Shown here one piece after another: positions 1-64,000 of a DNA stretch of 64,000 nt. The notes under the pieces were generated by a model. That model worked only from the letters and a program-made list of their open reading frames with translations, did not search any database and was not told the DNA's origin. The DNA comes from Clostridia bacterium (GTDB taxonomy: Bacteria; Bacillota; Clostridia; Christensenellales; CAG-917): the NCBI GenBank assembly GCA_017618055.1, contig JAFZVB010000014.1:71663-135662 (forward strand). Direction: 5' to 3'. How positions within the stretch are numbered: position 1 is the first letter of the stretch; every line of letters starts with the position of its first letter. The position numbers and the translations under genes were made by a program.

Positions 1-691
1 CTTCTTTAAGAAGATTTGCAAAATTGGTGTGTCCATCCTTTAAATCATTTCCATAAGAGTTAACGTTTTGTCCAAGAAGAGTTATTTCTTTATATCCTTC
101 GTCTAGACATCTTCTAACTTCGTCTACGATTGCATCCATAGGACGAGATAATTCTCTACCTCTTACATATGGGACAATACAGTATGTGCAGAAGTTATTG
201 CACCCATAAATAATGTTTACCCAAGCATTAGGATATGAGGTTCTTGTAACAGGAATTTTGTCATCTGTTTCAAGATAATCTTGAACCATTTCTTGAGACA
301 TATATTTATACTTTTTTTCTTTTTTTCGTGATTCTAACACGTTGAAAATGGCTTCTTTGAGTTGATCTAGGTTCCTTGTTCCTAGCACAATATCCACATA
401 TGGATATTTCTGTTTTAAGAGTGCATCATATCCTGCTTGTTGAGTCATACAACCAACAACTGCAACTATCATATCCTTCTTGTTTTTTTTCTCTGTCTTT
501 ACAACACCGAGATTTCCAAAGATATGTTTTTCTGCAGTATCTCTAATACAGCAAGTATTGAAAACATAAATATCTGGAATTGTATCTCCAGCTTCTTTAT
601 ATCCTAGTTCTTCTAGAATACCTGCTATCTTTTCACTCTCATGGACGTTCATCTGACATCCATAAGTCATTACTTTGTACAACTTATCCAT
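1..691 (-). CDS. miaB: MiaB-family tRNA methylthiotransferase, N-terminal ~230 aa only (C-terminus lies beyond the left window edge)
   Basis: The minus-strand reading from the ATG at 689-691 gives MDKLYKVMTYGCQMNVHESEKIAGILEELG... It then shows the radical-SAM motif IIYGCNNFCTYCIVPYVRGRE. The ATG overlaps the thiI stop (TAATG). It is absent from the ORF track because it is open at the window edge. Confidence 0.8.
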   Translation of the reverse strand, partial: MDKLYKVMTYGCQMNVHESEKIAGILEELGYKEAGDTIPDIYVFNTCCIRDTAEKHIFGNLGVVKTEKKNKKDMIVAVVGCMTQQAGYDALLKQKYPYVDIVLGTRNLDQLKEAIFNVLESRKKEKKYKYMSQEMVQDYLETDDKIPVTRTSYPNAWVNIIYGCNNFCTYCIVPYVRGRELSRPMDAIVDEVRRCLDEGYKEITLLGQNVNSYGNDLKDGHTNFANLLKE

Positions 692-1875
692 TATAATACT
701 TCCATTTCATCTAATGCTTTTTGCATTAGCTCTTCTGCATTTTCTATGTTCTTCTCTACTTTTTCTACGTATTCAAGCTTTGGTCTAATTGCTGGTTGCT
801 TTGGAAGGAATATGGTACAACAATCTTCATATGGAAGAATGGATGTATCAAATGTCCCTATCTTTCTAGCAATTGCCATAATTTCTTCTTTGTCCATACC
901 AATTAAAGGTCTGAATACAGGAGTTGTTGTAACTGCATTTGTACAAGTTATACTTTGTACAGTCTGAGATGCAACTTGTCCTAAAGATTCTCCTGTAATA
1001 ATTGCACCACACTTTTCTCTCTTTGCAACTTCTGTGGCTATTCTCATCATGAATCTTCTCATAATGGTAATCATAAGTTCAGCTGGACATTTTTCGTGTA
1101 TTGCAACTTGTATATCTGTGAAGTTTACAACATACATCTTAATTGGTGTTGCATATTTAGAAACAATGTTTCTAAGTTCTACAACTTTTTCCTTTGCTTT
1201 TTCAGATGTGTATGGAGGTGATGCAAAATGTATTGCTACAAGTTTCATGCCTCTCTTTGCCATCATATATGTTGCAACTGGTGAATCAATACCACCAGAA
1301 ATAAGAACTAATCCTTTGTCTGAACATCCAACAGGAAGTCCACCAGGTCCAGGAATAACTCCACAATATACAAATGCCTTTCCGTTCTCTCTAATATCTA
1401 CAAAGAATTCAAAGTCATGATTATCTAAATCTACTCTAAAGTTTGGTATTGCTCTTAAAATATCTCCAGCAACAAAGGCAGCAATCTCAGCTGAGTTCAT
1501 CTTTAACTTCTTATCTGCTCTTTTAACAGTTACTCTGAAGCTTGGATCCTTTTTAAATGTGCTCTCTACTGTGTCTACTGCAAGCTGAACTAGTGCCTTT
1601 CTTATTTCAGCATAGTTTCCTTCTTCGTTTGTTGGAACTTTTTCACCAATAGAAATAGAATAAACACCAAAGACCTTAGTAATCTTGTCTACAAGTTCAT
1701 CCTCTATTGCTAAATCATAATTTTCTATGAAATATCTACCTTGAGATTTTGTGAAGGTATATGTTAATCCTTCAAGAGAGACTTTAATGTTGTGTATAAG
1801 TAAACTCTCAAAATAATCCCTGTTTTTTCCTTTTAGGAAAATTTCACCATATCTAATAATAATTACTCTTTCCAT
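691..1875 (-). CDS. thiI: tRNA uracil 4-sulfurtransferase ThiI
   Basis: 394 aa with a THUMP-like N-terminal half and the PP-loop SGGIDSPVA. It forms the classical pair with the upstream cysteine desulfurase. Confidence 0.9.
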   Translation of the reverse strand: MERVIIIRYGEIFLKGKNRDYFESLLIHNIKVSLEGLTYTFTKSQGRYFIENYDLAIEDELVDKITKVFGVYSISIGEKVPTNEEGNYAEIRKALVQLAVDTVESTFKKDPSFRVTVKRADKKLKMNSAEIAAFVAGDILRAIPNFRVDLDNHDFEFFVDIRENGKAFVYCGVIPGPGGLPVGCSDKGLVLISGGIDSPVATYMMAKRGMKLVAIHFASPPYTSEKAKEKVVELRNIVSKYATPIKMYVVNFTDIQVAIHEKCPAELMITIMRRFMMRIATEVAKREKCGAIITGESLGQVASQTVQSITCTNAVTTTPVFRPLIGMDKEEIMAIARKIGTFDTSILPYEDCCTIFLPKQPAIRPKLEYVEKVEKNIENAEELMQKALDEMEVL

Positions 1876-1882
1876 CTATCTC

Positions 1883-3043
1883 CTATATCCTGCCAATTCT
1901 ATAAAGAGCTTCCCACTCTTTCTTAGCAGCCTCTACAACTTTTTCTATTTCATCTGGTGTATTAAATTCAGAAACACTGAATCTAATAATGCCATCTCTG
2001 TGGTCATCGTCAAGTTTAAGTAATTTCTTAAATCTACTTTCATGGTGAGATGAACATGCAGATCCTATTCCACAAAGAATTCCATACTTTTCAAGTGTGT
2101 GTAAAAGTACTTCGCCTCTTACCTTTGGGAATGCCACAGTCAATATATTTCCACATCCATTTTCTGGTGTAATAATCTTTAGATTATCTATCTTCTCCAT
2201 CAATTCTTTCTTTAATTGCTCAATATAGAAGGAAGTTTTGGATATGTTTGCTTCAAATCTTTCGTTATTTATCTCTACTGCCTTCTTAAATGCCATTACT
2301 AAAGCAGTTGGCTCTGTTCCTGAACGATATCCCTTTTCTTGGCCACCACCGAATATGAGAGGTTTTACGCTTACACCTTTCTTAACGAATAATGCGCCAA
2401 TTCCTTTTGGACCATGAATCTTGTGTCCAGAAATTGAATAAAGGTCTACTCCTAAACTTCTTAAGTTTACAGGAATCTTTTCAAAGGCTTGTACACCATC
2501 TGAATGGAATATAGCTTTAGGATTTACTCTTTTTACAATACGGACAAGTTTTGCAATATCATTTACTGCACCAGTTTCATTGGATACATGCATTATGGAT
2601 ACTAATTCTGTTTGTGGTGTAACCAATTTTTCAAACTCTTCTATATTTATAGAACCATCTGGATTAATTGGTGCAAATACTACATCATATCCTTGCTCTT
2701 GTAATTGCTTTGCAGAATTGTTAATAGCATCATGTTCTCCGCCACCAACAATAACTCTGCATCCTTTCTTCTTCTTTGTGCAGAATAACGCTGTATTGTC
2801 TGCCTCGGATCCACCAGATAAGAAAATTAAATCTCCATCTGGAGCACCAAGACTCTTCTTTATATATTCTCTTGCAGCATTGAGTTCTACAAATACATCT
2901 ACAGATGGTTTGTATAATGCAGATGGGTTAAAATAGTTCTCTTCGTTGAACTTTCTTATCTCATCTAAACACTCCGAATATGCCTTCGTTGTGGCTGCAT
3001 TGTCTAAATATATGTAATCCATTCTATATTCCCTTTCTTCCAT
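1883..3043 (-). CDS. cysteine desulfurase (NifS/NifZ-like, probable sulfur donor for ThiI)
   Basis: 386 aa with the PLP-lysine motif SGHKIHGPKGIG and the active-site loop GSACSS. It lies 7 nt upstream of thiI. Confidence 0.85.
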   Translation of the reverse strand: MEEREYRMDYIYLDNAATTKAYSECLDEIRKFNEENYFNPSALYKPSVDVFVELNAAREYIKKSLGAPDGDLIFLSGGSEADNTALFCTKKKKGCRVIVGGGEHDAINNSAKQLQEQGYDVVFAPINPDGSINIEEFEKLVTPQTELVSIMHVSNETGAVNDIAKLVRIVKRVNPKAIFHSDGVQAFEKIPVNLRSLGVDLYSISGHKIHGPKGIGALFVKKGVSVKPLIFGGGQEKGYRSGTEPTALVMAFKKAVEINNERFEANISKTSFYIEQLKKELMEKIDNLKIITPENGCGNILTVAFPKVRGEVLLHTLEKYGILCGIGSACSSHHESRFKKLLKLDDDHRDGIIRFSVSEFNTPDEIEKVVEAAKKEWEALYRIGRI

Positions 3044-3524
3044 TTATGTACATTTTGATTAATGAGTCTAGATATGTGTCAGGTGCGAATAATAATCTCT
3101 TACTCTCATTCATTTCTTTGAACACTATTTGCTTTACATCTGTTGCTTGGATATTAGGAGCAGCAACTATGTCTCCCTTTTGAACAACATCCATAAAGAT
3201 GGAATAATCTTCTATATCTTTTAACTCTAGCATTAACATTCTACTTTGTTTTCTAACCATGTCTTCCTTGCTTATTACTAAACAAACATCGTCTATAGCA
3301 TATGTAAATGCGAATGATCTTCTGTTATTTAAAACTATGAGTACAAATCCAGATACAGCCAAAAATCCGAATCCCATGAACATATAATATGAAACATAGA
3401 ATGCAGAAATTAAGAAACCTAGGGATAAAATCCCTAAAATAGTTCCAATTATACGCAATGAATTAGAATTGCGAGATGGATCTACTCTTTCTGTTTGGAT
3501 GTAGTTTGGATTTACCATACTCAT
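3024..3524 (-). CDS. hypothetical membrane protein (two TM helices plus a ~90-aa soluble C-terminal domain, possibly bPH/YdbS-like)
   Basis: 166-aa ORF with two adjacent hydrophobic helices (IIGTILGILSLGFLISAFYV, FGFLAVSGFVLIVL). Its start overlaps the mutS2 stop by 4 nt and its end overlaps the desulfurase start. No catalytic motif was recognised. Confidence 0.5.
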   Translation of the reverse strand: MSMVNPNYIQTERVDPSRNSNSLRIIGTILGILSLGFLISAFYVSYYMFMGFGFLAVSGFVLIVLNNRRSFAFTYAIDDVCLVISKEDMVRKQSRMLMLELKDIEDYSIFMDVVQKGDIVAAPNIQATDVKQIVFKEMNESKRLLFAPDTYLDSLIKMYINGRKGI

Positions 3525-5587
3525 TTCTTTCCTTTTACTTTGTAGAAGTCTCCTGCTTTAACTTTTGTATGAATCTTACCAAGAGTTACTTCGCCATCTC
3601 CCTTTGGAGTGAGTCTTGTTAATACACCAACTTTGTCTAAAGATTTAACGTAAACGTTATCTCCAACCTTTAATGGTGAATCATCTCTTTCTGTCTTTAC
3701 TTCATTTACAGGCTCTCTTTCATATTCGGCAGCCATATTTTGAAGTTTAGACTTCAATGCTCTTGCTTCAAAGAGGTCTTTTTCTTGTATTACAGGTTTT
3801 GAAAGTATTTCTTTTAAGTCGTCAATTATGTCTTGTGCTTCAAGAACAGACTTTTCAATTAACTTCTTTGTTTCTTTTCTAATACTTTCATTTAGTTTTT
3901 CTTGCTTTGCTTTTAAGATTTCCTTTTCTTTTTCTGCATTTTCTCTTTCTTTTGCAGCTTGCTCTCTATCATCAAGTGTGTCTTGAAGAAGTTGCTCTGC
4001 TTTCTTTCTAGTTGCTTCAGCAGCAATAATGACGGAGTCAAATTGCTTCTTTTCTTTAGAAAGTCTATTTCTTGCATCTTCTATAATCTCAGGATTGAGT
4101 CCTAACTTAGATGCAATATCTAAAGCATTGGATGAACCAATTGTGTTCATAACAAGCTTAAATGTTGGAGAAAGTGTCTTTATATCAAACTCCATAGATG
4201 CAGTTACTACACCAGGAGTAATTAGTGCAAATTCTTTCAAATCATTAAAGTGTGATGTTACTAAAGATACACAATTTATCTTTAAAAGATAATTTACAAT
4301 AGAAACAGCAAGTGCAGCACCTTCAGAAGGATCTGTACCAGAACCTAATTCATCAAACAACACTAAAGACTTCTCTGTAACTTTTTTGAATATGTCACAA
4401 GTATTAACCATGTGTGCTGAGAATGTAGATAAAGACTGCTCTATACTTTGCTCGTCTCCAATATCTGAGAAAACTCCGTCATACATAGAAATAGAAGCTG
4501 TCTTTGCTGGAATAAATAATCCAGATGCAGCCATTAATACAAATAAACCAACCATCTTAAGAGTTACAGTTTTTCCACCTGTGTTTGGTCCTGTAATTAA
4601 GAGCATTCTGTTGCTATTCTTTCCAACTTCAAGTGAAACTGGAACAACTTTCTTGGCTATAATTAGTGGATGTCTTCCTTCTTTAATGGATATATATCCA
4701 TTATCATTTAAAGATGGTCTATTAGCCTTCATTGAATGAGCAAGTTGTGCCTTTGCAAATACAAGGTCTAAGTCCACTATGTTTTGATATGTCCATTTGA
4801 GTTGCTCTACAAAGTTTCTAATTCTATCTGTTAAGTTTCTAAGAATTCTATCTATCTCTTTTTGTTCATCAAATTGTGCTTGTCTAAGGTCATTATTAAG
4901 TTCTACTACTACTGTTGGTTCAATGTAGATTGTGGAACCAGATGCAGACTGATCATGTACTAATCCGTTGATTTGTCCTCTATACTCATTCTTTACTGGA
5001 ATTACGTATCTGTCTTGTCTAACGGTTACAATACCATCTGAAAGCATCTTGGAATATGTATTAGAATTGATGTAACTATTGAGCTTTGCCTTGATGTTCT
5101 CGTTTATCTTTCTAATCCTTATACGAATAGACCTAAGTTCACTAGAAGCATTGTCAGAGACCTCTGTTTCAGATAGGAAACTATCTGAGATGATTTGCTC
5201 TAGCTCTTTGTTGGCATAAAGGAGAGACACTTTAGACATCAATAAAGGTATATTTGGAACCTTTGTAACCTTCTCTATAATATTTCTTGAAATTCTTAAA
5301 CATCTTCCCACTTCAATAAGTTCTGGAATGGATAAAGTTGCACCTTTAATAACTCTGCCAATTGCTTCATTAATATCTACAACTTCAAAAGATGGAGAAC
5401 AAGAAATATCAAAAAGAACATGGTCTGCCTCGGCTGTATATGCAAGCATATCTTCTGCCTCTCTTAGATCATTAACTGGTCTAAGTGCCTTGGCGAGTTC
5501 TTTTGCACCATTAGATTGAGCAAATGTTGCAAGTTGCTCAAGGATTACATCATACTCTAATGTTTTTAATGACTTTTCATCAAACAT
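3521..5587 (-). CDS. mutS2: MutS2/RqcU-family ATPase, truncated architecture without a C-terminal Smr domain
   Basis: 688 aa with Walker A GPNTGGKTVTLK, Walker B region LVLFDELGSGTDPSEG and a long K/E-rich coiled coil. The C-terminus is KOW-like (GDNVYVKSLDKVGVLTRL...). No LDLHG or HGxGxG Smr motifs are present. Confidence 0.85.
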   Translation of the reverse strand: MFDEKSLKTLEYDVILEQLATFAQSNGAKELAKALRPVNDLREAEDMLAYTAEADHVLFDISCSPSFEVVDINEAIGRVIKGATLSIPELIEVGRCLRISRNIIEKVTKVPNIPLLMSKVSLLYANKELEQIISDSFLSETEVSDNASSELRSIRIRIRKINENIKAKLNSYINSNTYSKMLSDGIVTVRQDRYVIPVKNEYRGQINGLVHDQSASGSTIYIEPTVVVELNNDLRQAQFDEQKEIDRILRNLTDRIRNFVEQLKWTYQNIVDLDLVFAKAQLAHSMKANRPSLNDNGYISIKEGRHPLIIAKKVVPVSLEVGKNSNRMLLITGPNTGGKTVTLKMVGLFVLMAASGLFIPAKTASISMYDGVFSDIGDEQSIEQSLSTFSAHMVNTCDIFKKVTEKSLVLFDELGSGTDPSEGAALAVSIVNYLLKINCVSLVTSHFNDLKEFALITPGVVTASMEFDIKTLSPTFKLVMNTIGSSNALDIASKLGLNPEIIEDARNRLSKEKKQFDSVIIAAEATRKKAEQLLQDTLDDREQAAKERENAEKEKEILKAKQEKLNESIRKETKKLIEKSVLEAQDIIDDLKEILSKPVIQEKDLFEARALKSKLQNMAAEYEREPVNEVKTERDDSPLKVGDNVYVKSLDKVGVLTRLTPKGDGEVTLGKIHTKVKAGDFYKVKGKK

Positions 5588-5589
5588 AA

Positions 5590-7977
5590 TTATCCACGTA
5601 TCTTAGCTTTGAATTTTCTACTTAATAATGAAAGTATCTTATCCATTGCTTCTTGAATTTCTTCGTCTTTGAGCGTTCTTTCATTAGATGTGAATGTGAA
5701 TGAAAGTGCTATACTCTTCTTATCTTTACCAATCTTGTCTCCTTCATAAACATCAAAGATGTTTGCAGTTGCAAGATTTGCAATTTTTCCACTCTTAATT
5801 GCTGCAATCATGTCTCCAGCAACAACCTTTTTATCTACTACAACAGCTAAGTCTCTATCAATTGGTGGGAACTTACTGAATGCCTTGAATTTAATTGTTG
5901 ATTCAGTACACTTGAACAATTCTTCTAATGAAATTTCAGCAATATATAATCTTTGTTCGTCTACTCCATATTTGTCTGCAACATCTGGATGAACTTCACC
6001 AAGAACACCAATTTCTTTTCCACAAACTGAAATAGAAGCACTTCTACCAATGTGTAAATAAGAAACTTGTTTCTTTGCATATGTTGGCTCTACACCAAGA
6101 GCATAACATAATCCATCTAAATATCCTTTCAAATCATAGAAGTCACCTTCGCCATACATACCAATAACTAATTTTTCTTCTTCCTTTGGAAGATCTTTCA
6201 TTGGTAATTCATTTGGAAGATATACTTTTGCTATTTCAAAAAGCTTTGCTTTTTTGTTGAAGTGAGATATATTGAATGCCAACATTTCAAGCATATTGTG
6301 TGCAAGAACTGTTCTCATAACAGATAAATCCTCTCCAAGTGGATTGATAATCTTAATAAGCTTTGTATCTGGATCCAATCCAAGTTTTTCAACATACTTT
6401 GGAGATGTGAAAGAATATGAAATTGCTTCACTTAATCCCATGGATACTAAAATATCTTTTACATGGTCTACATTTTCAATCTTTGGAAGCTTTCCACCTT
6501 TTGTTAAAGGTGCATATGCAAACAATGTTGGTTTTACATGCTTGTATCCATAAACTCTAATGAATTCTTCTGCTATATCGTTTACACCATAAATATCTTC
6601 TCTGTCTTCTTTGATGTGTGCAGTGATAACATTTCCGTTTTCACTTGTTTCAATACCAAGTTTAGAAAGTATATTTAATAATGTATTCTTTGGAACATTG
6701 CATCCTAAGATATTTTTAATATCTTTTGTTGTGAATGAAATGTCTTTTACTGTCTTATAATCTACCTTAACATCTATAATTCCAGATGTGATATCTCCAC
6801 TCTTGCTCTCATAAATCATTGTTAAAGCTCTCTTTAATCCTAATTCTTGAGAAGCAAAGTCTATACCTTTTTCAAATCTTGCAGAACTATCTGATCTTAA
6901 GTTCAATGCTCTAGATGTTCTTCTTACACTATCTCTAGCAAATTTAGCGGATTCGAATACAACAGAAGATGTATCATCTTTAATTCCACTTTCTTCACCA
7001 CCCATAATGCCAGCAACAGCAACTGGTTTATTTGCGTCACAAATAACAAGCATGTTTTCTGTTAATACATTGTCTTTTCCATCTAGAGAAATAATATGTT
7101 CACCTTGATTTGCTTTTCTTACAACTATCTTCTTTCCACCAAGTTCTCTTTCATCAAATGAGTGCATTGGTTGTCCGATTTCTGTTAATACATAGTTAGT
7201 AATATCTACGATATTATTGATTGGTCTAATACCAACTGCTCTTAATCTATGTTTGATAACTGGATCAGATTCGAATATCTTTACGTTCTTAACGCCAGCT
7301 GCCATGTATCTTGGGCAAAGGTCTGGTGCTTTAACTTCTACAGATACTAATGAAGAAACATCTCCGGCATCCTTAGAAACCTCATAATTAATATGTGGAT
7401 TCTTGCATTCTTTGTTTAAACAAACAGCAACTTCTCTTGCGAGTTTGTAAATACTGTTACAATCTGGTCTATTTGCTGTAATTGCAACGTCTAATATGAC
7501 ATCATCTTGTCCTAATGCTTGTAAAGCATTCATACCAAGTGTTGTGCCTTCTGGGAATCTTAAGATATCTCCTTTCTTTTGGTTATCTACTTCGCCTTCT
7601 GAAAGTCCAACTTCCTCAAGACCACAAAGCATACCTTCTGAAAGAACACCTCTAAGTTCTCCACTCTTAATAACTTGTCCATTTGCAAGTACTGCACCAT
7701 CTAAAGATACAGCAACAACTTCACCACCAACTACTGGAACATTTGTAATAACTTGGATTGTCTTTGTTCCAATATCTATTTGTGTGACTCTTAATCTGTC
7801 TGCATTTGGATGTTGTTCAACTTTTACTATTTTACCAACAACAACGTTGTTGACTTTCTTATCTTGATATATAACTTCTTCAACTTCGAAACCAATTCCA
7901 ACAAGTTTCTTAACAAGTTGATCTACAGAACAATCTATATCTACATATTCTTTTAACCATGAAATAGGTGCTAACAT
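5590..7977 (-). CDS. pheT: phenylalanine--tRNA ligase beta subunit
   Basis: 795 aa with an N-terminal tRNA-binding (OB) domain followed by B3/4, B5 and a C-terminal anticodon-binding-like domain. It lies directly downstream of pheS. Confidence 0.95.
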   Translation of the reverse strand: MLAPISWLKEYVDIDCSVDQLVKKLVGIGFEVEEVIYQDKKVNNVVVGKIVKVEQHPNADRLRVTQIDIGTKTIQVITNVPVVGGEVVAVSLDGAVLANGQVIKSGELRGVLSEGMLCGLEEVGLSEGEVDNQKKGDILRFPEGTTLGMNALQALGQDDVILDVAITANRPDCNSIYKLAREVAVCLNKECKNPHINYEVSKDAGDVSSLVSVEVKAPDLCPRYMAAGVKNVKIFESDPVIKHRLRAVGIRPINNIVDITNYVLTEIGQPMHSFDERELGGKKIVVRKANQGEHIISLDGKDNVLTENMLVICDANKPVAVAGIMGGEESGIKDDTSSVVFESAKFARDSVRRTSRALNLRSDSSARFEKGIDFASQELGLKRALTMIYESKSGDITSGIIDVKVDYKTVKDISFTTKDIKNILGCNVPKNTLLNILSKLGIETSENGNVITAHIKEDREDIYGVNDIAEEFIRVYGYKHVKPTLFAYAPLTKGGKLPKIENVDHVKDILVSMGLSEAISYSFTSPKYVEKLGLDPDTKLIKIINPLGEDLSVMRTVLAHNMLEMLAFNISHFNKKAKLFEIAKVYLPNELPMKDLPKEEEKLVIGMYGEGDFYDLKGYLDGLCYALGVEPTYAKKQVSYLHIGRSASISVCGKEIGVLGEVHPDVADKYGVDEQRLYIAEISLEELFKCTESTIKFKAFSKFPPIDRDLAVVVDKKVVAGDMIAAIKSGKIANLATANIFDVYEGDKIGKDKKSIALSFTFTSNERTLKDEEIQEAMDKILSLLSRKFKAKIRG

Positions 7978-7990
7978 TTTTGTCTACCTC

Positions 7991-9013
7991 CTATTTATCG
8001 AATTGTTTAAGGAAACGTACATCATTTTCATATAAGAGTTTGATGTTTGGAATTCCATATTTAATCATTGCAATACGCTCTACACCAAGACCGAATGCAA
8101 ATCCGCTATATTCTTTGCTATCTATACCACACATATCGAGAACGACTGGATTAACTACACCAGCACCAAGAATTTCTACCCAACCAGTATGCTTACATAC
8201 TGAACAACCTTTACCATGACATACAGAACATGTAACGTCAACTTCAACAGATGGTTCTGTAAATGGGAAATATGATGGACGTAAACGAACTTTTGTGTCT
8301 TTAGAGAAAACTTTCTCTGCAAATGCTTCTAAACATCCTTGTAAGTCTCCCATTGTAATGTGCTTATCTACAGCAAGTCCTTCAATTTGATGGAAGATTG
8401 GGCTGTGAGATACGTCATCATCACTTCTATATACCTTACCAGGTATAATGACACGGATTGGTGGCTTTTGAGTTGTCATGATTCTTGCTTGCATTGAAGA
8501 TGTTTGTGTACGTAATACCATTTCATCTCCAACATAGAATGTGTCTTGCATTTCTCTTGCTGGATGATCTTTTGGAACATTTAATAATTGGAAATTAAAC
8601 ATATCTGTTTCAATCTCTGGTCCTTCATCTACAGTAAATCCCATCTCTAAGAATGTGTCTACTATCTCTTTCTTTGTCTTTGACAAAGGATGTAAGGTTC
8701 CAAAGCCTTCAAATGTGGATGGAAGTGTTACGTCAATGTCTTCAGCAAGTAATCTTGCTTGCTTCTCTTGTTCAACGATAATAGATGTCTTGCTTTCAAG
8801 AGCAGATTCAATTTCTCCTCTAACATCATTGAACATCTTACCTAAAATAGGTCTTTCTTCTTTTGATACATTTCCTAGTCCTCTCATTAAAAGAGTCATT
8901 TCACCGGATTTTCCGAGATAACGAACTCTGATGTCATTGAGAGAGCTAGAATCATTTGCCTTAGAAATTGCTTCTAATGCTTCGTTTTTCATTGCTTCTA
9001 ATTTTTCTTTCAT
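7991..9013 (-). CDS. pheS: phenylalanine--tRNA ligase alpha subunit
   Basis: Class II aaRS core (FPFTEPS, GFAFGLGVERIAM). I place the start at ATG 9013 (MKEKLEAMK...), preceded by GGAGA. The ORF-track start at 9073 is an upstream GTG. Confidence 0.9.
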   Translation of the reverse strand: MKEKLEAMKNEALEAISKANDSSSLNDIRVRYLGKSGEMTLLMRGLGNVSKEERPILGKMFNDVRGEIESALESKTSIIVEQEKQARLLAEDIDVTLPSTFEGFGTLHPLSKTKKEIVDTFLEMGFTVDEGPEIETDMFNFQLLNVPKDHPAREMQDTFYVGDEMVLRTQTSSMQARIMTTQKPPIRVIIPGKVYRSDDDVSHSPIFHQIEGLAVDKHITMGDLQGCLEAFAEKVFSKDTKVRLRPSYFPFTEPSVEVDVTCSVCHGKGCSVCKHTGWVEILGAGVVNPVVLDMCGIDSKEYSGFAFGLGVERIAMIKYGIPNIKLLYENDVRFLKQFDK

Positions 9014-9147
9014 TGTTTTCTCCATACGTGTATATGCGTAAATTTTTATTTTATATAAAAATAGTTGCTCCACTTTATCACTTACTAGCTAAATAGTCAA
9101 CAAAACAAATAATGTTTTGTATCCTTTTATAATCAAACAAAAAACAA

Positions 9148-9275
9148 ACAAAATGTACGTTAAAACGGCTATTTTCAGGCTTTTTATTCTAATTTTTTGA
9201 GTTTTTTAGAATAGTTTAGATAGTTTTGAATAAAAAATATGGCCAATTTATATAAAAACTGACCATAAATTTTTA
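9148..9275 (-). repeat. Intergenic repeat copy A (~128 bp), containing the nifU terminator hairpin
   Basis: It aligns by eye with 32828-32955. The shared blocks are ACAAA.TGT.CGTTAA, TTTTTAGAATAG, TTTTG..AAAAATAT and the hairpin TATGGCCA...TGACCATA versus ATAGGCCAGA...TCTGACCTAT. Confidence 0.6.
9228..9267 (-). terminator. Rho-independent terminator after nifU
   Basis: On the minus strand the stem is UAUGGUCA / UGGCCAUA (8 bp including one G-U) followed by UUUUUUA. On the plus strand the same position is a C-A mismatch. Confidence 0.6.
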
Positions 9276-9303
9276 AGATATTAATAATTATATTTTTAGA
9301 CTT

Positions 9304-9738
9304 TTATACCATATGACATCCTTCACAACCCATATCTTCTGGGAATAAAGACTTATCATATTCTATTCCATTTTTATCATAATAGTCTTTTATAGCAGAC
9401 TTCACCGCCTCTTCAGCAAGTACTGAACAATGTAGTTTATGTACTGGAAGACCGCCTAAAGCGTCTACAACCTGTTTATTAGTAACAGCGAGTGCTTCTT
9501 CAATAGTCTTTCCTTTAATCATTTCTGTGGCCATTGAGGACGATGCAATAGCACTTCCACATCCAAAAGTCTCAAATTTGATATCTTTTATGATATTATC
9601 CTCAATTTTTAGGTAAATTTTCATGATATCGCCACATTTTGCGTTACCCACTTCACCAATTCCATCTGCATTTTCAATAGAACCTACATTTCTTGGGTTC
9701 ATAAAATGATCCATAACTGTTTCTGTATATAATGCCAT
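9304..9738 (-). CDS. nifU: Fe-S cluster assembly scaffold NifU/IscU
   Basis: 144 aa with the scaffold Cys ligands in GNAKCGD, FGCGSAIA and LHCSVLA. It lies downstream of nifS. Confidence 0.9.
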   Translation of the reverse strand: MALYTETVMDHFMNPRNVGSIENADGIGEVGNAKCGDIMKIYLKIEDNIIKDIKFETFGCGSAIASSSMATEMIKGKTIEEALAVTNKQVVDALGGLPVHKLHCSVLAEEAVKSAIKDYYDKNGIEYDKSLFPEDMGCEGCHMV

Positions 9739-9748
9739 AATTCACCTC

Positions 9749-10939
9749 TTATAACATAAATTGTCTTTCTCCAGTCAATAATTCCTTCCAAACTGGAGAC
9801 ATTCTTCTCAAATAACATACCACTTGCTCAACTTGTTCTATGATATAGTCTATTTCTTCTTCTGTATTAGATTCGCTCAAACTAAGTCTTAATGAACCGT
9901 GTGCAACCTCATGTGATCTGCCAATTGCCAATAATACGTGGCTTGGATCTAAAGATCCAGATGTACAAGCACTTCCAGAACTTGCACAAATTCCTTTTGC
10001 ATCTAAGAGTAATAAAAGACTTTCTCCTTCAATTCCTTCAAAACAGAAATTGACATTATTTGCAGAACGATTTGTATGTGGTCCATTTAATGCTGAATGT
10101 TCAATTTGAGAGAGTCCTTCTATCAATTTATCTCTTAATATAATCATTTTATGATTATTTTCTTCTAAATGCTCTGTTGCATCTTCAAGTGCAATACTTA
10201 ATCCTACAATACCAGGAATGTTCTCAGTTCCAGCTCTTCTATTCCTTTCTTGAGCACCACCTTCTATTAAATTAGAAAGAAAAATGCCCTTCTTTACATA
10301 TAATGCTCCAACTCCCTTAGGACCATGGAACTTATGTGCAGATAAGGACAACATATCTATATTTTGGTCTTGTACGTCTATTTTTAGGTGGCCAGCAGCT
10401 TGTACAGCATCTGTATGGAATGTAACTCCTTTCTCTCTACAAACCGCACCAATCTCTTTAATTGGCATTATAGTACCAATTTCGTTGTTGGCATACATTA
10501 TTGTGACCAAACAGGTATCGTCTCTTATAGCGTCTTTTACTTGCCCTGGAGTTACAAATCCTTCCTTGTCTACATCTAATAATTGTATGTCAAAACCTTG
10601 CTTTTTAAGTTTATTAAGTGTGTGTAAAACTGCATGGTGTTCTACTTTAGTAGAAATTATGTGTTTTTTGCCTCTTTTTAGGCCTATTTCAGCTGCGCTC
10701 AGTATTGCTTGATTGTCTGATTCAGAACCACCGGATGTAAAATAGATTTCATTAGGATTTGCATTTAAACATCGTGCCACTTTTGCTCGTGCTTCTTCTA
10801 GCACTTCTTTTGCTCTTTGTCCTACAGAATGTAAACTAGATGGGTTACCATACTGTTCATACATATATGGTAGCATCCCATCTATTACTTTCTTGCTTGT
10901 CTGCGTTGTCGCAGCATTGTCTACATAAATTATTCTCAT
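9749..10939 (-). CDS. nifS: cysteine desulfurase NifS
   Basis: 396 aa with the PLP-lysine motif SAHKFHGPKGVG and the active-site loop SSGSACTSG. Confidence 0.9.
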   Translation of the reverse strand: MRIIYVDNAATTQTSKKVIDGMLPYMYEQYGNPSSLHSVGQRAKEVLEEARAKVARCLNANPNEIYFTSGGSESDNQAILSAAEIGLKRGKKHIISTKVEHHAVLHTLNKLKKQGFDIQLLDVDKEGFVTPGQVKDAIRDDTCLVTIMYANNEIGTIMPIKEIGAVCREKGVTFHTDAVQAAGHLKIDVQDQNIDMLSLSAHKFHGPKGVGALYVKKGIFLSNLIEGGAQERNRRAGTENIPGIVGLSIALEDATEHLEENNHKMIILRDKLIEGLSQIEHSALNGPHTNRSANNVNFCFEGIEGESLLLLLDAKGICASSGSACTSGSLDPSHVLLAIGRSHEVAHGSLRLSLSESNTEEEIDYIIEQVEQVVCYLRRMSPVWKELLTGERQFML

Positions 10940-10941
10940 AA

Positions 10942-11874
10942 TTAATCTGCAAATAAAGGCGTAGATAAATATCTGTCTCCTGTGTCTGGTAATAGAACTA
11001 CAATATTCTTACCTTCATTTTCCTTTCTTTGTGCTAGTTTAATTGCTGCATTTAGTGCTGCACCTGAAGATATTCCAACTAAAACACCTTCGCTCTTACC
11101 AAGTTCTTTTCCAGTTGCAAATGCTTCTTCGTTTTCAATAGTTATGATTTCATCATAAATCTTTGTATCTAAAACATCTGGAACAAATCCTGCACCTATT
11201 CCTTGGATCTTATGTGCTCCTGGAACACCTGTAGAAAGAACAGCTGATGTTGCCGGCTCTACTGCAACCACTTTTACATCCTTTTTCTTGGATTTTAAGT
11301 ATTGTCCTACACCTGTAATTGTTCCACCAGTACCTACACCTGCAACAAAAATATCTACTTTTCCATCTGTATCTTCATAAATTTCTGGACCAGTTGTTGC
11401 AAAATGGATTGCTGGGTTTGCTGGATTTACAAATTGTCCTGGAATGAAACTGTTTTCTATCTCTTCTTTGAGTTCATTTGCTTTAGCAATTGCACCTTTC
11501 ATTCCTTTTGAGCCTTCTGTAAGAACTAATTCTGCGCCATATGCTTTCATTAGTTGTCTTCTTTCAACTGACATGGTTTCAGGCATTACTATAATGATTT
11601 TATATCCTTTAGCAGCTGCAACAGATGCAAGTCCTATACCAGTATTTCCAGATGTTGGTTCTATAATTACTGAATTCTTATTCAGTAAACCTTTCTTTTC
11701 TGCATCATCTATCATTGCTTTTGCAATTCTATCTTTTACAGATCCAGCTGGATTAAAATACTCAAGTTTTGCATAGATTTTTGCTTTTAAATCATATTTT
11801 GCTTCTATATGTGTTAATTCAAGTAATGGTGTTTTTCCAATTAGTTGTTCTGCAGATGTATATATTTTACCCAT
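10942..11874 (-). CDS. cysK: cysteine synthase A (O-acetylserine sulfhydrylase)
   Basis: PLP-Lys context GSVKDR and the GTGGT loop. I moved the start to ATG 11874, which is preceded by GGAGG. The track start at 11889 is a TTG. Confidence 0.9.
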
Positions 11875-11889
11875 TTTATTTACCTCCAA

Positions 11890-13173
11890 TTATTTTACTG
11901 CTTCAAATGCTTGTTCCAAGTCTGCGATGATATCATCTATATGCTCTGTGCCTATAGATAATCTTATTGTTGTAGATCTAATTCCAGCTTCTAATAATTC
12001 TTCTTCTGAAGATTGGCTATGTGTTGTGCTTGCTGGATGAATAACTAAAGATTTAACATCTCCTACATTTGCAAGAAGTGAGAATAACTTCAAACTTTCT
12101 GTAAATTTCTTTGCTTTCTCTTTGTCTCCTTTAATATCAAATGTGAAAATAGATGCTGCTCCGTTTGGGAAATATTTGTCATAGATTTCTTTCTTATGTC
12201 CTGTTGCTTGAGATGGATGATTTACTCTTTCAACTTGTGGATGATTCTTTAAGAAATCAACAACTTTTAGTGCATTATATACGTGTCTCTCTAATCTTAG
12301 AGACAAAGTCTCTAGTCCTTGCAAAAGTAAGAATGAATTGAATGGAGAGATTGCTGCACCTTGGTCTCTTAATAAGGTTGTACGAATCTTAATAATGTAT
12401 GCAAGATTTCCAACTGCCTCAGTAAAAATTACTCCATGATATGATGGATTTGGTTTAGTTAATCCTGGGAATTTATCATTTTGTTTCCAGTCAAATTTAC
12501 CAGAATCTATAATAACACCACCCATTACAGTTCCATGTCCACCGATAAACTTTGTAGCGGAATGAACAACAATATCTGCACCATATTCAATTGGTCTTAA
12601 ATAATAAGGTGTTGCAAATGTGTTATCTACTATCAAAGGAATTCCGTGTTTGTGTGCAACTTTAGCAATTGCTTCAATATCTATGGCATCTGAATTAGGA
12701 TTTCCAAGTGTTTCAGCGAAAATAAGCTTTGTATTGTCTTTAATTGCCTTTTCGAAGTTGTTTGGATCATCTGGATTAACAAATGTACACTCAATTCCTT
12801 GTTCTTTTAATGTATTTGCAAATAAATTGTGTGTTCCACCATAAATATTTGTAGATGAAACAATATGATCACCACTTATTGCTATATTTTGTACTGCATA
12901 TGTAATTGCGGAAGAACCAGAAGCTGTAGATAATGCAGCTGCACCTCCTTCAAGTGCCGCTATTCTTTGTTCAAATATATCTGATGTAGGATTCATAAGT
13001 CTTGTATATATGTTTCCACCTTCTGTTAAAGCAAATCTTCCAGCTGCTTGTGCTGAATCCTTAAATACATATGATGTAGTTGCATAAATTGGTACTGCTC
13101 TTGAATCAGTAGCAGAATCTGGTCTCTCTTGACCAACATGAACTTGTAGTGTCTCGAATTTTAGTTGTGACAT
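11890..13173 (-). CDS. metY: O-acetylhomoserine/O-acetylserine sulfhydrylase (Cys/Met-metabolism PLP enzyme)
   Basis: 427 aa with the PLP-lysine motif [10 protein letters not shown] and a typical MetY N-terminus ([10 protein letters not shown]). Confidence 0.85.
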
Positions 13174-13219
13174 ACTTCTTATCTCCTCTTTTTGAGTTTA
13201 TTTTTTTGAATTTTTCTAC

Positions 13220-13249
13220 ATTATATTTTTGTAATACCTAGTTTGTCAA
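13220..13249 (-). promoter_or_regulatory. Candidate sigma-A promoter of metY-cysK-nifS-nifU
   Basis: The minus strand reads TTGACA-N18-TATAAT about 45 nt upstream of the metY ATG. No riboswitch-sized leader is present. Confidence 0.5.
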
Positions 13250-13325
13250 TAGGTTTTATAGGTTTTTAACAAAAAATTTTTTGGATGATACTTTTTCATA
13301 CCATCCAAATTCGAACTCTATATAT

Positions 13326-13757
13326 TTATATATAGTAATCCCCGTTAGAGAATTTCCCTTTATCAATTAAATCCTGAAGAGTTATACCATCCAAATAATT
13401 ATTTATTGTATCTTGGAGTCCTTTCCACAATGGAAGTGTTAAACATTCTGCAGCTCTTGGACATTGAATTGGATTGTTATTTAAGCAAGAAACAGGCGCA
13501 AGACCACCTTCAGTTTCTCTTAATATATCTCCAACTGTATATTTGTCTGGAGTCTTTGCAAGTTTATATCCACCTTGGAACCCTCTATTAGTTTGTAAAA
13601 ATCCTGCTCTAGATAATGTTGGTATAATTTGTTCTAAATATTTTTTAGATATTTCTTGTCTTTCCGCAATGTCTTTAAGTGGTACAAAATCCTCTGTTGA
13701 ATGTTGTGCTAGATCCAACATTAATCTTAATGCATATCTTCCTCTTGTTGATATCAT
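13326..13757 (-). CDS. Rrf2-family transcriptional regulator (IscR/CymR-like)
   Basis: 143 aa with an N-terminal wHTH (MISTRGRYALRLMLDLA) and three clustered Cys (C-x7-C-x5-C in SCLNNNPIQCPRAAEC), as in Fe-S-sensing Rrf2 proteins. Confidence 0.85.
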   Translation of the reverse strand: MISTRGRYALRLMLDLAQHSTEDFVPLKDIAERQEISKKYLEQIIPTLSRAGFLQTNRGFQGGYKLAKTPDKYTVGDILRETEGGLAPVSCLNNNPIQCPRAAECLTLPLWKGLQDTINNYLDGITLQDLIDKGKFSNGDYYI

Positions 13758-13785
13758 AATTCCTCTCCAAATTTTTAATACCCCT

Positions 13786-13815
13786 ATTATATAGTGATTT
13801 ACTAGGTTTTTACAA
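13786..13815 (-). promoter_or_regulatory. Candidate promoter of the rrf2 gene
   Basis: The minus strand reads TTGTAA-N18-TATAAT about 30 nt upstream of the ATG at 13757. Confidence 0.45.
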
Positions 13816-13821
13816 CAAATA

Positions 13822-13858
13822 ATTAAAAAAATGAATCTCTTATTTCTAGAGACTCATT
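13822..13858 (-). terminator. Rho-independent terminator after the HTH-citrate synthase gene
   Basis: The minus strand has an 11-bp stem AAUGAGUCUCU / AGAGAUUCAUU (one G-U) with a 7-nt loop, followed by UUUUUUU. Confidence 0.65.
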
Positions 13859-13888
13859 CTTAATTTATTTATAAATTAAATATTCAAA

Positions 13889-15508
13889 TTATTTTTTTCT
13901 CTTATTCATTGGTACATAAATGTTTCTTGTACCAACGTGAATGTATTGTGGACGAATAATCTTTCCAGCAACTAAGAGCTCTTCCATTCTATGTGCACTC
14001 CATCCAACTACTCTAGATACTGCAAATAATGGAGTAAATAATTCATCTGGTATACCAAGCATTCTATATCCAAATCCACTATAGAAATCTACATTTGGAC
14101 ATACACCCTTATAAATCTTTCTCTTCTTTGCAATGAGTTCTGTTGCGAATGATGCTACATTTGTATAGAGTTTATATTCATCTTCTAAGCCTTTTTCTAT
14201 AGCCAAATTCTTAATATAGTCCTTTAGGACTACTGCTCTTGGATCAGACAAGGTATAAACAGCATGTCCCATACCATAAATAAGACCTTTTCCATCAAAT
14301 GCTTTCCCATCCAATATATCATTAAGATAATTATAAACTTGATCTTCATCTTTCCAATCAGATACATTTTTCTTTAAATCGTCCATCATTTGTACAACCT
14401 TTAAGTTTGCACCACCATGTTTTGGTCCCTTTAATGAACAAAGTGCAGCTGCAATAGCAGAATATGTATCTGTTCCTGTAGATGTTACAACATGAGTTGT
14501 AAATGATGAGTTATTACCGCCACCGTGTTCAGCATGCAATACTAAGTAAGCATCTAATAATTGTGCTTCTGTATCTGTGAATTTTCCGTCTGGTCTTAAT
14601 AAATAAAGAATATTCTCAGCAGCTGAATAATCAGTTCTTGGATTATGAATAATTAAACTTTGATTCTCATTATAATGTATATAAGCTTGATAACTATATA
14701 TAGCAAGCATTGGGAATACAGAAATGAGCTTCAAACTTTGTCTCATTACATTTTCTAATGATATATCATTAGATTTTGTATCATAAGCAGCCAAAGTCAA
14801 AACAGATTTTGCCATAGAATTCATAATATCACTTGTTGGAGACTTCAAAATAACGTCCTTAACAAAGTTACTTGGAAGAGTTCTATAGTTAGTTAATGTC
14901 TTTGTGAATTGATCTAACTCTTGTGATGTTGGCAACTTTCCATTTAATAATACATAACAAGCTTCTTCATATGCTCTATGATGAATTTTGTCTGCATGTC
15001 CAACTAAGTCTTTTACATCAAAACCACGGAAGAATAATTCACCTTCCATTGGATGAATGTTTCCATTTTCTATATATTTACCATTAACTTCTGATATTTT
15101 TGTAAGACCAGCTTTAACACCAATACCACGAATATCTCTTAATCCTTTTTGTACATCATATTTATCAAATAAATATGAATCTATGCTAGAAGCCTCTTCA
15201 AAGTTCTTCTCCATATGAACAACATTGTCCGTAATCTTGTTTTGAGCACGGTTAGACTTTTGGTATGATTCTAATAATGATTCATACATAGCATAACTAT
15301 TTGCGTTGGTTGTTACCAGGAAGTCTACTGTAACATTAAATAAGTCTGCTAAAATAGGTAAAAAGTAAATTTCTGGCAATCCAGATCCTGTTTCCCATTT
15401 AGAAACTGTCTTATCACTAATATTTAATTTTTGTGCTAGTTCTTTCTGTGTCCAGTTATTTTGTTTTCTTAAGAAAGTAATGATTCTACCTAAACTTTCA
15501 GCATTCAT
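13889..15508 (-). CDS. XRE-type HTH domain fused to citrate synthase
   Basis: 539 aa. Residues 1-65 are an HTH_3/XRE domain (LRKQNNWTQKELAQKLNISDKTVSKWETG). The remainder is a complete citrate synthase with catalytic contexts LHAEHGG, GMGHAVY and PNVDFYSG. Confidence 0.85.
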   Translation of the reverse strand: MNAESLGRIITFLRKQNNWTQKELAQKLNISDKTVSKWETGSGLPEIYFLPILADLFNVTVDFLVTTNANSYAMYESLLESYQKSNRAQNKITDNVVHMEKNFEEASSIDSYLFDKYDVQKGLRDIRGIGVKAGLTKISEVNGKYIENGNIHPMEGELFFRGFDVKDLVGHADKIHHRAYEEACYVLLNGKLPTSQELDQFTKTLTNYRTLPSNFVKDVILKSPTSDIMNSMAKSVLTLAAYDTKSNDISLENVMRQSLKLISVFPMLAIYSYQAYIHYNENQSLIIHNPRTDYSAAENILYLLRPDGKFTDTEAQLLDAYLVLHAEHGGGNNSSFTTHVVTSTGTDTYSAIAAALCSLKGPKHGGANLKVVQMMDDLKKNVSDWKDEDQVYNYLNDILDGKAFDGKGLIYGMGHAVYTLSDPRAVVLKDYIKNLAIEKGLEDEYKLYTNVASFATELIAKKRKIYKGVCPNVDFYSGFGYRMLGIPDELFTPLFAVSRVVGWSAHRMEELLVAGKIIRPQYIHVGTRNIYVPMNKRKK

Positions 15509-15527
15509 GGAACTACACTCCTTTATG

Positions 15528-15554
15528 TTATTGTTACTACAACCATAACAATAA
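15528..15554. promoter_or_regulatory. Perfect 9-bp inverted repeat TTATTGTTA-N9-TAACAATAA in the leader of the HTH-citrate synthase gene (operator or 5'UTR hairpin candidate)
   Basis: Read directly from the sequence. It lies 20-45 nt upstream of the ATG at 15508, just 5' of the AAGGAG SD. Confidence 0.35.
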
Positions 15555-15579
15555 AAAAGTGAAATGTAAAGTATTTTAT

Positions 15580-15621
15580 TCTACTAAACACAAATATTTA
15601 ATGATATTTTCTCTACTAAAC
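15580..15621. promoter_or_regulatory. Two direct repeats TCTACTAAAC spaced 32 bp apart, upstream of the HTH-citrate synthase gene
   Basis: Identical 10-mers occur at 15580-15589 and 15612-15621. That spacing is three helical turns. Confidence 0.35.
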
Positions 15622-15634
15622 GTAGATAATTTAA

Positions 15635-17023
15635 TCAGCCTTTAAAACTCTTTTCGATAATATCCGCCATACAACCAGCATCTTTCCAAAGTTCATCGGC
15701 TTTTATGCACCATTTTTCAAATTTCTTTGCTTTCTTTGGGAAAGATTTATAGTGTTTTTTAAGCTTACTTGCTTTTAGCAAGGATTTAATAATGTTACTA
15801 ATCGTAGACTTTCTAATACTACCATTTGCTCTTGCATCTATAATTTGGTTTACAAGATATAGCATTTGTCTAATTGTCATCTTATTAGCAAAAGCATAAT
15901 TCATTTGAGTCATAACAGCCTCATCAAAGACAATATTATGCTTAAATTCGTATTCGTTCTCATCTTTTGTGGCGTCTATTGCCCCTACAAGCGTTGCCAT
16001 GATCTCAGCAAAGTTTGCACCTTGAGTACGAGAATACTTAACATTTATAGGCCATAGAGCGTCTTTAGTTGGATATTTACCATCTTTCATAGCATTTTCA
16101 ACTACATCAGCAGCAATCATACATAAATTCCAGGATGCTGTAACACCCTCGCCACTATAAGGTTTAGTGATTGCAGCACTATCTCCTATACAAAGGAATC
16201 CATCTGATACCAATGAATAAATAGCATGTCTATATGGAGTTGTTCCTTTTTCAATTCTTGGTTCTCCAACTATTTTTGGTAAACGTATTGTATTTTCAAA
16301 ATCTTTATAAACAGATTCTGCATATTCATATGAAAGGTTTGCACCAATACCAATAACAGCGCCCTCTGGATCATCAGAAGGAGCAATCCATGTCTTATAA
16401 TATGGATAAGCTGTAGATGTATTTGGTTTTTCTCTAATAGGATCTTCCAATTTTACATATCTTAAGATTACGTAGAACATATCTCTAGGAGATAAAGGTG
16501 TATTTTCTATACCATAGTCATCTGGCAATGCGCAACGAACTGGAGCGTTAATTCCAGAACAATCTACAACTAATCTACAATAGATTTCTTCTTCGCCTTC
16601 TTCATTTTGAATTTTTACACCACAAATTTTCTTTTCATCATTAAAAATAAATTCTTTGAATGAAGTGTTGAATTCATATTGTACGCCAAAACGTTTAGAC
16701 CATGAATGTAAATGATGGTTAAATCTTTCGAGATTGAATACAGTAAATGGGTACAAAGTCTTCTTTGGATAATGACCATATGCAGATTCACACATAGAAT
16801 ATTCAAAGGATGTAATAAATTCTGGATCTCCTTCACCTAAACGTGGGATACCTGTTTTATCAAAATATACACTATCTACGTGGAAAACAGTTAATCTCTT
16901 TCCAATTTCTTTTTCTGGAAGAGCATCTATTACCAAAGTACTAAATCCTTTCTCTGCCATAAGTTTAGCAAAGAAAGAACCTGCTGTTGCTGCACCTATA
17001 ATTACTATATCAAATTCTCTCAT
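15635..17023 (-). CDS. FAD-dependent oxidoreductase (geranylgeranyl-reductase-like fold) with a K-rich helical C-terminal extension
   Basis: Dinucleotide-binding motif DIVIIGAATAGS at the N-terminus. I place the start at ATG 17023 (MREFDIV...), which has an AGAGG SD. The track start is upstream. Confidence 0.7.
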   Translation of the reverse strand: MREFDIVIIGAATAGSFFAKLMAEKGFSTLVIDALPEKEIGKRLTVFHVDSVYFDKTGIPRLGEGDPEFITSFEYSMCESAYGHYPKKTLYPFTVFNLERFNHHLHSWSKRFGVQYEFNTSFKEFIFNDEKKICGVKIQNEEGEEEIYCRLVVDCSGINAPVRCALPDDYGIENTPLSPRDMFYVILRYVKLEDPIREKPNTSTAYPYYKTWIAPSDDPEGAVIGIGANLSYEYAESVYKDFENTIRLPKIVGEPRIEKGTTPYRHAIYSLVSDGFLCIGDSAAITKPYSGEGVTASWNLCMIAADVVENAMKDGKYPTKDALWPINVKYSRTQGANFAEIMATLVGAIDATKDENEYEFKHNIVFDEAVMTQMNYAFANKMTIRQMLYLVNQIIDARANGSIRKSTISNIIKSLLKASKLKKHYKSFPKKAKKFEKWCIKADELWKDAGCMADIIEKSFKG

Positions 17024-17161
17024 AATTATAACCTCTACAATGTATATTAGATTATAATCTAACCTAACCAATTTTTCAAATACAAGAATGTCCTCTTAAG
17101 TATTTAACAAAATCTTCTAATGTTATAGAAAATTTTTCTAAATCCTATATCATCTTTATTA

Positions 17162-17635
17162 TTATATTATTTCTTCAAACCACTTCTTTAATTCTGCCTC
17201 AGTAATGCTTGCTTTGAATTTCTTTGCAAATAATACTTTCGCCTTTGGGACTATACTTTGCATATTCTTTGCCGCACCATCTATTCCAGAGCCACCAGAA
17301 GTAGCAAAAGGTATAATTGTTTTACCATCAAAATTATATTGATCTAAGAATGTATCTATAATAGAAGGTTCTCTATACCACCAAATTGGGAAACCAATAA
17401 AAATATAGTTATATTTTTTGATATCAGTTTTCTCTTTTATTGCTGGTCTACAGGATTTATCTTTCATTTCAAGTGTACTTCTTGAGTTTTGATCCATCCA
17501 ATTCAAGTCTGCATCCGTATAAAGCTCTTTTGGAACTATTTCAAATAAATCTCCAGCAGTAGCCTTAGCCAATCTCTCTGCAACACCCTTTGTAACACCA
17601 CTGGCACTAAAATATGCAACTAATATATCACTCAT
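17162..17635 (-). CDS. flavodoxin
   Basis: 157 aa with the N-terminal FMN-phosphate loop context ILVAYFSASGVTK and a WW-containing FMN-binding loop. Confidence 0.85.
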   Translation of the reverse strand: MSDILVAYFSASGVTKGVAERLAKATAGDLFEIVPKELYTDADLNWMDQNSRSTLEMKDKSCRPAIKEKTDIKKYNYIFIGFPIWWYREPSIIDTFLDQYNFDGKTIIPFATSGGSGIDGAAKNMQSIVPKAKVLFAKKFKASITEAELKKWFEEII

Positions 17636-17704
17636 AATAAACTCCCTAATAATATTGTTATTTAATTATAAATTAATTGATTTTAAAAAAACAAGAAAAA
17701 GCCT

Positions 17705-17739
17705 ATAAAAAACAGAAAATGCACTATCTCTAGTGCATT
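17705..17739 (-). terminator. Rho-independent terminator after the tRNA operon
   Basis: Perfect 9-bp stem AATGCACTA / TAGTGCATT with a 4-nt loop. On the minus strand it is followed by a U-rich tract (UUCUGUUUUUU). Confidence 0.7.
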
Positions 17740-17740
17740 C

Positions 17741-17826
17741 TGGTGGAGAGGGATGGATTCGGACCATCGAAGTCGAATGACAACAGATTTACAGTCTGCT
17801 CCCTTTGGCCGCTCGGGAACCTCTCC
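17741..17826 (-). tRNA. tRNA-Tyr (GTA)
   Basis: The reverse complement is GGAGAGGTTCCCGAGCGG...GACTGTAAATC...long variable arm...TTCGAATCC...CCTCTCCACCA. The CCA end is encoded. Confidence 0.95.
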
Positions 17827-17834
17827 ATAAAAGT

Positions 17835-17910
17835 TGGAGCTGGTGAACGGAATCGAACCATCAACCTGCTGATTACAAATCAGCTGCTCTGCCTATTGAG
17901 CTACACCAGC
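17835..17910 (-). tRNA. tRNA-Thr (TGT)
   Basis: The reverse complement is GCTGGTGTAGCTCAATAGGCAGAGCAGCTGATTTGTAATCAGCAGG...TTCGATTCC...CACCAGCTCCA. Confidence 0.95.
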
Positions 17911-17936
17911 ATCATTTTTCTTTTTTAGTTTACTTG

Positions 17937-18012
17937 TGGTGCCTTGGGGCGGAGTCGAACCACCGACACAGGGATTTTCAGTCCCTTGCTCTACCTGCTG
18001 AGCTACCAAGGC
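17937..18012 (-). tRNA. tRNA-Phe (GAA)
   Basis: The reverse complement is GCCTTGGTAGCTCAGCAGGTAGAGCAAGGGACTGAAAATCCCTGTG...TTCGACTCC...CCAAGGCACCA. Confidence 0.95.
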
Positions 18013-18059
18013 ATATGTTTTGCGGCAGAAGATTTGTCCTCAACTGCCGCTCACCACTT

Positions 18060-18136
18060 TGGCGACCCGGAGGGGGCTCGAACCCCTGACCTCCAGCGTG
18101 ACAGGCTGGCGTACTAACCAACTGTACTACCGGGCC
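18060..18136 (-). tRNA. tRNA-Asp (GTC)
   Basis: The reverse complement is GGCCCGGTAGTACAGTTGGTTAGTACGCCAGCCTGTCACGCTGGAGG...TTCGAGCCC...CGGGTCGCCA. Confidence 0.95.
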
Positions 18137-18144
18137 AAGATTTT

Positions 18145-18221
18145 TGGTGGGCCTTCACGGACTCGAACCGCGGACCGATCGGTTATGAGCCGACTGCTCT
18201 AACCAACTGAGCTAAAGGCCC
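18145..18221 (-). tRNA. tRNA with CAT anticodon, body resembles tRNA-Ile2 (lysidine) more than initiator or elongator Met
   Basis: The reverse complement is GGGCCTTTAGCTCAGTTGGTTAGAGCAGTCGGCTCATAACCGATCGG...TTCGAGTCC...AAGGCCCACCA. The choice between Ile2 and Met cannot be settled by eye. Confidence 0.85.
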
Positions 18222-18246
18222 TCACAAGTAGCATATCGCTTTCTTT

Positions 18247-18322
18247 TGGTCGGGGCGACTGGACTTGAACCAGCGGCCTCATGGTCCCAAACCACGCGCG
18301 CTACCAACTGCGCCACACCCCG
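18247..18322 (-). tRNA. tRNA-Pro (TGG)
   Basis: The reverse complement is CGGGGTGTGGCGCAGTTGGTAGCGCGCGTGGTTTGGGACCATGAGG...TTCAAGTCC...CCCCGACCA. Confidence 0.95.
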
Positions 18323-18350
18323 TTACTCATAAGATTGCGCAACGTGTTAT

Positions 18351-18379
18351 AGTTTACATTATTACATTTTTATTGTCAA
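18351..18379 (-). promoter_or_regulatory. Candidate promoter of the six-tRNA operon
   Basis: The minus strand reads TTGACA-N17-TAAACT about 25 nt upstream of the tRNA-Pro 5' end. Confidence 0.55.
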
Positions 18380-18528
18380 CAACTTTATTTTTCATTTTAA
18401 TTATTTTTCTAAAATAATAATGACTTCTCTATTTTTTTAAAATTTTTGCTATTTAATACTTTAGTATTATTTACATTTTGCGAAAAGTTATATATAATAT
18501 TTCTAGTATTTAGTGGAGATGGCATTTT

Positions 18529-19602
18529 ATGGCAGATTATTTTAAACAAAGAGAAAAACAAGTCGTTAAACATACAGAATTAATCAAGGAAGATTTGCCT
18601 CCTTTCTGTGATGAGTTTTTTATTGGAGTAGAAGCTAGAACCTCTCCTCTTACTAGACAAGGTTATTCTTACGATTTAAGAATTTTCTTTGATTTCCTTA
18701 CTAAAAAAGTACCACATTTTAAGAATATCGAAATAAAAGATATTATCATCGATGATCTTGAATATGTTACATCCCATGATATTGAACTTTATATCTCTTA
18801 CCTCTCTTATTACAAAATGAATGGCAAAGAATATACTAACCATGAACGTGGAAAAGCTAGAAAAATCTCCACTGTTCGTGCATTTTTTAAGTATTTTTAT
18901 AATAACAACGAACTTTCAAAGGACGTAGCAAGCAAGGTTGCAGTTCCAAAACAACACCAAAAAGATATCATTAGACTCGAAGGAAAAGAATCTAATGACC
19001 TTCTTCAAGCAGCCGAAACTGGTGAAAATATGTCTAAACACCAACACCAAATCCAGAGAAATACTAAATATAGAGATGTTGCTATAATTACTCTATTACT
19101 AGGCACAGGAATCCGTGTTAGCGAACTCGTTGGTCTAAACGTTAAAGATGTAGACTTTAATAATAGAGCTATAACAGTTACTAGAAAAGGTGGAAATGTT
19201 GCTATTTTATACTTCGGAGATGAGGTTGCAGATGCCTTGGCAACATACATAGATACAGAAAGAACTTCTCTTATAAATAGAAGCGAGAAAACAAATAAAG
19301 AAGAAGATGCACTATTCCTCTCTCTACAAATTAAGAGAATTACGGTTAGATCTGTTGAATTATTAGTTAAAAAATATGCCCAAACAGCTACTCCACTTAA
19401 GAAAATTACACCTCATAAACTTAGAAGTACATTCGGTACAAACTTATATAGAGCAACCGGAGATATCTACTTAGTTGCAGACGTTTTGGGACACTCTGAT
19501 ATCAACACAACTACCAAACATTATGCCGCTTTGAAGGAAGATAGCCGTAAAATTGCAGCCCAAGTTACTAAAGTTCATAAGGATGAAGATAATCCTGAAT
19601 AA
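18529..19602 (+). CDS. tyrosine site-specific recombinase (Xer family, XerS-like length and N-terminal domain)
   Basis: 357 aa with the catalytic set in LLLGTGIRVSEL (R), TPHKLRSTF (H-x-x-R) and LGHSDINTTTKHY (H...Y). The N-terminal domain is SAM-like. Confidence 0.85.
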   Translation: MADYFKQREKQVVKHTELIKEDLPPFCDEFFIGVEARTSPLTRQGYSYDLRIFFDFLTKKVPHFKNIEIKDIIIDDLEYVTSHDIELYISYLSYYKMNGKEYTNHERGKARKISTVRAFFKYFYNNNELSKDVASKVAVPKQHQKDIIRLEGKESNDLLQAAETGENMSKHQHQIQRNTKYRDVAIITLLLGTGIRVSELVGLNVKDVDFNNRAITVTRKGGNVAILYFGDEVADALATYIDTERTSLINRSEKTNKEEDALFLSLQIKRITVRSVELLVKKYAQTATPLKKITPHKLRSTFGTNLYRATGDIYLVADVLGHSDINTTTKHYAALKEDSRKIAAQVTKVHKDEDNPE

Positions 19603-19713
19603 AATTATTCAGGATATAATATGCCTTTTTTAAAAATAACTATTACAAAACATTGACTTTTATATAATAGTGATATAAACTTTTAATTGATAATTATTAT
19701 ATAAGGGGTTCTA

Positions 19714-21165
19714 ATGGATATTTCATCTATCAACAGCGATTTAATAAGAGGAAATGTTACAACCATTATTCTTACTTCTTTGTGGAGTAACGACAAATAT
19801 GGTTATGAAATCCTCAAAGAAATCGAGACTCGTTCAGATGGACAATACAACTTAAAACAAGCTACCCTTTATAACCAACTAAAAAGACTAGAAAAACAAG
19901 GTCTTGTCTCCTCTTATGACGGAGATCCAGATGATACTGGTGGTGGTAAAAGACGTTACTTCTCTTTAACTGCAAATGGCAGAAATTATTTAGAACAACA
20001 AAAGAATGAATATGAATATTCTAGAACAATTCTAGATAATTTGATTTCAGACCAAAAGTTTGACTTCACTAAACCTGTTCCATTTAAGGCAGATGAATTA
20101 AGACCTTATTCCCTACATGAAAAGACAGAAAAACCAGAAGTTGTCTATAAAGACAAAATCGTTGAAGTTGAAAAAGTCGTAGAGGTTGAAAAGGTCGTAG
20201 AAAAGAAATCTTTCTTAGATTTAGAAGGTAATGAAATTTCAGAAGAAGAATTCAACGAATTAAAAGCAAAACTCCAAGAAGAAGCTAATAGACCAAAGCC
20301 ACAAAAGACTTTGGAGGAAGTATTTGCAGACTTAGAACAAGAAAAACAAGAGGAACAACAACCTCAACAATCCACTTCTCAAGCAAGAATCGAAGCTATT
20401 CTAAGTCAATATGAGAAAAAAGTTCAGCAAGAAGAATATGCTCCACAAGATGAAGAAGTATATGATACTTCTAACCAAATAGTTGGCGAAGATGGAACTA
20501 TTGCTATTCCTAATAAGAGAACCGAAGCATTTGAATATGAGACAAATAACGTTGATTATGAAGACTTCTTCTCTACAATCCGTTCTAAAGAAACAGATGA
20601 GGAAACACCTATTGCTGAATCTCAACCTAAGAAGACAGCAAATTCTGTTGCAGGTAGAGACTTAAAGACAAGACTTTATGCAGAAGGTTTTAAACTTAGA
20701 CCTTATTCTAGAGCAAGTACATCTGAATACTACTCTTTCAACTTTATTCAATCTAATGTAATTAACAGAGATACATGGTTAATAATGATGGCAATATTTG
20801 CTGTAGAAATGGCAATATTCTGGGTTTCATTATATAAAGTAATCCCATATTCATACTTCTTACCTATATTGGTAGTTGGTATTGCACTATGCTTAATTCC
20901 ATTCATTATTTGCTTTATTAATCCATCTAAACGATCTAGAGCAAACTATAATTTCAAAATATCTATTTTGAATAGGTCCATGTTCTTCGTTGAATTAACA
21001 GTATTTATGGCACTTATTGGATTCTTTGCAATTGGAGCAAATGTTAATGATATTAAGTCTATTTTGATGAGTATTATTATTCCATCTGTTATATTCCTAA
21101 ACCTTCCAATAAGCTCCGTAGTGTACTATTTACTCTACAGAACAAAGAAATATCACGTTGCGTAA
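19714..21165 (+). CDS. PadR-family wHTH protein with a long acidic/Q-rich linker and a C-terminal multi-TM domain
   Basis: 483 aa with an N-terminal PadR signature (DKYGYEILKEI...LYNQLKRLEKQGLV), a low-complexity E/K/Q middle region, and 4-5 hydrophobic helices in the last ~130 aa. Confidence 0.7.
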   Translation: MDISSINSDLIRGNVTTIILTSLWSNDKYGYEILKEIETRSDGQYNLKQATLYNQLKRLEKQGLVSSYDGDPDDTGGGKRRYFSLTANGRNYLEQQKNEYEYSRTILDNLISDQKFDFTKPVPFKADELRPYSLHEKTEKPEVVYKDKIVEVEKVVEVEKVVEKKSFLDLEGNEISEEEFNELKAKLQEEANRPKPQKTLEEVFADLEQEKQEEQQPQQSTSQARIEAILSQYEKKVQQEEYAPQDEEVYDTSNQIVGEDGTIAIPNKRTEAFEYETNNVDYEDFFSTIRSKETDEETPIAESQPKKTANSVAGRDLKTRLYAEGFKLRPYSRASTSEYYSFNFIQSNVINRDTWLIMMAIFAVEMAIFWVSLYKVIPYSYFLPILVVGIALCLIPFIICFINPSKRSRANYNFKISILNRSMFFVELTVFMALIGFFAIGANVNDIKSILMSIIIPSVIFLNLPISSVVYYLLYRTKKYHVA

Positions 21166-21169
21166 AAAT

Positions 21170-21207
21170 AAAAAACCCAAGACCACGAAAAGTGATTTTG
21201 GGCTTTT
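21170..21207. terminator. Bidirectional terminator between the PadR-like gene and tRNA-Trp
   Basis: An imperfect ~10-bp stem (CCCAAGA.CAC / GTG.TTTTGGG) is flanked by an A-run on the left and CTTTTT on the right. Confidence 0.55.
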
Positions 21208-21284
21208 TGGCAGGGGAGACGCGAATCGAACACGCAACCGACGGTTTTGGAGACCGCTACTCTACCTAATTGAGCTACTCCCCT
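21208..21284 (-). tRNA. tRNA-Trp (CCA)
   Basis: The reverse complement is AGGGGAGTAGCTCAATTAGGTAGAGTAGCGGTCTCCAAAACCGTCGG...TTCGATTCG...CTCCCCTGCCA. Confidence 0.95.
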
Positions 21285-21295
21285 AAGCGAAAAAC

Positions 21296-21325
21296 ATTAT
21301 ACTTGAACAAAAACGTAAAAGTCAA
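21296..21325 (-). promoter_or_regulatory. Candidate promoter of tRNA-Trp
   Basis: The minus strand reads TTGACT-N18-TATAAT about 11 nt upstream of the tRNA 5' end. Confidence 0.5.
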
Positions 21326-21354
21326 TAAATAAAAGACTATTACTAGGAGATAAA

Positions 21355-22152
21355 ATGAAAAATATTTATAAACTTGGAATTATCGGTGCAGGAAATATGG
21401 CTACGGCTATATTAAATGGTATTTTAAACAGCTCTCTACTCTCACCTAATAATATTATTATTAGCGATATAGATGATGCTAAATTAGATGTACTTAAAGC
21501 AAAAGGCGTTAATACAACAAAAGATAATATATATCTTGCTTCAAATTCAGAATATATACTCTTTGCAGTCAAACCACAATCCTCTCAAGAAATTCTAAGC
21601 AATATCTCCTCTGCAATTTCATGTAATTGCGTTATTTCCATTATGGCTGGAGTAACAATTAAGAAACTTCAATCCTTCTTAGGAGAAAGAAACTACGCTA
21701 GAATTATGCCAAATACACCAGTATTTGTTAACGAAGGAATGTCTGTTGTTTCATTCTCTGAAGGTTTTAGAGATGATTTTGTACTAAATATATTTAAATG
21801 TATAGGAAAAGTTATAGAACTAGACGAAAGTTTCTTAAATAGCGTTACTGCCCTTTCTGGATCTGGCCCAGCATACGTATATATGTTTATAAAGGCATTA
21901 ATAGATGGTGGCGTTAAATGTGGTTTAGATGAAGAAACTGCAAAAACACTTGCTATTCAAACTGTTATAGGATCTGCAAAGATGGTAGAAAAGTCTCCAC
22001 TAGACATAGATACATTAATTAATAATGTATGCTCTAAAGGTGGAACAACTATCCAAGCAGTTAATAGTTATAAAGAAGATGATTTAGAAGGCATCGTTAT
22101 TAAAGGCATGGAAAAATGCAAAGCAAGAGCCGAGGAATTAGGTAAAGAATGA
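21355..22152 (+). CDS. proC: pyrroline-5-carboxylate reductase
   Basis: 265 aa with N-terminal NADP-binding GIIGAGNMA and the C-terminal signature GGTTIQA. Confidence 0.9.
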   Translation: MKNIYKLGIIGAGNMATAILNGILNSSLLSPNNIIISDIDDAKLDVLKAKGVNTTKDNIYLASNSEYILFAVKPQSSQEILSNISSAISCNCVISIMAGVTIKKLQSFLGERNYARIMPNTPVFVNEGMSVVSFSEGFRDDFVLNIFKCIGKVIELDESFLNSVTALSGSGPAYVYMFIKALIDGGVKCGLDEETAKTLAIQTVIGSAKMVEKSPLDIDTLINNVCSKGGTTIQAVNSYKEDDLEGIVIKGMEKCKARAEELGKE

Positions 22153-22625
22153 AAGATATAGAAATGTATACAGATGGAGCCTGTTCTGGTAATCCAGGAC
22201 CTGGTGGTTGGGGCGTTGTTCTTATCTATAAGAACCATATTAAAGAATTGTCTGGCGCTGAAGACAATACAACCAACAACAGAATGGAACTTACAGCCAT
22301 TATAAAGGCTTTTGAGGCACTTAAAGAAAAGTGTAATATAAAGTTATATTCTGATAGTTCCTATTCCTTAAATCCGTTTTTACAAGGTTGGATTGCACAA
22401 TGGCAAATGAATGGCTGGAGAAGTTTAAGCAAATCCCCTGTTAAGAATGTAGACCTTTGGGAAAAATTAATAGATTTAATGCAAGGTCATAATGTTGAAA
22501 TGATCTGGGTTAAAGGTCATGCAGAAAACAAATATAATAATAGATGTGATGAACTTGCTAGAAAGGCTATCGATTCTCTTCCAAAAACAACCGAGATTAT
22601 ACCTCCAAACACAGATGAACAATAA
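22149..22625 (+). CDS. rnhA: ribonuclease HI
   Basis: 158 aa. MYTDGACSGNPGPGGWG, the NNRMEL context and the CDELAR context match the DEDD catalytic set. It overlaps proC by 4 nt. Confidence 0.9.
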   Translation: MKDIEMYTDGACSGNPGPGGWGVVLIYKNHIKELSGAEDNTTNNRMELTAIIKAFEALKEKCNIKLYSDSSYSLNPFLQGWIAQWQMNGWRSLSKSPVKNVDLWEKLIDLMQGHNVEMIWVKGHAENKYNNRCDELARKAIDSLPKTTEIIPPNTDEQ

Positions 22626-22646
22626 AACTTAATTTATATAAATTAA

Positions 22647-22680
22647 AATGTGGTGCCGATTTGACACCACATTATTTTTA
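22647..22680. terminator. Bidirectional terminator between convergent rnhA and ispH::S1
   Basis: Perfect 9-bp stem AATGTGGTG / CACCACATT with a 9-nt loop and T-rich tracts on both sides. Confidence 0.7.
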
Positions 22681-22698
22681 TAAGTTCTTTTGGGCGGA

Positions 22699-25020
22699 TT
22701 ATTTTTCGTCCTTTGGGAAGTTCTTAAGTAAGTCTGCAAATGCTGTTGTGCTAGAATTACCAGAAATGAATTCTGTTGGTTCTTCAGGCTTCTCTTCCTT
22801 TTCTTTCTTTGCTCTTGGCTTCTTTGTTTGTGCACCTTCTGCTCTTTCTTCGAACTTCTTTGTTCTAGATGCTTTTGCTGGTTTCTTAGCTTCTGCACCT
22901 TCTGCACCCTCTTCTGCCTTAACTTCTTCTTTAACTTCTGGCTCTGGAAGTAATGCTTTGATAGAAAGTGTTATCTTGTTTCCTTCAAAGGAAATAATCT
23001 TTGCTTCAACTTCTTGTCCTTCTTTAAGAACTGTTCTTGCGTCCTTTACAAATTCGTGTGCGATTTGTGATGCGTGTACTAATCCGTCTACACCTTCATC
23101 AATACCAATGAATGCACCATATTCGAAGACTTTTTCAACTTTTCCCTTAATTGTGGATCCAACTGGATGATCTTCAGCTGCTTTTTCATATGGCTTCTTG
23201 AACAATTGTTTGTATCCAAGAGAAACCTTGTTGTTAGCTCTGTCTAACTTGAGAACAACGAAATCATATTCTTTGTTTCTTTCGAGAACTTCTTCTGGCT
23301 TTGTAACTTTTCTCCAGCTTAATTCACTTACATGTGCTAAGCAGTCTTTACCCTTAACCTTAACAAATGCACCAAATTCTGAGAATCTTTCAACTTTTCC
23401 TCTTACTACTTCTTTTTCACTTACTGTATTCCAGAAATTGTCTTCTATTTCTTGTTGTTCTGCTTTCTTTGCTTTAGCAATTCCGCTAGTTGCAGATGCA
23501 ACTAATGATTTTGGTAATCTATCTTCCATTGTCCATGGTTCTTCAACTATCTCATATTCTGTCTTCTCTGTTGTTGTTCCATCTTCCAATGTTTCTGTCT
23601 TTGTAACAGGTTTTTTGATTCTCTTTGGTAAGAGTTCAAGAGTTAATGTCTTTCCAACATATTCTTCAAGCTTAACCTTCTTCTTTTTGCCATATTCAAC
23701 TTGGCTTGCTGGAACAAATACATCAAAATAATTATTTAATTTTCCTCTTAATCCAAGACCCTTTTCATCTACTGAATCAATTCTTACATCAAATGTTCCG
23801 TTGATAATTTGTTCTTTGAGTTGTTCATCATTGAACTTCTTCTCGTCAACTCTCTTCTTAGAAAGAATAACGTTCTCTTTACCTGTATCTATAATAATTG
23901 CTTGGAATTTGTCTCCAAGTTTGTAATCTGCTTTGTCATATGTTCCATCCAAGGATAATTCGGACTTATCAATAAATCCGTCTTTCTTTCCACCGAGACT
24001 TACATATATACCATCTTCAGCGATTTTGATTACAGTACATGTGAACTTTCTTCCAACAATGTATTGTGCAAAACTTCTATCAATGTATTTCTCATAGTCA
24101 GCCATTGATTCTTCTGTGCTAGCAGTTGTTTCTACTGCCTTTGTTTCTTCTGCAGTCTTTTTAATTTCTTCTGACATAGACTGTACAACCTCCTCGATCA
24201 ACCACGGTGGTGTGCTTGCTCCTCCCGTAATTGCAATGCTATTTTTTTGCTTCCTTAATTTTTTATATATTTCCTCGATGTCACTCTTGCTTTCACAAAA
24301 ATAGGTTTCTTTGTTTATGCGTTTTGCGACTTCGAACAAATTTTTCGTGTTAGAACTTCGCTTGTCTCCAATGACTATTACCACATCATTTGAGGTCGCT
24401 AAAGAAGAAATATCTTCTTGTTGTTGCTTAGTAGTATAACAAACAGTATTGTAAATGACAAACGTTTTACCGGAAAAAATAGGGCTAATTTTTAAAAAAT
24501 TACTTACTTTTTCCACATTTTCAGGCAAAATCGTGGTTTGGAACACTATTGAAACTGGTTTTTCACCAATTTTTATGCTTTCATACTCTGCAACTGGAAC
24601 TACATCAACTTTGGTAGTTGAATAGGTCTTAGAAGCTATTACTTCATCATGATTTGGGTTTCCAATAATGATAATCTCATCCCCAAGCGCGCTTCTTTCC
24701 TCGATAATATTGTGTATTTTTTTAACAACAGGACAGGTTAAGTCAAAAACCTCTACTCCATTTTCCTTTAGTGTTTCGATTAGTCCTTTCTCAACCCCAC
24801 CTGCTTTGATAATGGCAATACCTTCTTTTAAGGATTTGGCATCTTCTTGGGATATAACCTCAACTTTTTGCTCTTGCAACTTCTTAACAACACTTTCATT
24901 GTGTACAAGCTCTCCAACCATATAAACTTTCTTATAGTCTTTTGCTATTTCTACACTACGATTATATGCTGTTTTTACACCATTGCAAAAACCGGCTGTC
25001 TTGGCTACAGTTATTATCAT
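22699..25020 (-). CDS. ispH: bifunctional IspH (HMBPP reductase) / ribosomal protein S1 fusion with a K/E/A-rich C-terminal tail
   Basis: 773 aa. The N-terminal ~285 aa are LytB/IspH (TAGFCNGV..., GGASTPPWLIEEV). Four S1 (OB) repeats follow, such as GRKFTCTVIKIAEDGIYVSLG and GKVERFSEFGAFVKV. This fusion is known in Clostridia-like genomes. Confidence 0.9.
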   Translation of the reverse strand: MIITVAKTAGFCNGVKTAYNRSVEIAKDYKKVYMVGELVHNESVVKKLQEQKVEVISQEDAKSLKEGIAIIKAGGVEKGLIETLKENGVEVFDLTCPVVKKIHNIIEERSALGDEIIIIGNPNHDEVIASKTYSTTKVDVVPVAEYESIKIGEKPVSIVFQTTILPENVEKVSNFLKISPIFSGKTFVIYNTVCYTTKQQQEDISSLATSNDVVIVIGDKRSSNTKNLFEVAKRINKETYFCESKSDIEEIYKKLRKQKNSIAITGGASTPPWLIEEVVQSMSEEIKKTAEETKAVETTASTEESMADYEKYIDRSFAQYIVGRKFTCTVIKIAEDGIYVSLGGKKDGFIDKSELSLDGTYDKADYKLGDKFQAIIIDTGKENVILSKKRVDEKKFNDEQLKEQIINGTFDVRIDSVDEKGLGLRGKLNNYFDVFVPASQVEYGKKKKVKLEEYVGKTLTLELLPKRIKKPVTKTETLEDGTTTEKTEYEIVEEPWTMEDRLPKSLVASATSGIAKAKKAEQQEIEDNFWNTVSEKEVVRGKVERFSEFGAFVKVKGKDCLAHVSELSWRKVTKPEEVLERNKEYDFVVLKLDRANNKVSLGYKQLFKKPYEKAAEDHPVGSTIKGKVEKVFEYGAFIGIDEGVDGLVHASQIAHEFVKDARTVLKEGQEVEAKIISFEGNKITLSIKALLPEPEVKEEVKAEEGAEGAEAKKPAKASRTKKFEERAEGAQTKKPRAKKEKEEKPEEPTEFISGNSSTTAFADLLKNFPKDEK

Positions 25021-25691
25021 TTTTCAGTATCTAACCCCTTCTTTTTCTGTTTTGCAAACATTTTTGGGTTATTTTCTTCTACCCATTTATTGCACAATTC
25101 TCTAGTCTCTACCATCTTGTCATAGACCTTTTGTGTGGCTCTTTCAAATGCATCCTGAGATCTGTCTCCGTAGAACTCGGAAAGGTCAAATGGTTCTCCA
25201 ATATATAGATAGTTTCTATGGAATGTTTTGTGTTTTTTAAAATAAATCATTGGGAGAATAGGCTTTTGTGTCTTTAAAGCAAATCTTGCACATCCTTGCT
25301 TGAATTCTCTCATCTGCTCTGTTCCTGCTTTATTTCTTGTTCCTTCTGGATACATAGAAAGTATCTTGTTATTCCTCAAAACTGTAAGAACAGCCTTTGT
25401 AGCCTCTATATCAGCTTCTCCTCTCTTAATTGGAATAGCACCACAACTTCTTAAGAACTTATTGGCAAACTTGTTTTGGAAAGCTTCAGCTTTTGCAAGA
25501 ACGTGTATTTCTTTTTTGTACAATTGACCAATTTGAATAAGAGTGTCTTGGATTGCATAGTGATTACAAATAACTATACCACCCTCTGGCAACATCTTTT
25601 CAAAGAAATATTCTTTGTTGATAATCTTTGTTGGCCATAGCATTGCAACAAATGGCTTTGCTACGCATCTACAGAATCTATATAGTGACAT
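25017..25691 (-). CDS. plsC: 1-acyl-sn-glycerol-3-phosphate acyltransferase
   Basis: 224 aa with acyltransferase motifs CNHYAIQD (NHxxxxD) and YPEGTRN. Confidence 0.85.
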   Translation of the reverse strand: MSLYRFCRCVAKPFVAMLWPTKIINKEYFFEKMLPEGGIVICNHYAIQDTLIQIGQLYKKEIHVLAKAEAFQNKFANKFLRSCGAIPIKRGEADIEATKAVLTVLRNNKILSMYPEGTRNKAGTEQMREFKQGCARFALKTQKPILPMIYFKKHKTFHRNYLYIGEPFDLSEFYGDRSQDAFERATQKVYDKMVETRELCNKWVEENNPKMFAKQKKKGLDTEK

Positions 25692-26365
25692 TATTTTACT
25701 TTCTCCTTTACGATCTCGATAACTTTATCTGCAACTTGTTCGATAGTTAAATCAGATGTATCTAGGAAATATGCATCCTCTGCTTGCTTAAGCGGAGCAA
25801 TCTCTCTATGTGAATCGTTATAGTCTCTTTGGATTATATCCTTTAAGAGTGCTTCATAATCTACAACTTGTCCTTTTGCCTCGAGTTCCAACTTTCTTCT
25901 TGTTGCTCTTACTTCTGCTTGTGCTGTAAGGAAGAACTTGCAGTTTGCCTTTGGCAAAACGAATGTTCCAATGTCTCTTCCGTCCAATACAACGTCATGA
26001 GAAAGTGCGAATTCTCTTTGTAAGTCAACAAGCTTATATCTTACACAACCGTGCTTAGAAACGTCTGAGGCTGCTTTAGACATATAATGTTCACGAAGGA
26101 ATGGAGTTGTGTTAAATCCGTTAATTAAGATTTGTTGTTCGCCATTTTCAAATACTATATCCATCTTTACATCTGGAAGTAATGGCTCAACTTGCTTCTC
26201 ATCCTCTACATTTACATTGTTTTTAAGGCACCAATATGCAAGTGCTCTGTACATTGCACCAGTATCTAGGTATATAATACCCATTTTCTTTGCAACAATT
26301 TTTGCTATTGTGCTCTTTCCTGCTCCTGCAGGTCCGTCTATTGCTATATTAATCATGGTTGTCAC
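25691..26365 (-). CDS. cmk: cytidylate kinase
   Basis: 224 aa with the P-loop IAIDGPAGAGKST and the typical YLDTGAMYR. Confidence 0.95.
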   Translation of the reverse strand: MTTMINIAIDGPAGAGKSTIAKIVAKKMGIIYLDTGAMYRALAYWCLKNNVNVEDEKQVEPLLPDVKMDIVFENGEQQILINGFNTTPFLREHYMSKAASDVSKHGCVRYKLVDLQREFALSHDVVLDGRDIGTFVLPKANCKFFLTAQAEVRATRRKLELEAKGQVVDYEALLKDIIQRDYNDSHREIAPLKQAEDAYFLDTSDLTIEQVADKVIEIVKEKVK

Positions 26366-26369
26366 CCTC

Positions 26370-27596
26370 CTAATTGTTCTTAATTATTGCATTTGCAGCA
26401 ACATATGCTGTAGAAAATGCTATTTGAAGATTAAATCCACCTGTAAATGCATCTACATCTATAACCTCTCCAGCAAAATATAGTCCGTTTACCAACTTGC
26501 TTTCCATGGTTCCTGGATTAATCTCTGTTGTCTCTACACCACCACTAGTTACTGTGGCAGACTCTATGGAAGAAATCTTTTTTACATTGAACTTAAGTCC
26601 TTTTAGTGCCTTAATTAGTCTAATTCTTTCTTCCTTTGTAATGTTGTTCACTTTCTTACTCGGATCTATTCCAGCTTCTTTTAATACATAAAGTATTAAT
26701 CTTTCTGGTAAAAGTTCTTTCATTACGTTTTTAATATCTAAATTCTTGGCTATGTCAAACTCTCTTAATAATCTTGCATTCAGTTGTTCTTCATCCAATG
26801 CAGGTTTGAGATCCAATACCAAAGAAACATTGTCTAATCTGTTTATTAAAGAAGAAATTGTTAAAACAATAGGTCCTGAAATGCCATCATCTGTGAATAA
26901 CATCTCACCAAACTCACTAGCAACTCTCTTAGTTGTGTATGCATGTAATTTTACGTTCTTAAGAGATATTCCTTCTAGTGCCTTTACATCCTCTTTTAAA
27001 ACTATGGAATTTAGTGCTGGGACAGGTGCTACAATACTGTGTCCAAACTTCTTTGCAAAGGTATAACCATCCCCAGTAGAACCAGTTAAAGGATAAGACA
27101 TCCCACCAGTGCAAATTAGAACATTTCGTGCATCTAACCACTTGTTTTTTCCATATTCAATATGGAATACATCTTCATTTTTAGTTATATTTGTGACTTC
27201 GGAATCCACTTCCACATTAACTTTAAGAGCTTTAACTTCTCCTCTTAATGCATCTGTTATAGACGCAGATTTTCCACTCTTTGGGAATACTCTATTTCCT
27301 CTTTCTACAACTAGTTCTACACCTAAATCTTCAAAGAAAGACATAGTGTCTTGTGGTGTGAATTTATACATTGCACTTCTAAGGAATTTAGAACCGTTAA
27401 CAACATTGTTTAAAACTTCTTGTGGCAAAGTGTCATTGGTTAGGTTACATCTTCCCTTACCAGTTATATAGACTTTTTTACATGTTTTCTCGCTTTTTTC
27501 GAGTATAGTGGTTTCTACACCTGCTCTTGCAAGCAAGATTGCAGCAAACATACCACTTGCTCCTCCACCTATAATACATGTATTAACTATTGCCAT
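26370..27596 (-). CDS. NAD(P)/FAD-dependent oxidoreductase, HI0933/YhiN/BaiN-like flavoprotein
   Basis: 408 aa with N-terminal IIGGGASGMFAA and a C-terminal GG(F/Y)N-type motif (DAFTGGFNLQIAF). Confidence 0.8.
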   Translation of the reverse strand: MAIVNTCIIGGGASGMFAAILLARAGVETTILEKSEKTCKKVYITGKGRCNLTNDTLPQEVLNNVVNGSKFLRSAMYKFTPQDTMSFFEDLGVELVVERGNRVFPKSGKSASITDALRGEVKALKVNVEVDSEVTNITKNEDVFHIEYGKNKWLDARNVLICTGGMSYPLTGSTGDGYTFAKKFGHSIVAPVPALNSIVLKEDVKALEGISLKNVKLHAYTTKRVASEFGEMLFTDDGISGPIVLTISSLINRLDNVSLVLDLKPALDEEQLNARLLREFDIAKNLDIKNVMKELLPERLILYVLKEAGIDPSKKVNNITKEERIRLIKALKGLKFNVKKISSIESATVTSGGVETTEINPGTMESKLVNGLYFAGEVIDVDAFTGGFNLQIAFSTAYVAANAIIKNN

Positions 27597-28354
27597 TTCT
27601 CTTCTCTCATCTTTTCTAAAGTCTTTGTATCTGTTGAATATGCTGGAACTGGGGCTATTGCTATATAACCTCTATCTACCCAAGCACAGTCATCATCATG
27701 GTCTGTTTCTGCTTTGTTTATTGGTTTACCAATAACAGAATATGAACCATCTTCATTTTTAGTATATGTATCGTTGTATTCTCTCCATCCACAATTAGTT
27801 ACAACCGTACCCTTGATTTTCTCTGCATTGTACCAAGGAATGTTAATATTAATTGCCATGAATAAAGAGGCATACTTTTTAAGTTTTTCAAGGTTTTCTA
27901 TTAAGAAATTTGCTGGATATGAGTAATCCTCTGTTCCTTTCATCTTTGCAGATATTGCAATTGCAGGAAGATCTAGAAGTGTTGCCTCACAAGCAGCCGA
28001 GAATGTTCCAGAATAAATACAGTCTGTTCCTACATTCATACAAGTGTTAATGCCAGAGATACAAAGATCAAACTTAACATCCTTATATGGAATTGCTAAA
28101 GCAAACTTAACACAGTCTGCTGGATATCCTCCAACTGCAACACATGGACAATCTAATTCACCTCTGGTGAAGTCCTTCATATTTATCTCTTGTATCCTAA
28201 TGCTGTGTCTTAAAGAAAGTGCATGAGAAGTTGCTGATTGTTCAGCCATTGGTGCTGAAATATAAACCTCGTGCCCATTCTCTTTTAGTTTCTTTGCAAG
28301 ATATATAATACCTGTTGCAAAATATCCGTCATCATTAGTTAACAAAATTCTCAT
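27587..28354 (-). CDS. surE: 5'/3'-nucleotidase SurE
   Basis: 255 aa with the N-terminal MRILLTNDDG signature. Confidence 0.9.
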   Translation of the reverse strand: MRILLTNDDGYFATGIIYLAKKLKENGHEVYISAPMAEQSATSHALSLRHSIRIQEINMKDFTRGELDCPCVAVGGYPADCVKFALAIPYKDVKFDLCISGINTCMNVGTDCIYSGTFSAACEATLLDLPAIAISAKMKGTEDYSYPANFLIENLEKLKKYASLFMAININIPWYNAEKIKGTVVTNCGWREYNDTYTKNEDGSYSVIGKPINKAETDHDDDCAWVDRGYIAIAPVPAYSTDTKTLEKMREEKWQ

Positions 28355-29058
28355 AGACTCTTTAGATACTCCACTTCTTCACTTCTTAATTCTCTATATT
28401 TGCCTCTAGATAATCCACCTAGTCTCAAATTACCTATTGCAACTCTCTTCAAGAAAATAACATTCTTCTCAACAGCTGCAAACATATTTCTAATTTCTCT
28501 ATTTTTACCTTCGGTAATTACAACCTCTAGTCTTGTTGTTTTTTCTTCTTTATCTAGAACTGTAACCTTTGCAGAACCATATCTTTCTCCATTAACTACA
28601 GCACCTTTTCTTATGATTGCGAGGTCTGATTCAACTATGTTTCCTTCAATCTTTACTATGTAAGTCTTTGGAATCTCACTACTTGGATGTGTTAATTTGT
28701 GTTGAATGTCTCCATCATTCGTTAAAAGCAATAATCCTTCACTATCATAGTCTAATCTTCCTACAGGAAGAACTTTTTGCTCTATATCCCCTAAGAAATC
28801 ATAAATTGTCTTTCTGTTTCTATCATCAGATGTAGTTGTGACGCATCCTTTTGGCTTATAGAACATAAAATAGACTTTATTGAGATTTGGTACAACTTTC
28901 TTTCCATCTACGAATACAACGTCTCTAGAAACCTCTACTTGCGTAGCAAGATCTGTTACAACCTTCTTGTTAATTGTAACTCTTCCGGCCTTAATAATCT
29001 CTTCAGCCTTTCTTCTGGATGCAACTCCACAATCTGCTAAATATTTATTTAATCTCAT
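28351..29058 (-). CDS. rluB: pseudouridine synthase, RsuA/RluB family
   Basis: 235 aa with an S4 domain (MRLNKYLADCGVASRRKAEEII) and the catalytic GRLDYDSEGLLLLTND. Confidence 0.85.
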   Translation of the reverse strand: MRLNKYLADCGVASRRKAEEIIKAGRVTINKKVVTDLATQVEVSRDVVFVDGKKVVPNLNKVYFMFYKPKGCVTTTSDDRNRKTIYDFLGDIEQKVLPVGRLDYDSEGLLLLTNDGDIQHKLTHPSSEIPKTYIVKIEGNIVESDLAIIRKGAVVNGERYGSAKVTVLDKEEKTTRLEVVITEGKNREIRNMFAAVEKNVIFLKRVAIGNLRLGGLSRGKYRELRSEEVEYLKSL

Positions 29059-29060
29059 AA

Positions 29061-29825
29061 CTATTCAATGGACTTAATGTCTTCTCCCTTTAAGAAGTCT
29101 GGGATTTCGTCCTCATCATCGATGTCTTTTTCTTCTGTATCGTATGGATCTATCTCTGGTTTTTCCTCTTTTTGAGGCTCACTTTCAGTTGTTTCTTCAA
29201 TTTGTGGTGCTTCCTCCACTACTTCAGCAGACTCAATTTGTTGTTCACTATTGAAAATAGTACGATTTGTAAACAATGCTTCTTGTTGTGGTTGGTAAAG
29301 CATTTGTATCTTAGACATAACTTCAGCAAGATCTGGTAAGTCTTCTAAGGATTCAAGTTCGAATTTCTTTAAGAACTCGTCTGTTGTGCCATATAATATT
29401 GGTCTTCCAAGTGCATCTTTTCTTCCAACTACTTCAATTAATCCTGCTTTTAAAAGAGCTGTTATAGCGTAATCTGAGTTAACACCTCTCATTTCTTCAA
29501 GTTCGAGTTTTGTAATTGGTTGCTTATAAGCAATAGTAGATAAAACTTCAAGTAAATTCTTTGTTAATTCTTTCTCTTTTAACGGAGTTAAAATTTCTGC
29601 AATAGCATCTCCATATTTTGGATTTGTTGAGAATTGTAACTTGCCATTAAATTCAAGGAATACTACTCCTGATCCATTCTTTGGATACTTCTTTGCAAGG
29701 TCATTTTTAACTGCAACTAACGAATTTTTCGTTAATCCTTGTACTTTGTCTACTAAATCTTTCTCTGGTATAGCATTTCCTGAAGCAAATAATAATGCTT
29801 CAACTATATCTGTCATTACGCTCAT
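29061..29825 (-). CDS. scpB: segregation and condensation protein B, with an acidic C-terminal tail
   Basis: 254 aa with VEALLFASGNAI and two wHTH repeats. The last ~60 aa are E/D-rich. Confidence 0.9.
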   Translation of the reverse strand: MSVMTDIVEALLFASGNAIPEKDLVDKVQGLTKNSLVAVKNDLAKKYPKNGSGVVFLEFNGKLQFSTNPKYGDAIAEILTPLKEKELTKNLLEVLSTIAYKQPITKLELEEMRGVNSDYAITALLKAGLIEVVGRKDALGRPILYGTTDEFLKKFELESLEDLPDLAEVMSKIQMLYQPQQEALFTNRTIFNSEQQIESAEVVEEAPQIEETTESEPQKEEKPEIDPYDTEEKDIDDEDEIPDFLKGEDIKSIE

Positions 29826-30676
29826 TTGTAGTCCTCCTCTTTAAAGTCCACTATTATATCTGCACTGTTTTCTACATAAGTTAGAACAATTTCTCCAAAT
29901 AATTCTTCTTGCTTTACATTGAGTTTTTGGTATGAAAGCAATTCAAGAATTGCTAGGAATGTAGTTACTATGTCATTTCTATCATAATCTGGTTCAAATA
30001 ATGATGTGAAAGTAAACTCTTTCTTCTCTCTTGCAATACTTTCTATATGAGCAATTTGCTCAGAAACTGAGAACTTCTCTCTTACAACCTTCTTTGGTAT
30101 CTTTTCTTTTTGAGCAACATCTGCTTGTACAACGATTCTTGCATATGCTTCCATTAATTTCTCTAAATTGAAATTAACAAGTGCAACTCTGTAGTCTTTT
30201 TCGTCATATTCAGGTGGTCTGTAGAATCTGTTTGTAGTTTCTAAGAGTCTCATCTTTTCAGCTTGCTCTTTCATTAACTCATATTCTTTAACTTTGAGAA
30301 TGAATAAGTCTCTTTCATCTGGTTCTGCATTTTCCTCTTCATCACTTGGTAAAGTCTTAATAGACTTTAGATATAGCAATTCAGCTGCCATCGTGATAAA
30401 GTCTCCTGCATAATCATAGTCTAATTCTTCTTTTGGAGTGTTCTTAATAATCTCAACATATTGGCTTGTAATCTCTGAAATGAATAGATCTTCAATAGCT
30501 ATCTTTTGATCATGAATCATCGTAACCAACATATCTAAAGGTCCATCAAAATCAGCGATATGATAAACAATTGTAGGAGACTCGTTGAAAATCTCCTTTT
30601 CAGCTAATGATGGTTCAATTATTTCTGGCATATTTGCACTATCGTCTATGCTCATCTGTCTAATATCGTCATCCAT
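29822..30676 (-). CDS. scpA: segregation and condensation protein A (kleisin)
   Basis: 284 aa with FDGPLDMLVTMI near the N-terminus. It overlaps scpB by 4 nt. Confidence 0.9.
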   Translation of the reverse strand: MDDDIRQMSIDDSANMPEIIEPSLAEKEIFNESPTIVYHIADFDGPLDMLVTMIHDQKIAIEDLFISEITSQYVEIIKNTPKEELDYDYAGDFITMAAELLYLKSIKTLPSDEEENAEPDERDLFILKVKEYELMKEQAEKMRLLETTNRFYRPPEYDEKDYRVALVNFNLEKLMEAYARIVVQADVAQKEKIPKKVVREKFSVSEQIAHIESIAREKKEFTFTSLFEPDYDRNDIVTTFLAILELLSYQKLNVKQEELFGEIVLTYVENSADIIVDFKEEDYK

Positions 30677-31386
30677 TAAAACACCACTCCAAATACTTTT
30701 AACATAGGATTTAATATACCGTTCACTACGGCTCTTATATATAACGAGAACACATCTGCATAAGGGGTTATATATCCAAGTATTGTACTTAGGATTATAA
30801 ATCCTAAAAGAATGAATGTTCCGTATCTTCTCATGAACTGACAGAACTTACTATTAGGCACAAAAGCTTCTATAACCCTAAATCCATCTAGTGGGAAAAT
30901 AGGTAGAATGTTGAATGCCAAAAGTGTTAAGTTGATAACTGCACCGTATAGGAATAAATATTCCACAAAATAGATGAAATAATATAATCCCGTAGATACA
31001 CTCTCTACACCCTTTAATATAGCAAGTAATCCTGCCAATAATCCTATGCTTATAAAAGCAAGGATTAAGTTCGTTAATACTCCAGCAATTGCAACTAAGA
31101 AAGAATCTAACTTTTGATGCTTAAAATTCTCTGGATCTATTGGTACAGGTCTAGCCCATCCAAAACCAACAACTATAAACATCAAGAAACCAAATATGTC
31201 AAAATGCCTTGCTGGATTTAAAGAGATTCTGCCTTCTTCCATTGCAGTATCATCTCCACACCAAAGTGCAACGAGACCATGAGCGTTTTCATGAAGAATT
31301 ATAGCTCCCATTGCAGCTAATACCACTGCAACAAATCCAAGTATGACTTGGATGGTATCACCACTTTGTAATAGCATTCTAATCAT
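30676..31386 (-). CDS. site-2 protease family (M50) membrane metalloprotease
   Basis: 236 aa, polytopic, with the HExxH motif in HENAHGLVA. Confidence 0.75.
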   Translation of the reverse strand: MIRMLLQSGDTIQVILGFVAVVLAAMGAIILHENAHGLVALWCGDDTAMEEGRISLNPARHFDIFGFLMFIVVGFGWARPVPIDPENFKHQKLDSFLVAIAGVLTNLILAFISIGLLAGLLAILKGVESVSTGLYYFIYFVEYLFLYGAVINLTLLAFNILPIFPLDGFRVIEAFVPNSKFCQFMRRYGTFILLGFIILSTILGYITPYADVFSLYIRAVVNGILNPMLKVFGVVF

Positions 31387-31408
31387 AAATGATTAGCTCT
31401 CCTAGTTT

Positions 31409-32716
31409 TTATATCCAATTTGGAACTACATCTCTAGAAATAAGGTCTTCATAACCCTCTGGTTCTACTATGTAGTCTGCTTTATCTTTATCCACCAAAA
31501 CAACTGGAGGAATTGGGTTAAAATTGTAGTGTGAAGCCATTGAATAGTTGTATGCACCAGTACTAAATACTGCAATAACATCTCCAACATTTGCTTCTTG
31601 AAGTGGTATATTCTTTGTGACGATATCTCCACTTTCACAACACTTTCCAACTATAGTTGAAATCTTGTCCATCTTCTCGCCTGCTTTATCAGCAACACAA
31701 GCTTCATATTGGGATTCGTACAATGCATGACGTGGATTGTCTCCCATTCCACCATCTATTGCAACATAATGTTGATCTCCAGCATCTCTAATTCCTTGAA
31801 CTGTGTAAAGGGTTATTCCAGCTTCACCAACAATGGATCTTCCTGGTTCTGAAATGATGAATGAGTCTTTTAATCCCTTTTCTTTGAACTTCTCTCTAAC
31901 TAATGCACATACTCTTCCGAGTTGCTCTGCATACATTTGTGGAGTGAATTTTGGGTCTTCATTGGTATAATATATACCAAATCCACCACCAAAGTCTAAA
32001 ATATCACATTCAATTCCGTTATCCTTAAGCTTTACCATAAAGTCTGTCATAATCTCAATTGCTTGTGTATAAGCAGAAGCATCATAAATTTGAGATCCAA
32101 CATGGCAATGTAAACCTAAGAAATTGACGTTTTTGTACTTTTTCTCTATTCCTGAGATGAAATCTAGAGCATCTCCATAAACATTGAACCCAAATTTTGA
32201 ATTTGGAACAGCAGTTTGAACAGCTTCATATGTGTGTGCAGCAACACAAGGATTTATTCTTACTAATACAAATGCCTCTGCATCATTCTTTTCACATATG
32301 TCTTGGATGACGTTTAATTCATTGTAGTTATCTACAACAATAGCACCTACGCCATTTACTACAGCATACTCCAACTCATAGCGTGTCTTGGCATTTCCAT
32401 GGAAAATGATGGTGTCAAATGGAACTTTTGCTCTATTTAAAGCATGAAGTTCTCCACCAGATACTGCATCAAAATACATACCTTGTTTACAAAGTAACTT
32501 AGATGTAGCAACAGAACAGAATGCCTTAGATGCATATGCTACTGCACCTGGAGCATATTTGTTCATTGTCTTAACATAAGCACTAGAAACAGCCTTCATA
32601 TACTCTGCATCCATTATATATAATGGACTACCAAACTTTTTAACTAGATCTGAAGCATAAAAAGAACCTATTTTTAATCTGTTGTTTTCAATTGTTAAGG
32701 ATTCACGTAAATTCAT
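31409..32716 (-). CDS. lysA: diaminopimelate decarboxylase
   Basis: 435 aa, Orn/DAP/Arg decarboxylase fold. It has the PLP-Lys context YASKAF, GGGFGI and the CESGD active-site motif. Confidence 0.9.
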   Translation of the reverse strand: MNLRESLTIENNRLKIGSFYASDLVKKFGSPLYIMDAEYMKAVSSAYVKTMNKYAPGAVAYASKAFCSVATSKLLCKQGMYFDAVSGGELHALNRAKVPFDTIIFHGNAKTRYELEYAVVNGVGAIVVDNYNELNVIQDICEKNDAEAFVLVRINPCVAAHTYEAVQTAVPNSKFGFNVYGDALDFISGIEKKYKNVNFLGLHCHVGSQIYDASAYTQAIEIMTDFMVKLKDNGIECDILDFGGGFGIYYTNEDPKFTPQMYAEQLGRVCALVREKFKEKGLKDSFIISEPGRSIVGEAGITLYTVQGIRDAGDQHYVAIDGGMGDNPRHALYESQYEACVADKAGEKMDKISTIVGKCCESGDIVTKNIPLQEANVGDVIAVFSTGAYNYSMASHYNFNPIPPVVLVDKDKADYIVEPEGYEDLISRDVVPNWI

Positions 32717-32827
32717 AGTTCAACTCCAATTTATATAAAAATAATTTATATAATTTTACACCAAACACTATCAAAATGCAAAAGAAAATAATGAACTCTT
32801 AGAAAAAGAACTAGATTACAAAACCAT

Positions 32828-32955
32828 ACAAACTGTTCGTTAACTGCTCTAAAAAGTGCCATTTTTTAGAAAGTATTTTATATTATTGTAATTTTTAGAA
32901 TAGTTTTGGGACAAAAATATAGGCCAGACTTATATTTCTGACCTATTTTTATAAT
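32828..32955 (-). repeat. Intergenic repeat copy B (~128 bp), containing the nrdR terminator hairpin
   Basis: See copy A at 9148-9275. The order of conserved blocks and the orientation relative to the flanking minus-strand genes are the same. Confidence 0.6.
32908..32946 (-). terminator. Rho-independent terminator after nrdR
   Basis: The minus strand has a 10-bp stem AUAGGUCAGA / UCUGGCCUAU (one G-U) with an 8-nt loop, followed by AUUUUUG. Confidence 0.6.
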
Positions 32956-32976
32956 TTTTAAAATTTGTAATTTGGA

Positions 32977-33468
32977 TTATTTTTTCTTCTTGTTATCGTC
33001 TTTTGTGAGACTTTCTTTCAAAGAAACCAAGCTTTCAATTTCTTCTAAAAGTGTATTTATGTCTTTAAATTGTCTGTGAACTGAAGCATATCTTACGTAA
33101 GCAACATCATCAAGTTTCTTTAAACCTTCCATTACTAAATCCCCTATAAAGTCTGATGTTACTTCTGGTTCTAATGAATTAATAACGTCTCTTTGGATGT
33201 CTTGTACGAGTTTATCTATGTCATTCATAGAGATTGGACGTTTCTCACAAGCCTTCATAATACCAATTTTTACCTTAGATGGATCAAATTGTTGTCTTGT
33301 ACCATCTTTTTTAACTACCATAACTGGTGTATTTTCAATTGTTTCGTAGGTTGTGAATCTTCTTCCACATGCTTCGCACTCTCTTCTTCTACGAATTTGT
33401 GTGCCATCTTCGTTTTGTCTTGAATCAATAACCTTGCTGTTTGTGCATCCACAAAATTGACATTTCAT
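32977..33468 (-). CDS. nrdR: transcriptional repressor NrdR
   Basis: 163 aa with an N-terminal zinc ribbon (MKCQFCG...CEACGRRFTTYE) plus an ATP-cone. Confidence 0.95.
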   Translation of the reverse strand: MKCQFCGCTNSKVIDSRQNEDGTQIRRRRECEACGRRFTTYETIENTPVMVVKKDGTRQQFDPSKVKIGIMKACEKRPISMNDIDKLVQDIQRDVINSLEPEVTSDFIGDLVMEGLKKLDDVAYVRYASVHRQFKDINTLLEEIESLVSLKESLTKDDNKKKK

Positions 33469-33507
33469 AGTTATACAACTCCTATATATAAAATTATTGT
33501 ATATATT

Positions 33508-33523
33508 ATACTATATGTAGTGT
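33508..33523 (-). promoter_or_regulatory. Single NrdR-box-like palindrome upstream of nrdR
   Basis: The minus strand reads ACACTACATATAGTAT against the published NrdR-box consensus acaCwAtATaTwGtgt. I found no convincing second box at the usual ~31-bp offset. Confidence 0.3.
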
Positions 33524-33578
33524 TTTAAGTAAAGATTTCAAACTATTTTTATGAATAAATGTATAAATTTTGTATAAA

Positions 33579-34358
33579 TTAGTTTTCGTAAAATACATTA
33601 GATGTAATTAAATCTACCTTTAATCTTCTTACATAATGCTTTATTATACTACTATCCACAGTCCATACTTGGACCGTTAATCCTTTCTTATGGAACTTTC
33701 TAACTAAACTTGCAGTACAAACTGCGAAATGAACGTCTAAAGATATACCCAAATCTAGGCATTTTGCAAAGTTTTTATCACCTGGAGTGCTAGAAAGATA
33801 CTGAACTTTAACACTTTTATCATAATTATGGACTCTGCAAATGCTATCAAAGTCAAATCCTATAAATATAACACCGTTTCTGTTGTAATGTTCATCTATT
33901 ATTTGAAAGATCCTTGCTATTTGTTCTTCATTAAAAGAATCGTCTTTTAATTCTATAACGGCTATTTTGCCACCATTTTTACAAATATCTAGATATTCAT
34001 CGAACCTACAGACATATACTTCATCATTTGTTTTATTGTTTTTTAATGGCTTTGCCATTAATTCGGAGTAATTTGTGTCTTTTATAAGCTCTTTTGTACC
34101 ATCTTTAAACGCAACATCTTTATCATGATTGCAAATAAAAACTCCATCTTTTGTTTCTCTTATATCTGTTTCTATGCCGTAGTATGGCATTTCAGAGGCC
34201 TTTTCAAAAGATAATGCAGTATTTCCTGGATATTTAGAAGCATAGCCTTGATGAGCCACATACAAAGGCTCGGATTTATCTATATTGTTAATTATTAGAA
34301 AAATAGTTGTAGCAAGTACAATTACTATTATTATCCAAAAGACTATCTTCTTTACCAT
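33579..34358 (-). CDS. membrane-anchored glycerophosphodiester phosphodiesterase
   Basis: GDPD motifs HQGYASKYPGNT and IETDIRETKDG, with an N-terminal TM helix. I place the start at ATG 34358 (MVKKIVFWIII...), preceded by GGAAGG. The track start at 34412 would overlap the upstream gene by 41 nt. Confidence 0.8.
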   Translation of the reverse strand: MVKKIVFWIIIVIVLATTIFLIINNIDKSEPLYVAHQGYASKYPGNTALSFEKASEMPYYGIETDIRETKDGVFICNHDKDVAFKDGTKELIKDTNYSELMAKPLKNNKTNDEVYVCRFDEYLDICKNGGKIAVIELKDDSFNEEQIARIFQIIDEHYNRNGVIFIGFDFDSICRVHNYDKSVKVQYLSSTPGDKNFAKCLDLGISLDVHFAVCTASLVRKFHKKGLTVQVWTVDSSIIKHYVRRLKVDLITSNVFYEN

Positions 34359-34371
34359 AAAAACCTTCCAA

Positions 34372-35370
34372 TTATAATGTATTAAACATATTAAATGGGA
34401 GCATACCATCAAAATTGCTTGGTTGTTTTTCTCCTAATGCATATAAAACTATAGATGCAATATCTTGAGTAACCATCTTGCCTGGTGTTCCTTTTATAAT
34501 ATTTCCCAAATCCCCATAAACAGCACAAGTTGCGGTCTTTTCAAGTGGATCTTCGCCACCATGTCCGCCACCTTTCTTGTGTCCGTGGTCAGATACACAT
34601 ATAAATAATGTTCCATGTACTAGATTATTTGCTTCTAAATAGTCATACATTTCACCCATTCTTGCATCAGCTTGCTTGATTGCTTCTTCATATTCTTCGT
34701 CTGTGCCTTTCTTATGACCTGTTTCATCTACATTATCAAAATGAATATATGTTATCTTAGGATCTACTTCTTTAAAAACTTCCTTAAATTTTGCAACACA
34801 GAAATCATCTTGCTCTATATGATATTCATCCTTAGATTCTTTATCTACATACTTAATCATATTATCCATATTTTCAATGCATCCATAGTTAATTGGAATC
34901 CAACTTGCTATAGATAAGCATTTATCGTTAGGATGTCTATTTAAATATGTTTTAAATATTGTTGGATATTCTATAGATGTATAAGGTCTAGTCGCTGCAT
35001 CTGAATTAGCTATTCTATGCTTTTGATATCTAACTCCTGTAAACATAGAAACCCAGTTATGTGCACTTGTAGATGGAAGTTGCGTTGTAACTGCATAAGA
35101 AATTGAACCATCTTTAAATATTTTGTCAAAGTTTGGAGAATCTAAATCTTTGAATTTAATTCCCATTCCATCTATACCAAATATAACAACTCTGTCATAT
35201 TTAACAGCATTTGCTACATCTGCACTTGTAGGAATTATCCCATCAGAATAACGTTCTGGAAGATGTTTGGCCATAAAATCCATGCCCCATAATGAAACTC
35301 CAATAGATACTATAATACTTGCAATAATGATACACGTTATTACTATAAGTGCTATTTTTCTCTTTTCCAT
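34372..35370 (-). CDS. membrane-anchored alkaline-phosphatase-superfamily phosphodiesterase / nucleotide pyrophosphatase
   Basis: 332 aa with an N-terminal TM helix. Metal and nucleophile motifs are FGIDGMG, LPSTSAHNWVSMFTG and SDHGH. Confidence 0.7.
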   Translation of the reverse strand: MEKRKIALIVITCIIIASIIVSIGVSLWGMDFMAKHLPERYSDGIIPTSADVANAVKYDRVVIFGIDGMGIKFKDLDSPNFDKIFKDGSISYAVTTQLPSTSAHNWVSMFTGVRYQKHRIANSDAATRPYTSIEYPTIFKTYLNRHPNDKCLSIASWIPINYGCIENMDNMIKYVDKESKDEYHIEQDDFCVAKFKEVFKEVDPKITYIHFDNVDETGHKKGTDEEYEEAIKQADARMGEMYDYLEANNLVHGTLFICVSDHGHKKGGGHGGEDPLEKTATCAVYGDLGNIIKGTPGKMVTQDIASIVLYALGEKQPSNFDGMLPFNMFNTL

Positions 35371-35384
35371 TTCGTTACTCCTTA

Positions 35385-35422
35385 TTTTATAAAATAAGCC
35401 AGCATTTTATATACTGGCTTTA
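35385..35422 (-). terminator. Probable terminator after ftsZ
   Basis: 7-bp stem AAGCCAG / CTGGCTT with an 11-nt loop and a U-rich tract on the minus strand. Confidence 0.5.
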
Positions 35423-35442
35423 TTTTTAGGTCTGATTATTTA

Positions 35443-37137
35443 TTATTCTCTTCCTTTTCTAAGTTTTTGTAAGAATGCAGGAAGTTTCTTTTCTCCACCA
35501 ACTGAGATTCTTGAACTCTCAACAGATGTTTCTGGCTCTTGAACCTTTGGTTGTTGAACTTGTGGTTGTGGAGCATATTGTTGTGGTTGTTGAGGTTGAA
35601 CTGGTCTTGGTTGTTGTTGTGCTAATCCCTCTGGTGTGTTAGCAGCAAAATTGTTGCTTAATCTTTGTTGTTGGTTAGCAAATAAATTACCATTGTATTG
35701 TCCGTCATCCTCTGGCTTGTTTCCACCTAAACCTAATGCTGTATTAATGGACATTGGCTTTTGAAGTGGTACTGTACCTGGTGTTGTTTGTGGTTTTTGC
35801 TTTGCATCTTCAAAACCTGTAGCAATAATTGTGATTTCAATATCTGTCTTTTCTGGAACAAATCCTGTACCAAAGATGATATTTGCATTTGGATCAATAA
35901 CTTGCTTAATGATGTCACAAGCAGAACTTACTTCACCAAGTAACATGTCTTCGCCACCAGTAATGTTAACGATAACACCTGTAGCACCTTGAATATCTGT
36001 TTCAAGCAATGGAGATGATACTGCACCTCTAACTGCATCAACAACTCTATTTTCACCTTTACCATAACCGATACCCATGTGTGCAAGTCCTTTACTTGAA
36101 AGAATTGTACGAATATCAGCAAAGTCAAGGTTAATTAACTCTGGATGTGTGATAACATCGGATACACTTTGAATACCTTGACGTAATACGTCATCAGCAA
36201 TTTCAAATGCACGTTTGAATGATATACTTCTATCTAATGCATCAATAAGCTTTTGATTAGGAATGATAAGAATTGTATCTACGAAATTCTTTAATGCCTT
36301 AATACCAGCTTCTGCATTTCTCATACGATTTTGACCTTCAAAGTTGAATGGTTTTGTAACAACAGCAATTGTTAAAATTCCCATAGACTTTGCGATTTCA
36401 GCAACTATTGGAGCAGCACCTGTTCCTGTGCCACCACCCATACCAGCTGTGATGAATAAAAGGTCTATTCCTTGGAGTGCTGCCTTAATCTTGTCTCTAG
36501 ATTCTTCAGCTGCTTGTCTACCTACATCTGGATCTGCACCTGCTCCTAATCCATTAGTTCTCTTTGCACCAAGTTGAATTCTGCACTTTGGATCTACTAC
36601 TAATGACATGTTAAGAGCTTGCATATCTGTATTCATAACAACAAATGTTGCACTCTTGATTCCTGCTCTTATCATGGTGTTAACTGCATTGTTTCCACCA
36701 CCACCGATACCGCAAACAACGATGTTTGCAAGTCCTGGTTTCTTTTCAGATACTGGAGGTTGATAATCTGGATCTACTGGTTCTTCAACAACTTCTTCTT
36801 CCATAACCTCATCTAAAGATGGTTGTACAACTTCTTCCTCAACTATAGGAGTTTCGTCAACTTGTGGTTGATAAACTTCCTCAGGTTGATATTGTGGTTG
36901 AACTGGTTGTACTGGTTCAACTGGTGCTTGATACACTGGTTGTTGAACTGGTTGTGTGTATGCTGGTTGCGTATATTGTGGTGCAACTGGTTGTTGATAA
37001 GTTGGTTGAACTGGTTGCTCTGTTGGTTGATATGTTGGGGTTACTGGTTGAACTGGAGCTTGATATTGTTGCTCATTGTTGTTTTGTCCATTGTTGTTAT
37101 TATATCCACCGAAGCCAAATCCTGAATTGTCGTACAT
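35443..37137 (-). CDS. ftsZ: cell division protein FtsZ with a ~125-aa Q/P/Y-rich N-terminal extension and a long Q/P-rich C-terminal linker
   Basis: 564 aa. Tubulin signature motifs GIGGGGNNAVN, NTDMQAL and GGGTGTGAAP are present, along with the conserved C-terminal peptide KKLPAFLQKLRK. The ATG overlaps the ftsA stop (TAATG) and is preceded by GGAGG. Confidence 0.95.
   Translation of the reverse strand: MYDNSGFGFGGYNNNNGQNNNEQQYQAPVQPVTPTYQPTEQPVQPTYQQPVAPQYTQPAYTQPVQQPVYQAPVEPVQPVQPQYQPEEVYQPQVDETPIVEEEVVQPSLDEVMEEEVVEEPVDPDYQPPVSEKKPGLANIVVCGIGGGGNNAVNTMIRAGIKSATFVVMNTDMQALNMSLVVDPKCRIQLGAKRTNGLGAGADPDVGRQAAEESRDKIKAALQGIDLLFITAGMGGGTGTGAAPIVAEIAKSMGILTIAVVTKPFNFEGQNRMRNAEAGIKALKNFVDTILIIPNQKLIDALDRSISFKRAFEIADDVLRQGIQSVSDVITHPELINLDFADIRTILSSKGLAHMGIGYGKGENRVVDAVRGAVSSPLLETDIQGATGVIVNITGGEDMLLGEVSSACDIIKQVIDPNANIIFGTGFVPEKTDIEITIIATGFEDAKQKPQTTPGTVPLQKPMSINTALGLGGNKPEDDGQYNGNLFANQQQRLSNNFAANTPEGLAQQQPRPVQPQQPQQYAPQPQVQQPKVQEPETSVESSRISVGGEKKLPAFLQKLRKGRE
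36880..37070 (-). repeat. Imperfect in-frame tandem repeats (GGTTGAACTGG-type units) encoding the QPV/YQP-rich FtsZ N-terminus
   Basis: GGTTGAACTGG or close variants recur at about 36896, 36939, 37003 and 37045. This repeat also explains the W/L-rich mirror ORFs 36823-37160 on the plus strand. Confidence 0.6.
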
Positions 37138-38309
37138 TATTTTTTGCCTCCATTAAATAAACGTTTTATGAAATCCTTAAACGAGAACTTTGCAAGACTC
37201 TCTGCAACCATTAAGAGCGATGTCTTGGATGCTTGGGATGCCTTTACATAGCCTGGAAGTTTAGGAGATACTATTTCTATATTTCTTACTAATTGTTCAC
37301 TTAGATACTTCTTTGCTCCTCTAATATGTGAAATTCCTTCTCCTGTTAAATAGATTGGAGCATATGCAGGTGTATCATATTTTGCTTGAGATAAAACTTG
37401 TTTTATGATATCTGCAAACATATCTAATCTTGCTTTTACTATGTCACATGCTTCTGTAGCTGTAATTGAGAATTCACCATCCTCTATTAATACAGCACCT
37501 TCTGCATAATTTAAGTTCAAATCTACTAAGTCTTTTGCTCTTTCTGCAACTTCGTATGGAACATCTAAGTATTCAAGCATATCAGCTGCGATATGAGCAC
37601 CGCCCATCGAGAATGAAGCAAGAGATAAGATTCCTTCGCCTCTTCCAATTGCAACGTGGGATGAAATGTATCCAATGTCTACCATAATGAATGAATTGTC
37701 TCTTTCCTCTTTTTCAAAGAGAGCTAAACATTCTGCCCATGGTGTACAAATATAATGTACTTCATCAAATCCACAAGACTTTGTTATTTCGTCAAAGAAT
37801 TTAATAAACTTTCTTTCTGCTAAACAGTAGCTTACAAATGCGTCTGCTTTTTGTGCAGTTAATCCTCTGACATCAAAATATAATTTATCTTCATCATTAA
37901 GTGAATAATAAATTGCTGCGTGGTTAATAGTTTGGTATTTAGGATCGTTTGCAAATACGTCACCTTTCTTGAATAAGAAATCTATATCTGCATCGATAAT
38001 CTTACGTTCTCTGTCTAGTGTGATTCCAATGTTCTTTGTGACTACAGCACAAAACTCTGCTGGAACACCAACATAAATCTTAGTTGTATTAGATTGTGCA
38101 CCTTCTATTGCTTCTCTTAATACTTCGCAACATACTGCACGTGTTTCTTCCTTATCTAGCCAGTCGCCATCTGAATAACCTGCATATTGCTTCTCTACAT
38201 CTGACTTGATGCCAAAAACAGATTGTGCCTTCTTTACTCCAACGATGGCACTAATCAATCTTGAACCAATATCCAATACGGCTATGTCTTTGGTGAATAA
38301 TGAACTCAT
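37137..38309 (-). CDS. ftsA: cell division protein FtsA
   Basis: 390 aa with an actin-like ATPase fold (IAVLDIGSRLISA, TGEGISHIRGA) and a C-terminal amphipathic membrane-targeting helix (FKDFIKRLFNGGKK). Confidence 0.85.
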   Translation of the reverse strand: MSSLFTKDIAVLDIGSRLISAIVGVKKAQSVFGIKSDVEKQYAGYSDGDWLDKEETRAVCCEVLREAIEGAQSNTTKIYVGVPAEFCAVVTKNIGITLDRERKIIDADIDFLFKKGDVFANDPKYQTINHAAIYYSLNDEDKLYFDVRGLTAQKADAFVSYCLAERKFIKFFDEITKSCGFDEVHYICTPWAECLALFEKEERDNSFIMVDIGYISSHVAIGRGEGILSLASFSMGGAHIAADMLEYLDVPYEVAERAKDLVDLNLNYAEGAVLIEDGEFSITATEACDIVKARLDMFADIIKQVLSQAKYDTPAYAPIYLTGEGISHIRGAKKYLSEQLVRNIEIVSPKLPGYVKASQASKTSLLMVAESLAKFSFKDFIKRLFNGGKK

Positions 38310-38350
38310 ATTTCCTTAAAATCCCTTTCTATTTTATATATTATATAAGT

Positions 38351-38379
38351 ATTATAATTATTTTTGTATTTTTATGCAA
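38351..38379 (-). promoter_or_regulatory. Candidate promoter of ftsA-ftsZ
   Basis: The minus strand reads TTGCAT-N17-TATAAT about 40 nt upstream of the ftsA ATG. Confidence 0.5.
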
Positions 38380-38422
38380 GAATATAATAAAGAAAATGCT
38401 TCGGAATATTATTCCAAAGCAT
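38380..38422 (-). terminator. Hairpin or terminator after the 251-aa ORF
   Basis: The minus strand has a ~12-bp stem AUGCUUUGGAAUA / UAUUCCGAAGCAU (one G-U; C-A on the plus strand) followed by UUUCUUUAUU. Confidence 0.55.
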
Positions 38423-38433
38423 GCAATACATTA

Positions 38434-39189
38434 TTATTTCTCTATGCTGATCTCGATTTGGTTGCCAGATGGGACTAACGCATTACCAGAATTAATCTTC
38501 TTGGCATTTACACCGATTAAGATTACAACTGCTACAATTACGGCTACATAAACTCCTATTAAGATCTTGCCCTTTAATCCTAATTTGCGTTGTTTTTGTT
38601 CTTTTTGCTCTCTTAATTGTGCAAGCTTTTGTGCTAATTTGCTTTGCTTCTTTTCTGCTCTATATATTGGTGCAGATACAGCATCTACTTCTCCGTTAAA
38701 TGCCATTGTCATTTGTGAAGATGCAGAATAACTTAATTTGCTGTCTAACTCACCATTTGAGAGTCTATCTTTGTCTTGAACTGTGAATTCGAATAAAGAT
38801 AAAGGTTTGTATTCTTCTCTTCCAAATCTTGGAGAAAATTCATTATCTAATGAAACATCTGGCTCATCGAGCTTTTGGTTTTGTTGATTTGCAAGATATT
38901 GTTCTATTATTGAATCTATTCTCTTTTGACTATTGTATTCATTTTGTTGTGGAGCATAATAGGCTTGTCCAGCATTGTAATCTCTAACTTGCTCTGTGGA
39001 CATAGGTTGGGTATATGGTCTTGGTGCAAAATAGTCATAATCATTCATGGAAGTATCTTGCACAGGTTGTTGTTGTGCATTGTTATAAGTACGTCCATTA
39101 TTAAATTCCTCATAGGATGGGAATTGTGTAATTCTGCTACTTACTTGTTGTGTGTTTCTTCCTAAAACGTCTTCTAATGTCATTGCCAT
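38434..39189 (-). CDS. hypothetical tail-anchored membrane protein with a Q/Y/P-rich disordered cytoplasmic region (at the dcw position of ftsL...ftsQ)
   Basis: 251 aa with a single C-terminal TM helix (ILIGVYVAVIVAVVILIGV) followed by ~20 aa. A K/Q-rich helix sits just before the TM. I recognise no family for it. Confidence 0.6.
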   Translation of the reverse strand: MAMTLEDVLGRNTQQVSSRITQFPSYEEFNNGRTYNNAQQQPVQDTSMNDYDYFAPRPYTQPMSTEQVRDYNAGQAYYAPQQNEYNSQKRIDSIIEQYLANQQNQKLDEPDVSLDNEFSPRFGREEYKPLSLFEFTVQDKDRLSNGELDSKLSYSASSQMTMAFNGEVDAVSAPIYRAEKKQSKLAQKLAQLREQKEQKQRKLGLKGKILIGVYVAVIVAVVILIGVNAKKINSGNALVPSGNQIEISIEK

Positions 39190-39204
39190 AGTTTTGCTCT
39201 CCTT

Positions 39205-40137
39205 TTATACCCTTTCTATTATTCTGAGCTTTGCGCTCGCTGCTCGTTTGTTTCTTTCTAATTCTTCATCACTTGCGATGATAGGTTTTTTATTGACTAA
39301 CTTTACTTGTTCTTTTCTTCCACATACACACTTTGGGAAAGATGGTGGGCAAGTACATCCAGTTGCTAAATCCCTGAATGTTTCTTTCACTATTCTGTCC
39401 TCCAAAGAATGGAAGGAAATCACACACATTCTACCCTCTTTTTTAAGCCTTAAAGCCATCTCTTTTAGTGCTTCATGGAGTCTGTCCAATTCTCCATTAA
39501 CCTCTATTCTAACCGCCTGAAATGTCTTTTTGGCAGGGTTTCCGTTCTTGTATCTGAACTTGGCTGGATAACAATGCTCAACTATATTGCTCAATTGTGA
39601 TGTTGTTACGATTTCACCCTTCTCTCTTTCCTTGACAATCTCTCTTGCAATTTGTCTTGCAAAACTTTCTTCGCCATATTCAAAAAGGATTCTACTTAGT
39701 TCACTTTCACTGTATTCATTGATAACGATTTTTGCATTTAGATATTGACTTTGATCCATCCTCATGTCTAAAGGTGCATCTTGTATGTAACTAAATCCCC
39801 TTTCTCCGTTATCTACTTGATAAGAACTAATGCCAAGATCCACAAGTATTCCGTCTAGTTTGTCAATGTTCAGTTTGTCTAGCTCTTCGCTAAAGTTTTT
39901 ATAATCATTATGGATAAATGTTACTTTATCTATATAATTATTTAATCTTTTATTGGCTGCTTGAAGTGCATCTGCGTCTTTGTCTATTGCTATGAGCCTT
40001 CCACCTTTAAGTCTTTTGACTATTTCGATTGAATGGCCAGCACCCCCTACAGTTGCATCCATGTAAATGCCATCTTCTTTTATGTTTAGACCTTCAATAC
40101 ATTGGTCTAACAAAACTGGCACATGCACGAATTCCAT
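39205..40137 (-). CDS. rsmH: 16S rRNA (cytosine1402-N4)-methyltransferase RsmH
   Basis: 310 aa with HVPVLL, the SAM-binding DATVGGAGHS and SFHSLEDR. Confidence 0.95.
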   Translation of the reverse strand: MEFVHVPVLLDQCIEGLNIKEDGIYMDATVGGAGHSIEIVKRLKGGRLIAIDKDADALQAANKRLNNYIDKVTFIHNDYKNFSEELDKLNIDKLDGILVDLGISSYQVDNGERGFSYIQDAPLDMRMDQSQYLNAKIVINEYSESELSRILFEYGEESFARQIAREIVKEREKGEIVTTSQLSNIVEHCYPAKFRYKNGNPAKKTFQAVRIEVNGELDRLHEALKEMALRLKKEGRMCVISFHSLEDRIVKETFRDLATGCTCPPSFPKCVCGRKEQVKLVNKKPIIASDEELERNKRAASAKLRIIERV

Positions 40138-40140
40138 TTC

Positions 40141-40590
40141 TTAGCCCTCACGTTTTGTGAGATTATTTAACATTGTCTTGAGCTTGTCTGGATCTAGAAC
40201 TTTGTATCTTGCGTCCCAAACTTCTTTACCCCAAACTTCTAAATATGTACCTTTACCAATTACAACAACATCCTTTCTGATCTTGTATGTTTGTGCAAGT
40301 TGCTTTGGGAATACAAATCTTCCTTGTGCATCTTCCTCTATTTCAGCCATCTTGGAAATGATGTCATTTGCAATTTGGTTTTGTTCATCTGATTCAAGAT
40401 ATGGGTTGGTTGAAAGGAATGGTTTTAAAATCTCACTAGCACTATCATTGCTAACAATGTAAACACATTCTTGCTTGCCAGGTAACATAGTAAAAGAACT
40501 GCCAATAGAATCCCTGAACTTTGCAGGTATTCTCATACGACCTTTCTCATCTAATTGATGGTCTATTCTGCCTAGCATTATTTTGCCCAT
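40141..40590 (-). CDS. mraZ: division/cell wall cluster transcriptional regulator MraZ
   Basis: 149 aa with duplicated SpoVT/AbrB-like halves, each carrying a D-x-x-x-R motif (LDEKGRMRIP and EDAQGRFVFP). Confidence 0.9.
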   Translation of the reverse strand: MGKIMLGRIDHQLDEKGRMRIPAKFRDSIGSSFTMLPGKQECVYIVSNDSASEILKPFLSTNPYLESDEQNQIANDIISKMAEIEEDAQGRFVFPKQLAQTYKIRKDVVVIGKGTYLEVWGKEVWDARYKVLDPDKLKTMLNNLTKREG

Positions 40591-40618
40591 AATTCCCCCA
40601 TTCTTGATAGTTACTTTA

Positions 40619-40647
40619 ATAATACACTATGTTTTGACCACTGTCAA
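40619..40647 (-). promoter_or_regulatory. Candidate promoter of mraZ-rsmH
   Basis: The minus strand reads TTGACA-N17-TATTAT about 25 nt upstream of the mraZ ATG. Confidence 0.5.
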
Positions 40648-40770
40648 CCCCAAAAAATAAATATTTTTAGAAATTTTTTAGTTAACTTGTAAACGATATA
40701 CAAAATTGAATATCCACAAATTGATTATTTTTCGTTTGTTAAATTTCACTCGTTGTGTTAAAGTATAGGC

Positions 40771-41466
40771 ATGAAGGTATTTGTTATTTCAGATCTACAT
40801 CTCTCTACCACAACCAACAAGCCAATGGAAGTATTTGGCGATGAATGGATTGGGTATGTTGAGACAATAAAAAAGGACTGGCTTGAAAAAGTACAAAAAG
40901 ACGATTTAGTTCTTCTCTCTGGCGATATTAGCTGGGGCATGACAATAGACGAGGCTAAAGAAGATTATGCACTTTTAGACACCCTTCCTGGAATTAAAGT
41001 TGTTGGCAAAGGCAACCATGATTTCTATTGGTCATCTTTAAATAAGATGAATAAGGCTTTCCCTAACTTCAATTTCTTATATAACAATGCTTTTAGATTC
41101 GGAAATGTTGTAATCTGTGGAACAAGAGGATGGTTAATCCCAGATGAAACAAAAGAAGATTATGAACAAGACAAAAAAATCTATGACCATGAGCTTTTAA
41201 GATTTAAGTTCTCTCTTGAAGAAATGAAAAAATTAAGGCAGGAAGGAGATACAGTAATTTGTATGTTCCACTTCCCACCTTTTGATGCCACCTACACAGA
41301 TACCGAATTTACACAACTTGTAAAAGAAAATAACATGGATATAGTTGTATACGGACATTTGCATGGAAAGAACGCTAGAGTCTCTCCTATCGTCACTAAG
41401 GACGATATACCATACTATTTAACTTCGGCTGATTTGGTAAACTTTAAATTAACTCAATTAGTCTGA
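40771..41466 (+). CDS. metallophosphoesterase (calcineurin-like)
   Basis: 231 aa with the motifs ISDLHL, GDISW, GNHD and a later GHLH. Confidence 0.8.
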   Translation: MKVFVISDLHLSTTTNKPMEVFGDEWIGYVETIKKDWLEKVQKDDLVLLSGDISWGMTIDEAKEDYALLDTLPGIKVVGKGNHDFYWSSLNKMNKAFPNFNFLYNNAFRFGNVVICGTRGWLIPDETKEDYEQDKKIYDHELLRFKFSLEEMKKLRQEGDTVICMFHFPPFDATYTDTEFTQLVKENNMDIVVYGHLHGKNARVSPIVTKDDIPYYLTSADLVNFKLTQLV

Positions 41467-42069
41467 GTCTTCCTCTATATTTGGAGTTGTTAAAATTTGT
41501 TCAATACGGGCTAGGATTTCTTCCTTGCCAATTTTTTTACTTGCAGATGTCATGAAAACATTTTGCTCTCCAACAGATAATCCGTTAGCAATTTTCTTTC
41601 TCATTATATTTCTTTGCATCTTGCTTAATTTGTCACATTTTGTTGCAACAATTGTACATCCTATATTTATTGAATATAGAAATTGTATTAAGAGTCTGTC
41701 GTTGTCTGTTGGTTCAAGCCTACAGTCTACAAGTAAAAATACGTTTTTAAGCATAGGGCTGGTTTGGATATAATTCTCAATTAACTTGCCCCACTTTTCT
41801 TTTTCGGCATCATTGACTTTAGCAAATCCATATCCAGGAAGATCTACTAAATAAAACTCTCCTTTGTTAATGGAAAAGAAATTAACTAGTCTTGTTCTTC
41901 CTGGTGTTGAAGATGTTCTTGCTAAACTTTTTTGGTTAACTAAGAAATTAATAAATGAGGACTTGCCTACATTGGACTTTCCTGCAATAGCAATCTCTGG
42001 TGCTACACTATTTGGAAGCGTAGAACCAAGTGCTACTGATGTTAAAAATTCTGCATTCTTAATTACCAT
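41458..42069 (-). CDS. engB: ribosome biogenesis GTPase EngB/YsxC
   Basis: 203 aa with G1 GKSNVGKSS, G3 DLPGYG and G4 TKCD. Its position upstream of clpX or lon is typical. Confidence 0.9.
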   Translation of the reverse strand: MVIKNAEFLTSVALGSTLPNSVAPEIAIAGKSNVGKSSFINFLVNQKSLARTSSTPGRTRLVNFFSINKGEFYLVDLPGYGFAKVNDAEKEKWGKLIENYIQTSPMLKNVFLLVDCRLEPTDNDRLLIQFLYSINIGCTIVATKCDKLSKMQRNIMRKKIANGLSVGEQNVFMTSASKKIGKEEILARIEQILTTPNIEEDSD

Positions 42070-42115
42070 AATACCTATACAAAAAGGCTCACGTTTTGCC
42101 GTGAACCTAATTTAG

Positions 42116-43429
42116 TTATGCTATAAATTCTATTCCAGAATTACCAATCTTAAGCTCTTCTGGTTTTGTTGCGGAAGGTTCTTTCTTAATAATTGTTGGT
42201 TGAACTTCCTTATTCTCAATGCATTCTCTTGTGACAATAATCTTTGCAATTGTATCATCAGATGGTACATTATACATTAACTCTGTTAATGCGCCTTCAA
42301 GAATGGATCTTAATCCTCTAGCGCCAGTACCAAGTTCGATTGCCTTTTGTGCACATGCAAGAACTGCATCATCTTCAAATTCTAACTCTACGTCGTCTAA
42401 TTTGAATTGTGCAATATATTGCTTTGTTAATGCATTCTTAGGTTCTTTAAGAATATTTACAAGTGCGTTCTCATCTAAACCGTTTAATCCAACAATAATT
42501 GGAATACGTCCAACAAATTCTGGAATCAAACCGAACTTGATTAAATCGCCTGGTTGTAATTTCTTAATTAAATCTTCATATTTGCCACTTTGTTCTGTTT
42601 TGATATCTGAACCAAAACCAAGCTTCTTTTGAGTTACTCTCTTCTCAACAATCTTTTCAAGGTTAACAAATGCACCACCACAAATGAATAAGATATTTGT
42701 TGTATCTATATTGTAACATTCTTGGTTTGGATGCTTTCTTCCACCTTTAGGTGGTACAGATGCCATTGTACCTTCGATTATCTTTAATAAAGCTTGTTGT
42801 ACACCTTCCCCAGAAACGTCTCTTGTTATGGAAACATTTTCACTTGCTCTAGCAATCTTATCTACTTCATCTATGTAGATGATTCCTTTTTCTGCTCTTG
42901 CTATATCTTCATTAGCATTGATGATGAGTTTTAATAAAACGTTTTCTACGTCTTCACCAACATAACCTGCTTCTGTAAGTGTTGTAGCATCTGCAATTGC
43001 AAAAGGAACGTCTAAGATCTTTGCTAAAGTCTTAGCTAAAAGTGTTTTACCTGAACCTGTTGGTCCAAGTAATAGAATATTACTTTTTTCAAGTTGAACA
43101 CCAGAAACATCTGCAGCATTAGCATTAACTCTCTTGTAATGGTTATATACTGCAACGGATAGAATCTTCTTTGCTTCTTCTTGTCCAACTACGTAATCAT
43201 CTAAGCGTTTTTTGATTTCTTGTGGTTTTAATAAACGTGCATTACCAGTTGCAGAACCTTGTTTTCCAAAGCTCTCTGCAATCTCTGTTTCGTTTTGCAT
43301 GAATTCATCCAATTTAATTTTGGCTTCTTCAATACAGAACATACAAAGGTATCTACCCTTTGCACCTTCGATTAATGGTGTTGTGTCGTTTGTTCTACCA
43401 CAAAATAAACATTTCTTTTCTTCTGACAT
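42116..43429 (-). CDS. clpX: ATP-dependent Clp protease ATP-binding subunit ClpX
   Basis: 437 aa with an N-terminal zinc finger (CLFCG...CMFC), Walker A GPTGSGKT and the IGF-type loop LGFG. Confidence 0.95.
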
Positions 43430-43447
43430 TCTTACCTCAATAAATTA

Positions 43448-44047
43448 TTAGTCTCTGGATTCGTAGATTTTGTCGATAATTCCGTATTCAAGAGCTTCTT
43501 GAGCACTCATGAAATTATCTCTATCTGTATCTTTGACTACTTGCTCATAATCTTTACCAGTATTCTTTGCAAGAATAGCGTTCATCTTCTCTTTAATCTT
43601 TTGGATGTTTTGAGCGTGAATCATTATATCTGAAGCTTGACCTTGGAAACCACCGAGTGGTTGGTGAATCATAATTTCAGAATTTGGTAATGAATAACGT
43701 TTGCCCTTTGCACCTGCAGATAAAAGGAAAGCGCCCATACTTGCTGCAAGTCCTACACAAATTGTAGATACATCACACTTGATGTAGTTCATTGTGTCAT
43801 AGATTGCCATACCAGCTGTTACACTTCCACCAGGACTGTTGATGTAAATCATAACGTCCTTGTTTGGATCTGTAGATTCAAGATAGATAAGTTGAGCAAC
43901 TACTAAGTCTGCTACTTGGTCATTAATTTCTCCAGTTAAGAAGATAATTCTATCTTCTAAAAGTCTAGAGTAAATATCATAGGCTCTTTCGCCTCTGTTT
44001 GTTTGCTCAATAACTGTTGGTGGATACATATTTTTAATATCTTTCAT
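43448..44047 (-). CDS. clpP: ATP-dependent Clp protease proteolytic subunit ClpP
   Basis: 199 aa with the catalytic Ser context [11 protein letters not shown] and His context IMIHQPLGG. Confidence 0.95.
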
Positions 44048-44050
44048 GTA

Positions 44051-45550
44051 TTATTCCTCGTCTTTCTTTGGCGCAGCTTTTTTAGTTGTTGTTGTTTTCT
44101 TAGCTGCTGGTTTCTTTGCTGGAGCTTCTTCCTTCTTTGCCTCTTCTGCTGGAGCTTCTGCTTCTGCCTTTGGTGCTGCTTTCTTAGCTGGTGCTTTCTT
44201 CTTTGCAGCTGGCTTTGCTTCTTCTTTACCGATTGGCTTTACTGGAGGAATCTTCTCGTATGATACGTTTGCTGTGTTGTTTTCTTTTAAGAAAGCAATA
44301 AGTTTGTTGGATAAGATTTGGTTTACGAGATAATCAATTTGTTCTCTTTGTACTGTCTTCTTGAATTCGTCTGCTGTCATGTGTGCTTCTTCTGCAGCTT
44401 TGTTGATCTTTTCATCAATTTCTTCTTGAAGAACTTCCATCTTTTCTGCCTTAACAATTGCTTCCATTACTAAACGAACTTTTACAGACTTTTCTGCTTG
44501 CTCTTTGTATTCTTCTTTGAGCTTATCTTCTGTGATGTTGAGATAATTGAGATAGTCTTGTAATTTCATTCCTTGCATTTGAAGTCTATATGCAAATTCT
44601 TGAACCATGCTTTCTGCTTCTTGTTCTACCATTGCTTCTGGAACTTCGATTTCGTTCTTTTCTACGATAGCGTCTACTAAAGCGTCTTCATATGCTCTTT
44701 CTGCATACTTCTCTGCGTTATCTTCAAGTGTTTTCTTAACACTTGCTTTGTATTCTGCTAATGTGTCAAATTCACTAACGGATTTTGCAAATTCATCATC
44801 AAGTTCTGGTAATTCTTTTGTAGAAACTTTATTAACTTTGCAAGCAAATACAGCTTCTTTTCCCTTTAAATTCTCTGCATGATAGTTCTCTGGGAATGTA
44901 ACTTTAACGTCTTTTTCGTCTCCTGCTTTTGTTCCAACTAATTGTTCTTCAAAGCCTGGAATGAATGTGCCTGAACCTAATTCAAGGTCATAACCTTGTG
45001 CTGTGCCGCCTTCAAATGCAACACCATCTACAGAACCTGCAAAGTCGATGTTAACTGTATCACCCTTTTGTGCTTCACCATCTTTATCGATGATTCTTGC
45101 TTGTTGTTGGAGTGTCTTCTTAACTTCATCATCTACTTGTTGGTCTGAAATCTTTGTTACGATCTTTGGAATTGTTAATCCTTTGTAATCCTTAACTTTA
45201 ACTTCTGGCTTTACTGTTACAACGATTGTGAATGTTGCTCCACCATCTTTTGTATAATCCATTGCTGTGAGTGCAGGTTGTGCAACTACTTCTAAACTCT
45301 CTTCTTTTGTAAGAGCTTCATAGTATTCATCGTTAATAACGATGTCCATTGCATCTTGATAGAAAACTTCTTTGCCGTATACACCTTCGATAACTTTCTT
45401 AGGTACATGTCCTTTACGGAATCCAGCAATAGCATATTGATGCTTTGTCTTTTCATATGCTGCGTCACAAGCTTTTGCGAATGTTTCAGCGTCTACTGTA
45501 AAATCAAGTTGATATTGACTTTTGTCTAGCTTTTTGATTTGATAACTCAT
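44051..45550 (-). CDS. tig: trigger factor with a ~70-aa K/A/P/E-rich C-terminal tail
   Basis: The ribosome-binding signature is AGFRKGHVPKKV and an FKBP-type PPIase domain is present. I place the start at ATG 45550 (MSYQIKKLDK...), preceded by GGAGGA. The track start is upstream. Confidence 0.9.
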   Translation of the reverse strand: MSYQIKKLDKSQYQLDFTVDAETFAKACDAAYEKTKHQYAIAGFRKGHVPKKVIEGVYGKEVFYQDAMDIVINDEYYEALTKEESLEVVAQPALTAMDYTKDGGATFTIVVTVKPEVKVKDYKGLTIPKIVTKISDQQVDDEVKKTLQQQARIIDKDGEAQKGDTVNIDFAGSVDGVAFEGGTAQGYDLELGSGTFIPGFEEQLVGTKAGDEKDVKVTFPENYHAENLKGKEAVFACKVNKVSTKELPELDDEFAKSVSEFDTLAEYKASVKKTLEDNAEKYAERAYEDALVDAIVEKNEIEVPEAMVEQEAESMVQEFAYRLQMQGMKLQDYLNYLNITEDKLKEEYKEQAEKSVKVRLVMEAIVKAEKMEVLQEEIDEKINKAAEEAHMTADEFKKTVQREQIDYLVNQILSNKLIAFLKENNTANVSYEKIPPVKPIGKEEAKPAAKKKAPAKKAAPKAEAEAPAEEAKKEEAPAKKPAAKKTTTTKKAAPKKDEE

Positions 45551-45703
45551 TTTATTCCTCCATGTGCGTTTCAACGCATAAGTATATATTTTTTAATAAG
45601 TTACAGAATTATAACACGTGAAAAGACCGTTTGCAACAAAAATACGGGTCAAAAATGGTACAAAGCATTACAAATTCATAAAAATAATGTATAATATGCA
45701 CAT

Positions 45704-47431
45704 ATGGGAAGCGATTTACTAACACTAAATGCTCTAGCAAAAGAACTTAATAATAAGATTCAAGGAGCAAAAATAGAAAAGATAGTACAACCTGAGAAAG
45801 ATGAAATCAGGTTCTTTATTCGTGTTAACAATAGGAATGAATGTTTAGTTATTTCCTGTAATTCCCAGACTCCAAGATGTCATTTAACATATGTTAAAAA
45901 AGAAAATCCTATTAATGCACCAGCTTTTTGTATGCTTCTTAGAAAGTATTTAGTTGGTGGAACAATCGAGAGTGCATCTATTTTCAATGCTGATAGAATA
46001 ATTCAACTTAAGATTACAGCAAGGAATGAAATGAAGGATATTTGCACTTATTATCTCTTTGTTGAGATTATGAGCAGATATTCTAATATCATCTTCACTG
46101 ATGCTGATTTTACTATATTTGATGCAGTTAAAAGGATCCCATTAAACGAGGATAATACAAACCATTTAGTTATGCACGGAGCCAAATACGAGCCGTTAGA
46201 ACAAGGAAAAGAGAGTTTTTTGACCTCTTCTTTCGATTTTATGAAAGACTTCAAATGCGGAGATCTCCACTCCTTTATTCTAGATAATATTACAGGCTTT
46301 TCTGGCATTACTGTTTCTGAAATAATTGCTAGATGTGGATTCATGAATGATGGTATGCCTACACTTGACGAAGAAGAATTAAATAGGTTTAAGGAGTTTA
46401 TAAATAAACTCAAGAATATAACAGAGCAAGATTTATATTCTCCATGTGTTATAGATAATAAAGGCGTATATCCTTTTGCTTATATGGTTCTTAATAAGGA
46501 TGTTATTACATTCCCTACTATAAATGAGGCTTTTGATGACCTACTTTCTAAGGAAGATGGAGATTTAAGACTAAAAGCCAAGATTAAAAATCTTGTAACA
46601 GCTACAAGAAGGTTCAAAGCAAGAGTTGAAAAACGTATTATTGATGATTCTCAAAAAATCCAGGCAACTGAGGATATGAATACTCAAAGATATTACGGGG
46701 ATATGATTATTAACAATATATATCTTGTTAAAAAAGGAGATTCTTCCCTAACTTGCACAGATTATACAACTGGAGAAAGTGTAACTATTCCTCTAGATCC
46801 AACTCTAACTCCATCTAATAATGCAAAAGCATATTACTCAAAATACAATAAACTTAAAAGAACAAGAGATTTTCTATCTAAAAAGATAGAAGAAGACAGA
46901 TCTATCCTTGAATATGTTAAGTCTATAGAACAAGAACTAGGCGAAGTAACTAATACTACTAACCCACTTTCAATTGAGCAAGAACTTATAAATATTGGTG
47001 CATTATATGCTCCAAAGACAGATGGAAAGAAAAAAGTTAGAAATCCTAAGCCAGATCCAATTGCTTGCTATGATGTAGAAGGATTCCAAGTATATGTTGG
47101 AAACAATAATATCCAAAACGATGAACTCACATTTAAGATTGCTTCCCCTAATGATATTTGGATGCATCTTAAGAATGAACATGGCAGACATACCATCATA
47201 ATAACCAACGGAAAAGAAGTTCCAGAGTCTGTTTTAAAGATTGCAAGTGAGATTACAGCTTCAACAAAAACAGGAAAAATTGCTGTAGACTATACCATAA
47301 GAAAGAATGTAAAACGTATTAACGGAGCCCTTCCTGGACTTGTTACTTATGTCAATTATAACACTCTTTATGTTACACCAAATTCACATGAAGAATTACG
47401 CCTAAACGGCAAAAGTTCTCAAAAAAATTGA
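45704..47431 (+). CDS. rqcH: ribosome quality control factor RqcH (NFACT / FbpA family)
   Basis: 575 aa with an NFACT-N domain, a coiled-coil middle and an NFACT-R motif (DIWMHLKNEHGRHTII). Confidence 0.85.
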   Translation: MGSDLLTLNALAKELNNKIQGAKIEKIVQPEKDEIRFFIRVNNRNECLVISCNSQTPRCHLTYVKKENPINAPAFCMLLRKYLVGGTIESASIFNADRIIQLKITARNEMKDICTYYLFVEIMSRYSNIIFTDADFTIFDAVKRIPLNEDNTNHLVMHGAKYEPLEQGKESFLTSSFDFMKDFKCGDLHSFILDNITGFSGITVSEIIARCGFMNDGMPTLDEEELNRFKEFINKLKNITEQDLYSPCVIDNKGVYPFAYMVLNKDVITFPTINEAFDDLLSKEDGDLRLKAKIKNLVTATRRFKARVEKRIIDDSQKIQATEDMNTQRYYGDMIINNIYLVKKGDSSLTCTDYTTGESVTIPLDPTLTPSNNAKAYYSKYNKLKRTRDFLSKKIEEDRSILEYVKSIEQELGEVTNTTNPLSIEQELINIGALYAPKTDGKKKVRNPKPDPIACYDVEGFQVYVGNNNIQNDELTFKIASPNDIWMHLKNEHGRHTIIITNGKEVPESVLKIASEITASTKTGKIAVDYTIRKNVKRINGALPGLVTYVNYNTLYVTPNSHEELRLNGKSSQKN

Positions 47432-48337
47432 TTATTTTAAAGTAGTTTTCCTTAATTTTTCTAAGATTTCGCTAAAATAAGCAGGAATTTCAGCCTTAAA
47501 GTCTAATGGCTCTCCAGTACGTGGATGAGTCAATTTTAGCTCATATGCATGCAATAATTGTCCGTTTTTATATAGTGTTTGGGAGCCACCATAGACTGCA
47601 TCTCCAACGATTGGATGATGAATGGATTTTGCGTGAACTCTAATTTGATGTGTTCTTCCCGTCTTTAAGTCAAAACGAACCAAAGTATAATTTCCAAATC
47701 TTTCTAAAACATGATAATGGGTAATAGCAACTCTGCCCTTTGGATCTATTGCCATCTTCTTGCGGTCTGTCTTAGATCTTGCAATATTAGCATTTATTAT
47801 GCCGTCATCCTCTTTAAAATTGCCATCACAAAGTCCAATATAGATTCTTTGGGCATCTTTTTTCTCAATTTGTGCTGCCAAAGACTTATGAGCTTCGTCA
47901 TTTTTGGCTACTACAAGCAATCCAGAGGTATCTTTATCAAGTCTATGCACTATTCCTGGTCTTATAACCCCATTTATTCCACTAAGATTGTCTATGTTAT
48001 ATAAAAGTGCATTAACAAGCGTATCATTCTTCTTATAAGAAGTTGCTGGATGTACCACCATTCCTTGTGGCTTGTTTACAATAATCAAATCTTCGTCTTG
48101 GTAAATTATATCTAATGGAATATTAGCTGGTGTTAAATCTAATTGTGTTGGCTCTGGGATGGTAAACTCAACGACATCTCCCTTTTTAAGCTTATAACCA
48201 CTCTTAAAAATAATAGTACCATTTACTTTGGCACCATCTTTTTCTAATATTGTATTTACATTACTTCTAGTTATATTTTCTTGCTTTGCAAGAAATACAT
48301 CCAAACGAAGTCCATCCTCATTTACAACGTGGTTCAT
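47432..48337 (-). CDS. rluD: 23S rRNA pseudouridine synthase RluD family
   Basis: 301 aa with an S4 domain and the catalytic HRLDKDTSGLLVVAKN. Confidence 0.9.
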   Translation of the reverse strand: MNHVVNEDGLRLDVFLAKQENITRSNVNTILEKDGAKVNGTIIFKSGYKLKKGDVVEFTIPEPTQLDLTPANIPLDIIYQDEDLIIVNKPQGMVVHPATSYKKNDTLVNALLYNIDNLSGINGVIRPGIVHRLDKDTSGLLVVAKNDEAHKSLAAQIEKKDAQRIYIGLCDGNFKEDDGIINANIARSKTDRKKMAIDPKGRVAITHYHVLERFGNYTLVRFDLKTGRTHQIRVHAKSIHHPIVGDAVYGGSQTLYKNGQLLHAYELKLTHPRTGEPLDFKAEIPAYFSEILEKLRKTTLK

Positions 48338-49065
48338 TCTTTATCCTCAGATTCTACAGTTTCTTCAACTTGCGCTTCTTCTGTTACTTGTACTTCTTGT
48401 ACTTCTATATCTTCTTCAGGTTTTACTTCCTCTATCTTGAATTGTTCTGCCTTTTTACGCTCTTCTTCTTGGACTAAATTTGCCTTTTGTGTGGTTCTAA
48501 CCATTTGCGCATCTTTTATCATTAAGGCGATTAGATACACGATTAATAGCGCTACACCTACTACAACATAAGCATCTGCAAGGTTCCAAACTGGGAAATC
48601 CATAAACTCAAAATTAAAGAAATCTCTAACACCCTTAAAATAATATTTGCCAGAGATAACCATGAATCTGTCTACCAAATTAGCAATACCACCAGCAAGA
48701 ATTAAAACAATTGCTATACGAGATGTTGTATCTATTTTTAATGCAGAACCTTTCTTGCTCTTCTTGTCTAAGAATTCTGTTACTAAAGAACCTGCTAAGA
48801 ATATGGTAATTGCAAGCATTAAGATAAGCGTAATAATAGAAAGTGTGAGTGTTTTTCCTTCAAAGGAACCAAATCCTGCACCTGTGTTTTCTACGTAAAT
48901 TAAAGAGATAAATCCTTTAATAAGGTCTTTGGATTCAAAACCATCATCCAAATAATGATATAGATAATCCTTAATGCATAAATCTAAAGCAATAAGTCCA
49001 CCTAATAGAACTAGTTCTATTACAGTACGAATTATTATACCTTTCTTTTTCTTATCTAGTGTCAT
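48334..49065 (-). CDS. lspA: lipoprotein signal peptidase (signal peptidase II) with an acidic C-terminal extension
   Basis: 243 aa with the conserved blocks NTGAGFG and WNLADAYVVVG. The ~60-aa E/V/Q-rich tail is atypical. Confidence 0.8.
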   Translation of the reverse strand: MTLDKKKKGIIIRTVIELVLLGGLIALDLCIKDYLYHYLDDGFESKDLIKGFISLIYVENTGAGFGSFEGKTLTLSIITLILMLAITIFLAGSLVTEFLDKKSKKGSALKIDTTSRIAIVLILAGGIANLVDRFMVISGKYYFKGVRDFFNFEFMDFPVWNLADAYVVVGVALLIVYLIALMIKDAQMVRTTQKANLVQEEERKKAEQFKIEEVKPEEDIEVQEVQVTEEAQVEETVESEDKE

Positions 49066-49595
49066 TATTGCCTCTTAAATTGAATAGGAACAGAGATTGT
49101 AACGCCTTGTGGAGCAAATAAGAAAATGTTACGTGTAATCTGTTGAATTGAACCGTTTAATGCGTATATAGCCCCACTCATAAAGTCTAGTATACGATAT
49201 ACTGCAGTTTGGTTAACTGTTGAGAAGTCTACTATAACCTGCTCACCTTTTTTAAGGTGGTCTATTAAAGCTTGTACATCTTCATATGTGGATGGAGAAT
49301 AAATAACTACATTGTTTTGTTGTTGTGGTTTTTTAGGTGCTTCTTGGTTATTGTTATTGCCAAACCATCTAGGGAAACGACTACGAACGCTTGCCTCAGA
49401 ACGATATTTCTTGTTTTGAATGTTTTGTTGGTAGTTTGGATCTACCTCATAGTTATTAGGATATCCTTGTTGCTGTGCAACATAACCTGGTTGTTGAGGT
49501 TGTTGGTATCCTCCTTGCATATTTTGTTGTGGTTGATTTGGGTTATAATTAGAATTCGTGTACCCAAGTCTTTGTTCGTAGTTGTTTCTGTCCAT
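49065..49595 (-). CDS. sepF: cell division protein SepF with a ~90-aa Q/N/P/Y-rich N-terminal region
   Basis: 176 aa. The C-terminal SepF core is VVIYSPSTYEDVQALIDHLKKGEQVIVDF...RILDFMSGAIYALNG. It follows yggS, as in the Bacillus ylm operon. Confidence 0.8.
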   Translation of the reverse strand: MDRNNYEQRLGYTNSNYNPNQPQQNMQGGYQQPQQPGYVAQQQGYPNNYEVDPNYQQNIQNKKYRSEASVRSRFPRWFGNNNNQEAPKKPQQQNNVVIYSPSTYEDVQALIDHLKKGEQVIVDFSTVNQTAVYRILDFMSGAIYALNGSIQQITRNIFLFAPQGVTISVPIQFKRQ

Positions 49596-49597
49596 AA

Positions 49598-50275
49598 TTA
49601 CACCTGATTTGCGTTATATATTCTTTCTCCAAATAAGACTCTTCCTAGTCTTATCATATTTGATCCATTGTCTAATGCTATCTCGTAGTCATTTGTCATG
49701 CCTGCAGATAGATATTTTATATCTACGTTTCCACCATCTAACTTTTTGGCTTCTTCGTAAATCTTATAAAGGTCTTTGTACATATCTCCTAGTGCAACCT
49801 TATCCTCCATATTTGGAAGAACAGCCATAACACCTTTTACGTTTATATGAGAATAATTTCTCATAGATTCTATAAAGGCATTAACTTCACTTGGAGCTAC
49901 GCCACCTTTTGTTATTTCTGCACCCATATTAATCTCAATTAAACAGTCCATAACCTTGTTATGTTTCGTTGCTTGTTTTTCTATTTCATCTGCAAGAGCA
50001 ACTCTGTCTAGTGAGTGTATAAGCTGAACTTTATCTATGATATATTTAACCTTGTTTGCTTGGAGTTGTCCTATCATGTGCCATACATAATTAGGATTAT
50101 ATTTAGACACCAATTCTTGTACTCTATTCTCTCCGAGAATAAAGTCTGGTGCAACTTTTACAAATTCATCTATGGTCTCACTTGTTTGAGTCTTAGATGC
50201 TGCAATTAAGGTTATATCACGATTGTACTTTTTTACAGTCTCTCGTATGTGTTCTATATTATGCGTTAGAACCAT
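49598..50275 (-). CDS. yggS: PLP homeostasis protein YggS/YlmE
   Basis: 225 aa with an alanine-racemase-N-like barrel. It has the PLP-Lys context LIAASKTQ and the C-terminal IRLGRVLFG. Confidence 0.9.
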   Translation of the reverse strand: MVLTHNIEHIRETVKKYNRDITLIAASKTQTSETIDEFVKVAPDFILGENRVQELVSKYNPNYVWHMIGQLQANKVKYIIDKVQLIHSLDRVALADEIEKQATKHNKVMDCLIEINMGAEITKGGVAPSEVNAFIESMRNYSHINVKGVMAVLPNMEDKVALGDMYKDLYKIYEEAKKLDGGNVDIKYLSAGMTNDYEIALDNGSNMIRLGRVLFGERIYNANQV

Positions 50276-51965
50276 TATTATAGTCTGTGAATTCTCCTGT
50301 TATCATTGAGAATACGAGTTTCTTGTCGTTACCATCCTCTACATATTCAACGACATAAGTCTTTGTTGCTTGTTTATATGTGATTTTCTTAATCTTTCCT
50401 TCAAATGGCTTATATGCTTTTTGTAAGATTTCAAGTTGTTCATCATCATATGCACTAATGTCATCGGATACAAATAGGATGTCACCAAACATTCTGTTCA
50501 CTTTAGAGTGAAGTTTTCTTTGTTCCATTGTGTATTTAACTGGTTTGTAACCATCATATCTTAAGAAGAATACGTCTGGATCGTTTGCAAAGATTCTTCC
50601 GTTTAGATGTCTTCTTGCAATTGTATTTGTAATTGAAGATTGTGTGGAAAGAATTTCTCTGTTTGTCATAGAAACATAGAACTTATCTGTGAATTGAAGT
50701 TCAGCATCACAACTAATTCTACATGCATCTACAATACCCCAAGATGGTCCAAGTGGTGCTCCACATCCAAGGATGATCTTATCTCTACAGCATTCTCTTA
50801 AGAAGTCCATAGCTTCGCACATTAATTGTCCACGAGATTTTCCGTTTCTTGGAATAATACATGCTGAATACAAGAAGTCTAACTTAACCATATCAAAGTT
50901 CCAGTTATCAAATACGTTATCAAAGCACTTCTTAATATATGCTCTAACCTCTGGTTTTTCGATATCTAATGCATAGAATCCCATCCAAGCGAATCCTGCA
51001 TATAACATTTTTCCGTTTTTATTATAAATAAACCAATCTGGATGTTCTTCAACAACCTTTGCCTTGAATTGTGCTGCAAATGGTGCAAGCCATAATCCTG
51101 CGAGGTATCCATCTTTATGTATTTCATCTACTATTGGTCTCATGCCGTTTGGGAATTTAACTGGATCTGTTACAAGCCAATCTCCAACCATAGATTCAAA
51201 ACCGTCATCAATTTGGAATATTTGTGCTTTATCTCCACACTTTTCATACATTCCCTTTAAATCTCTGAACATTGTCTTTTCATCTATATTTTGGAAATAA
51301 TTATACCAAGAGGTATAACCTGCTAAATGTTTAACTCTATTTGTCTTCTTTGCTGGATAGATTTCAAAGTATTTATCAAATACTTCGTCATAATCTCCAC
51401 AAACATTGTAGATTTCAAACATTAAGGATTCGCCCTTAAGTGTTACACCCTCTAATTCTTTTAGGATTTCAAAAGTATTATTTACCTTGTCTAGATAGAA
51501 AATTGTGTATCCGTTTCTGTCACTCAAAGTTCCATATAAATCAAATTCATCACCATCTCTGAAATATGTGTATGTGAATGAATGGAATAAGTCTTTGCTA
51601 TATGTTGTGAAATCATAGTCTCCATAGCAAGCTGTCAACTTTCTTGCATAACTCCATTTATCACAGATCCAGGACAAACCTTTCATTACTTCGTTCTTTG
51701 CATATTCTTTAGAATATGACCAGCTTTGATAACCATTGATGAAGAATAATTCGTCATCTTTTAAAGTCTTATCATAGACAAGAGATACTGATATCATTTC
51801 AACATCTTTCTTTGCTTCTACCCAAGCCTTTAATAAGCCATTCTCAAATTCAAATTTGCTTACAGAAATAAATTCGTTACCTTCTGTTGTAACTTTTTTG
51901 CCATTCTCTAAATAAACGATTTTTGCTCTAAATTTTGATAAATCCATAAATTTCCCCTTTTGCAT
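50259..51965 (-). CDS. clan GH-D glycoside hydrolase, GH36-like (putative alpha-galactosidase family)
   Basis: 568 aa with QIDDGFESMVGDW, a (beta/alpha)8-type block with KFPNGMRPIVDEIH, and the probable nucleophile context MVKLDFLY. The family call is by motif resemblance only. Confidence 0.55.
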   Translation of the reverse strand: MQKGKFMDLSKFRAKIVYLENGKKVTTEGNEFISVSKFEFENGLLKAWVEAKKDVEMISVSLVYDKTLKDDELFFINGYQSWSYSKEYAKNEVMKGLSWICDKWSYARKLTACYGDYDFTTYSKDLFHSFTYTYFRDGDEFDLYGTLSDRNGYTIFYLDKVNNTFEILKELEGVTLKGESLMFEIYNVCGDYDEVFDKYFEIYPAKKTNRVKHLAGYTSWYNYFQNIDEKTMFRDLKGMYEKCGDKAQIFQIDDGFESMVGDWLVTDPVKFPNGMRPIVDEIHKDGYLAGLWLAPFAAQFKAKVVEEHPDWFIYNKNGKMLYAGFAWMGFYALDIEKPEVRAYIKKCFDNVFDNWNFDMVKLDFLYSACIIPRNGKSRGQLMCEAMDFLRECCRDKIILGCGAPLGPSWGIVDACRISCDAELQFTDKFYVSMTNREILSTQSSITNTIARRHLNGRIFANDPDVFFLRYDGYKPVKYTMEQRKLHSKVNRMFGDILFVSDDISAYDDEQLEILQKAYKPFEGKIKKITYKQATKTYVVEYVEDGNDKKLVFSMITGEFTDYNNGSNA

Positions 51966-52097
51966 GTAAATTACACGTAATTTATTTTTTTATGGAAATA
52001 GTATAGCATAAAGAGGATGTAAATGTCCACATTTACAAACCCAGAAAAATAGAAAAAGTATTTAACAATCTTAAAAATATCTGGTATAAATAAAGGC

Positions 52098-52871
52098 ATG
52101 AGAAAAATTACAAACGAAAAAACAAAGGATATTCTTTCATATATTTCACTCTCTTTTGCAATAATTTTTGCAATTGGATTCATCCTTTTCTTTATTTATG
52201 GCATCGCAAGTGCAATAGCATTTAAGCCATTAGTACCATTAGTTATATTTGGTGCATCCATAGTCTTTTTAGGACTTGCATCTGCACTATTTAGTTATTT
52301 CTTTAATCTTAAGATTAAAAAAGAGAAACCAGAAGAAGTTAGAACCAAAACTGAAAAGGTTACAACCTGGGCCGTTGTTAAAGAATATATTACATTCTCA
52401 AACGCTGCTCTTGCTTTTGTTTTAATTGGTGCTGTACTTCTTTTCTCTTCTATTGGTCTTGGATCTTTAAAGAAACCAAACTGGAGAGTTGCTACAACAG
52501 AGTTTATGAAGGCAAATGGTTATCACGATTCAGCACTTCACTATGATATCAAATATGATGTTGCAGCTGATGTAAACAAAATAGATATAGACCTAACAAA
52601 CAAAAACGTTGTTGTTATCTATGATACCGAAAACAATTTCATAACATTAGATGGTTATGAACTCTATGATAACGAGGTTACTCTTACAAATGTTCAAAGT
52701 GGTACCCTCTATCTAAGAGAAACAGAATCTCCAAGACAACATAAACTAGATAATATGTTCTGGTTCATCTTCAAAAATAACAAGTATGAAGCACAAATTA
52801 GAATATATATTCCATCATCTCAAAAGGATAATGTAACTATTACTGGAGATTATATCGTAGCCAAAGAATAA
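52098..52871 (+). CDS. hypothetical membrane protein (3 TM helices plus a beta-rich C-terminal domain)
   Basis: 257-aa ORF with hydrophobic helices in the first ~130 aa. No motif was recognised. Confidence 0.5.
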   Translation: MRKITNEKTKDILSYISLSFAIIFAIGFILFFIYGIASAIAFKPLVPLVIFGASIVFLGLASALFSYFFNLKIKKEKPEEVRTKTEKVTTWAVVKEYITFSNAALAFVLIGAVLLFSSIGLGSLKKPNWRVATTEFMKANGYHDSALHYDIKYDVAADVNKIDIDLTNKNVVVIYDTENNFITLDGYELYDNEVTLTNVQSGTLYLRETESPRQHKLDNMFWFIFKNNKYEAQIRIYIPSSQKDNVTITGDYIVAKE

Positions 52872-52896
52872 ACAAAATTATATCTTAAGATATAAA

Positions 52897-52935
52897 AATA
52901 GGGACACAAATTAATGTATCCCTATTATTTTTTTA
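52897..52935. terminator. Bidirectional terminator between the convergent 257-aa ORF and icd
   Basis: Stem AATAGGGA(C)AC / GT(A)TCCCTATT followed by ATTTTTTT on the plus strand. A U-rich tract is also present on the minus strand. Confidence 0.65.
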
Positions 52936-52947
52936 ATTTTCTAAATC

Positions 52948-54204
52948 TTAGAGTTTGATATTTGCTGCGATTGCTTCAATAAACTCTTTGGAGTTTGCAA
53001 CTTTAATCTCTACTCCTTCTTTGTGGAATAATGATGCTAAGTCTTTTGTCATTGTGCCACTTTCAATTGTTTCAATTGTTGCATTCTCAACAGCTGTTGC
53101 AAAGTCTACAAGAGCTTGGTTACTATCTAACTCGCCTCTCTTCTTTAATGCACCAGTCCATGCAAAGATTGTTGCAACTGAGTTTGTAGATGTTTCTTCG
53201 CCTGCTTCATATTTTCTGAAGTGTCTTGTTACTGTTCCATGTGCAGCTTCATATTCAAATGCACCACTTGGTGAAACCAAGATAGATGTCATCATAGCGA
53301 GAGATCCGAATGCTGTAGCAACCATATCAGACATTACATCACCATCATAGTTCTTAAGTGCCCAAATGAATCCACCGTTGCTTCTCATAACTCTTGCAAC
53401 TGCGTCATCAATAAGTGTATAAAAATATGTGATACCAGCTTGCTCAAATTTTTCATGATATTCTGTATCATAAAGATTTTGGAAAATGTCCTTAAATCTA
53501 TGGTCGTAAATCTTTGAAATTGTGTCCTTTGTTGAGAACCATAAATCTACCTTTTCTTCAAGAGCGTAGTTGAAACAACTACGAGCAAAGCTTGTAATAG
53601 ATTCATCTGTGTTGTGAATTGCTTGTACAATACCAGTCTTTTCACCGAAGTCAAATACCTCTTTATTTCCTCTGTTAGAAGTAAGTTTAACCTCTCCACC
53701 AGCAACTGTCATTTCAACTCCCTTATATACGTCACCATATGCATGTCTTGCTACATAAATAGGACGAATCCAGGTTGGAACTAAAGGTGTAATACCTTCA
53801 ACAAGTAATGGAGCACGGAAAACTGTACCATCCATAATAGCACGAATTGTTGCATTTGGACTTGGCCACATCTTCTTGAGCTTAAATTCTTGTACTCTTT
53901 GTGCATTTGCTGTAATTGTTGCACACTTAACACCTACACCATACTTCAAACAAGCATTTGCAGCTTTTTCTGTAATCTTGTCATCTGTAGCATCTCTGTT
54001 TTGGATTGAGAGATCATAATACTCTGTTTTTAAGTCAACATATGGTTCAATGAGGATTTCTTTAACCCATTTCCATAATACTCTGGTCATCTCATCGCCA
54101 TCCATTTCAACTAATGGTGTGATCATTTGGATTTTTTCTCTTTCTACTGTCTCTGGATTTTCTACAGTTTCAACAGTTTCTACTTTTTCTACAGTTTCGT
54201 CCAT
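52948..54204 (-). CDS. icd: NADP-dependent isocitrate dehydrogenase, eukaryote-like homodimeric type
   Basis: 418 aa. VEMDGDEMTRVLW, the substrate-binding blocks and overall colinearity match the IDH1/IDH2-like subfamily. The ATG at 54204 has an AGGAGA SD, so the 25-aa VETVE-repeat N-terminal extension appears to be translated. Confidence 0.9.
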   Translation of the reverse strand: MDETVEKVETVETVENPETVEREKIQMITPLVEMDGDEMTRVLWKWVKEILIEPYVDLKTEYYDLSIQNRDATDDKITEKAANACLKYGVGVKCATITANAQRVQEFKLKKMWPSPNATIRAIMDGTVFRAPLLVEGITPLVPTWIRPIYVARHAYGDVYKGVEMTVAGGEVKLTSNRGNKEVFDFGEKTGIVQAIHNTDESITSFARSCFNYALEEKVDLWFSTKDTISKIYDHRFKDIFQNLYDTEYHEKFEQAGITYFYTLIDDAVARVMRSNGGFIWALKNYDGDVMSDMVATAFGSLAMMTSILVSPSGAFEYEAAHGTVTRHFRKYEAGEETSTNSVATIFAWTGALKKRGELDSNQALVDFATAVENATIETIESGTMTKDLASLFHKEGVEIKVANSKEFIEAIAANIKL

Positions 54205-54397
54205 TCTAGATTTCTCCTATATGTTATTTTCGCCAACATTTTACTCTATATTATACTTTTTATCAAGTATAAATGTGCGTAATGCGTGCAAATCAAAAAC
54301 TAAACACAGACCTTCGTTTTGTCTAATTTTCTATGCATTTTCGTTCTTTTGGGGTTAAATTTATTCTAAAAAATGCACTTTTTTAAAATACTTTGGC

Positions 54398-54856
54398 TTA
54401 ATTTGGCTTATTTTCTTCTTGTAATTCCTTCCACATTATTAGAGCATCATACTTGCCATCATAGTATTTTTTTCTAACTCCATAAGATACAAATCCATAA
54501 GATTCATAGAGCTTAATAGCAGGTATATTATCTACTCTAACTTCAAGCGTCATACGTTTAAGACCAACAATTTGTGCATCATAAATTAATCTGGAAAGAG
54601 TCAATTTTCCAAATCCTTTTCCTCTGTATGTCTTTTTAACAGCCACATTTGTTATATGAGCTTCATCTACAACAGTATGGTAACCTGCATAAGAAATGAC
54701 TTCATCTCCACTCACACCAACTATATAGTGTGCATAAGGATGAGACAATTCTGGTATAAACATATTCTTAGTCCAAGGATTCTCATGCTCAAAAGCTTCC
54801 TTCTCTATTTCAACCATTTGGTCTAAATGTTCATATGCAAGTGGGACAAATGTCAT
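54398..54856 (-). CDS. rimI: ribosomal-protein-alanine N-acetyltransferase RimI (GNAT)
   Basis: 152 aa with the GNAT acetyl-CoA motif YRGKGFGKLTL. It has the usual position after tsaB. Confidence 0.85.
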   Translation of the reverse strand: MTFVPLAYEHLDQMVEIEKEAFEHENPWTKNMFIPELSHPYAHYIVGVSGDEVISYAGYHTVVDEAHITNVAVKKTYRGKGFGKLTLSRLIYDAQIVGLKRMTLEVRVDNIPAIKLYESYGFVSYGVRKKYYDGKYDALIMWKELQEENKPN

Positions 54857-55419
54857 TCTAAATTCCTCTCGGCTTGGGATTTTCTCATATAAAATGGAAC
54901 AAAAACGTCCACAAATTCGTTATTCTTAAACTTTTTCATCACAATTTGGTCTATTGCTTGCACTTCTTCAATCTCTGGAGTGCTTAAAACGTTAGAAAAA
55001 TCATATTCTTTCCCAGCTTCAATGAAGTCTGTTTCAACGATTTTTCCGTCTTTACACTTAGCTAAATAGGTATTTCCATGTCCAGCGTCTACAGAAACCA
55101 TAACCTCGCCTCTATTTTGTGCAAGGATTTCAAATGTAGAAAAAGATATTCTCTTTGCCTTATTTGCATAAGACATAGCTGTCATGGAAGAAACACCAAT
55201 TCTAATACCAGTAAAAGATCCTGGACCAACGTTAACAGCAAAGTTTTCTATGTCTTTTATATCCATATTAGCTTTGCTAATAATTTCGTCTATGGTTGGC
55301 ATTAATGAAGTAGAATGTTCTGCCTTCTCCATCTCTTTTCTAGTATATAAAAGCTGTTCCCCATTACGGAGAACAACTGTTAATGTAGAATTTGTGGTAT
55401 CTATTGCAAGATAATTCAT
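54853..55419 (-). CDS. tsaB: tRNA t6A biosynthesis protein TsaB
   Basis: 188 aa, short form, with N-terminal YLAIDTTNSTLTVVL and GPGSFTGIRIG. Confidence 0.85.
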   Translation of the reverse strand: MNYLAIDTTNSTLTVVLRNGEQLLYTRKEMEKAEHSTSLMPTIDEIISKANMDIKDIENFAVNVGPGSFTGIRIGVSSMTAMSYANKAKRISFSTFEILAQNRGEVMVSVDAGHGNTYLAKCKDGKIVETDFIEAGKEYDFSNVLSTPEIEEVQAIDQIVMKKFKNNEFVDVFVPFYMRKSQAERNLE

Positions 55420-56528
55420 TATTGCTGTTGTTCCTTAATTGTAAACTTTCTATGTGTTTCGTCTAGCACATCTATTTTAACAACAATGATTTTACCAGTC
55501 AATGAATTGTACTTATTCCATTCTATAATGGTGATACCATTATCCATTCTATCCTCAATACCTAATTCGTAGATATCTTCCTCGTTTTCAATACGATACA
55601 TATCCAGATGATATAAAGGATATTTCCCAGAATCATATTCATTCATTATAGTAAATGTTGGAGATGTTATTTCTTCTTGTACTCCAAGTGCCTTTGCTAA
55701 ACCTTTTGTAAACGTTGTTTTACCTGCACCGAGTTCACCTTCAAGAATTATCTTTTCGTTTCCTTGTAAGCCCTTAGAAATCGCCTCAGCTAATTTAAAT
55801 GTATCTTCTTCAGATGCAGAATAATAAACTCCATCCTCATCAACCAAATCTTCTAAGGTTTCTTCCTTTTTCTTCTTTAATGAAGTTCCATCCCAATGTA
55901 ATATCTTAGATAGTTTCTTATAAAATAAGAAAGTAATTAATGTTACTATTATATATCTCAACAAATTGAATGGGATAACAGCAACACCCAAATACCATGC
56001 CCAGAAGTTATCTACAGTAATTCCTTTATATAAAGATGAAAGCATTCCAACTATTCCGTTCATATTATTTCCGAAATACAAATTGAGATAGAAAGGAACT
56101 GATATCCATCTATTTACTATTAAAGCCATACCTGTAGCAAATATTGTAGAAACCAACATTCCATACAATGCACTCTTCTTTGTCTTAAAGATCTTATAGA
56201 TTATAGATGCAGGAAGAACGAATGCAACACCAAGTAGAATATCTGTTAATTCCCCAACATACATTGTGCTAGAAAGTGGGAACTTTAATAAGCACTTAAA
56301 GATAATTACCAAGCAACCAGATATTGGTCCCATTGAGAATCCAGCAAGTAATGCAGGAAGTTCTGAGATTTGGAAATCAAAGAAAGATGGAAACATAAAT
56401 GGAAGCTTAATAAAATGTCCGAGATAATATAGCAAGAATGAAATAGCTGTAAGCATTGCCATTTTAGCAACCCAAGATGCTGAAAGTCTAAAGACTTTTT
56501 TCTTGTCTAATGTTTGCAATTTTGTCAT
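55419..56528 (-). CDS. tsaE: fusion of an ECF-transporter S component (RibU-like riboflavin binding subunit) and the t6A ATPase TsaE
   Basis: 369 aa. Residues 1-~205 form six TM helices with the RibU-like block VIPFNLLRYIIVTLI. A K/E-rich linker follows. Residues ~228-369 are TsaE (GELGAGKTTFTKG, SPTFTI, HLDMYR). The gene is preceded by an FMN riboswitch. Confidence 0.8.
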   Translation of the reverse strand: MTKLQTLDKKKVFRLSASWVAKMAMLTAISFLLYYLGHFIKLPFMFPSFFDFQISELPALLAGFSMGPISGCLVIIFKCLLKFPLSSTMYVGELTDILLGVAFVLPASIIYKIFKTKKSALYGMLVSTIFATGMALIVNRWISVPFYLNLYFGNNMNGIVGMLSSLYKGITVDNFWAWYLGVAVIPFNLLRYIIVTLITFLFYKKLSKILHWDGTSLKKKKEETLEDLVDEDGVYYSASEEDTFKLAEAISKGLQGNEKIILEGELGAGKTTFTKGLAKALGVQEEITSPTFTIMNEYDSGKYPLYHLDMYRIENEEDIYELGIEDRMDNGITIIEWNKYNSLTGKIIVVKIDVLDETHRKFTIKEQQQ

Positions 56529-56534
56529 AAATAA

Positions 56535-56690
56535 AAACTCCTTTGTTGGAGCTTTTGAAAAAGTATAACCTATTTAACACTTTTCCCATCCAGACTATAA
56601 CTGTCGGTAAAGGAATTTCACCTTTTCAACACCGAAGTGCTCGCAGACTATACTGCCGGTGAGGAATTACACCTCGCCCCAAAGTACTTA
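56535..56690 (-). promoter_or_regulatory. FMN riboswitch (RFN element) with an SD-sequestering or terminator helix
   Basis: The minus strand reads GGGGCGAGGUGUAAUUCCUCACCGGCAGUAUAGUCUGCGAGC...GGUGAAAUUCCUUUACCGACAGUUAUAGUCUGGAUGGGAAAAG. This matches the invariant RFN blocks. Downstream, AAAGCUCC-N6-GGAGUUUU pairs the SD and is followed by U-rich sequence. Confidence 0.9.
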
Positions 56691-56691
56691 T

Positions 56692-56720
56692 ATTTTAATG
56701 TCATAAAATGTAGTAGTCAA
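56692..56720 (-). promoter_or_regulatory. Candidate promoter of the FMN-riboswitch operon
   Basis: The minus strand reads TTGACT-N17-TAAAAT. The -35 element abuts the stop codon of the helicase-nuclease ORF. Confidence 0.55.
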
Positions 56721-59700
56721 CTACATTAATACACCCTCATCAAATAAGGATTGTTGTATTGCAGTAATCTTATCCTTAGATGCAACAATTATATCCGCAA
56801 TATTCTCATATGATTTCATGAAAGAATTAGGAATGAATATTAATAGTATTCCATGTCGTTTACAAATATCCATTTTCCTTCTATCTGATACTTCTCTTGA
56901 AACCATACCTAAATGTTCTCCACCAGTCAATTCAAATGCTATAACCGGTTTTTCACCTAAAAATCCTTTTTCAAATAGAACCAAATCAAACTCTTTGTTT
57001 TCATCTAGCTGCTCATCATCAAAAAGTTTATATAATGGAACATTTCGTTTTGCATTATATTTCTTATGACAAGAACAGAAATGAGAAACTGTTTTGTAAA
57101 ATTCGTCTTCTGCTTCACTTCCATTTGATCTTCCAATCTCAATACAAACTGATTCATTTGGAGGAACTTCAACATTTCCATTGTTCTTTGCATAATCTAA
57201 TAGATGGTATAAGTCATCACTCTTATCTGAGAATAACCCGACTGCTTGAGTATCTGCTGCTATAACGAGTTTTGATTTAGCCCTTGTAGTTGCAACATTT
57301 ATTAATTCGTAGTTATTTTTTAGCCATGCAAATGTTTTCTTACTAGATTTTAAAGAGATTGCTGTAGAAAAGATTATTGTATCTTTTTCTGCACCTTGTA
57401 ATGAATGGACTGTGTCACACTTTACATCGGTTATCTTTTCAAATTCTAGCATCTTATTAATTAACTCTTTTTGATTTACAAATGGAGTCACAATAAATGC
57501 ATCTTTTATCTTATTTCTCTTTATGTAATTAATTATTGCTGAAGCCTCTTCAAAAGCTTCGTTCTTTTGTCTAACGTTTATATTCTTTACATCCAATAAT
57601 TGTATCTCACCCAATTCATTTAGGAATGAAGTATTCAACGAATTGTTATAGTATCTTTGGTTTGAGAATGATATGATTTTCTTCCCACATCTATAATGAT
57701 ATTCTAGAAGAATATATTTTGAGATATTATCCGTTGCTATCATTACATCCAAGATAGAATGCGTTTTGTAGTTATAGTTACTAGACACATTATACTTATC
57801 CATTAATGCAAAGTTGACATTATCTTCTAAAACTATTACTGGTCTTAACTGGTTAGGATCTCCTACAAGCAATAAATTCTCTGCTTTAGATATTGGGATC
57901 AATGCTGTTGCAACATTACATTGTCCTGCCTCATCCATAACAACCAAATCAAACATGAACTTATTTCTACCCAATCTTCTTGATGATATATTTGTTGAGA
58001 ATATAATTGGGAATGCGTCAGTCAACAGTTTCATATTATTATCATCTTGTGTCCACTTATTAAATTCAGAAACTCTCTTATCATCATCTTGGATACTACA
58101 TATATCAACAAGAGTCTTATATCTTGGCAATTTTAGTTTGTTTATATATTGAAGTGATTTGAAGAATAAGAACTGCGATAATCTGCTATTCTCATTAAGT
58201 GGAATAAACAACGATGTAACTTCTTCATTGCTAACTTCCGGATAATCCTTTAAAGATAACTTTAAATCATTTATTTTTTCTTTAACTGTATCTATTATTT
58301 TACTGCTATTTTCTCCAAATGATTCTACCAATCTTTTTGAACTCTTTAAGCAATTAATGATATCTATTCTTTTTTCTTGCTTATTTAATAATTCAATCAA
58401 CCTTGCATTTTGGTTGTCTGTTGAAACTTTGATTTTGTTCAACATCGCATCTTGAGGTTCTTTGTCAAAAGTGTAATTGAATAATTCTTTTATTCTTAAT
58501 GTTGTTTTTTTAACATCATTTACATTGCCCAATCTCAAATATGGAAAATTGATTTCTTTGTCATAATATTTAAACTTAAGTTTCTCCACAATTCCATCTA
58601 CTGGTTTATTGTTGGATGAACAAATAAGCATATTCCTATCATTATAGAAAGCGTTTAGTGCAACATTTATTATGGTTTGAGTTTTACCCGTTCCTGGAGG
58701 TCCTTGCACATATGTTACAGGATACTTCATGGCATTATATAAAACTCGCATTTGGTTAATATTAATTTTCTTGTCTAGAATGATGAGAGATGGTTCTTTT
58801 CTTCTAATATTATTTCTTTTAGAAATATTGCCAAAAAATGATTTTAATGGAGTTGGCAATGCATTGTTTAAATATTTTTCTTCAATTGCCTTATATGTTT
58901 CATTCAAATCTGTTGCAGTATCCTTTCTAAGCAACATAATATCTGGTCTAGAATCTAACACTTCACCTGTATGCAAGTTCTCTCTTATAATATCTTGACA
59001 TTCATTGAAATTATCCGAGAGCATCCTTTCAAATTCATCAACATCCATATTGACATAATTGAATAAGGAGTGTCTTCTTCCCTCAATTGTGAAAGATTGA
59101 TTTACTCTAACTATGTCTTGTAAAACTAATGATTTCTTTGCAGGATCAAATGATAAATTATAGTATGCAACCAAATACTTCTTCTTGCCCATATCTATAG
59201 ACAATTTGTTAATAGCTAATGCATAACTTGAATTATTTGCTTTATTAATGTCATAACGATAAATATCTCTAATAATTGTGCTTAATTGGTTATCATCCAA
59301 TTGATAAATCTTGTTTTTTCTTAGAACATTTAAATCTATTCCTTTTATGCACTCATATTGCTCTTGATATGGATCACAGTCCAACATATTACACTCTAAA
59401 TAATAATTTAGAACGTTGTAATTAAATAAGTCATAATGCAACCATGGACATAATCTAAAATTCTTTTCTATCTTTTCAACCAAGTCATCAGACCTATCAT
59501 ATGAAGTCATATCAATGACCTGTGCACTTTTAATACCATCAAAGGAAATCCATGTATCTAGGACTTCCGTTGATTTATTCTCATTAAAAATAGTTACAAA
59601 TAATGATTTTCTTTTAAAATTGATATCTTTTATTGCAATCCAATAGAAAGTATTTTCTTTATTCTTATTAACATAAGATATTTTTAACCATTTACTTTCC

Positions 59701-59735
59701 TTTATGGCTTTAGAAATACTTTCTCCAATATCCAT
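56721..59735 (-). CDS. large multidomain protein: sensor-like N-terminal region (WYL-like?) + Upf1/DNA2-type SF1B helicase + C-terminal DUF2726/Vsr-like PD-(D/E)xK nuclease domain
   Basis: 1004 aa. Helicase motifs are VQGPPGTGKT (343-352), VVMDEAGQ (598-605), LLLVGDPNQLRPV (621-633), TVHSLQGAEKD (775-785) and INVATTRAK (812-820). The C-terminal region reads EFDLVLFEK...VIAFELTGGEH...DRRKMDICKRHGILLIFIP. The composition is N/K/I-rich and AT-rich compared with the neighbours. Confidence 0.8.
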   Translation of the reverse strand: MDIGESISKAIKESKWLKISYVNKNKENTFYWIAIKDINFKRKSLFVTIFNENKSTEVLDTWISFDGIKSAQVIDMTSYDRSDDLVEKIEKNFRLCPWLHYDLFNYNVLNYYLECNMLDCDPYQEQYECIKGIDLNVLRKNKIYQLDDNQLSTIIRDIYRYDINKANNSSYALAINKLSIDMGKKKYLVAYYNLSFDPAKKSLVLQDIVRVNQSFTIEGRRHSLFNYVNMDVDEFERMLSDNFNECQDIIRENLHTGEVLDSRPDIMLLRKDTATDLNETYKAIEEKYLNNALPTPLKSFFGNISKRNNIRRKEPSLIILDKKININQMRVLYNAMKYPVTYVQGPPGTGKTQTIINVALNAFYNDRNMLICSSNNKPVDGIVEKLKFKYYDKEINFPYLRLGNVNDVKKTTLRIKELFNYTFDKEPQDAMLNKIKVSTDNQNARLIELLNKQEKRIDIINCLKSSKRLVESFGENSSKIIDTVKEKINDLKLSLKDYPEVSNEEVTSLFIPLNENSRLSQFLFFKSLQYINKLKLPRYKTLVDICSIQDDDKRVSEFNKWTQDDNNMKLLTDAFPIIFSTNISSRRLGRNKFMFDLVVMDEAGQCNVATALIPISKAENLLLVGDPNQLRPVIVLEDNVNFALMDKYNVSSNYNYKTHSILDVMIATDNISKYILLEYHYRCGKKIISFSNQRYYNNSLNTSFLNELGEIQLLDVKNINVRQKNEAFEEASAIINYIKRNKIKDAFIVTPFVNQKELINKMLEFEKITDVKCDTVHSLQGAEKDTIIFSTAISLKSSKKTFAWLKNNYELINVATTRAKSKLVIAADTQAVGLFSDKSDDLYHLLDYAKNNGNVEVPPNESVCIEIGRSNGSEAEDEFYKTVSHFCSCHKKYNAKRNVPLYKLFDDEQLDENKEFDLVLFEKGFLGEKPVIAFELTGGEHLGMVSREVSDRRKMDICKRHGILLIFIPNSFMKSYENIADIIVASKDKITAIQQSLFDEGVLM

Positions 59736-59746
59736 TTATAAATTTA

Positions 59747-60415
59747 CTACTCCCAAATAACGTTTTCTTTTCCTGCACCAACCTCGAAGTTGTACATTAC
59801 AATTCCAAGATCCATTTTAGAACATGGTCCGAACTTGGATATTGCCCTGCATTTTCCGTTTTCTTTAAGTGTTATCTTGAATTTTTGTTGGTTTAATGCC
59901 GTTGGAGCCATTAAAGCTGCCTCCACACCCTTTTTAAACCACTCAGGAGCCTCTCCACTTTCAACTTCGAATAAAGTCTCAACTGGCTTGTTTTTGTGGT
60001 CTACGCCCTGTTTTACGCCATATCCAAAACATACTCCTAAATAGAACCTTTCGTCCTTTCCAACAGTAACTAGTGCTTTGGATTTGCTAAATGAAGATGC
60101 ACATATACAAGAATTCATTCCTAGTGATTGTATTAATAATACAAGTTTCTCTGTATAATATCCTACATCTACATCTCTATCTTTCTTTCCAATAATTGCT
60201 ATGTAGTTTCTAACTCCAGTGAAATTACCATAATGTGCTAAGAAATTCGTAAATGTGTTAGGATCATTTACAACTAATTGGAAATTTAAATTTTGTTCTT
60301 TATTAATTTTTGCTATTTCGTCTTGAAGAATTTTTATAGATTCTTCTGGAACAGCATCTTCTTTATACTGACGGACACTATGCCTCGATTTTAATGCCTC
60401 TAATTCTGTCATCAT
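59747..60415 (-). CDS. nitroreductase family protein
   Basis: 222 aa with N-terminal RHSVRQYK and a nitroreductase-fold pattern. Confidence 0.8.
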   Translation of the reverse strand: MMTELEALKSRHSVRQYKEDAVPEESIKILQDEIAKINKEQNLNFQLVVNDPNTFTNFLAHYGNFTGVRNYIAIIGKKDRDVDVGYYTEKLVLLIQSLGMNSCICASSFSKSKALVTVGKDERFYLGVCFGYGVKQGVDHKNKPVETLFEVESGEAPEWFKKGVEAALMAPTALNQQKFKITLKENGKCRAISKFGPCSKMDLGIVMYNFEVGAGKENVIWE

Positions 60416-60424
60416 ATAAAACCT

Positions 60425-60781
60425 CTATTTCTTTGGTACGTAATCTGTTACGTTCTTTCCATTGCCCCAAAGGGTTTCAATAGAATAGTACATACGTGTG
60501 TTCTCTTCAAAAATGTGGACAATAACATCACCGTAGTCTAATAGTGCCCACTTGGATCCTCTCATACCTTCAGAATGTATTGGTGTAACACCATACTCTT
60601 TGTCCATCTTTTCATCCAATTCTTCTGCTAATGACTTTAAATGTGGTAATCCTTTTGCTGTGCAAATAACAAAATAGTCTGCTACAGATGATTCGTTATT
60701 GAAATCAATAATCTTAATACTTTCTGCTTTGTTTGCATCTAAGATTTCACAAATCTTGTCTCTTAATTCTTCTGTTGTCAT
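60425..60781 (-). CDS. rsfS: ribosome silencing factor RsfS
   Basis: 118 aa with DYFVICT and WALLDYGDVIVHIF. Confidence 0.9.
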   Translation of the reverse strand: MTTEELRDKICEILDANKAESIKIIDFNNESSVADYFVICTAKGLPHLKSLAEELDEKMDKEYGVTPIHSEGMRGSKWALLDYGDVIVHIFEENTRMYYSIETLWGNGKNVTDYVPKK

Positions 60782-60801
60782 TAATTGTTCCTCACTTTAT
60801 A

Positions 60802-61944
60802 TTATATCAATGGAATATCTTCCATTTGTTCCTTATAATAATCATATGCTTCTTGAGTTAATTTGTACATAGGCAATCCCCTTTCAATAATGGAATAATA
60901 TGTGTGCTTAAGTACTGTTAAAAAGCCTAGATTAAAGTCTTTTAATGCTATCTCTCTTATTTTTGGTATTGGTTCATAAGTCCTGTCTTCCGAAACAGAG
61001 TCTGCTGTATATATGAGCTTTTCAAATATATTCATATTTGCTTTTGCACTTGTATGATATCTAATACCATTTAAAATATCTTCATCTTCTATACCAAAAT
61101 CTCTCTTTGCTTTCTCTGCTCCTAAGAATTGATGTAATACAGGAGAACCAACTGCATCCTCTGGAATATCTAATCCGTCTAAACTCTTTCTTTGTTTGGC
61201 ATTGTCATGGAGCAATCCAGATAAAAATACTTTTGTAAAGTCTAATCTTAAATCTCCTCTTGTATTAAGGGTCACAGCCATAAGTGCAACGTGTAAAGAA
61301 TGGTTAAATAAGTCTTCAGTTTGGTATGAATGTAATTGTTCTAGAACGGAGTCATAATCATCAAAAAGATTGTTCTTCTTAATGTAATTAAGGACATCCT
61401 CGGTTATATCTTCTCCAGGATCTAGATTAAGAAGTAATTTTGCTCTTATTATTGTAGATGAACAATGGTCTCCAAAATAATCTAAAACAAAGTACTCTCC
61501 ACCAATCTCTTTTTTGTATTTTTCAATGAGAGTATTTACATCTTGGTAATGGTTTCTAGGTACAACAATTAAAGGACAAATTTTTACTATCTCCTCTGGT
61601 TTGTACCAAGTGCGGAATCTCTCTAGTGAATCTCCACCTATTATATACATAATATCTCCATACTTTTCTTTTAGTATTGGAAGATAATTTGCAGTATAGT
61701 TCTCGCCCTGCATATCCTTCTCTATTGTATCTACTATGACTTCCTTACAAAGACTACCAAAAGCAATCTTAGAAAGCTCTACACGATGTTCAAAGGATAA
61801 ATAGCCTTTACTTTTATATGGAGGATAACAAGTTGGAACTATAACAAGTCTATCTGGTTTATATGTCCGGATAGCTTCTTTACAAAGTTCTATGTGTTCT
61901 ATGTGTGGTGGGTCGAAAGAACCCCCAAATATTATTGTCTTCAT
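60802..61944 (-). CDS. nadD: fusion of nicotinate-nucleotide adenylyltransferase NadD and an HD-domain YqeK-like phosphohydrolase
   Basis: 380 aa. The N-terminal half has GGSFDPPHIEH (H/TxGH). The C-terminal half has HD motifs (HSLHVA...LLHDNAK). In Bacillus, nadD and yqeK are adjacent separate genes. Confidence 0.85.
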   Translation of the reverse strand: MKTIIFGGSFDPPHIEHIELCKEAIRTYKPDRLVIVPTCYPPYKSKGYLSFEHRVELSKIAFGSLCKEVIVDTIEKDMQGENYTANYLPILKEKYGDIMYIIGGDSLERFRTWYKPEEIVKICPLIVVPRNHYQDVNTLIEKYKKEIGGEYFVLDYFGDHCSSTIIRAKLLLNLDPGEDITEDVLNYIKKNNLFDDYDSVLEQLHSYQTEDLFNHSLHVALMAVTLNTRGDLRLDFTKVFLSGLLHDNAKQRKSLDGLDIPEDAVGSPVLHQFLGAEKAKRDFGIEDEDILNGIRYHTSAKANMNIFEKLIYTADSVSEDRTYEPIPKIREIALKDFNLGFLTVLKHTYYSIIERGLPMYKLTQEAYDYYKEQMEDIPLI

Positions 61945-61979
61945 TAACTAAATATTATCATTTTTGAAATTGCATTTCA

Positions 61980-62016
61980 ATATTAAAAAGAGATGAAGAT
62001 TTCTCCTCACCTCTTT
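61980..62016 (-). terminator. Rho-independent terminator after pckA
   Basis: The minus strand has an 11-bp stem AGAGGUGAGGA / UCUUCAUCUCU (two G-U pairs, which are A-C mismatches on the plus strand) with loop GAAA, followed by UUUUAAUAUU. Confidence 0.6.
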
Positions 62017-62039
62017 ATGCTTTTAGTTTGATTATAAAA

Positions 62040-63644
62040 TTATAATTGTGGTCCAGCTTTAACAAGTGCTTTTCCAGCTGCATTTGTTGTATATTTTTCA
62101 AAGTTCTTAATGAATCTTGAAGCCAAGTCTTTTGCTTTTGCATCCCATTCATCTGGATTTGCATATGTGTCTTTTGGATCTAAGATTTCAGTTGCAACAC
62201 CCTTTAATACTGTTGGTACTTCAAAATTGAAGTATGGTATCTTCTTTGTTGGAACACCCTTGATGTCTCCGTTTAAGATTGCATCTATAATTCCACGTGT
62301 ATCTTTAATGGAAATTCTCTTGCCTGTTCCATTCCATCCTGTATTAACAAGATATGCTTTTGCACCACTCTTTTCCATTCTCTTTACAAGTTCTTCTGCA
62401 TACTTTGTTGGATGTAATTCCAAGAAAGCTTGTCCGAAACATGCACTAAATGTTGGCGTTGGTTCTGTAATACCTCTTTCTGTTCCTGCAAGTTTTGCTG
62501 TGAATCCAGAAAGGAAATAATATTGAGTTTGTTCTGGTGTCAAGATGGATACTGGTGGTAATACACCAAATGCATCTGCAGATAAGAATATTACGTTATT
62601 TGCAGCTGGTGCAGCTGAGATAGGACGTACTATGTTCTTAATGTGTGTAATTGGATATGATACACGAGTATTCTCTGTTACAGATTTATCTGCAAAGTCT
62701 ATCTTTCCATCTTTGTCTAATGTTACGTTTTCTAGAAGAGCATTTCTCTTAATTGCGTTGTAGATATCTGGCTCGGATTCTTTATCCAAATTGATAACTT
62801 TTGCATAGCAACCACCTTCAAAATTGAAGACTCCGTTATCATCCCAACCATGTTCATCATCACCAATTAATAAACGCTTTGGATCTGTGGATAATGTTGT
62901 CTTACCTGTTCCAGAAAGTCCGAAGAATATTGCTGTGTTTTCTCCGTTCATATCTGTATTTGCAGAACAGTGCATTGCTGCTATTCCCTTAAGTGGGAGA
63001 TAGTAATTCATCATGGAGAAGATACCCTTCTTCATTTCTCCACCATACCAAGTATTTAAAATAACTTGTTCACGGCTTGTAATGTTGAATGCTACACATG
63101 TTTCAGAATTTAGTCCATATTCTTTGTAGTTTTCTACTTTTGCCTTAGAAGCGTTGTATACAACGAAGTCTGGTTCGTATGTCTTTAATTCTTCTTCTGT
63201 TGGCATAATGAACATATTCTTAATGAAATGTGCTTGCCAAGCTACTTCAACGATGAAACGAACTGCCATACGTGTGTCTTTATTAGCACCACAATATGAA
63301 TCTACAACAAATAATCTCTTATTGCACAATTCTTTAATAGCAAGATCCTTCATTGCCTTCCATGTATCTTCACTCATTGGATGGTTATCATTCTTATAAC
63401 CTTCGGTTGTCCACCAAACTGTGTCCTTTGAGTTCTTGTCCATAACGATGTATTTATCTTTAGGAGAACGACCAGTATAAACACCTGTCATAACATTAAC
63501 AGCACCAAGTTCACTAACTTGGCCAACGTCATAACCAGTTAGACCTGGTTTCATTTCTTCTTCAAATAATTGTTCATAGGATGGGTTGTAAACTATTTCG
63601 GTTGTACCTGTAATACCATATTTTGTTAAATCAATTTTTGACAT
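62040..63644 (-). CDS. pckA: phosphoenolpyruvate carboxykinase (ATP)
   Basis: 534 aa with the kinase-1a loop [11 protein letters not shown] and typical PckA blocks ([14 protein letters not shown]). Confidence 0.95.
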
Positions 63645-63676
63645 AAAACTATATCTCCTGATTTTTATTTTTTTCT

Positions 63677-63685
63677 ATTATACCA
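63677..63685 (-). promoter_or_regulatory. Extended -10 element (TGGTATAAT) upstream of pckA
   Basis: Read on the minus strand about 33 nt upstream of the ATG. No good -35 element is present. Confidence 0.4.
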
Positions 63686-63805
63686 ACATTGATTAAAAAA
63701 AGTAACATTATTTAAAAAAATATGTTACCCAACTTCATTTTTATTACAAAATAATTGATATTATGGTGTATATACCATATAATTGCATTAGAAGAGGTTG
63801 AGTTT

Positions 63806-64000
63806 ATGTTTGTTGAAATGATTGATTTAAAATATCTAGATGGTTTAAAACTGCTTGCCACATTTATAGATGGTAAGGTAATTGAATATGATGTTGAAAA
63901 ACTGATAAAAAGATTCCCTCAACTTTCTGCCTTAAAGAATAGAAAATTATTTGTTAAAGGCAAAATAGACAAAGGTGGTTATGGTATTATTTGGAATGAT
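63806..64000 (+). CDS. DUF2442-like small protein, N-terminal 65 aa (runs off the right window edge)
   Basis: The ATG at 63806 follows an AGAGG SD and a TTGATA-N17-TATAAT promoter. The pattern ...DGLKLLATFIDGKVIEYDV...GGYGIIWND resembles DUF2442. Confidence 0.55.
   Translation, partial: MFVEMIDLKYLDGLKLLATFIDGKVIEYDVEKLIKRFPQLSALKNRKLFVKGKIDKGGYGIIWND

Follow-up and report, generated by a model that had tools for sequence, protein, structure and literature searches.

An FMN riboswitch precedes a fused ribU::tsaE gene and the t6A genes tsaB and rimI in a lineage of gut Clostridia

FMN riboswitches usually control genes for riboflavin synthesis or transport, and tsaE, tsaB and rimI, with or without tsaD, normally form a separate constitutive operon. 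TsaE is near-universal in bacteria, where it is needed for t6A37, a tRNA modification that many species cannot, or can barely, do without; to our knowledge, TsaE has been studied only in the form of a small, soluble ATPase, which binds TsaB-TsaD and leaves it again in cycles. Within a 64,000-nucleotide stretch of clostridial DNA (the window), these two systems meet behind a single riboswitch and, in part, within a single reading frame. The locus raises the question of whether a vitamin transporter and a component of the tRNA-modification machinery are truly made as one protein under flavin control, or whether TsaE is produced by some other route. We consider it probable, at roughly 70%, that this is a genuine, selected bifunctional gene, in which a riboswitch-gated membrane RibU carries a TsaE tail and is followed by coupled tsaB and rimI, with the sole TsaE of the cell tethered to the membrane. 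A literature search found no description of the riboswitch-ribU::tsaE arrangement and agreed with the initial annotation, made from the sequence of the window, that no link between flavin status and t6A has been described.

The features of the locus are as follows.

56692..56720, (-) strand: sigma-70-type promoter TTGACT-N17-TAAAAT, 10/12 consensus matches
56574..56690, (-) strand: FMN riboswitch aptamer, RFN element (RF00050), 105.3 bits, E=1.9e-23
56529..56573, (-) strand: expression platform, with anti-P1 segment AUACUUUUUC, then a 9-bp hairpin, UAUUU and AUG
55419..56528, (-) strand: ribU::tsaE fusion ORF (P0001), 369 aa, internal stop absent
55893..56528, (-) strand: RibU-type ECF S-component domain, aa 1-212 (PF12822, aa 21-201, 82.7 bits)
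55830..55892, (-) strand: short K/E-rich linker, aa 213-233, with no in-frame ATG and one TTG (Leu219)
55422..55829, (-) strand: TsaE domain, aa 234-369 (PF02367, aa 238-353, 129.6 bits; TIGR00150, 114.2 bits)
55474..55502, (-) strand: candidate internal promoter TTGACT-N17-(TG)TAAAAT, 10/12 match, in the TsaE C-terminal coding region
54853..55419, (-) strand: tsaB, 188 aa (TIGR03725, 112.7 bits; cut-off 69.3)
54398..54856, (-) strand: rimI, 152 aa (TIGR01575, 131.3 bits; cut-off 86.4)

One reading frame with two domains

The initial annotation had read the locus as a single 369-residue frame with a RibU-type ECF S component in its N-terminal part, a complete TsaE at its C-terminal end, and neither a stop codon nor an in-frame ATG between the two, and every element of this reading was confirmed. 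The frame is uninterrupted, and no stop or in-frame ATG occurs from TM6 to the P-loop. The N-terminal half scores well above the PF12822 (ECF_trnsprt) cut-off of 30.7 bits, and its sequence matches in the PDB are to RibU only (3p5n_A, E=3e-17; 5kbw_A, E=8e-17; 5kc0). In the AF2 model, residues 17-210 form a helical bundle, and Foldseek placed this half at TM scores of 0.78-0.84 to RibU structures (0.84 to TmRibU), with E values of about 1e-7 for RibU versus 4e-3 for ThiT and weaker matches to BioY and FolT. The S-component half resembles characterised RibU more closely than it does the S components of transporters for other substrates, and its homology, together with the FMN riboswitch, suggests that it would bind and transport riboflavin.

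The C-terminal half exceeds both TsaE cut-offs (26.6 bits for PF02367 and 60.1 bits for the TIGR00150 equivalog) and aligns end to end with Thermotoga maritima TsaE (6n9a_E, E=7e-27), while Foldseek gave TM scores of 0.72-0.78 to TsaE structures. Its Walker A motif GELGAGKTT (nt 55713-55739), the SPTF motif (SPTFTI) and HLDMYR are all intact, and the nucleotide-binding motifs align with those of the T. maritima protein and do not vary among 38 fused homologues. The fold and every nucleotide-binding motif of TsaE in the T. maritima TsaB2D2E2 complex (6n9a, 6s84) are matched here; unlike the TsaE of T. maritima and of Bacillota, however, which is a free soluble protein of ~150 aa, this one is attached as the C-terminal domain to a polytopic membrane protein.

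Stand-alone RibU proteins are ~180-210 aa long, and after its RibU-sized part the ORF runs on for 157 residues into TsaE. The RibU domain ends in an invariant L210-H211-W212 motif, beyond which the first residues of the linker (aa 213-221) are modelled with low confidence. By hydropathy, the K-rich N-terminus and the K-rich segment after TM6 are consistent with both termini being cytoplasmic, as they are in solved RibU structures; the fusion presumably shares this membrane topology, and its TsaE would function while tethered.

The riboswitch, the coupled genes and the supply of flavin

A covariance-model search with RF00050 scored the aptamer far above the gathering score of 66.2 bits, the match spanning model positions 1-138 and not being truncated, in keeping with the high confidence that the initial annotation had placed in the RFN element. 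The riboswitch promoter and the SD-sequestering helix proposed there were also recovered. The helicase ORF upstream ends in a stop codon (56721) that adjoins the -35 box of this promoter, from which transcription is predicted to start within the first aptamer bases. In the predicted fold of the platform, the 9-bp helix AAAAGCUCC/GGAGUUUUU (56556-56548 paired with 56541-56533) buries the Shine-Dalgarno (SD) sequence GGAG, which lies 8 nt upstream of the ATG, and this hairpin is predicted to act as an SD sequestor and weak terminator. The hairpin of the window is weak on folding, and minimum-free-energy folds of the platform gave no clean, mutually exclusive ON/OFF pair of hairpin and anti-P1 helix, so that basal read-through may be high and the reading of this switch rests on the terminators of its relatives. 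GC-rich terminators stand at the platform position in most relatives, which suggests that high FMN should attenuate the unit as a whole. The class of the riboswitch and the predicted platform point to FMN-dependent repression. A homologous aptamer lies 5' of the gene in all 33 fused or related loci, and a riboswitch is likewise found upstream in 16/16 split or divergent neighbours.

Downstream, the tsaB start codon and the fusion's stop codon have 1 nt in common (TAATG), and rimI overlaps tsaB by 4 nt (ATGA); both overlaps had been reported from the sequence, as had the absence from the operon of tsaD, which we located on another contig (G000:C28:175875-176807). The candidate promoter within the TsaE coding region lies ~55 nt upstream of the tsaB ATG and is invariant in 4 same-genus genomes, though within coding sequence; a similar site was found in 8 of 26 fused loci, and it may serve as a weak internal promoter for tsaB-rimI. 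A terminator-like hairpin inside tsaB (55378..55352) was rejected as being no more than expected by chance.

The locus combines elements of two familiar arrangements. FMN riboswitch-ribU (ypaA) units of Bacillota, such as that of Bacillus subtilis, likewise carry RF00050 directly 5' of a RibU-type S component, likewise use a terminator and/or SD sequestration, and have their energising module encoded elsewhere. Here, in contrast, RibU continues into TsaE, followed by coupled tsaB-rimI, and the regulated unit includes translation-machinery genes unrelated to flavin metabolism. The order tsaE-tsaB-rimI, tightly coupled, is that of the ydiB-ydiC-ydiD-ydiE operon (tsaE-tsaB-rimI-tsaD) of B. subtilis, whereas tsaD is unlinked here and a promoter directly upstream of tsaE appears to be absent from the window and the genus. 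Components of the t6A pathway are known to occur in larger polypeptides, with fused and adjacent states alternating among genomes (PMC4615747). Those fusions join partners of one pathway, whereas here the partner is a vitamin transporter without a known role in t6A.

The fusion is the only tsaE in the window's genome, as in each fused genome, where a single match was found, and the t6A partners TsaB, TsaC and TsaD are all present. The genome also encodes one EcfT (PF02361, 130.5 bits; G000:C28:241277-241981), in a search for the EcfT component of the energising module, as well as the flavokinase RibF and a second FMN-riboswitch-gated S component (PF07155). RibH is absent from the genome, in a search whose controls were positive in 14/14 genomes. 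With ribH missing, riboflavin synthesis is probably impossible and import probably needed, so the switch would stay partly open during growth.

Conservation of the fusion and possible other routes to TsaE

The initial annotation had allowed that an assembly error might have merged two ORFs, or that an internal promoter or start might supply a free TsaE, and the related genomes bear on both. Same-genus genomes that were assembled independently contain this ORF without interruption, at 98, 94 and 74% identity. The fusion is present in at least 27 related genomes, with 27 fused loci in a set of 61, and when proteins are clustered at 50% identity it is represented in at least 28 clusters; both Pfam domains are present in 120/120 homologues among the matches listed. 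An artefact of sequencing or assembly is excluded by this conservation in independent genomes of the genus and family and in diverged clusters, leaving such an error a vanishingly small probability. Each half has dozens of invariant residues, among them the A-x-x-x-A region of TM1 and every nucleotide-binding motif of TsaE, and both halves are under strong purifying selection. At the junction, L-H-W is invariant and LHW(D/E)G invariant or nearly so among fused homologues, while the linker varies in sequence and length. The fusion homologues are currently annotated only as 'TsaE', a name that hides the transporter half.

The survey of relatives suggested in the initial annotation found both fused and split forms of ribU and tsaE, with the fusion not unique to this genome. 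The riboswitch-ribU / tsaE-tsaB-rimI neighbourhood is widespread across the order, and the split relatives carry TATAAT 6-8 nt 5' of the tsaE ATG, a leaderless type of start, in 11 of 16 loci. 'Candidatus Faecicola pullistercoris' (DVNW01000004.1; L009/L051) exemplifies the split form: it has the same riboswitch-ribU-tsaE-tsaB-rimI order, but its ribU has a stop codon and its tsaE has its own promoter, TTGCAT-N17-TATAAT, with an ATG of the leaderless type 6 nt after the -10 box. In the window's clade this promoter and any in-frame ATG have been lost, and on the gene tree the fused or split state has switched at least 4-5 times. Comparative analysis indicates that the fusion is the derived state of an older, order-wide neighbourhood in which tsaE had its own promoter. 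Long open frames around tsaE in three other genomes (G080, G141, G236), considered as riboflavin-kinase::TsaE fusions, were rejected as an untranslated frame upstream of an ordinary tsaE.

These relatives also supply the case for TsaE and tsaB-rimI being expressed mainly on their own, from an internal promoter, an internal start or both, with t6A escaping the riboswitch. The promoter and leaderless start of the split forms lie at exactly the same junction; four fused relatives (L032, L023, L029, L026) retain an SD with an ATG or TTG inside the linker; TTGCCT-N17-TATAAT occurs within the sequence coding for TM6 in a single subclade; and the site before tsaB is invariant within the genus. In the window, however, the stretch from TM6 to the P-loop contains a single canonical start in frame, the TTG of Leu219. 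Preceded by purine-rich Lys/Glu codons, it could in principle begin a free TsaE, but it has no usable SD or -10 box, and the SD-like AGGA lies 16 nt upstream, too far away. A promoter scan found no promoter-like site on the coding strand from 55510 to 56420, and none stands upstream of the TsaE domain in the genus; such sites are also not enriched over shuffled sequences (17 observed, 14 +/- 4.3 expected). The TM6 promoter is confined to that one subclade (5/27 fused loci) and was rejected as a general feature: the TATAAT in the window has a -35 box matching at 3/6 positions, and the site is absent from L018 of the same genus. An in-frame ATG is missing from the linker at 18 of the 27 fused loci, a leaderless-type -10 box occurs at just 2, and four (L025, L028, L034, L035) offer no candidate start of any kind. 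The alignment of fusion homologues has no conserved internal Met. The HW(E)G codons TGGGAGGG with a following TTG or ATG were likewise discarded as a conserved internal ribosome-binding site, since only ~3/27 fused loci fit; the window's counterpart is TGGGATGG, then TTA. Within the genus, sequence comparison reveals neither a conserved internal promoter nor a conserved internal start for TsaE, and we regard mainly independent expression as unlikely.

Two further readings accept the fusion and differ on its fate or use. Cleavage in the linker would release a soluble TsaE, enforcing co-expression with no tethering, and the modelled disorder of aa 213-221 and the variability of the linker would suit it. 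The linker is short, however, neither a protease site nor an autoprocessing domain was identified in the protein, and the near-invariant junction motif suggests that this segment serves the structure and is not dispensable; we think cleavage very unlikely. It is more improbable still that one half has been repurposed, with RibU a mere membrane anchor or TsaE regulating riboflavin transport instead of serving t6A. The architecture is unprecedented, and the second riboswitch-gated S component could carry riboflavin uptake, but both halves bear the marks of strong selection and the genome has no other tsaE, yet retains tsaB, tsaC and tsaD.

A proposed mechanism and its meaning

The bifunctional gene that we favour would have arisen when ribU lost its stop codon within an older, tightly packed ribU / tsaE-tsaB-rimI neighbourhood, with the fusion gained or lost several times. 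One mRNA from the riboswitch promoter would yield the RibU-TsaE membrane protein and, by translational coupling, TsaB and RimI. From the RibU bundle, a cytoplasmic C-terminus would lead through a linker of ~20 residues to the complete TsaE ATPase and, as TsaE has no start or promoter of its own in the genus, the sole TsaE would be made as the membrane-tethered tail of RibU, cycling on and off cytoplasmic TsaB-TsaD at the inner membrane face. At high FMN the aptamer would close, and the SD hairpin and U-run would terminate transcription and/or block initiation, giving less RibU-TsaE and, in relatives with clear terminators, also lowering tsaB-rimI. TsaE is essential in many bacteria, and strong repression by FMN would therefore seem risky, which counts against this scheme; as riboflavin is apparently not made, ribU would be partly on in growth, which probably makes the arrangement tolerable.

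A physiological link between flavin and t6A may follow from this architecture. That flavin supply acts as an input to translation, with t6A37 capacity scaled or membrane-localised by vitamin B2 status, is an idea we put forward tentatively and hold to be rather doubtful; if true, it would be a direct regulatory link from a vitamin to tRNA modification, with no known precedent. The locus also illustrates cleanly how a densely packed junction that holds a leaderless promoter can switch between a two-gene and a fused state. This natural, widespread fusion would mean that TsaE function tolerates, or even exploits, N-terminal tethering. It is a test case for how much TsaE cells need, and it would bring genes outside flavin metabolism into the FMN regulon of abundant, uncultured gut Clostridia.

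The fused gene and its riboswitch

Every element of the initial annotation was recovered at the coordinates it gave. The features concerned, together with two that came to light in the analysis, are listed here.

56720..56692, minus strand: sigma-70-type promoter TTGACT-N17-TAAAAT (promoter-motif scan)
56574..56690, minus strand: full-length FMN riboswitch aptamer (RF00050, 105.3 bits against a gathering score of 66.2)
55419..56528, minus strand: ribU::tsaE fusion ORF, 369 aa (ORF call)
55502..55474, minus strand: candidate internal promoter TTGACT-N17-(TG)TAAAAT, about 55 nt 5' of the tsaB ATG
G000:C1:386299-389431 (locus L004 of the same genome, elsewhere on the contig and outside the window): second FMN riboswitch (RF00050, 89 bits) with an S component

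The covariance search upholds the RFN element, and the promoter claimed for it lies directly 5' of the aptamer. The expression platform, 45 nt directly 3' of the aptamer, folds in its 3' half into a 9-bp hairpin (AAAAGCUCC/GGAGUUUUU) that holds the ribosome-binding sequence (SD) GGAG, as the proposed SD-sequestering helix would have it, followed by UAUUU and the fusion AUG at 56528. The -35 box adjoins the stop codon of a 1004-aa ORF (56721-59735, minus strand) that combines an SF1 helicase core (AAA_11/AAA_12) with a DUF2726-like region at its C-terminus; no terminator was found to separate this ORF from the promoter, so read-through from upstream would cross the riboswitch too.

The description of the 369-aa product as a RibU-type part joined to TsaE agrees with its Pfam domains (ECF_trnsprt PF12822 at aa 21-201, TsaE PF02367 at aa 238-353) and with a score of 114 bits against the NCBIfam TsaE equivalog TIGR00150 (cut-off 60). 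The reported 1-nt and 4-nt overlaps are likewise present, with tsaB (TIGR03725) starting on the last base of the fusion stop codon and rimI (TIGR01575) overlapping tsaB; tsaD, noted as missing from the operon, is located on another contig. Among all PDB sequences, the N-terminal 217 aa match only RibU (S. aureus 3p5n, E=3e-17; T. maritima 5kbw, E=8e-17), and the C-terminal 140 aa can be aligned from one end to the other with 6n9a_E, the TsaE chain of the T. maritima TsaB2D2E2 complex (E=7e-27), and keep the Walker A, SPTF and HxDxYR motifs intact. An AlphaFold2 model built from an alignment of 38 fused homologues (mean pLDDT 83.6) divides into a bundle of helices (aa 17-210), a linker modelled with low confidence (aa 213-221) and an alpha/beta domain (aa 234-367); its pTM of 0.54 is consistent with two independently folded domains. 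In Foldseek comparisons the N-terminal domain resembles RibU structures (TM 0.78-0.84, E about 1e-7), with ThiT (E=4e-3), BioY and FolT clearly poorer, the C-terminal domain resembles TsaE structures (TM 0.72-0.78), and no PDB chain covers both. Solved RibU structures have both termini in the cytoplasm, and hydropathy analysis of the fusion found a Lys-rich N-terminus, a Lys-rich segment after TM6 and no hydrophobic segment beyond residue 212, which together would place the TsaE half in the cytoplasm.

Conservation and origin of the fusion

Judged by sequence comparison, the fusion is real and conserved, and its functional consequence is what we infer from it. An assembly artefact is ruled out by the same ORF, with no stop between its two parts as originally described, in three other independently assembled genomes of the genus (98, 94 and 74% identity), and by at least 28 clusters with a single alignment stretch across both domains (34-59% identity) when representatives at 50% identity were searched exhaustively. 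Both Pfam domains occur in 120 of 120 homologues among the matches listed from a 5.8-billion-protein collection (54-73% identity). The 38-sequence alignment contains dozens of invariant residues in each half, an invariant junction motif L-H-W and no conserved Met in the linker. In the window's own genome (1.58 Mb, 95% complete) the fusion is the single genuine TsaE match; the fused genomes each gave one match to the whole query and hence have no second tsaE.

A survey of split versus fused relatives, suggested by the initial annotation, found both states: the fusion recurs, and is not unique to the window's genome. Riboswitch-ribU-tsaE-tsaB-rimI is a common gene order in the 25 families sampled from this taxonomic order, even where ribU and tsaE are separate genes, and ribU-tsaE adjacency extends to four more Clostridia families outside it; full-length fused matches in a class-level sample of 300 genomes were limited to the window's family. 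On a maximum-likelihood tree of the concatenated RibU and TsaE domains, the fused or split state must have changed at least 4-5 times, so the junction is labile; one example, with 98% support, is the pairing of fused L036 with its sister, split L061, and the window's clade (16 rows) is entirely fused, with a short linker.

At 11 of 16 split loci a TATAAT box lies 6-8 nt 5' of the tsaE ATG, often paired with TTGCAA or TTGCAT 17 nt upstream, in or just past the ribU 3' end (TTGCAA/TTGCAT-N17-TATAAT before tsaE at the ribU-tsaE junctions of L009/L051, L011, L050, L052, L053, L054, L058, L037 and L038). This short distance implies a promoter of leaderless type, overlapping the ribU 3' end and giving tsaE mRNAs without a leader, and two split loci have their own terminator after ribU. 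Among the fused loci, an in-frame ATG in the linker is missing from 18 of 27 and the leaderless-type -10 box is kept in only 2 of 27; by these sequence signals, fusion is accompanied by loss of tsaE's own means of expression.

RF00050 lies directly 5' of the fusion or ribU in all 33 loci of the first two scans and in another 16 of 16 with ribU next to tsaE (fused, co-directional or divergent), and is absent from the five scanned loci having tsaE without a ribU neighbour (L010, L012, L062-L064). The platform in most relatives is a GC-rich hairpin with a U-run, predicting transcription attenuation, which would affect the whole transcript, tsaB-rimI included if no separate promoter serves them; the platform hairpin of the window's genus has the SD inside it. 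L055, L056 and L057, from three families, have ribU and tsaE pointing away from each other, with the FMN riboswitch in their common intergenic region, so that the neighbourhood is kept in a second orientation.

Possible escape from the riboswitch

An internal promoter or start site could free the downstream functions from the switch; for TsaE in the window this is improbable, and one candidate exists for tsaB-rimI. The linker region has no in-frame ATG upstream of the P-loop, its sole in-frame TTG (Leu219) lacks a -10 box nearby and lies 16 nt from the closest AGGA on its 5' side, and the coding strand holds no promoter-like sites between about 55510 and 56420. A TATAAT formed by Tyr-Ile-Ile codons in TM6 was rejected as a TsaE promoter, its -35 box matching at 3/6 and the site being absent from L018 of the same genus. 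TsaE thus probably does not escape the riboswitch in the window, and its independent expression in the genus appears improbable. In one fused subclade (L020, L021, L024, L029 and L030; 46-55% GC), TM6 codes TTGCCT-N17-TATAAT or TACAAT within a Leu-Pro...Cys/Ala-Ile-Ile peptide with ATA-ATA codons, which may serve, in those lineages alone, as an internal promoter under selection.

Escape of tsaB-rimI is possible. The candidate at 55502..55474 is unchanged in four genomes of the genus, with a similar site in 8 of 26 fused loci; it also lies in codons of a conserved peptide, LTGKII..VKI, and promoter-like matches in the region are not enriched (17, against 14 +/- 4.3 in shuffles). A 12-bp terminator-like hairpin with a T-run (55352-55378, minus strand) lies early in tsaB, within its first 70 coding nucleotides; one such site is expected by chance in the region.

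Flavin supply and t6A synthesis

In Bacillota, FMN riboswitch-ribU units are textbook knowledge, and so are tsaE-tsaB-rimI(-tsaD) operons. Both ingredients are thus already known, and a full-text literature search found no paper that connects TsaE or t6A with RibU or with FMN riboswitches, in keeping with the earlier statement that no described flavin-t6A link is known. NCBI names the fusion proteins as TsaE only. Fusions among t6A components are known (Kae1-Bud32, TobZ; PMC4615747).

With TsaC/Sua5, TsaB and TsaD all encoded in the genome, the t6A pathway is complete, and the TsaE it depends on is the fused one. The genome also has EcfT and the flavokinase RibF, and lumazine synthase (PF00885, ribH) was not detected in a search whose controls were positive in 14 of 14 genomes; at 95% completeness this absence is probable, not certain. 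The organism is therefore probably a riboflavin auxotroph living on imported riboflavin. Behind the second FMN riboswitch lie a 209-aa S component of a family other than the fusion's (PF07155 'ECF-ribofla_trS', 100 bits; nearest PDB chain 4hzu_S) and then a Flavodoxin_4 protein, giving the genome two candidate flavin importers under riboswitch control. The ligand response of the riboswitch, the topology of the fusion protein, the activity of the tethered TsaE and its possible cleavage are matters that we infer. In an auxotroph, the ribU riboswitch would stay partly open during growth, which would offer a simple reason why the coupling of a low-copy housekeeping TsaE to it may be tolerated.

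Follow-up and report, generated by a model that had tools for sequence, protein, structure and literature searches.

Organization of the locus

Translation of the window (the whole stretch of DNA analysed here, 64,000 nucleotides from an uncultured gut Clostridia bacterium) revealed 1,004 codons without interruption at 56721-59735 on the minus strand. The plus-strand frame of the same interval is full of stops, which places the gene on the minus strand. An identical database protein (P0001) is named 'MAG: DNA helicase [Clostridia bacterium]'. The ORF carries the helicase motifs GPPGTGKT (residues 345-352, including K351), DEAGQ (601-605), GDPNQLRPV (625-633), HSLQGAEKD (777-785), and VATTRAK (814-820), as well as EFDLVLFEK (915-923), VIAFELTGGEH (931-941), and DRRKMDICK (951-959) at the C-terminus. 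An earlier note on this DNA had described a single uninterrupted ORF with these motifs, and each was found at the residue given for it.

The helicase gene comes after nadD-yqeK, rsfS, and a TM1586-type nitroreductase gene, with GGGAG located 14 nt upstream of its ATG. Owing to the short distance between the nitroreductase stop and the helicase ATG (Table 1), the two genes probably share a transcript that starts at the nadD-operon promoter (61980-61952). On the other side, the gene of the next operon contains the Pfam domains ECF_trnsprt and TsaE, and its riboswitch leader lies outside the helicase gene and marks the conserved flank. This context, including the distant Shine-Dalgarno sequence and the stop codon abutting the next -35 element, corresponds to the description in the earlier note.

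Comparison by blastn with two near-identical contigs delimits a variable segment. In the first contig (L007, 92.9% nucleotide identity), positions 1-64 correspond to window positions 59805-59742 and positions 379-3000 to 56721-54090; in the second (L022, 95.7% identity), positions 1-331 correspond to 60072-59742 and positions 624-2363 to 56721-54981. Both contigs show the order nitroreductase, about 300 nt, riboswitch, and lack the helicase gene. The breakpoints coincide with the edges of the ORF, at the nitroreductase stop and the downstream -35 element, leaving a leader of 6 nt and a trailer of 0 nt. The proposal that this is an inserted cargo gene is thus supported by two strains without it. 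A further contig (L008) ends 36 nt beyond the helicase stop. The direct-repeat motif of the roughly 300-nt alternative cassette was not found anywhere in the window, and no mobile-element genes (integrase, transposase) were seen beside the helicase gene.

The gene had also been described as more AT-rich than its neighbors, and its G+C content of 0.292 is indeed the lowest of the 53 genes in the window (mean 0.342, sd 0.018). However, its GC3 (0.242) and codon-usage distance are typical of the window, so that foreign codon usage was rejected and the AT-richness is attributed to amino-acid composition.

Table 1. Coordinates of the helicase gene, its predicted domains, and its flanking features (window positions)
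Feature	Position	Strand	Remarks
Whole ORF, 1004 aa + stop	56721..59735	-	N-terminal module, SF1B helicase, REase-fold nuclease
Five-stranded SH3/Sm-like beta-barrel, residues ~13-75	59511..59699	-	AF2 model, fold search; WYL-like by fold
Family-specific helical + beta module, residues 76-300	58836..59510	-	AF2 model
RecA1, first part, residues 324-400	58536..58766	-	Walker A and motif Ia; Pfam, motifs
Insertion within RecA1, residues 401-575	58011..58535	-	L/K/N/D-rich; spanned by Pfam AAA_11
RecA1, second part, residues 576-660	57756..58010	-	Motif II (DEAGQ), motif III (GDPNQLRPV)
RecA2 (AAA_12), residues 661-835	57231..57755	-	HSLQGAEKD and VATTRAK; Pfam, PDB sequence matches
Predicted DUF2726/Vsr-type PD-(D/E)xK nuclease domain, residues 871-985	56781..57125	-	AF2 model, Foldseek, Pfam at family level
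TM1586-type nitroreductase, upstream neighbor	59747..60415	-	Stop 11 nt before helicase ATG
Sigma-70-like promoter of downstream operon, TTGACT-17-TAAAAT	56692..56720	-	Begins one base past helicase stop; right-hand breakpoint
FMN riboswitch leader of downstream ECF-S-component::TsaE gene	56574..56690	-	Rfam RF00050, 105.3 bits, E 1.9e-23
Variable segment, 3020 nt	56722..59741		Present here; ~300 nt instead in two near-identical contigs

Helicase core

Both Pfam models of the helicase score above the gathering cut-off of 27, AAA_11 at residues 324-635 (116.3 bits, 2.6e-33) and AAA_12 at residues 671-828 (70.2 bits, 2.2e-19). Motifs I, Ia, II, III, V, and VI are complete, and the PDB sequence matches are Sen1, IGHMBP2, Upf1, and DNA2, the last confined to RecA2. 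At the sequence level, the core is thus a Upf1/DNA2-type SF1B helicase, confirming the class and motif set proposed earlier, and this family membership predicts 5'->3' translocation along a single strand. In an alignment of 46 diverse members of the family (29-49% identity), Walker A, motifs II and III, and the arginine finger are invariant: G345, P346, P347, G350, and K351 (codon 58683-58685, minus strand), D601, E602, and Q605, G625, D626, Q629, L630, and P632, and R818 of VATTRAK. The insertion announced between motifs Ia and II (about 230 K/N/E-rich residues) is real, at approximately residues 401-575, with L, K, N, and D as its abundant residues. It lies where Upf1-type helicases have their accessory 1B/1C insertions and is the least conserved segment of the alignment.

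C-terminal domain

The AF2 model of the C-terminus has an alpha-beta-beta-beta-alpha-beta core whose second and third strands carry conserved acidic residues. E876 is located in helix 1, D917 in strand 2, E935 and H941 in strand 3, and D951 and K954 in helix 2. Of these, E876, D917, E935, H941, and K954 are conserved among the 46 members, with E876, D917, E935, and K954 each at 90% or more. The best Foldseek match is BstEII (E 4e-4), followed by weaker matches (E 0.04-0.6) to VC1899, D212, TT1808, BsaWI, NGO0050/DUF559 (3hrl), I-Bth0305I (3r3p), RecU, VRR_NUC, and TnsA. In the window protein itself, Pfam DUF2726 (PF10881) stays below its cut-off of 24.7 bits, with 19.2 bits for the full-length protein and 23.0 for the isolated C-terminus. 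At the family level, DUF2726 matches 29 of the 46 members at E <= 0.01 (best 2e-12), MTES_1575 seven (best 5.3e-05), and DUF559 five; the window protein matches DUF2726 only. DUF2726 has been grouped with Vsr and DUF559 among the PD-(D/E)xK nucleases (PMC3424549), and our literature search on DUF2726 found no functional or defence study. The model therefore identifies the C-terminus as a DUF2726/Vsr-type restriction-endonuclease fold and predicted nuclease, in line with the earlier assignment.

N-terminal module

In the AF2 model, residues 17-73 form five strands in a row (pLDDT above 90), and W16, Y21, W32, and I68 of this barrel are nearly invariant. The top Foldseek matches of the N-terminus in the PDB are BrxR, PafBC, CapW, and DriD (E 3e-3 to 9e-2, prob 1.0), and WYL phage proteins are among the matches in BFVD. 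Tudor and chromo barrels are also matched, and the E-values are weak (>=1e-3). As read from the run of DSSP strands, the fold match probably sits on residues 17-73. WYL homology found no support in sequence profiles: Pfam WYL (PF13280) matches none of the 46 members, and in hhalign comparisons with five WYL segments from the PDB, which had been picked out by a hand-written consensus probe, probabilities were at most 2% for both a 25-sequence and an 85-sequence N-terminal alignment. The PADLOC WYL HMM finds only three of 25 members, at best with E 0.0032. As the profile-profile tests are not significant, only a resemblance in fold to WYL is claimed. Of the two WYL/SH3-like segments proposed earlier, one SH3-like barrel with WYL proteins as top fold matches in two libraries stands, but the second barrel found no fold support.

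For residues 76-300, present at 99% occupancy in the 46 members, no relative was found by Pfam, PDB sequence search, or confident fold match. The N-terminal profile gave only chance-level matches in the PDB sequence search, such as EFHC2 DM10 and ascorbate peroxidase, and the N-terminus alone returned only fragments of its own family from a word-indexed protein database. No nuclease fold or motif was found in the N-terminus by Pfam, PDB, and fold searches. WYL domains fused to SF-I helicases and to REases have been predicted to act as ligand sensors (PMC4012209).

Family and genomic neighborhoods

Contrary to the label 'orphan' in the earlier note, hundreds of full-length homologues exist. The N-terminal module is found in at least 469 clusters at 50% identity, which with few exceptions hold proteins of about 1,000 aa that share the architecture and have the module at the N-terminus; the records of the cluster members yielded no informative names or organisms. 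In the alignment of 46 members, each of the three modules has an occupancy of at least 97%. The family is common in gut and rumen metagenomes, and our metagenome scan returned one locus. Copies with all catalytic residues kept also occur in tandem in the anaerobic gut fungi Anaeromyces, Neocallimastix, and Orpinomyces.

The 11 homologue neighborhoods are all different, which bears out the expected lack of synteny, and no conserved partner gene was found in them. Most are metabolic or housekeeping, and only two are clear defence islands. In one of these (L002), the genes immediately ahead of the homologue encode a Type IV restriction enzyme (9e-103), an Stk2/PD-T4-6-like kinase (1e-36), and PDC-S07 (6.5e-46); in the other (L003), AbiLi (6e-89) and AbiLii (9.5e-22) lie 1.5 kb away. 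No rec, uvr, or replication genes are linked to the homologue in the 11 contexts. A full-length relative was not found in GenBank phage records or PLSDB plasmids, nor among the matches listed by an IMG/VR pattern scan, in which generic Walker A matches were dominant. These absences are consistent with a host-side gene.

The earlier note could assign the domain order to no named system, and none of the PADLOC 2023 and NCBIfam 2026 models gave a full-length match. The best full-protein scores among the defence and NCBI annotation models are those of MkoC (7.9e-45; best member 3.5e-61) and MkoA (2.6e-40), and PADLOC MkoC matches all 46 members. Since the IGHMBP2-family helicase model scores 136 bits, close to the 151 bits of MkoC, helicase similarity alone cannot separate defence from housekeeping. 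The Hhe, ProA, and PLuB models are far below cut-off, and no Nhi model is among the PADLOC matches. On none of the computationally accessible points at which the earlier note had exposed its proposal to refutation did the results go against it.

Possible functions

The gene encodes a fixed three-part set of domains with conserved catalytic motifs and no partner gene. It is present or absent between strains and occupies scattered loci, occasionally within defence islands. On balance, we favor a stand-alone, horizontally exchanged helicase-nuclease that guards the cell against invading phage or plasmid nucleic acid. Given that close strains do without it, the gene most likely encodes an unnamed relative of the single-protein anti-phage helicase-nucleases. 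The conservation of the catalytic residues, the size and fixed architecture of the family, the accessory status, the 11 neighborhoods with no common partner and two defence islands, the MkoC and MkoA scores, the lack of phage or plasmid relatives in the searches above, and the precedents of Mokosh and of the WYL fusions all argue for a defence role. Against it count the nine of 11 contexts that are not clear islands, the lack of flanking mobile genes, the native-like GC3 and codon usage, the IGHMBP2 score, and a WYL likeness limited to the fold. The N-terminal module (WYL-like SH3 barrel and family-specific domain) would recognize a nucleic-acid cue, for instance exposed single strands or replication intermediates, and thereby load or license the Upf1-type SF1B motor. 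Driven by ATP in the 5'->3' direction, the motor would carry the DUF2726/Vsr-type PD-(D/E)xK nuclease to the tracked DNA, which the nuclease would cut. Trigger, substrate (DNA or RNA), polarity of translocation, and coupling between domains are all, like the defence role, putative.

An accessory role in genome maintenance is unlikely. The protein would process damaged DNA, stalled forks, or flaps in the manner of Dna2 or AddAB, and the barrel would help to bind ssDNA, as it does in Pif1 helicases that contain WYL. The SF1B core does match DNA2, IGHMBP2, and Sen1, codon usage is native, and the WYL regulators DriD, CapW, and PafBC found by fold sense ssDNA arising from damage. The predicted co-transcription with housekeeping genes and the mostly metabolic contexts of the homologues also agree with such a role. 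However, near-identical strains do without the gene, synteny is nil, a rec, uvr, or replication link is seen in 0 of 11 contexts, two contexts are defence islands, and the N-terminal position of the Dna2 nuclease gives the reverse order.

The chances appear slim that the protein serves RNA-directed surveillance, in which a Upf1/Mov10-like RNA helicase would bring the nuclease to RNA-DNA hybrids or to transcripts that are foreign or aberrant. Its closest helicase relatives (Upf1, Sen1, IGHMBP2, MkoA/MkoC) have RNA, or RNA as well as DNA, as their substrate, and some WYL proteins bind RNA, such as WYL1 of type VI-D CRISPR systems. Yet the C-terminal fold matches are restriction enzymes, resolvases, and TnsA, an RNase-type domain is absent, and the characterized relatives of the Vsr/DUF559/REase fold are, to our knowledge, DNases.

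A selfish gene, whose Vsr-type nuclease cuts empty sites so that repair copies the gene in, is very improbable: such copying would account for ORF-exact insertions between conserved genes (6 nt leader, 0 nt trailer) at many unrelated sites, tightly packed within host operons and with no integrase or transposase nearby, and the homing endonuclease I-Bth0305I, of the same fold, is among the fold matches together with DUF559, but homing genes as a rule return to a single cognate site whereas the 11 sites here all differ, homing endonucleases are not typically 3-kb fusions with a helicase, the other allele holds a cassette of its own of about 300 nt in place of an empty site, and the helicase motifs are strongly conserved.

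Returning to defence, the family defined by the N-terminal module may, rather tentatively, represent a new single-protein immune system, so far without a name, in Clostridia of the gut and rumen. Its sensor of about 300 aa (WYL-like barrel and novel domain) would gate a Upf1-type motor and a DUF2726 DNase, and the system, possibly moved intact to anaerobic gut fungi, may serve there in defence against viruses or transposons. The fungal copies would then be a case of a bacterial defence-type gene kept in eukaryotes. With its two clean alleles, the site lends itself to comparing naturally isogenic strains.

Comparison with known systems

Mokosh type II, Hhe, and Nhi belong to a growing class of single-protein helicase-nucleases in bacterial immunity whose triggers are poorly understood; the present family is large, yet escapes the current models at full length. 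Like Mokosh type II (MkoC), the protein is a stand-alone single chain in which a predicted C-terminal nuclease comes after a Upf1-like COG1112 AAA_11/AAA_12 helicase. In Mokosh type II, this nuclease is a PLD (HKD) domain, and defence needs helicase ATP binding as well as the nuclease (10.1101/2022.05.11.491447), whereas the present protein has a DUF2726/Vsr-type REase fold. The PLD motif HxKxxxxD is absent from it, and PLDc Pfam models match neither the protein nor the 46 members. The best MkoC stretch covers model positions 670-949 of 1136, the helicase core, so that the model finds no counterpart for its C-terminal end, and the N-terminal module of about 300 aa is unrelated by sequence. That the same helicase clade is followed here by a DUF2726 REase in place of PLD is an example of modular effector exchange.

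Hhe (Gao et al. 2020; the MTES_1575-type giants of Anantharaman et al. 2013) fuses an SF1 Upf1-like helicase to a Vsr-family REase, a combination found in modification-independent single proteins (PMC3710099). The present protein has a helicase of this kind followed by a predicted Vsr-type REase, for which MTES_1575 matches seven of the 46 members but not the window protein itself. However, at about 1800-1900 aa, Hhe also has an N-terminal DUF4011/HEPN (with transglutaminase in some) and a C-terminal DUF3320 wHTH, all missing from the present protein; the DUF4011/HEPN and DUF3320 Pfam models match neither it nor the 46 members. NCBIfam Hhe_antiphage (NF042953) reaches 71.5 bits against a cut-off of 2000, over the helicase stretch only.

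Single chains with an SF1 helicase and a nuclease are also known from Nhi and Dna2. There the nuclease precedes the helicase, the reverse of the present protein, whose predicted nuclease is C-terminal. Nhi is cited in PMC11470126 as a validated single-gene defence. The WYL sensors BrxR, CapW, DriD, and PafBC resemble the N-terminal barrel in fold, but the wHTH of these transcription factors is absent and the barrel heads an enzyme.

The enterobacterial AAA_11/AAA_12-DUF2726 proteins (e.g. WP_236479692.1) share the helicase-then-DUF2726 order and are likewise encoded by an accessory gene. They differ in their unrelated N-terminus of about 175 aa, which lacks the family-defining module, and their identity to the present protein is 24% over residues 293-966. 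Their gene, annotated only as 'AAA domain-containing protein', is present in 648 of 5426 complete E. coli genomes (12%), so a phenotype for the present protein would help annotate many genes.

Domain architecture of the helicase–nuclease

The gene is a single unbroken ORF of 1004 codons on the minus strand, a correction of strand to the earlier note; the plus-strand frame of the same interval holds many stops. Each motif quoted there was recovered in the translated ORF at its stated residue number. An identical public protein, named 'MAG: DNA helicase [Clostridia bacterium]', lies on a 410,945-bp contig. Pfam matches to AAA_11 (2.6e-33) and AAA_12 (2.2e-19), and PDB-sequence matches exclusively to Upf1-like SF1B enzymes (Sen1, IGHMBP2, Upf1/Nam7, DNA2, nidovirus helicases, ZNFX1 and Aquarius), bear out the proposed Upf1/DNA2-type helicase, and its motifs are invariant across an alignment of 46 diverse members (29-49% identity). 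The insertion described between motifs Ia and II is present as an L/K/N/D-rich stretch, the least conserved segment of this alignment, at the same place as the accessory insertions of Upf1-type helicases.

Against Pfam DUF2726, the protein scores 19.2 bits and its isolated C-terminus 23.0 bits, both just below the cut-off of 24.7. Among the 46 aligned members, 29 match DUF2726 (best 2e-12), seven MTES_1575 and five DUF559. The AlphaFold2 model of residues 841-1004 (pLDDT 72.5) displays an alpha-beta-beta-beta-alpha-beta REase core, for which Foldseek returned BstEII as the best PDB match (4e-4), followed by weaker ones (E 0.04-0.6) to VC1899, D212, TT1808, BsaWI, NGO0050 (DUF559), I-Bth0305I, RecU, VRR_NUC and TnsA. 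With E876, D917, E935 and K954 conserved in at least 90% of the diverse set, the family-level matches and the modelled core uphold the suggested DUF2726/Vsr-like C-terminus; H941, D951, G938 and E915 are invariant or near-invariant among closer members. A survey of PD-(D/E)xK enzymes groups DUF2726 with Vsr/DUF559 (PMC3424549), and Anantharaman et al. name it a REase-fold DNase (PMC3710099).

Residues 1-320 gave no match in Pfam, PHROG or PDB sequences. In the AlphaFold2 model of residues 1-330 (pLDDT 80, pTM 0.78), a barrel of five strands (pLDDT >90) precedes helices (83-163), a three-stranded sheet (169-211) and further helices and strands to ~290. Nearly every top PDB rank in a Foldseek search is a WYL-domain protein, including BrxR, PafBC, CapW and DriD (E 3e-3 to 9e-2, probability 1.0, ~85 aligned columns), with Tudor/chromo barrels ranking lower, and the BFVD search again yields phage proteins with a WYL domain. 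At the sequence level, the PADLOC WYL model matches the N-termini of three out of 25 family members (best E 0.0032), Pfam WYL matches none of the 46 members, and hhalign of the N-terminal profile against real PDB WYL segments was not significant. Since the WYL support lies at the fold level and is thin at the sequence level, we name the modelled domain an SH3/Sm-like barrel, WYL-like by fold resemblance, WYL homology not being demonstrated. The barrel of the earlier WYL/SH3-like assignment thus stands with its WYL fold matches, but homology at the sequence-profile level does not. Residues 76-300 have no recognisable relative.

Coordinates of the features discussed
Feature	Position	Strand	Remark
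Promoter-like site	61980-61952	-	heads nadD string; after pckA terminator
nadD-yqeK	60802-61944	-	string member
rsfS	60425-60781	-	string member
TM1586-type nitroreductase	59747-60415	-	directly before helicase
Helicase–nuclease gene	56721-59735	-	last string member
Promoter TTGACT-17-TAAAAT	56720-56692	-	downstream of helicase stop
FMN riboswitch	56574-56690	-	RF00050, 105 bits; behind TTGACT-17-TAAAAT promoter
Riboswitch plus ECF S-component::TsaE gene	55419-56690	-	
tRNA cluster; single tRNA gene	17744-18322; 21211-21284	-	
N-terminal barrel	residues 17-73		AlphaFold2 model
AAA_11	residues 324-635		Pfam
Walker A GPPGTGKT	residues 345-352		K351
Insertion	residues ~401-575		
DEAGQ	residues 601-605		
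GDPNQLRPV	residues 625-633		
AAA_12	residues 671-828		Pfam
HSLQGAEKD	residues 777-785		
VATTRAK	residues 814-820		
EFDLVLFEK	residues 915-923		C-terminal string
VIAFELTGGEH	residues 931-941		C-terminal string
DRRKMDICK	residues 951-959		C-terminal string
~300-nt cassette	L007 65-378; L022 332-623		allele without helicase
rsfS–tsaE-fusion gap	L013 1500-2600; L010 3300-10000		
Neocallimastix copies	L021 8001-10967; 16964-18967		
Stretch without called gene	L004 6150-7000; L028 7150-8000		downstream of gapdh
pB39_V gene	L020 5560-8241		893-aa protein

Family size and distribution

The label 'orphan' has to be abandoned. A word-indexed search recovered >100 full-length homologues (54-69% identity), nearly all from uncultured Clostridia of gut or rumen samples. 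When the N-terminal profile by itself was searched exhaustively as an HMM, 469 clusters (representatives at 50% identity) passed E <= 1e-3, 157 of them also E <= 1e-30. Almost all of the 469 are ~1000 aa long, with the module starting at residue 1. Occupancy of every segment in the 46-member alignment is at least 97%, which, together with the invariant helicase motifs, indicates from sequence comparison that the three-part architecture is fixed and under selection.

Full-length homologues that are 54-57% identical and keep every catalytic residue are also annotated in the anaerobic gut fungi Anaeromyces, Neocallimastix and Orpinomyces. The two Neocallimastix copies, 6 kb apart, adjoin an ankyrin-repeat gene on a 2.34-Mb contig, which suggests that the gene really passed from bacterium to fungus and was then duplicated, and that these copies are not contaminants.

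A strain-variable gene in a variable slot

The helicase gene closes a minus-strand gene string. The helicase ATG follows the nitroreductase stop at a distance of 11 nt; the distant SD (GGGAG) is confirmed 14 nt upstream of this ATG, and the helicase stop leads straight into the -35 of the next operon, as had been noted. The nadD::yqeK fusion is indeed a single 380-aa ORF, and it aligns end to end in two relatives sharing the flanking genes (L010 and L013). The FMN riboswitch controls an ECF S-component::TsaE fusion gene, followed by tsaB and rimI; the S component is presumably riboflavin-type, RibU-like, TsaE is the t6A-biosynthesis ATPase, and both halves also align in L009, L010, L011 and L013. 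Elsewhere in the window, six tRNA genes cluster within 600 nt, with one more 3 kb off.

The presence/absence check agrees with the view of an inserted cargo gene. A search of reference genomes for the TsaE-fusion protein led to an uncultured Clostridia MAG (L007), in which the neighbouring proteins share 96-98% identity with their window counterparts, and a metagenome scan added a further contig (L022); both lack the helicase. In each, the alignment from the nitroreductase end stops at window position 59742 and restarts at 56721, with ~300 nt between the breakpoints versus 3020 nt in the window. In a third relative (L008), the contig ends 36 nt past the helicase stop. On its reverse strand, the ~300-nt cassette has a 55-aa ORF (MSMDDTNIH...) that matches nothing in Pfam and lies between short direct repeats. 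Its flanks carry iterated AAAAACCGGACATTCGAGC (two near-exact copies and a diverged third), AAAAAATGGTACATT twice and a 21-nt inverted repeat; the iterated motif does not occur in the 64-kb window. The cassette may be a miniature element, an array of operators or a small gene with a regulatory role.

More distant genomes retain nadD-rsfS...tsaE but differ in what fills the gap: L013 has a PAP2 phosphatase, and L010 6.7 kb of unrelated ORFs, most of which could not be annotated; one of them weakly matches REP_ORF2-G2P (replication-associated protein, 3.7e-4). In the window's lineage, the nitroreductase occupies the gap, alone or together with the helicase. The helicase gene is therefore strain-variable cargo in a slot that is itself variable, and the interval may be an integration hot spot. 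As for the reported AT-richness, the gene's G+C of 0.292 is the lowest of the 53 window genes, but neither its GC3 (0.242) nor its codon usage stands out; it therefore derives from a donor of similar composition or has long been resident.

The synteny check found homologues in 11 differing neighbourhoods. Same-lineage repeats excepted, no neighbouring gene recurs between any two of them or between them and the window; across them there is no conserved partner gene and no flanking integrase or transposase. Two of the 11 are genuine defence islands. In L002, genes for a Type IV methyl-directed restriction enzyme (9e-103), an AbiJ_NTD3-kinase of Stk2/PD-T4-6 type (1e-36) and the candidate PDC-S07 NUDIX (6.5e-46) immediately precede the homologue; in L003, AbiLi (6e-89) and AbiLii (9.5e-22) lie 1.5 kb downstream. 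Two further neighbourhoods have HipA-HTH or Fic genes close by. No family member turned up in PLSDB plasmids or GenBank phages, nor among the matches listed from IMG/VR. One homologue lineage, downstream of gapdh, has ~850 nt without a called gene before the helicase.

Proposed function

Observed here are the domains, their conserved motifs and fixed order, an accessory status, scattered locations and some placement in defence islands. We favour, with moderate confidence, a stand-alone defence-type helicase–nuclease, and the defence interpretation is supported as a candidate. The N-terminal module would sense a nucleic-acid cue tied to an invader, the SF1B motor would move along the strand driven by ATP, and the DUF2726 nuclease would cut; we infer the trigger, substrate, polarity, inter-domain coupling and phenotype. 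An accessory repair helicase–nuclease is an unlikely alternative reading of the same protein, and a variant of the same logic directed at RNA is less likely again. A selfish, homing-like gene would fit breakpoints exactly at the ORF edges and the I-Bth0305I-like fold, and appears very improbable.

The helicase–nuclease design itself will not surprise specialists. The family is large, the gene occurs naturally as clean presence and absence alleles, and anaerobic gut fungi carry intact copies; these features make the defence-type candidate a worthwhile experimental target, and a DUF2726 effector without a functional study in the literature searched adds to its interest.

Comparison with known systems

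That the protein fits no named system held up in PADLOC and NCBIfam, where no family matched at full length. The best PADLOC models are MkoC (7.9e-45) and MkoA (2.6e-40), then PDC-S37 and Hhe, with the best-scoring stretches inside the helicase region (roughly residues 260-850). Mokosh pairs a COG1112/Upf1-like helicase with a PLD nuclease, both required for defence (10.1101/2022.05.11.491447). The window protein lacks an HKD motif and gave no Pfam match to PLD, so that Mokosh membership is ruled out, although its mode of action is probably similar. NCBIfam scores of 70-90 bits, against cut-offs of 1000-2000, tell against Hhe, ProA and PLuB, and the protein lacks the DUF4011 and DUF3320 domains specific to Hhe. 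In Nhi and Dna2, the order of helicase and nuclease is reversed.

Helicase and DUF2726 are also joined in another protein, whose N-terminus is short and unrelated; 648 of the 5426 complete E. coli genomes carry it under the annotation 'AAA domain-containing protein', and the pairing is therefore widespread and unnamed. This 893-aa protein (AAA_11/AAA_12/DUF2726; DUF2726 8.4e-13) is carried by O157:H7 and O104:H4 strains among others, and on plasmid pB39_V its gene adjoins PAPS-reductase and ParB genes, with IS elements on either side. Makarova et al. regard WYL fusions to SF-I helicases or REases as predicted sensor-effector combinations (PMC4012209). The window protein belongs to a large unnamed family and would be a variant of the known helicase–nuclease defence kind.
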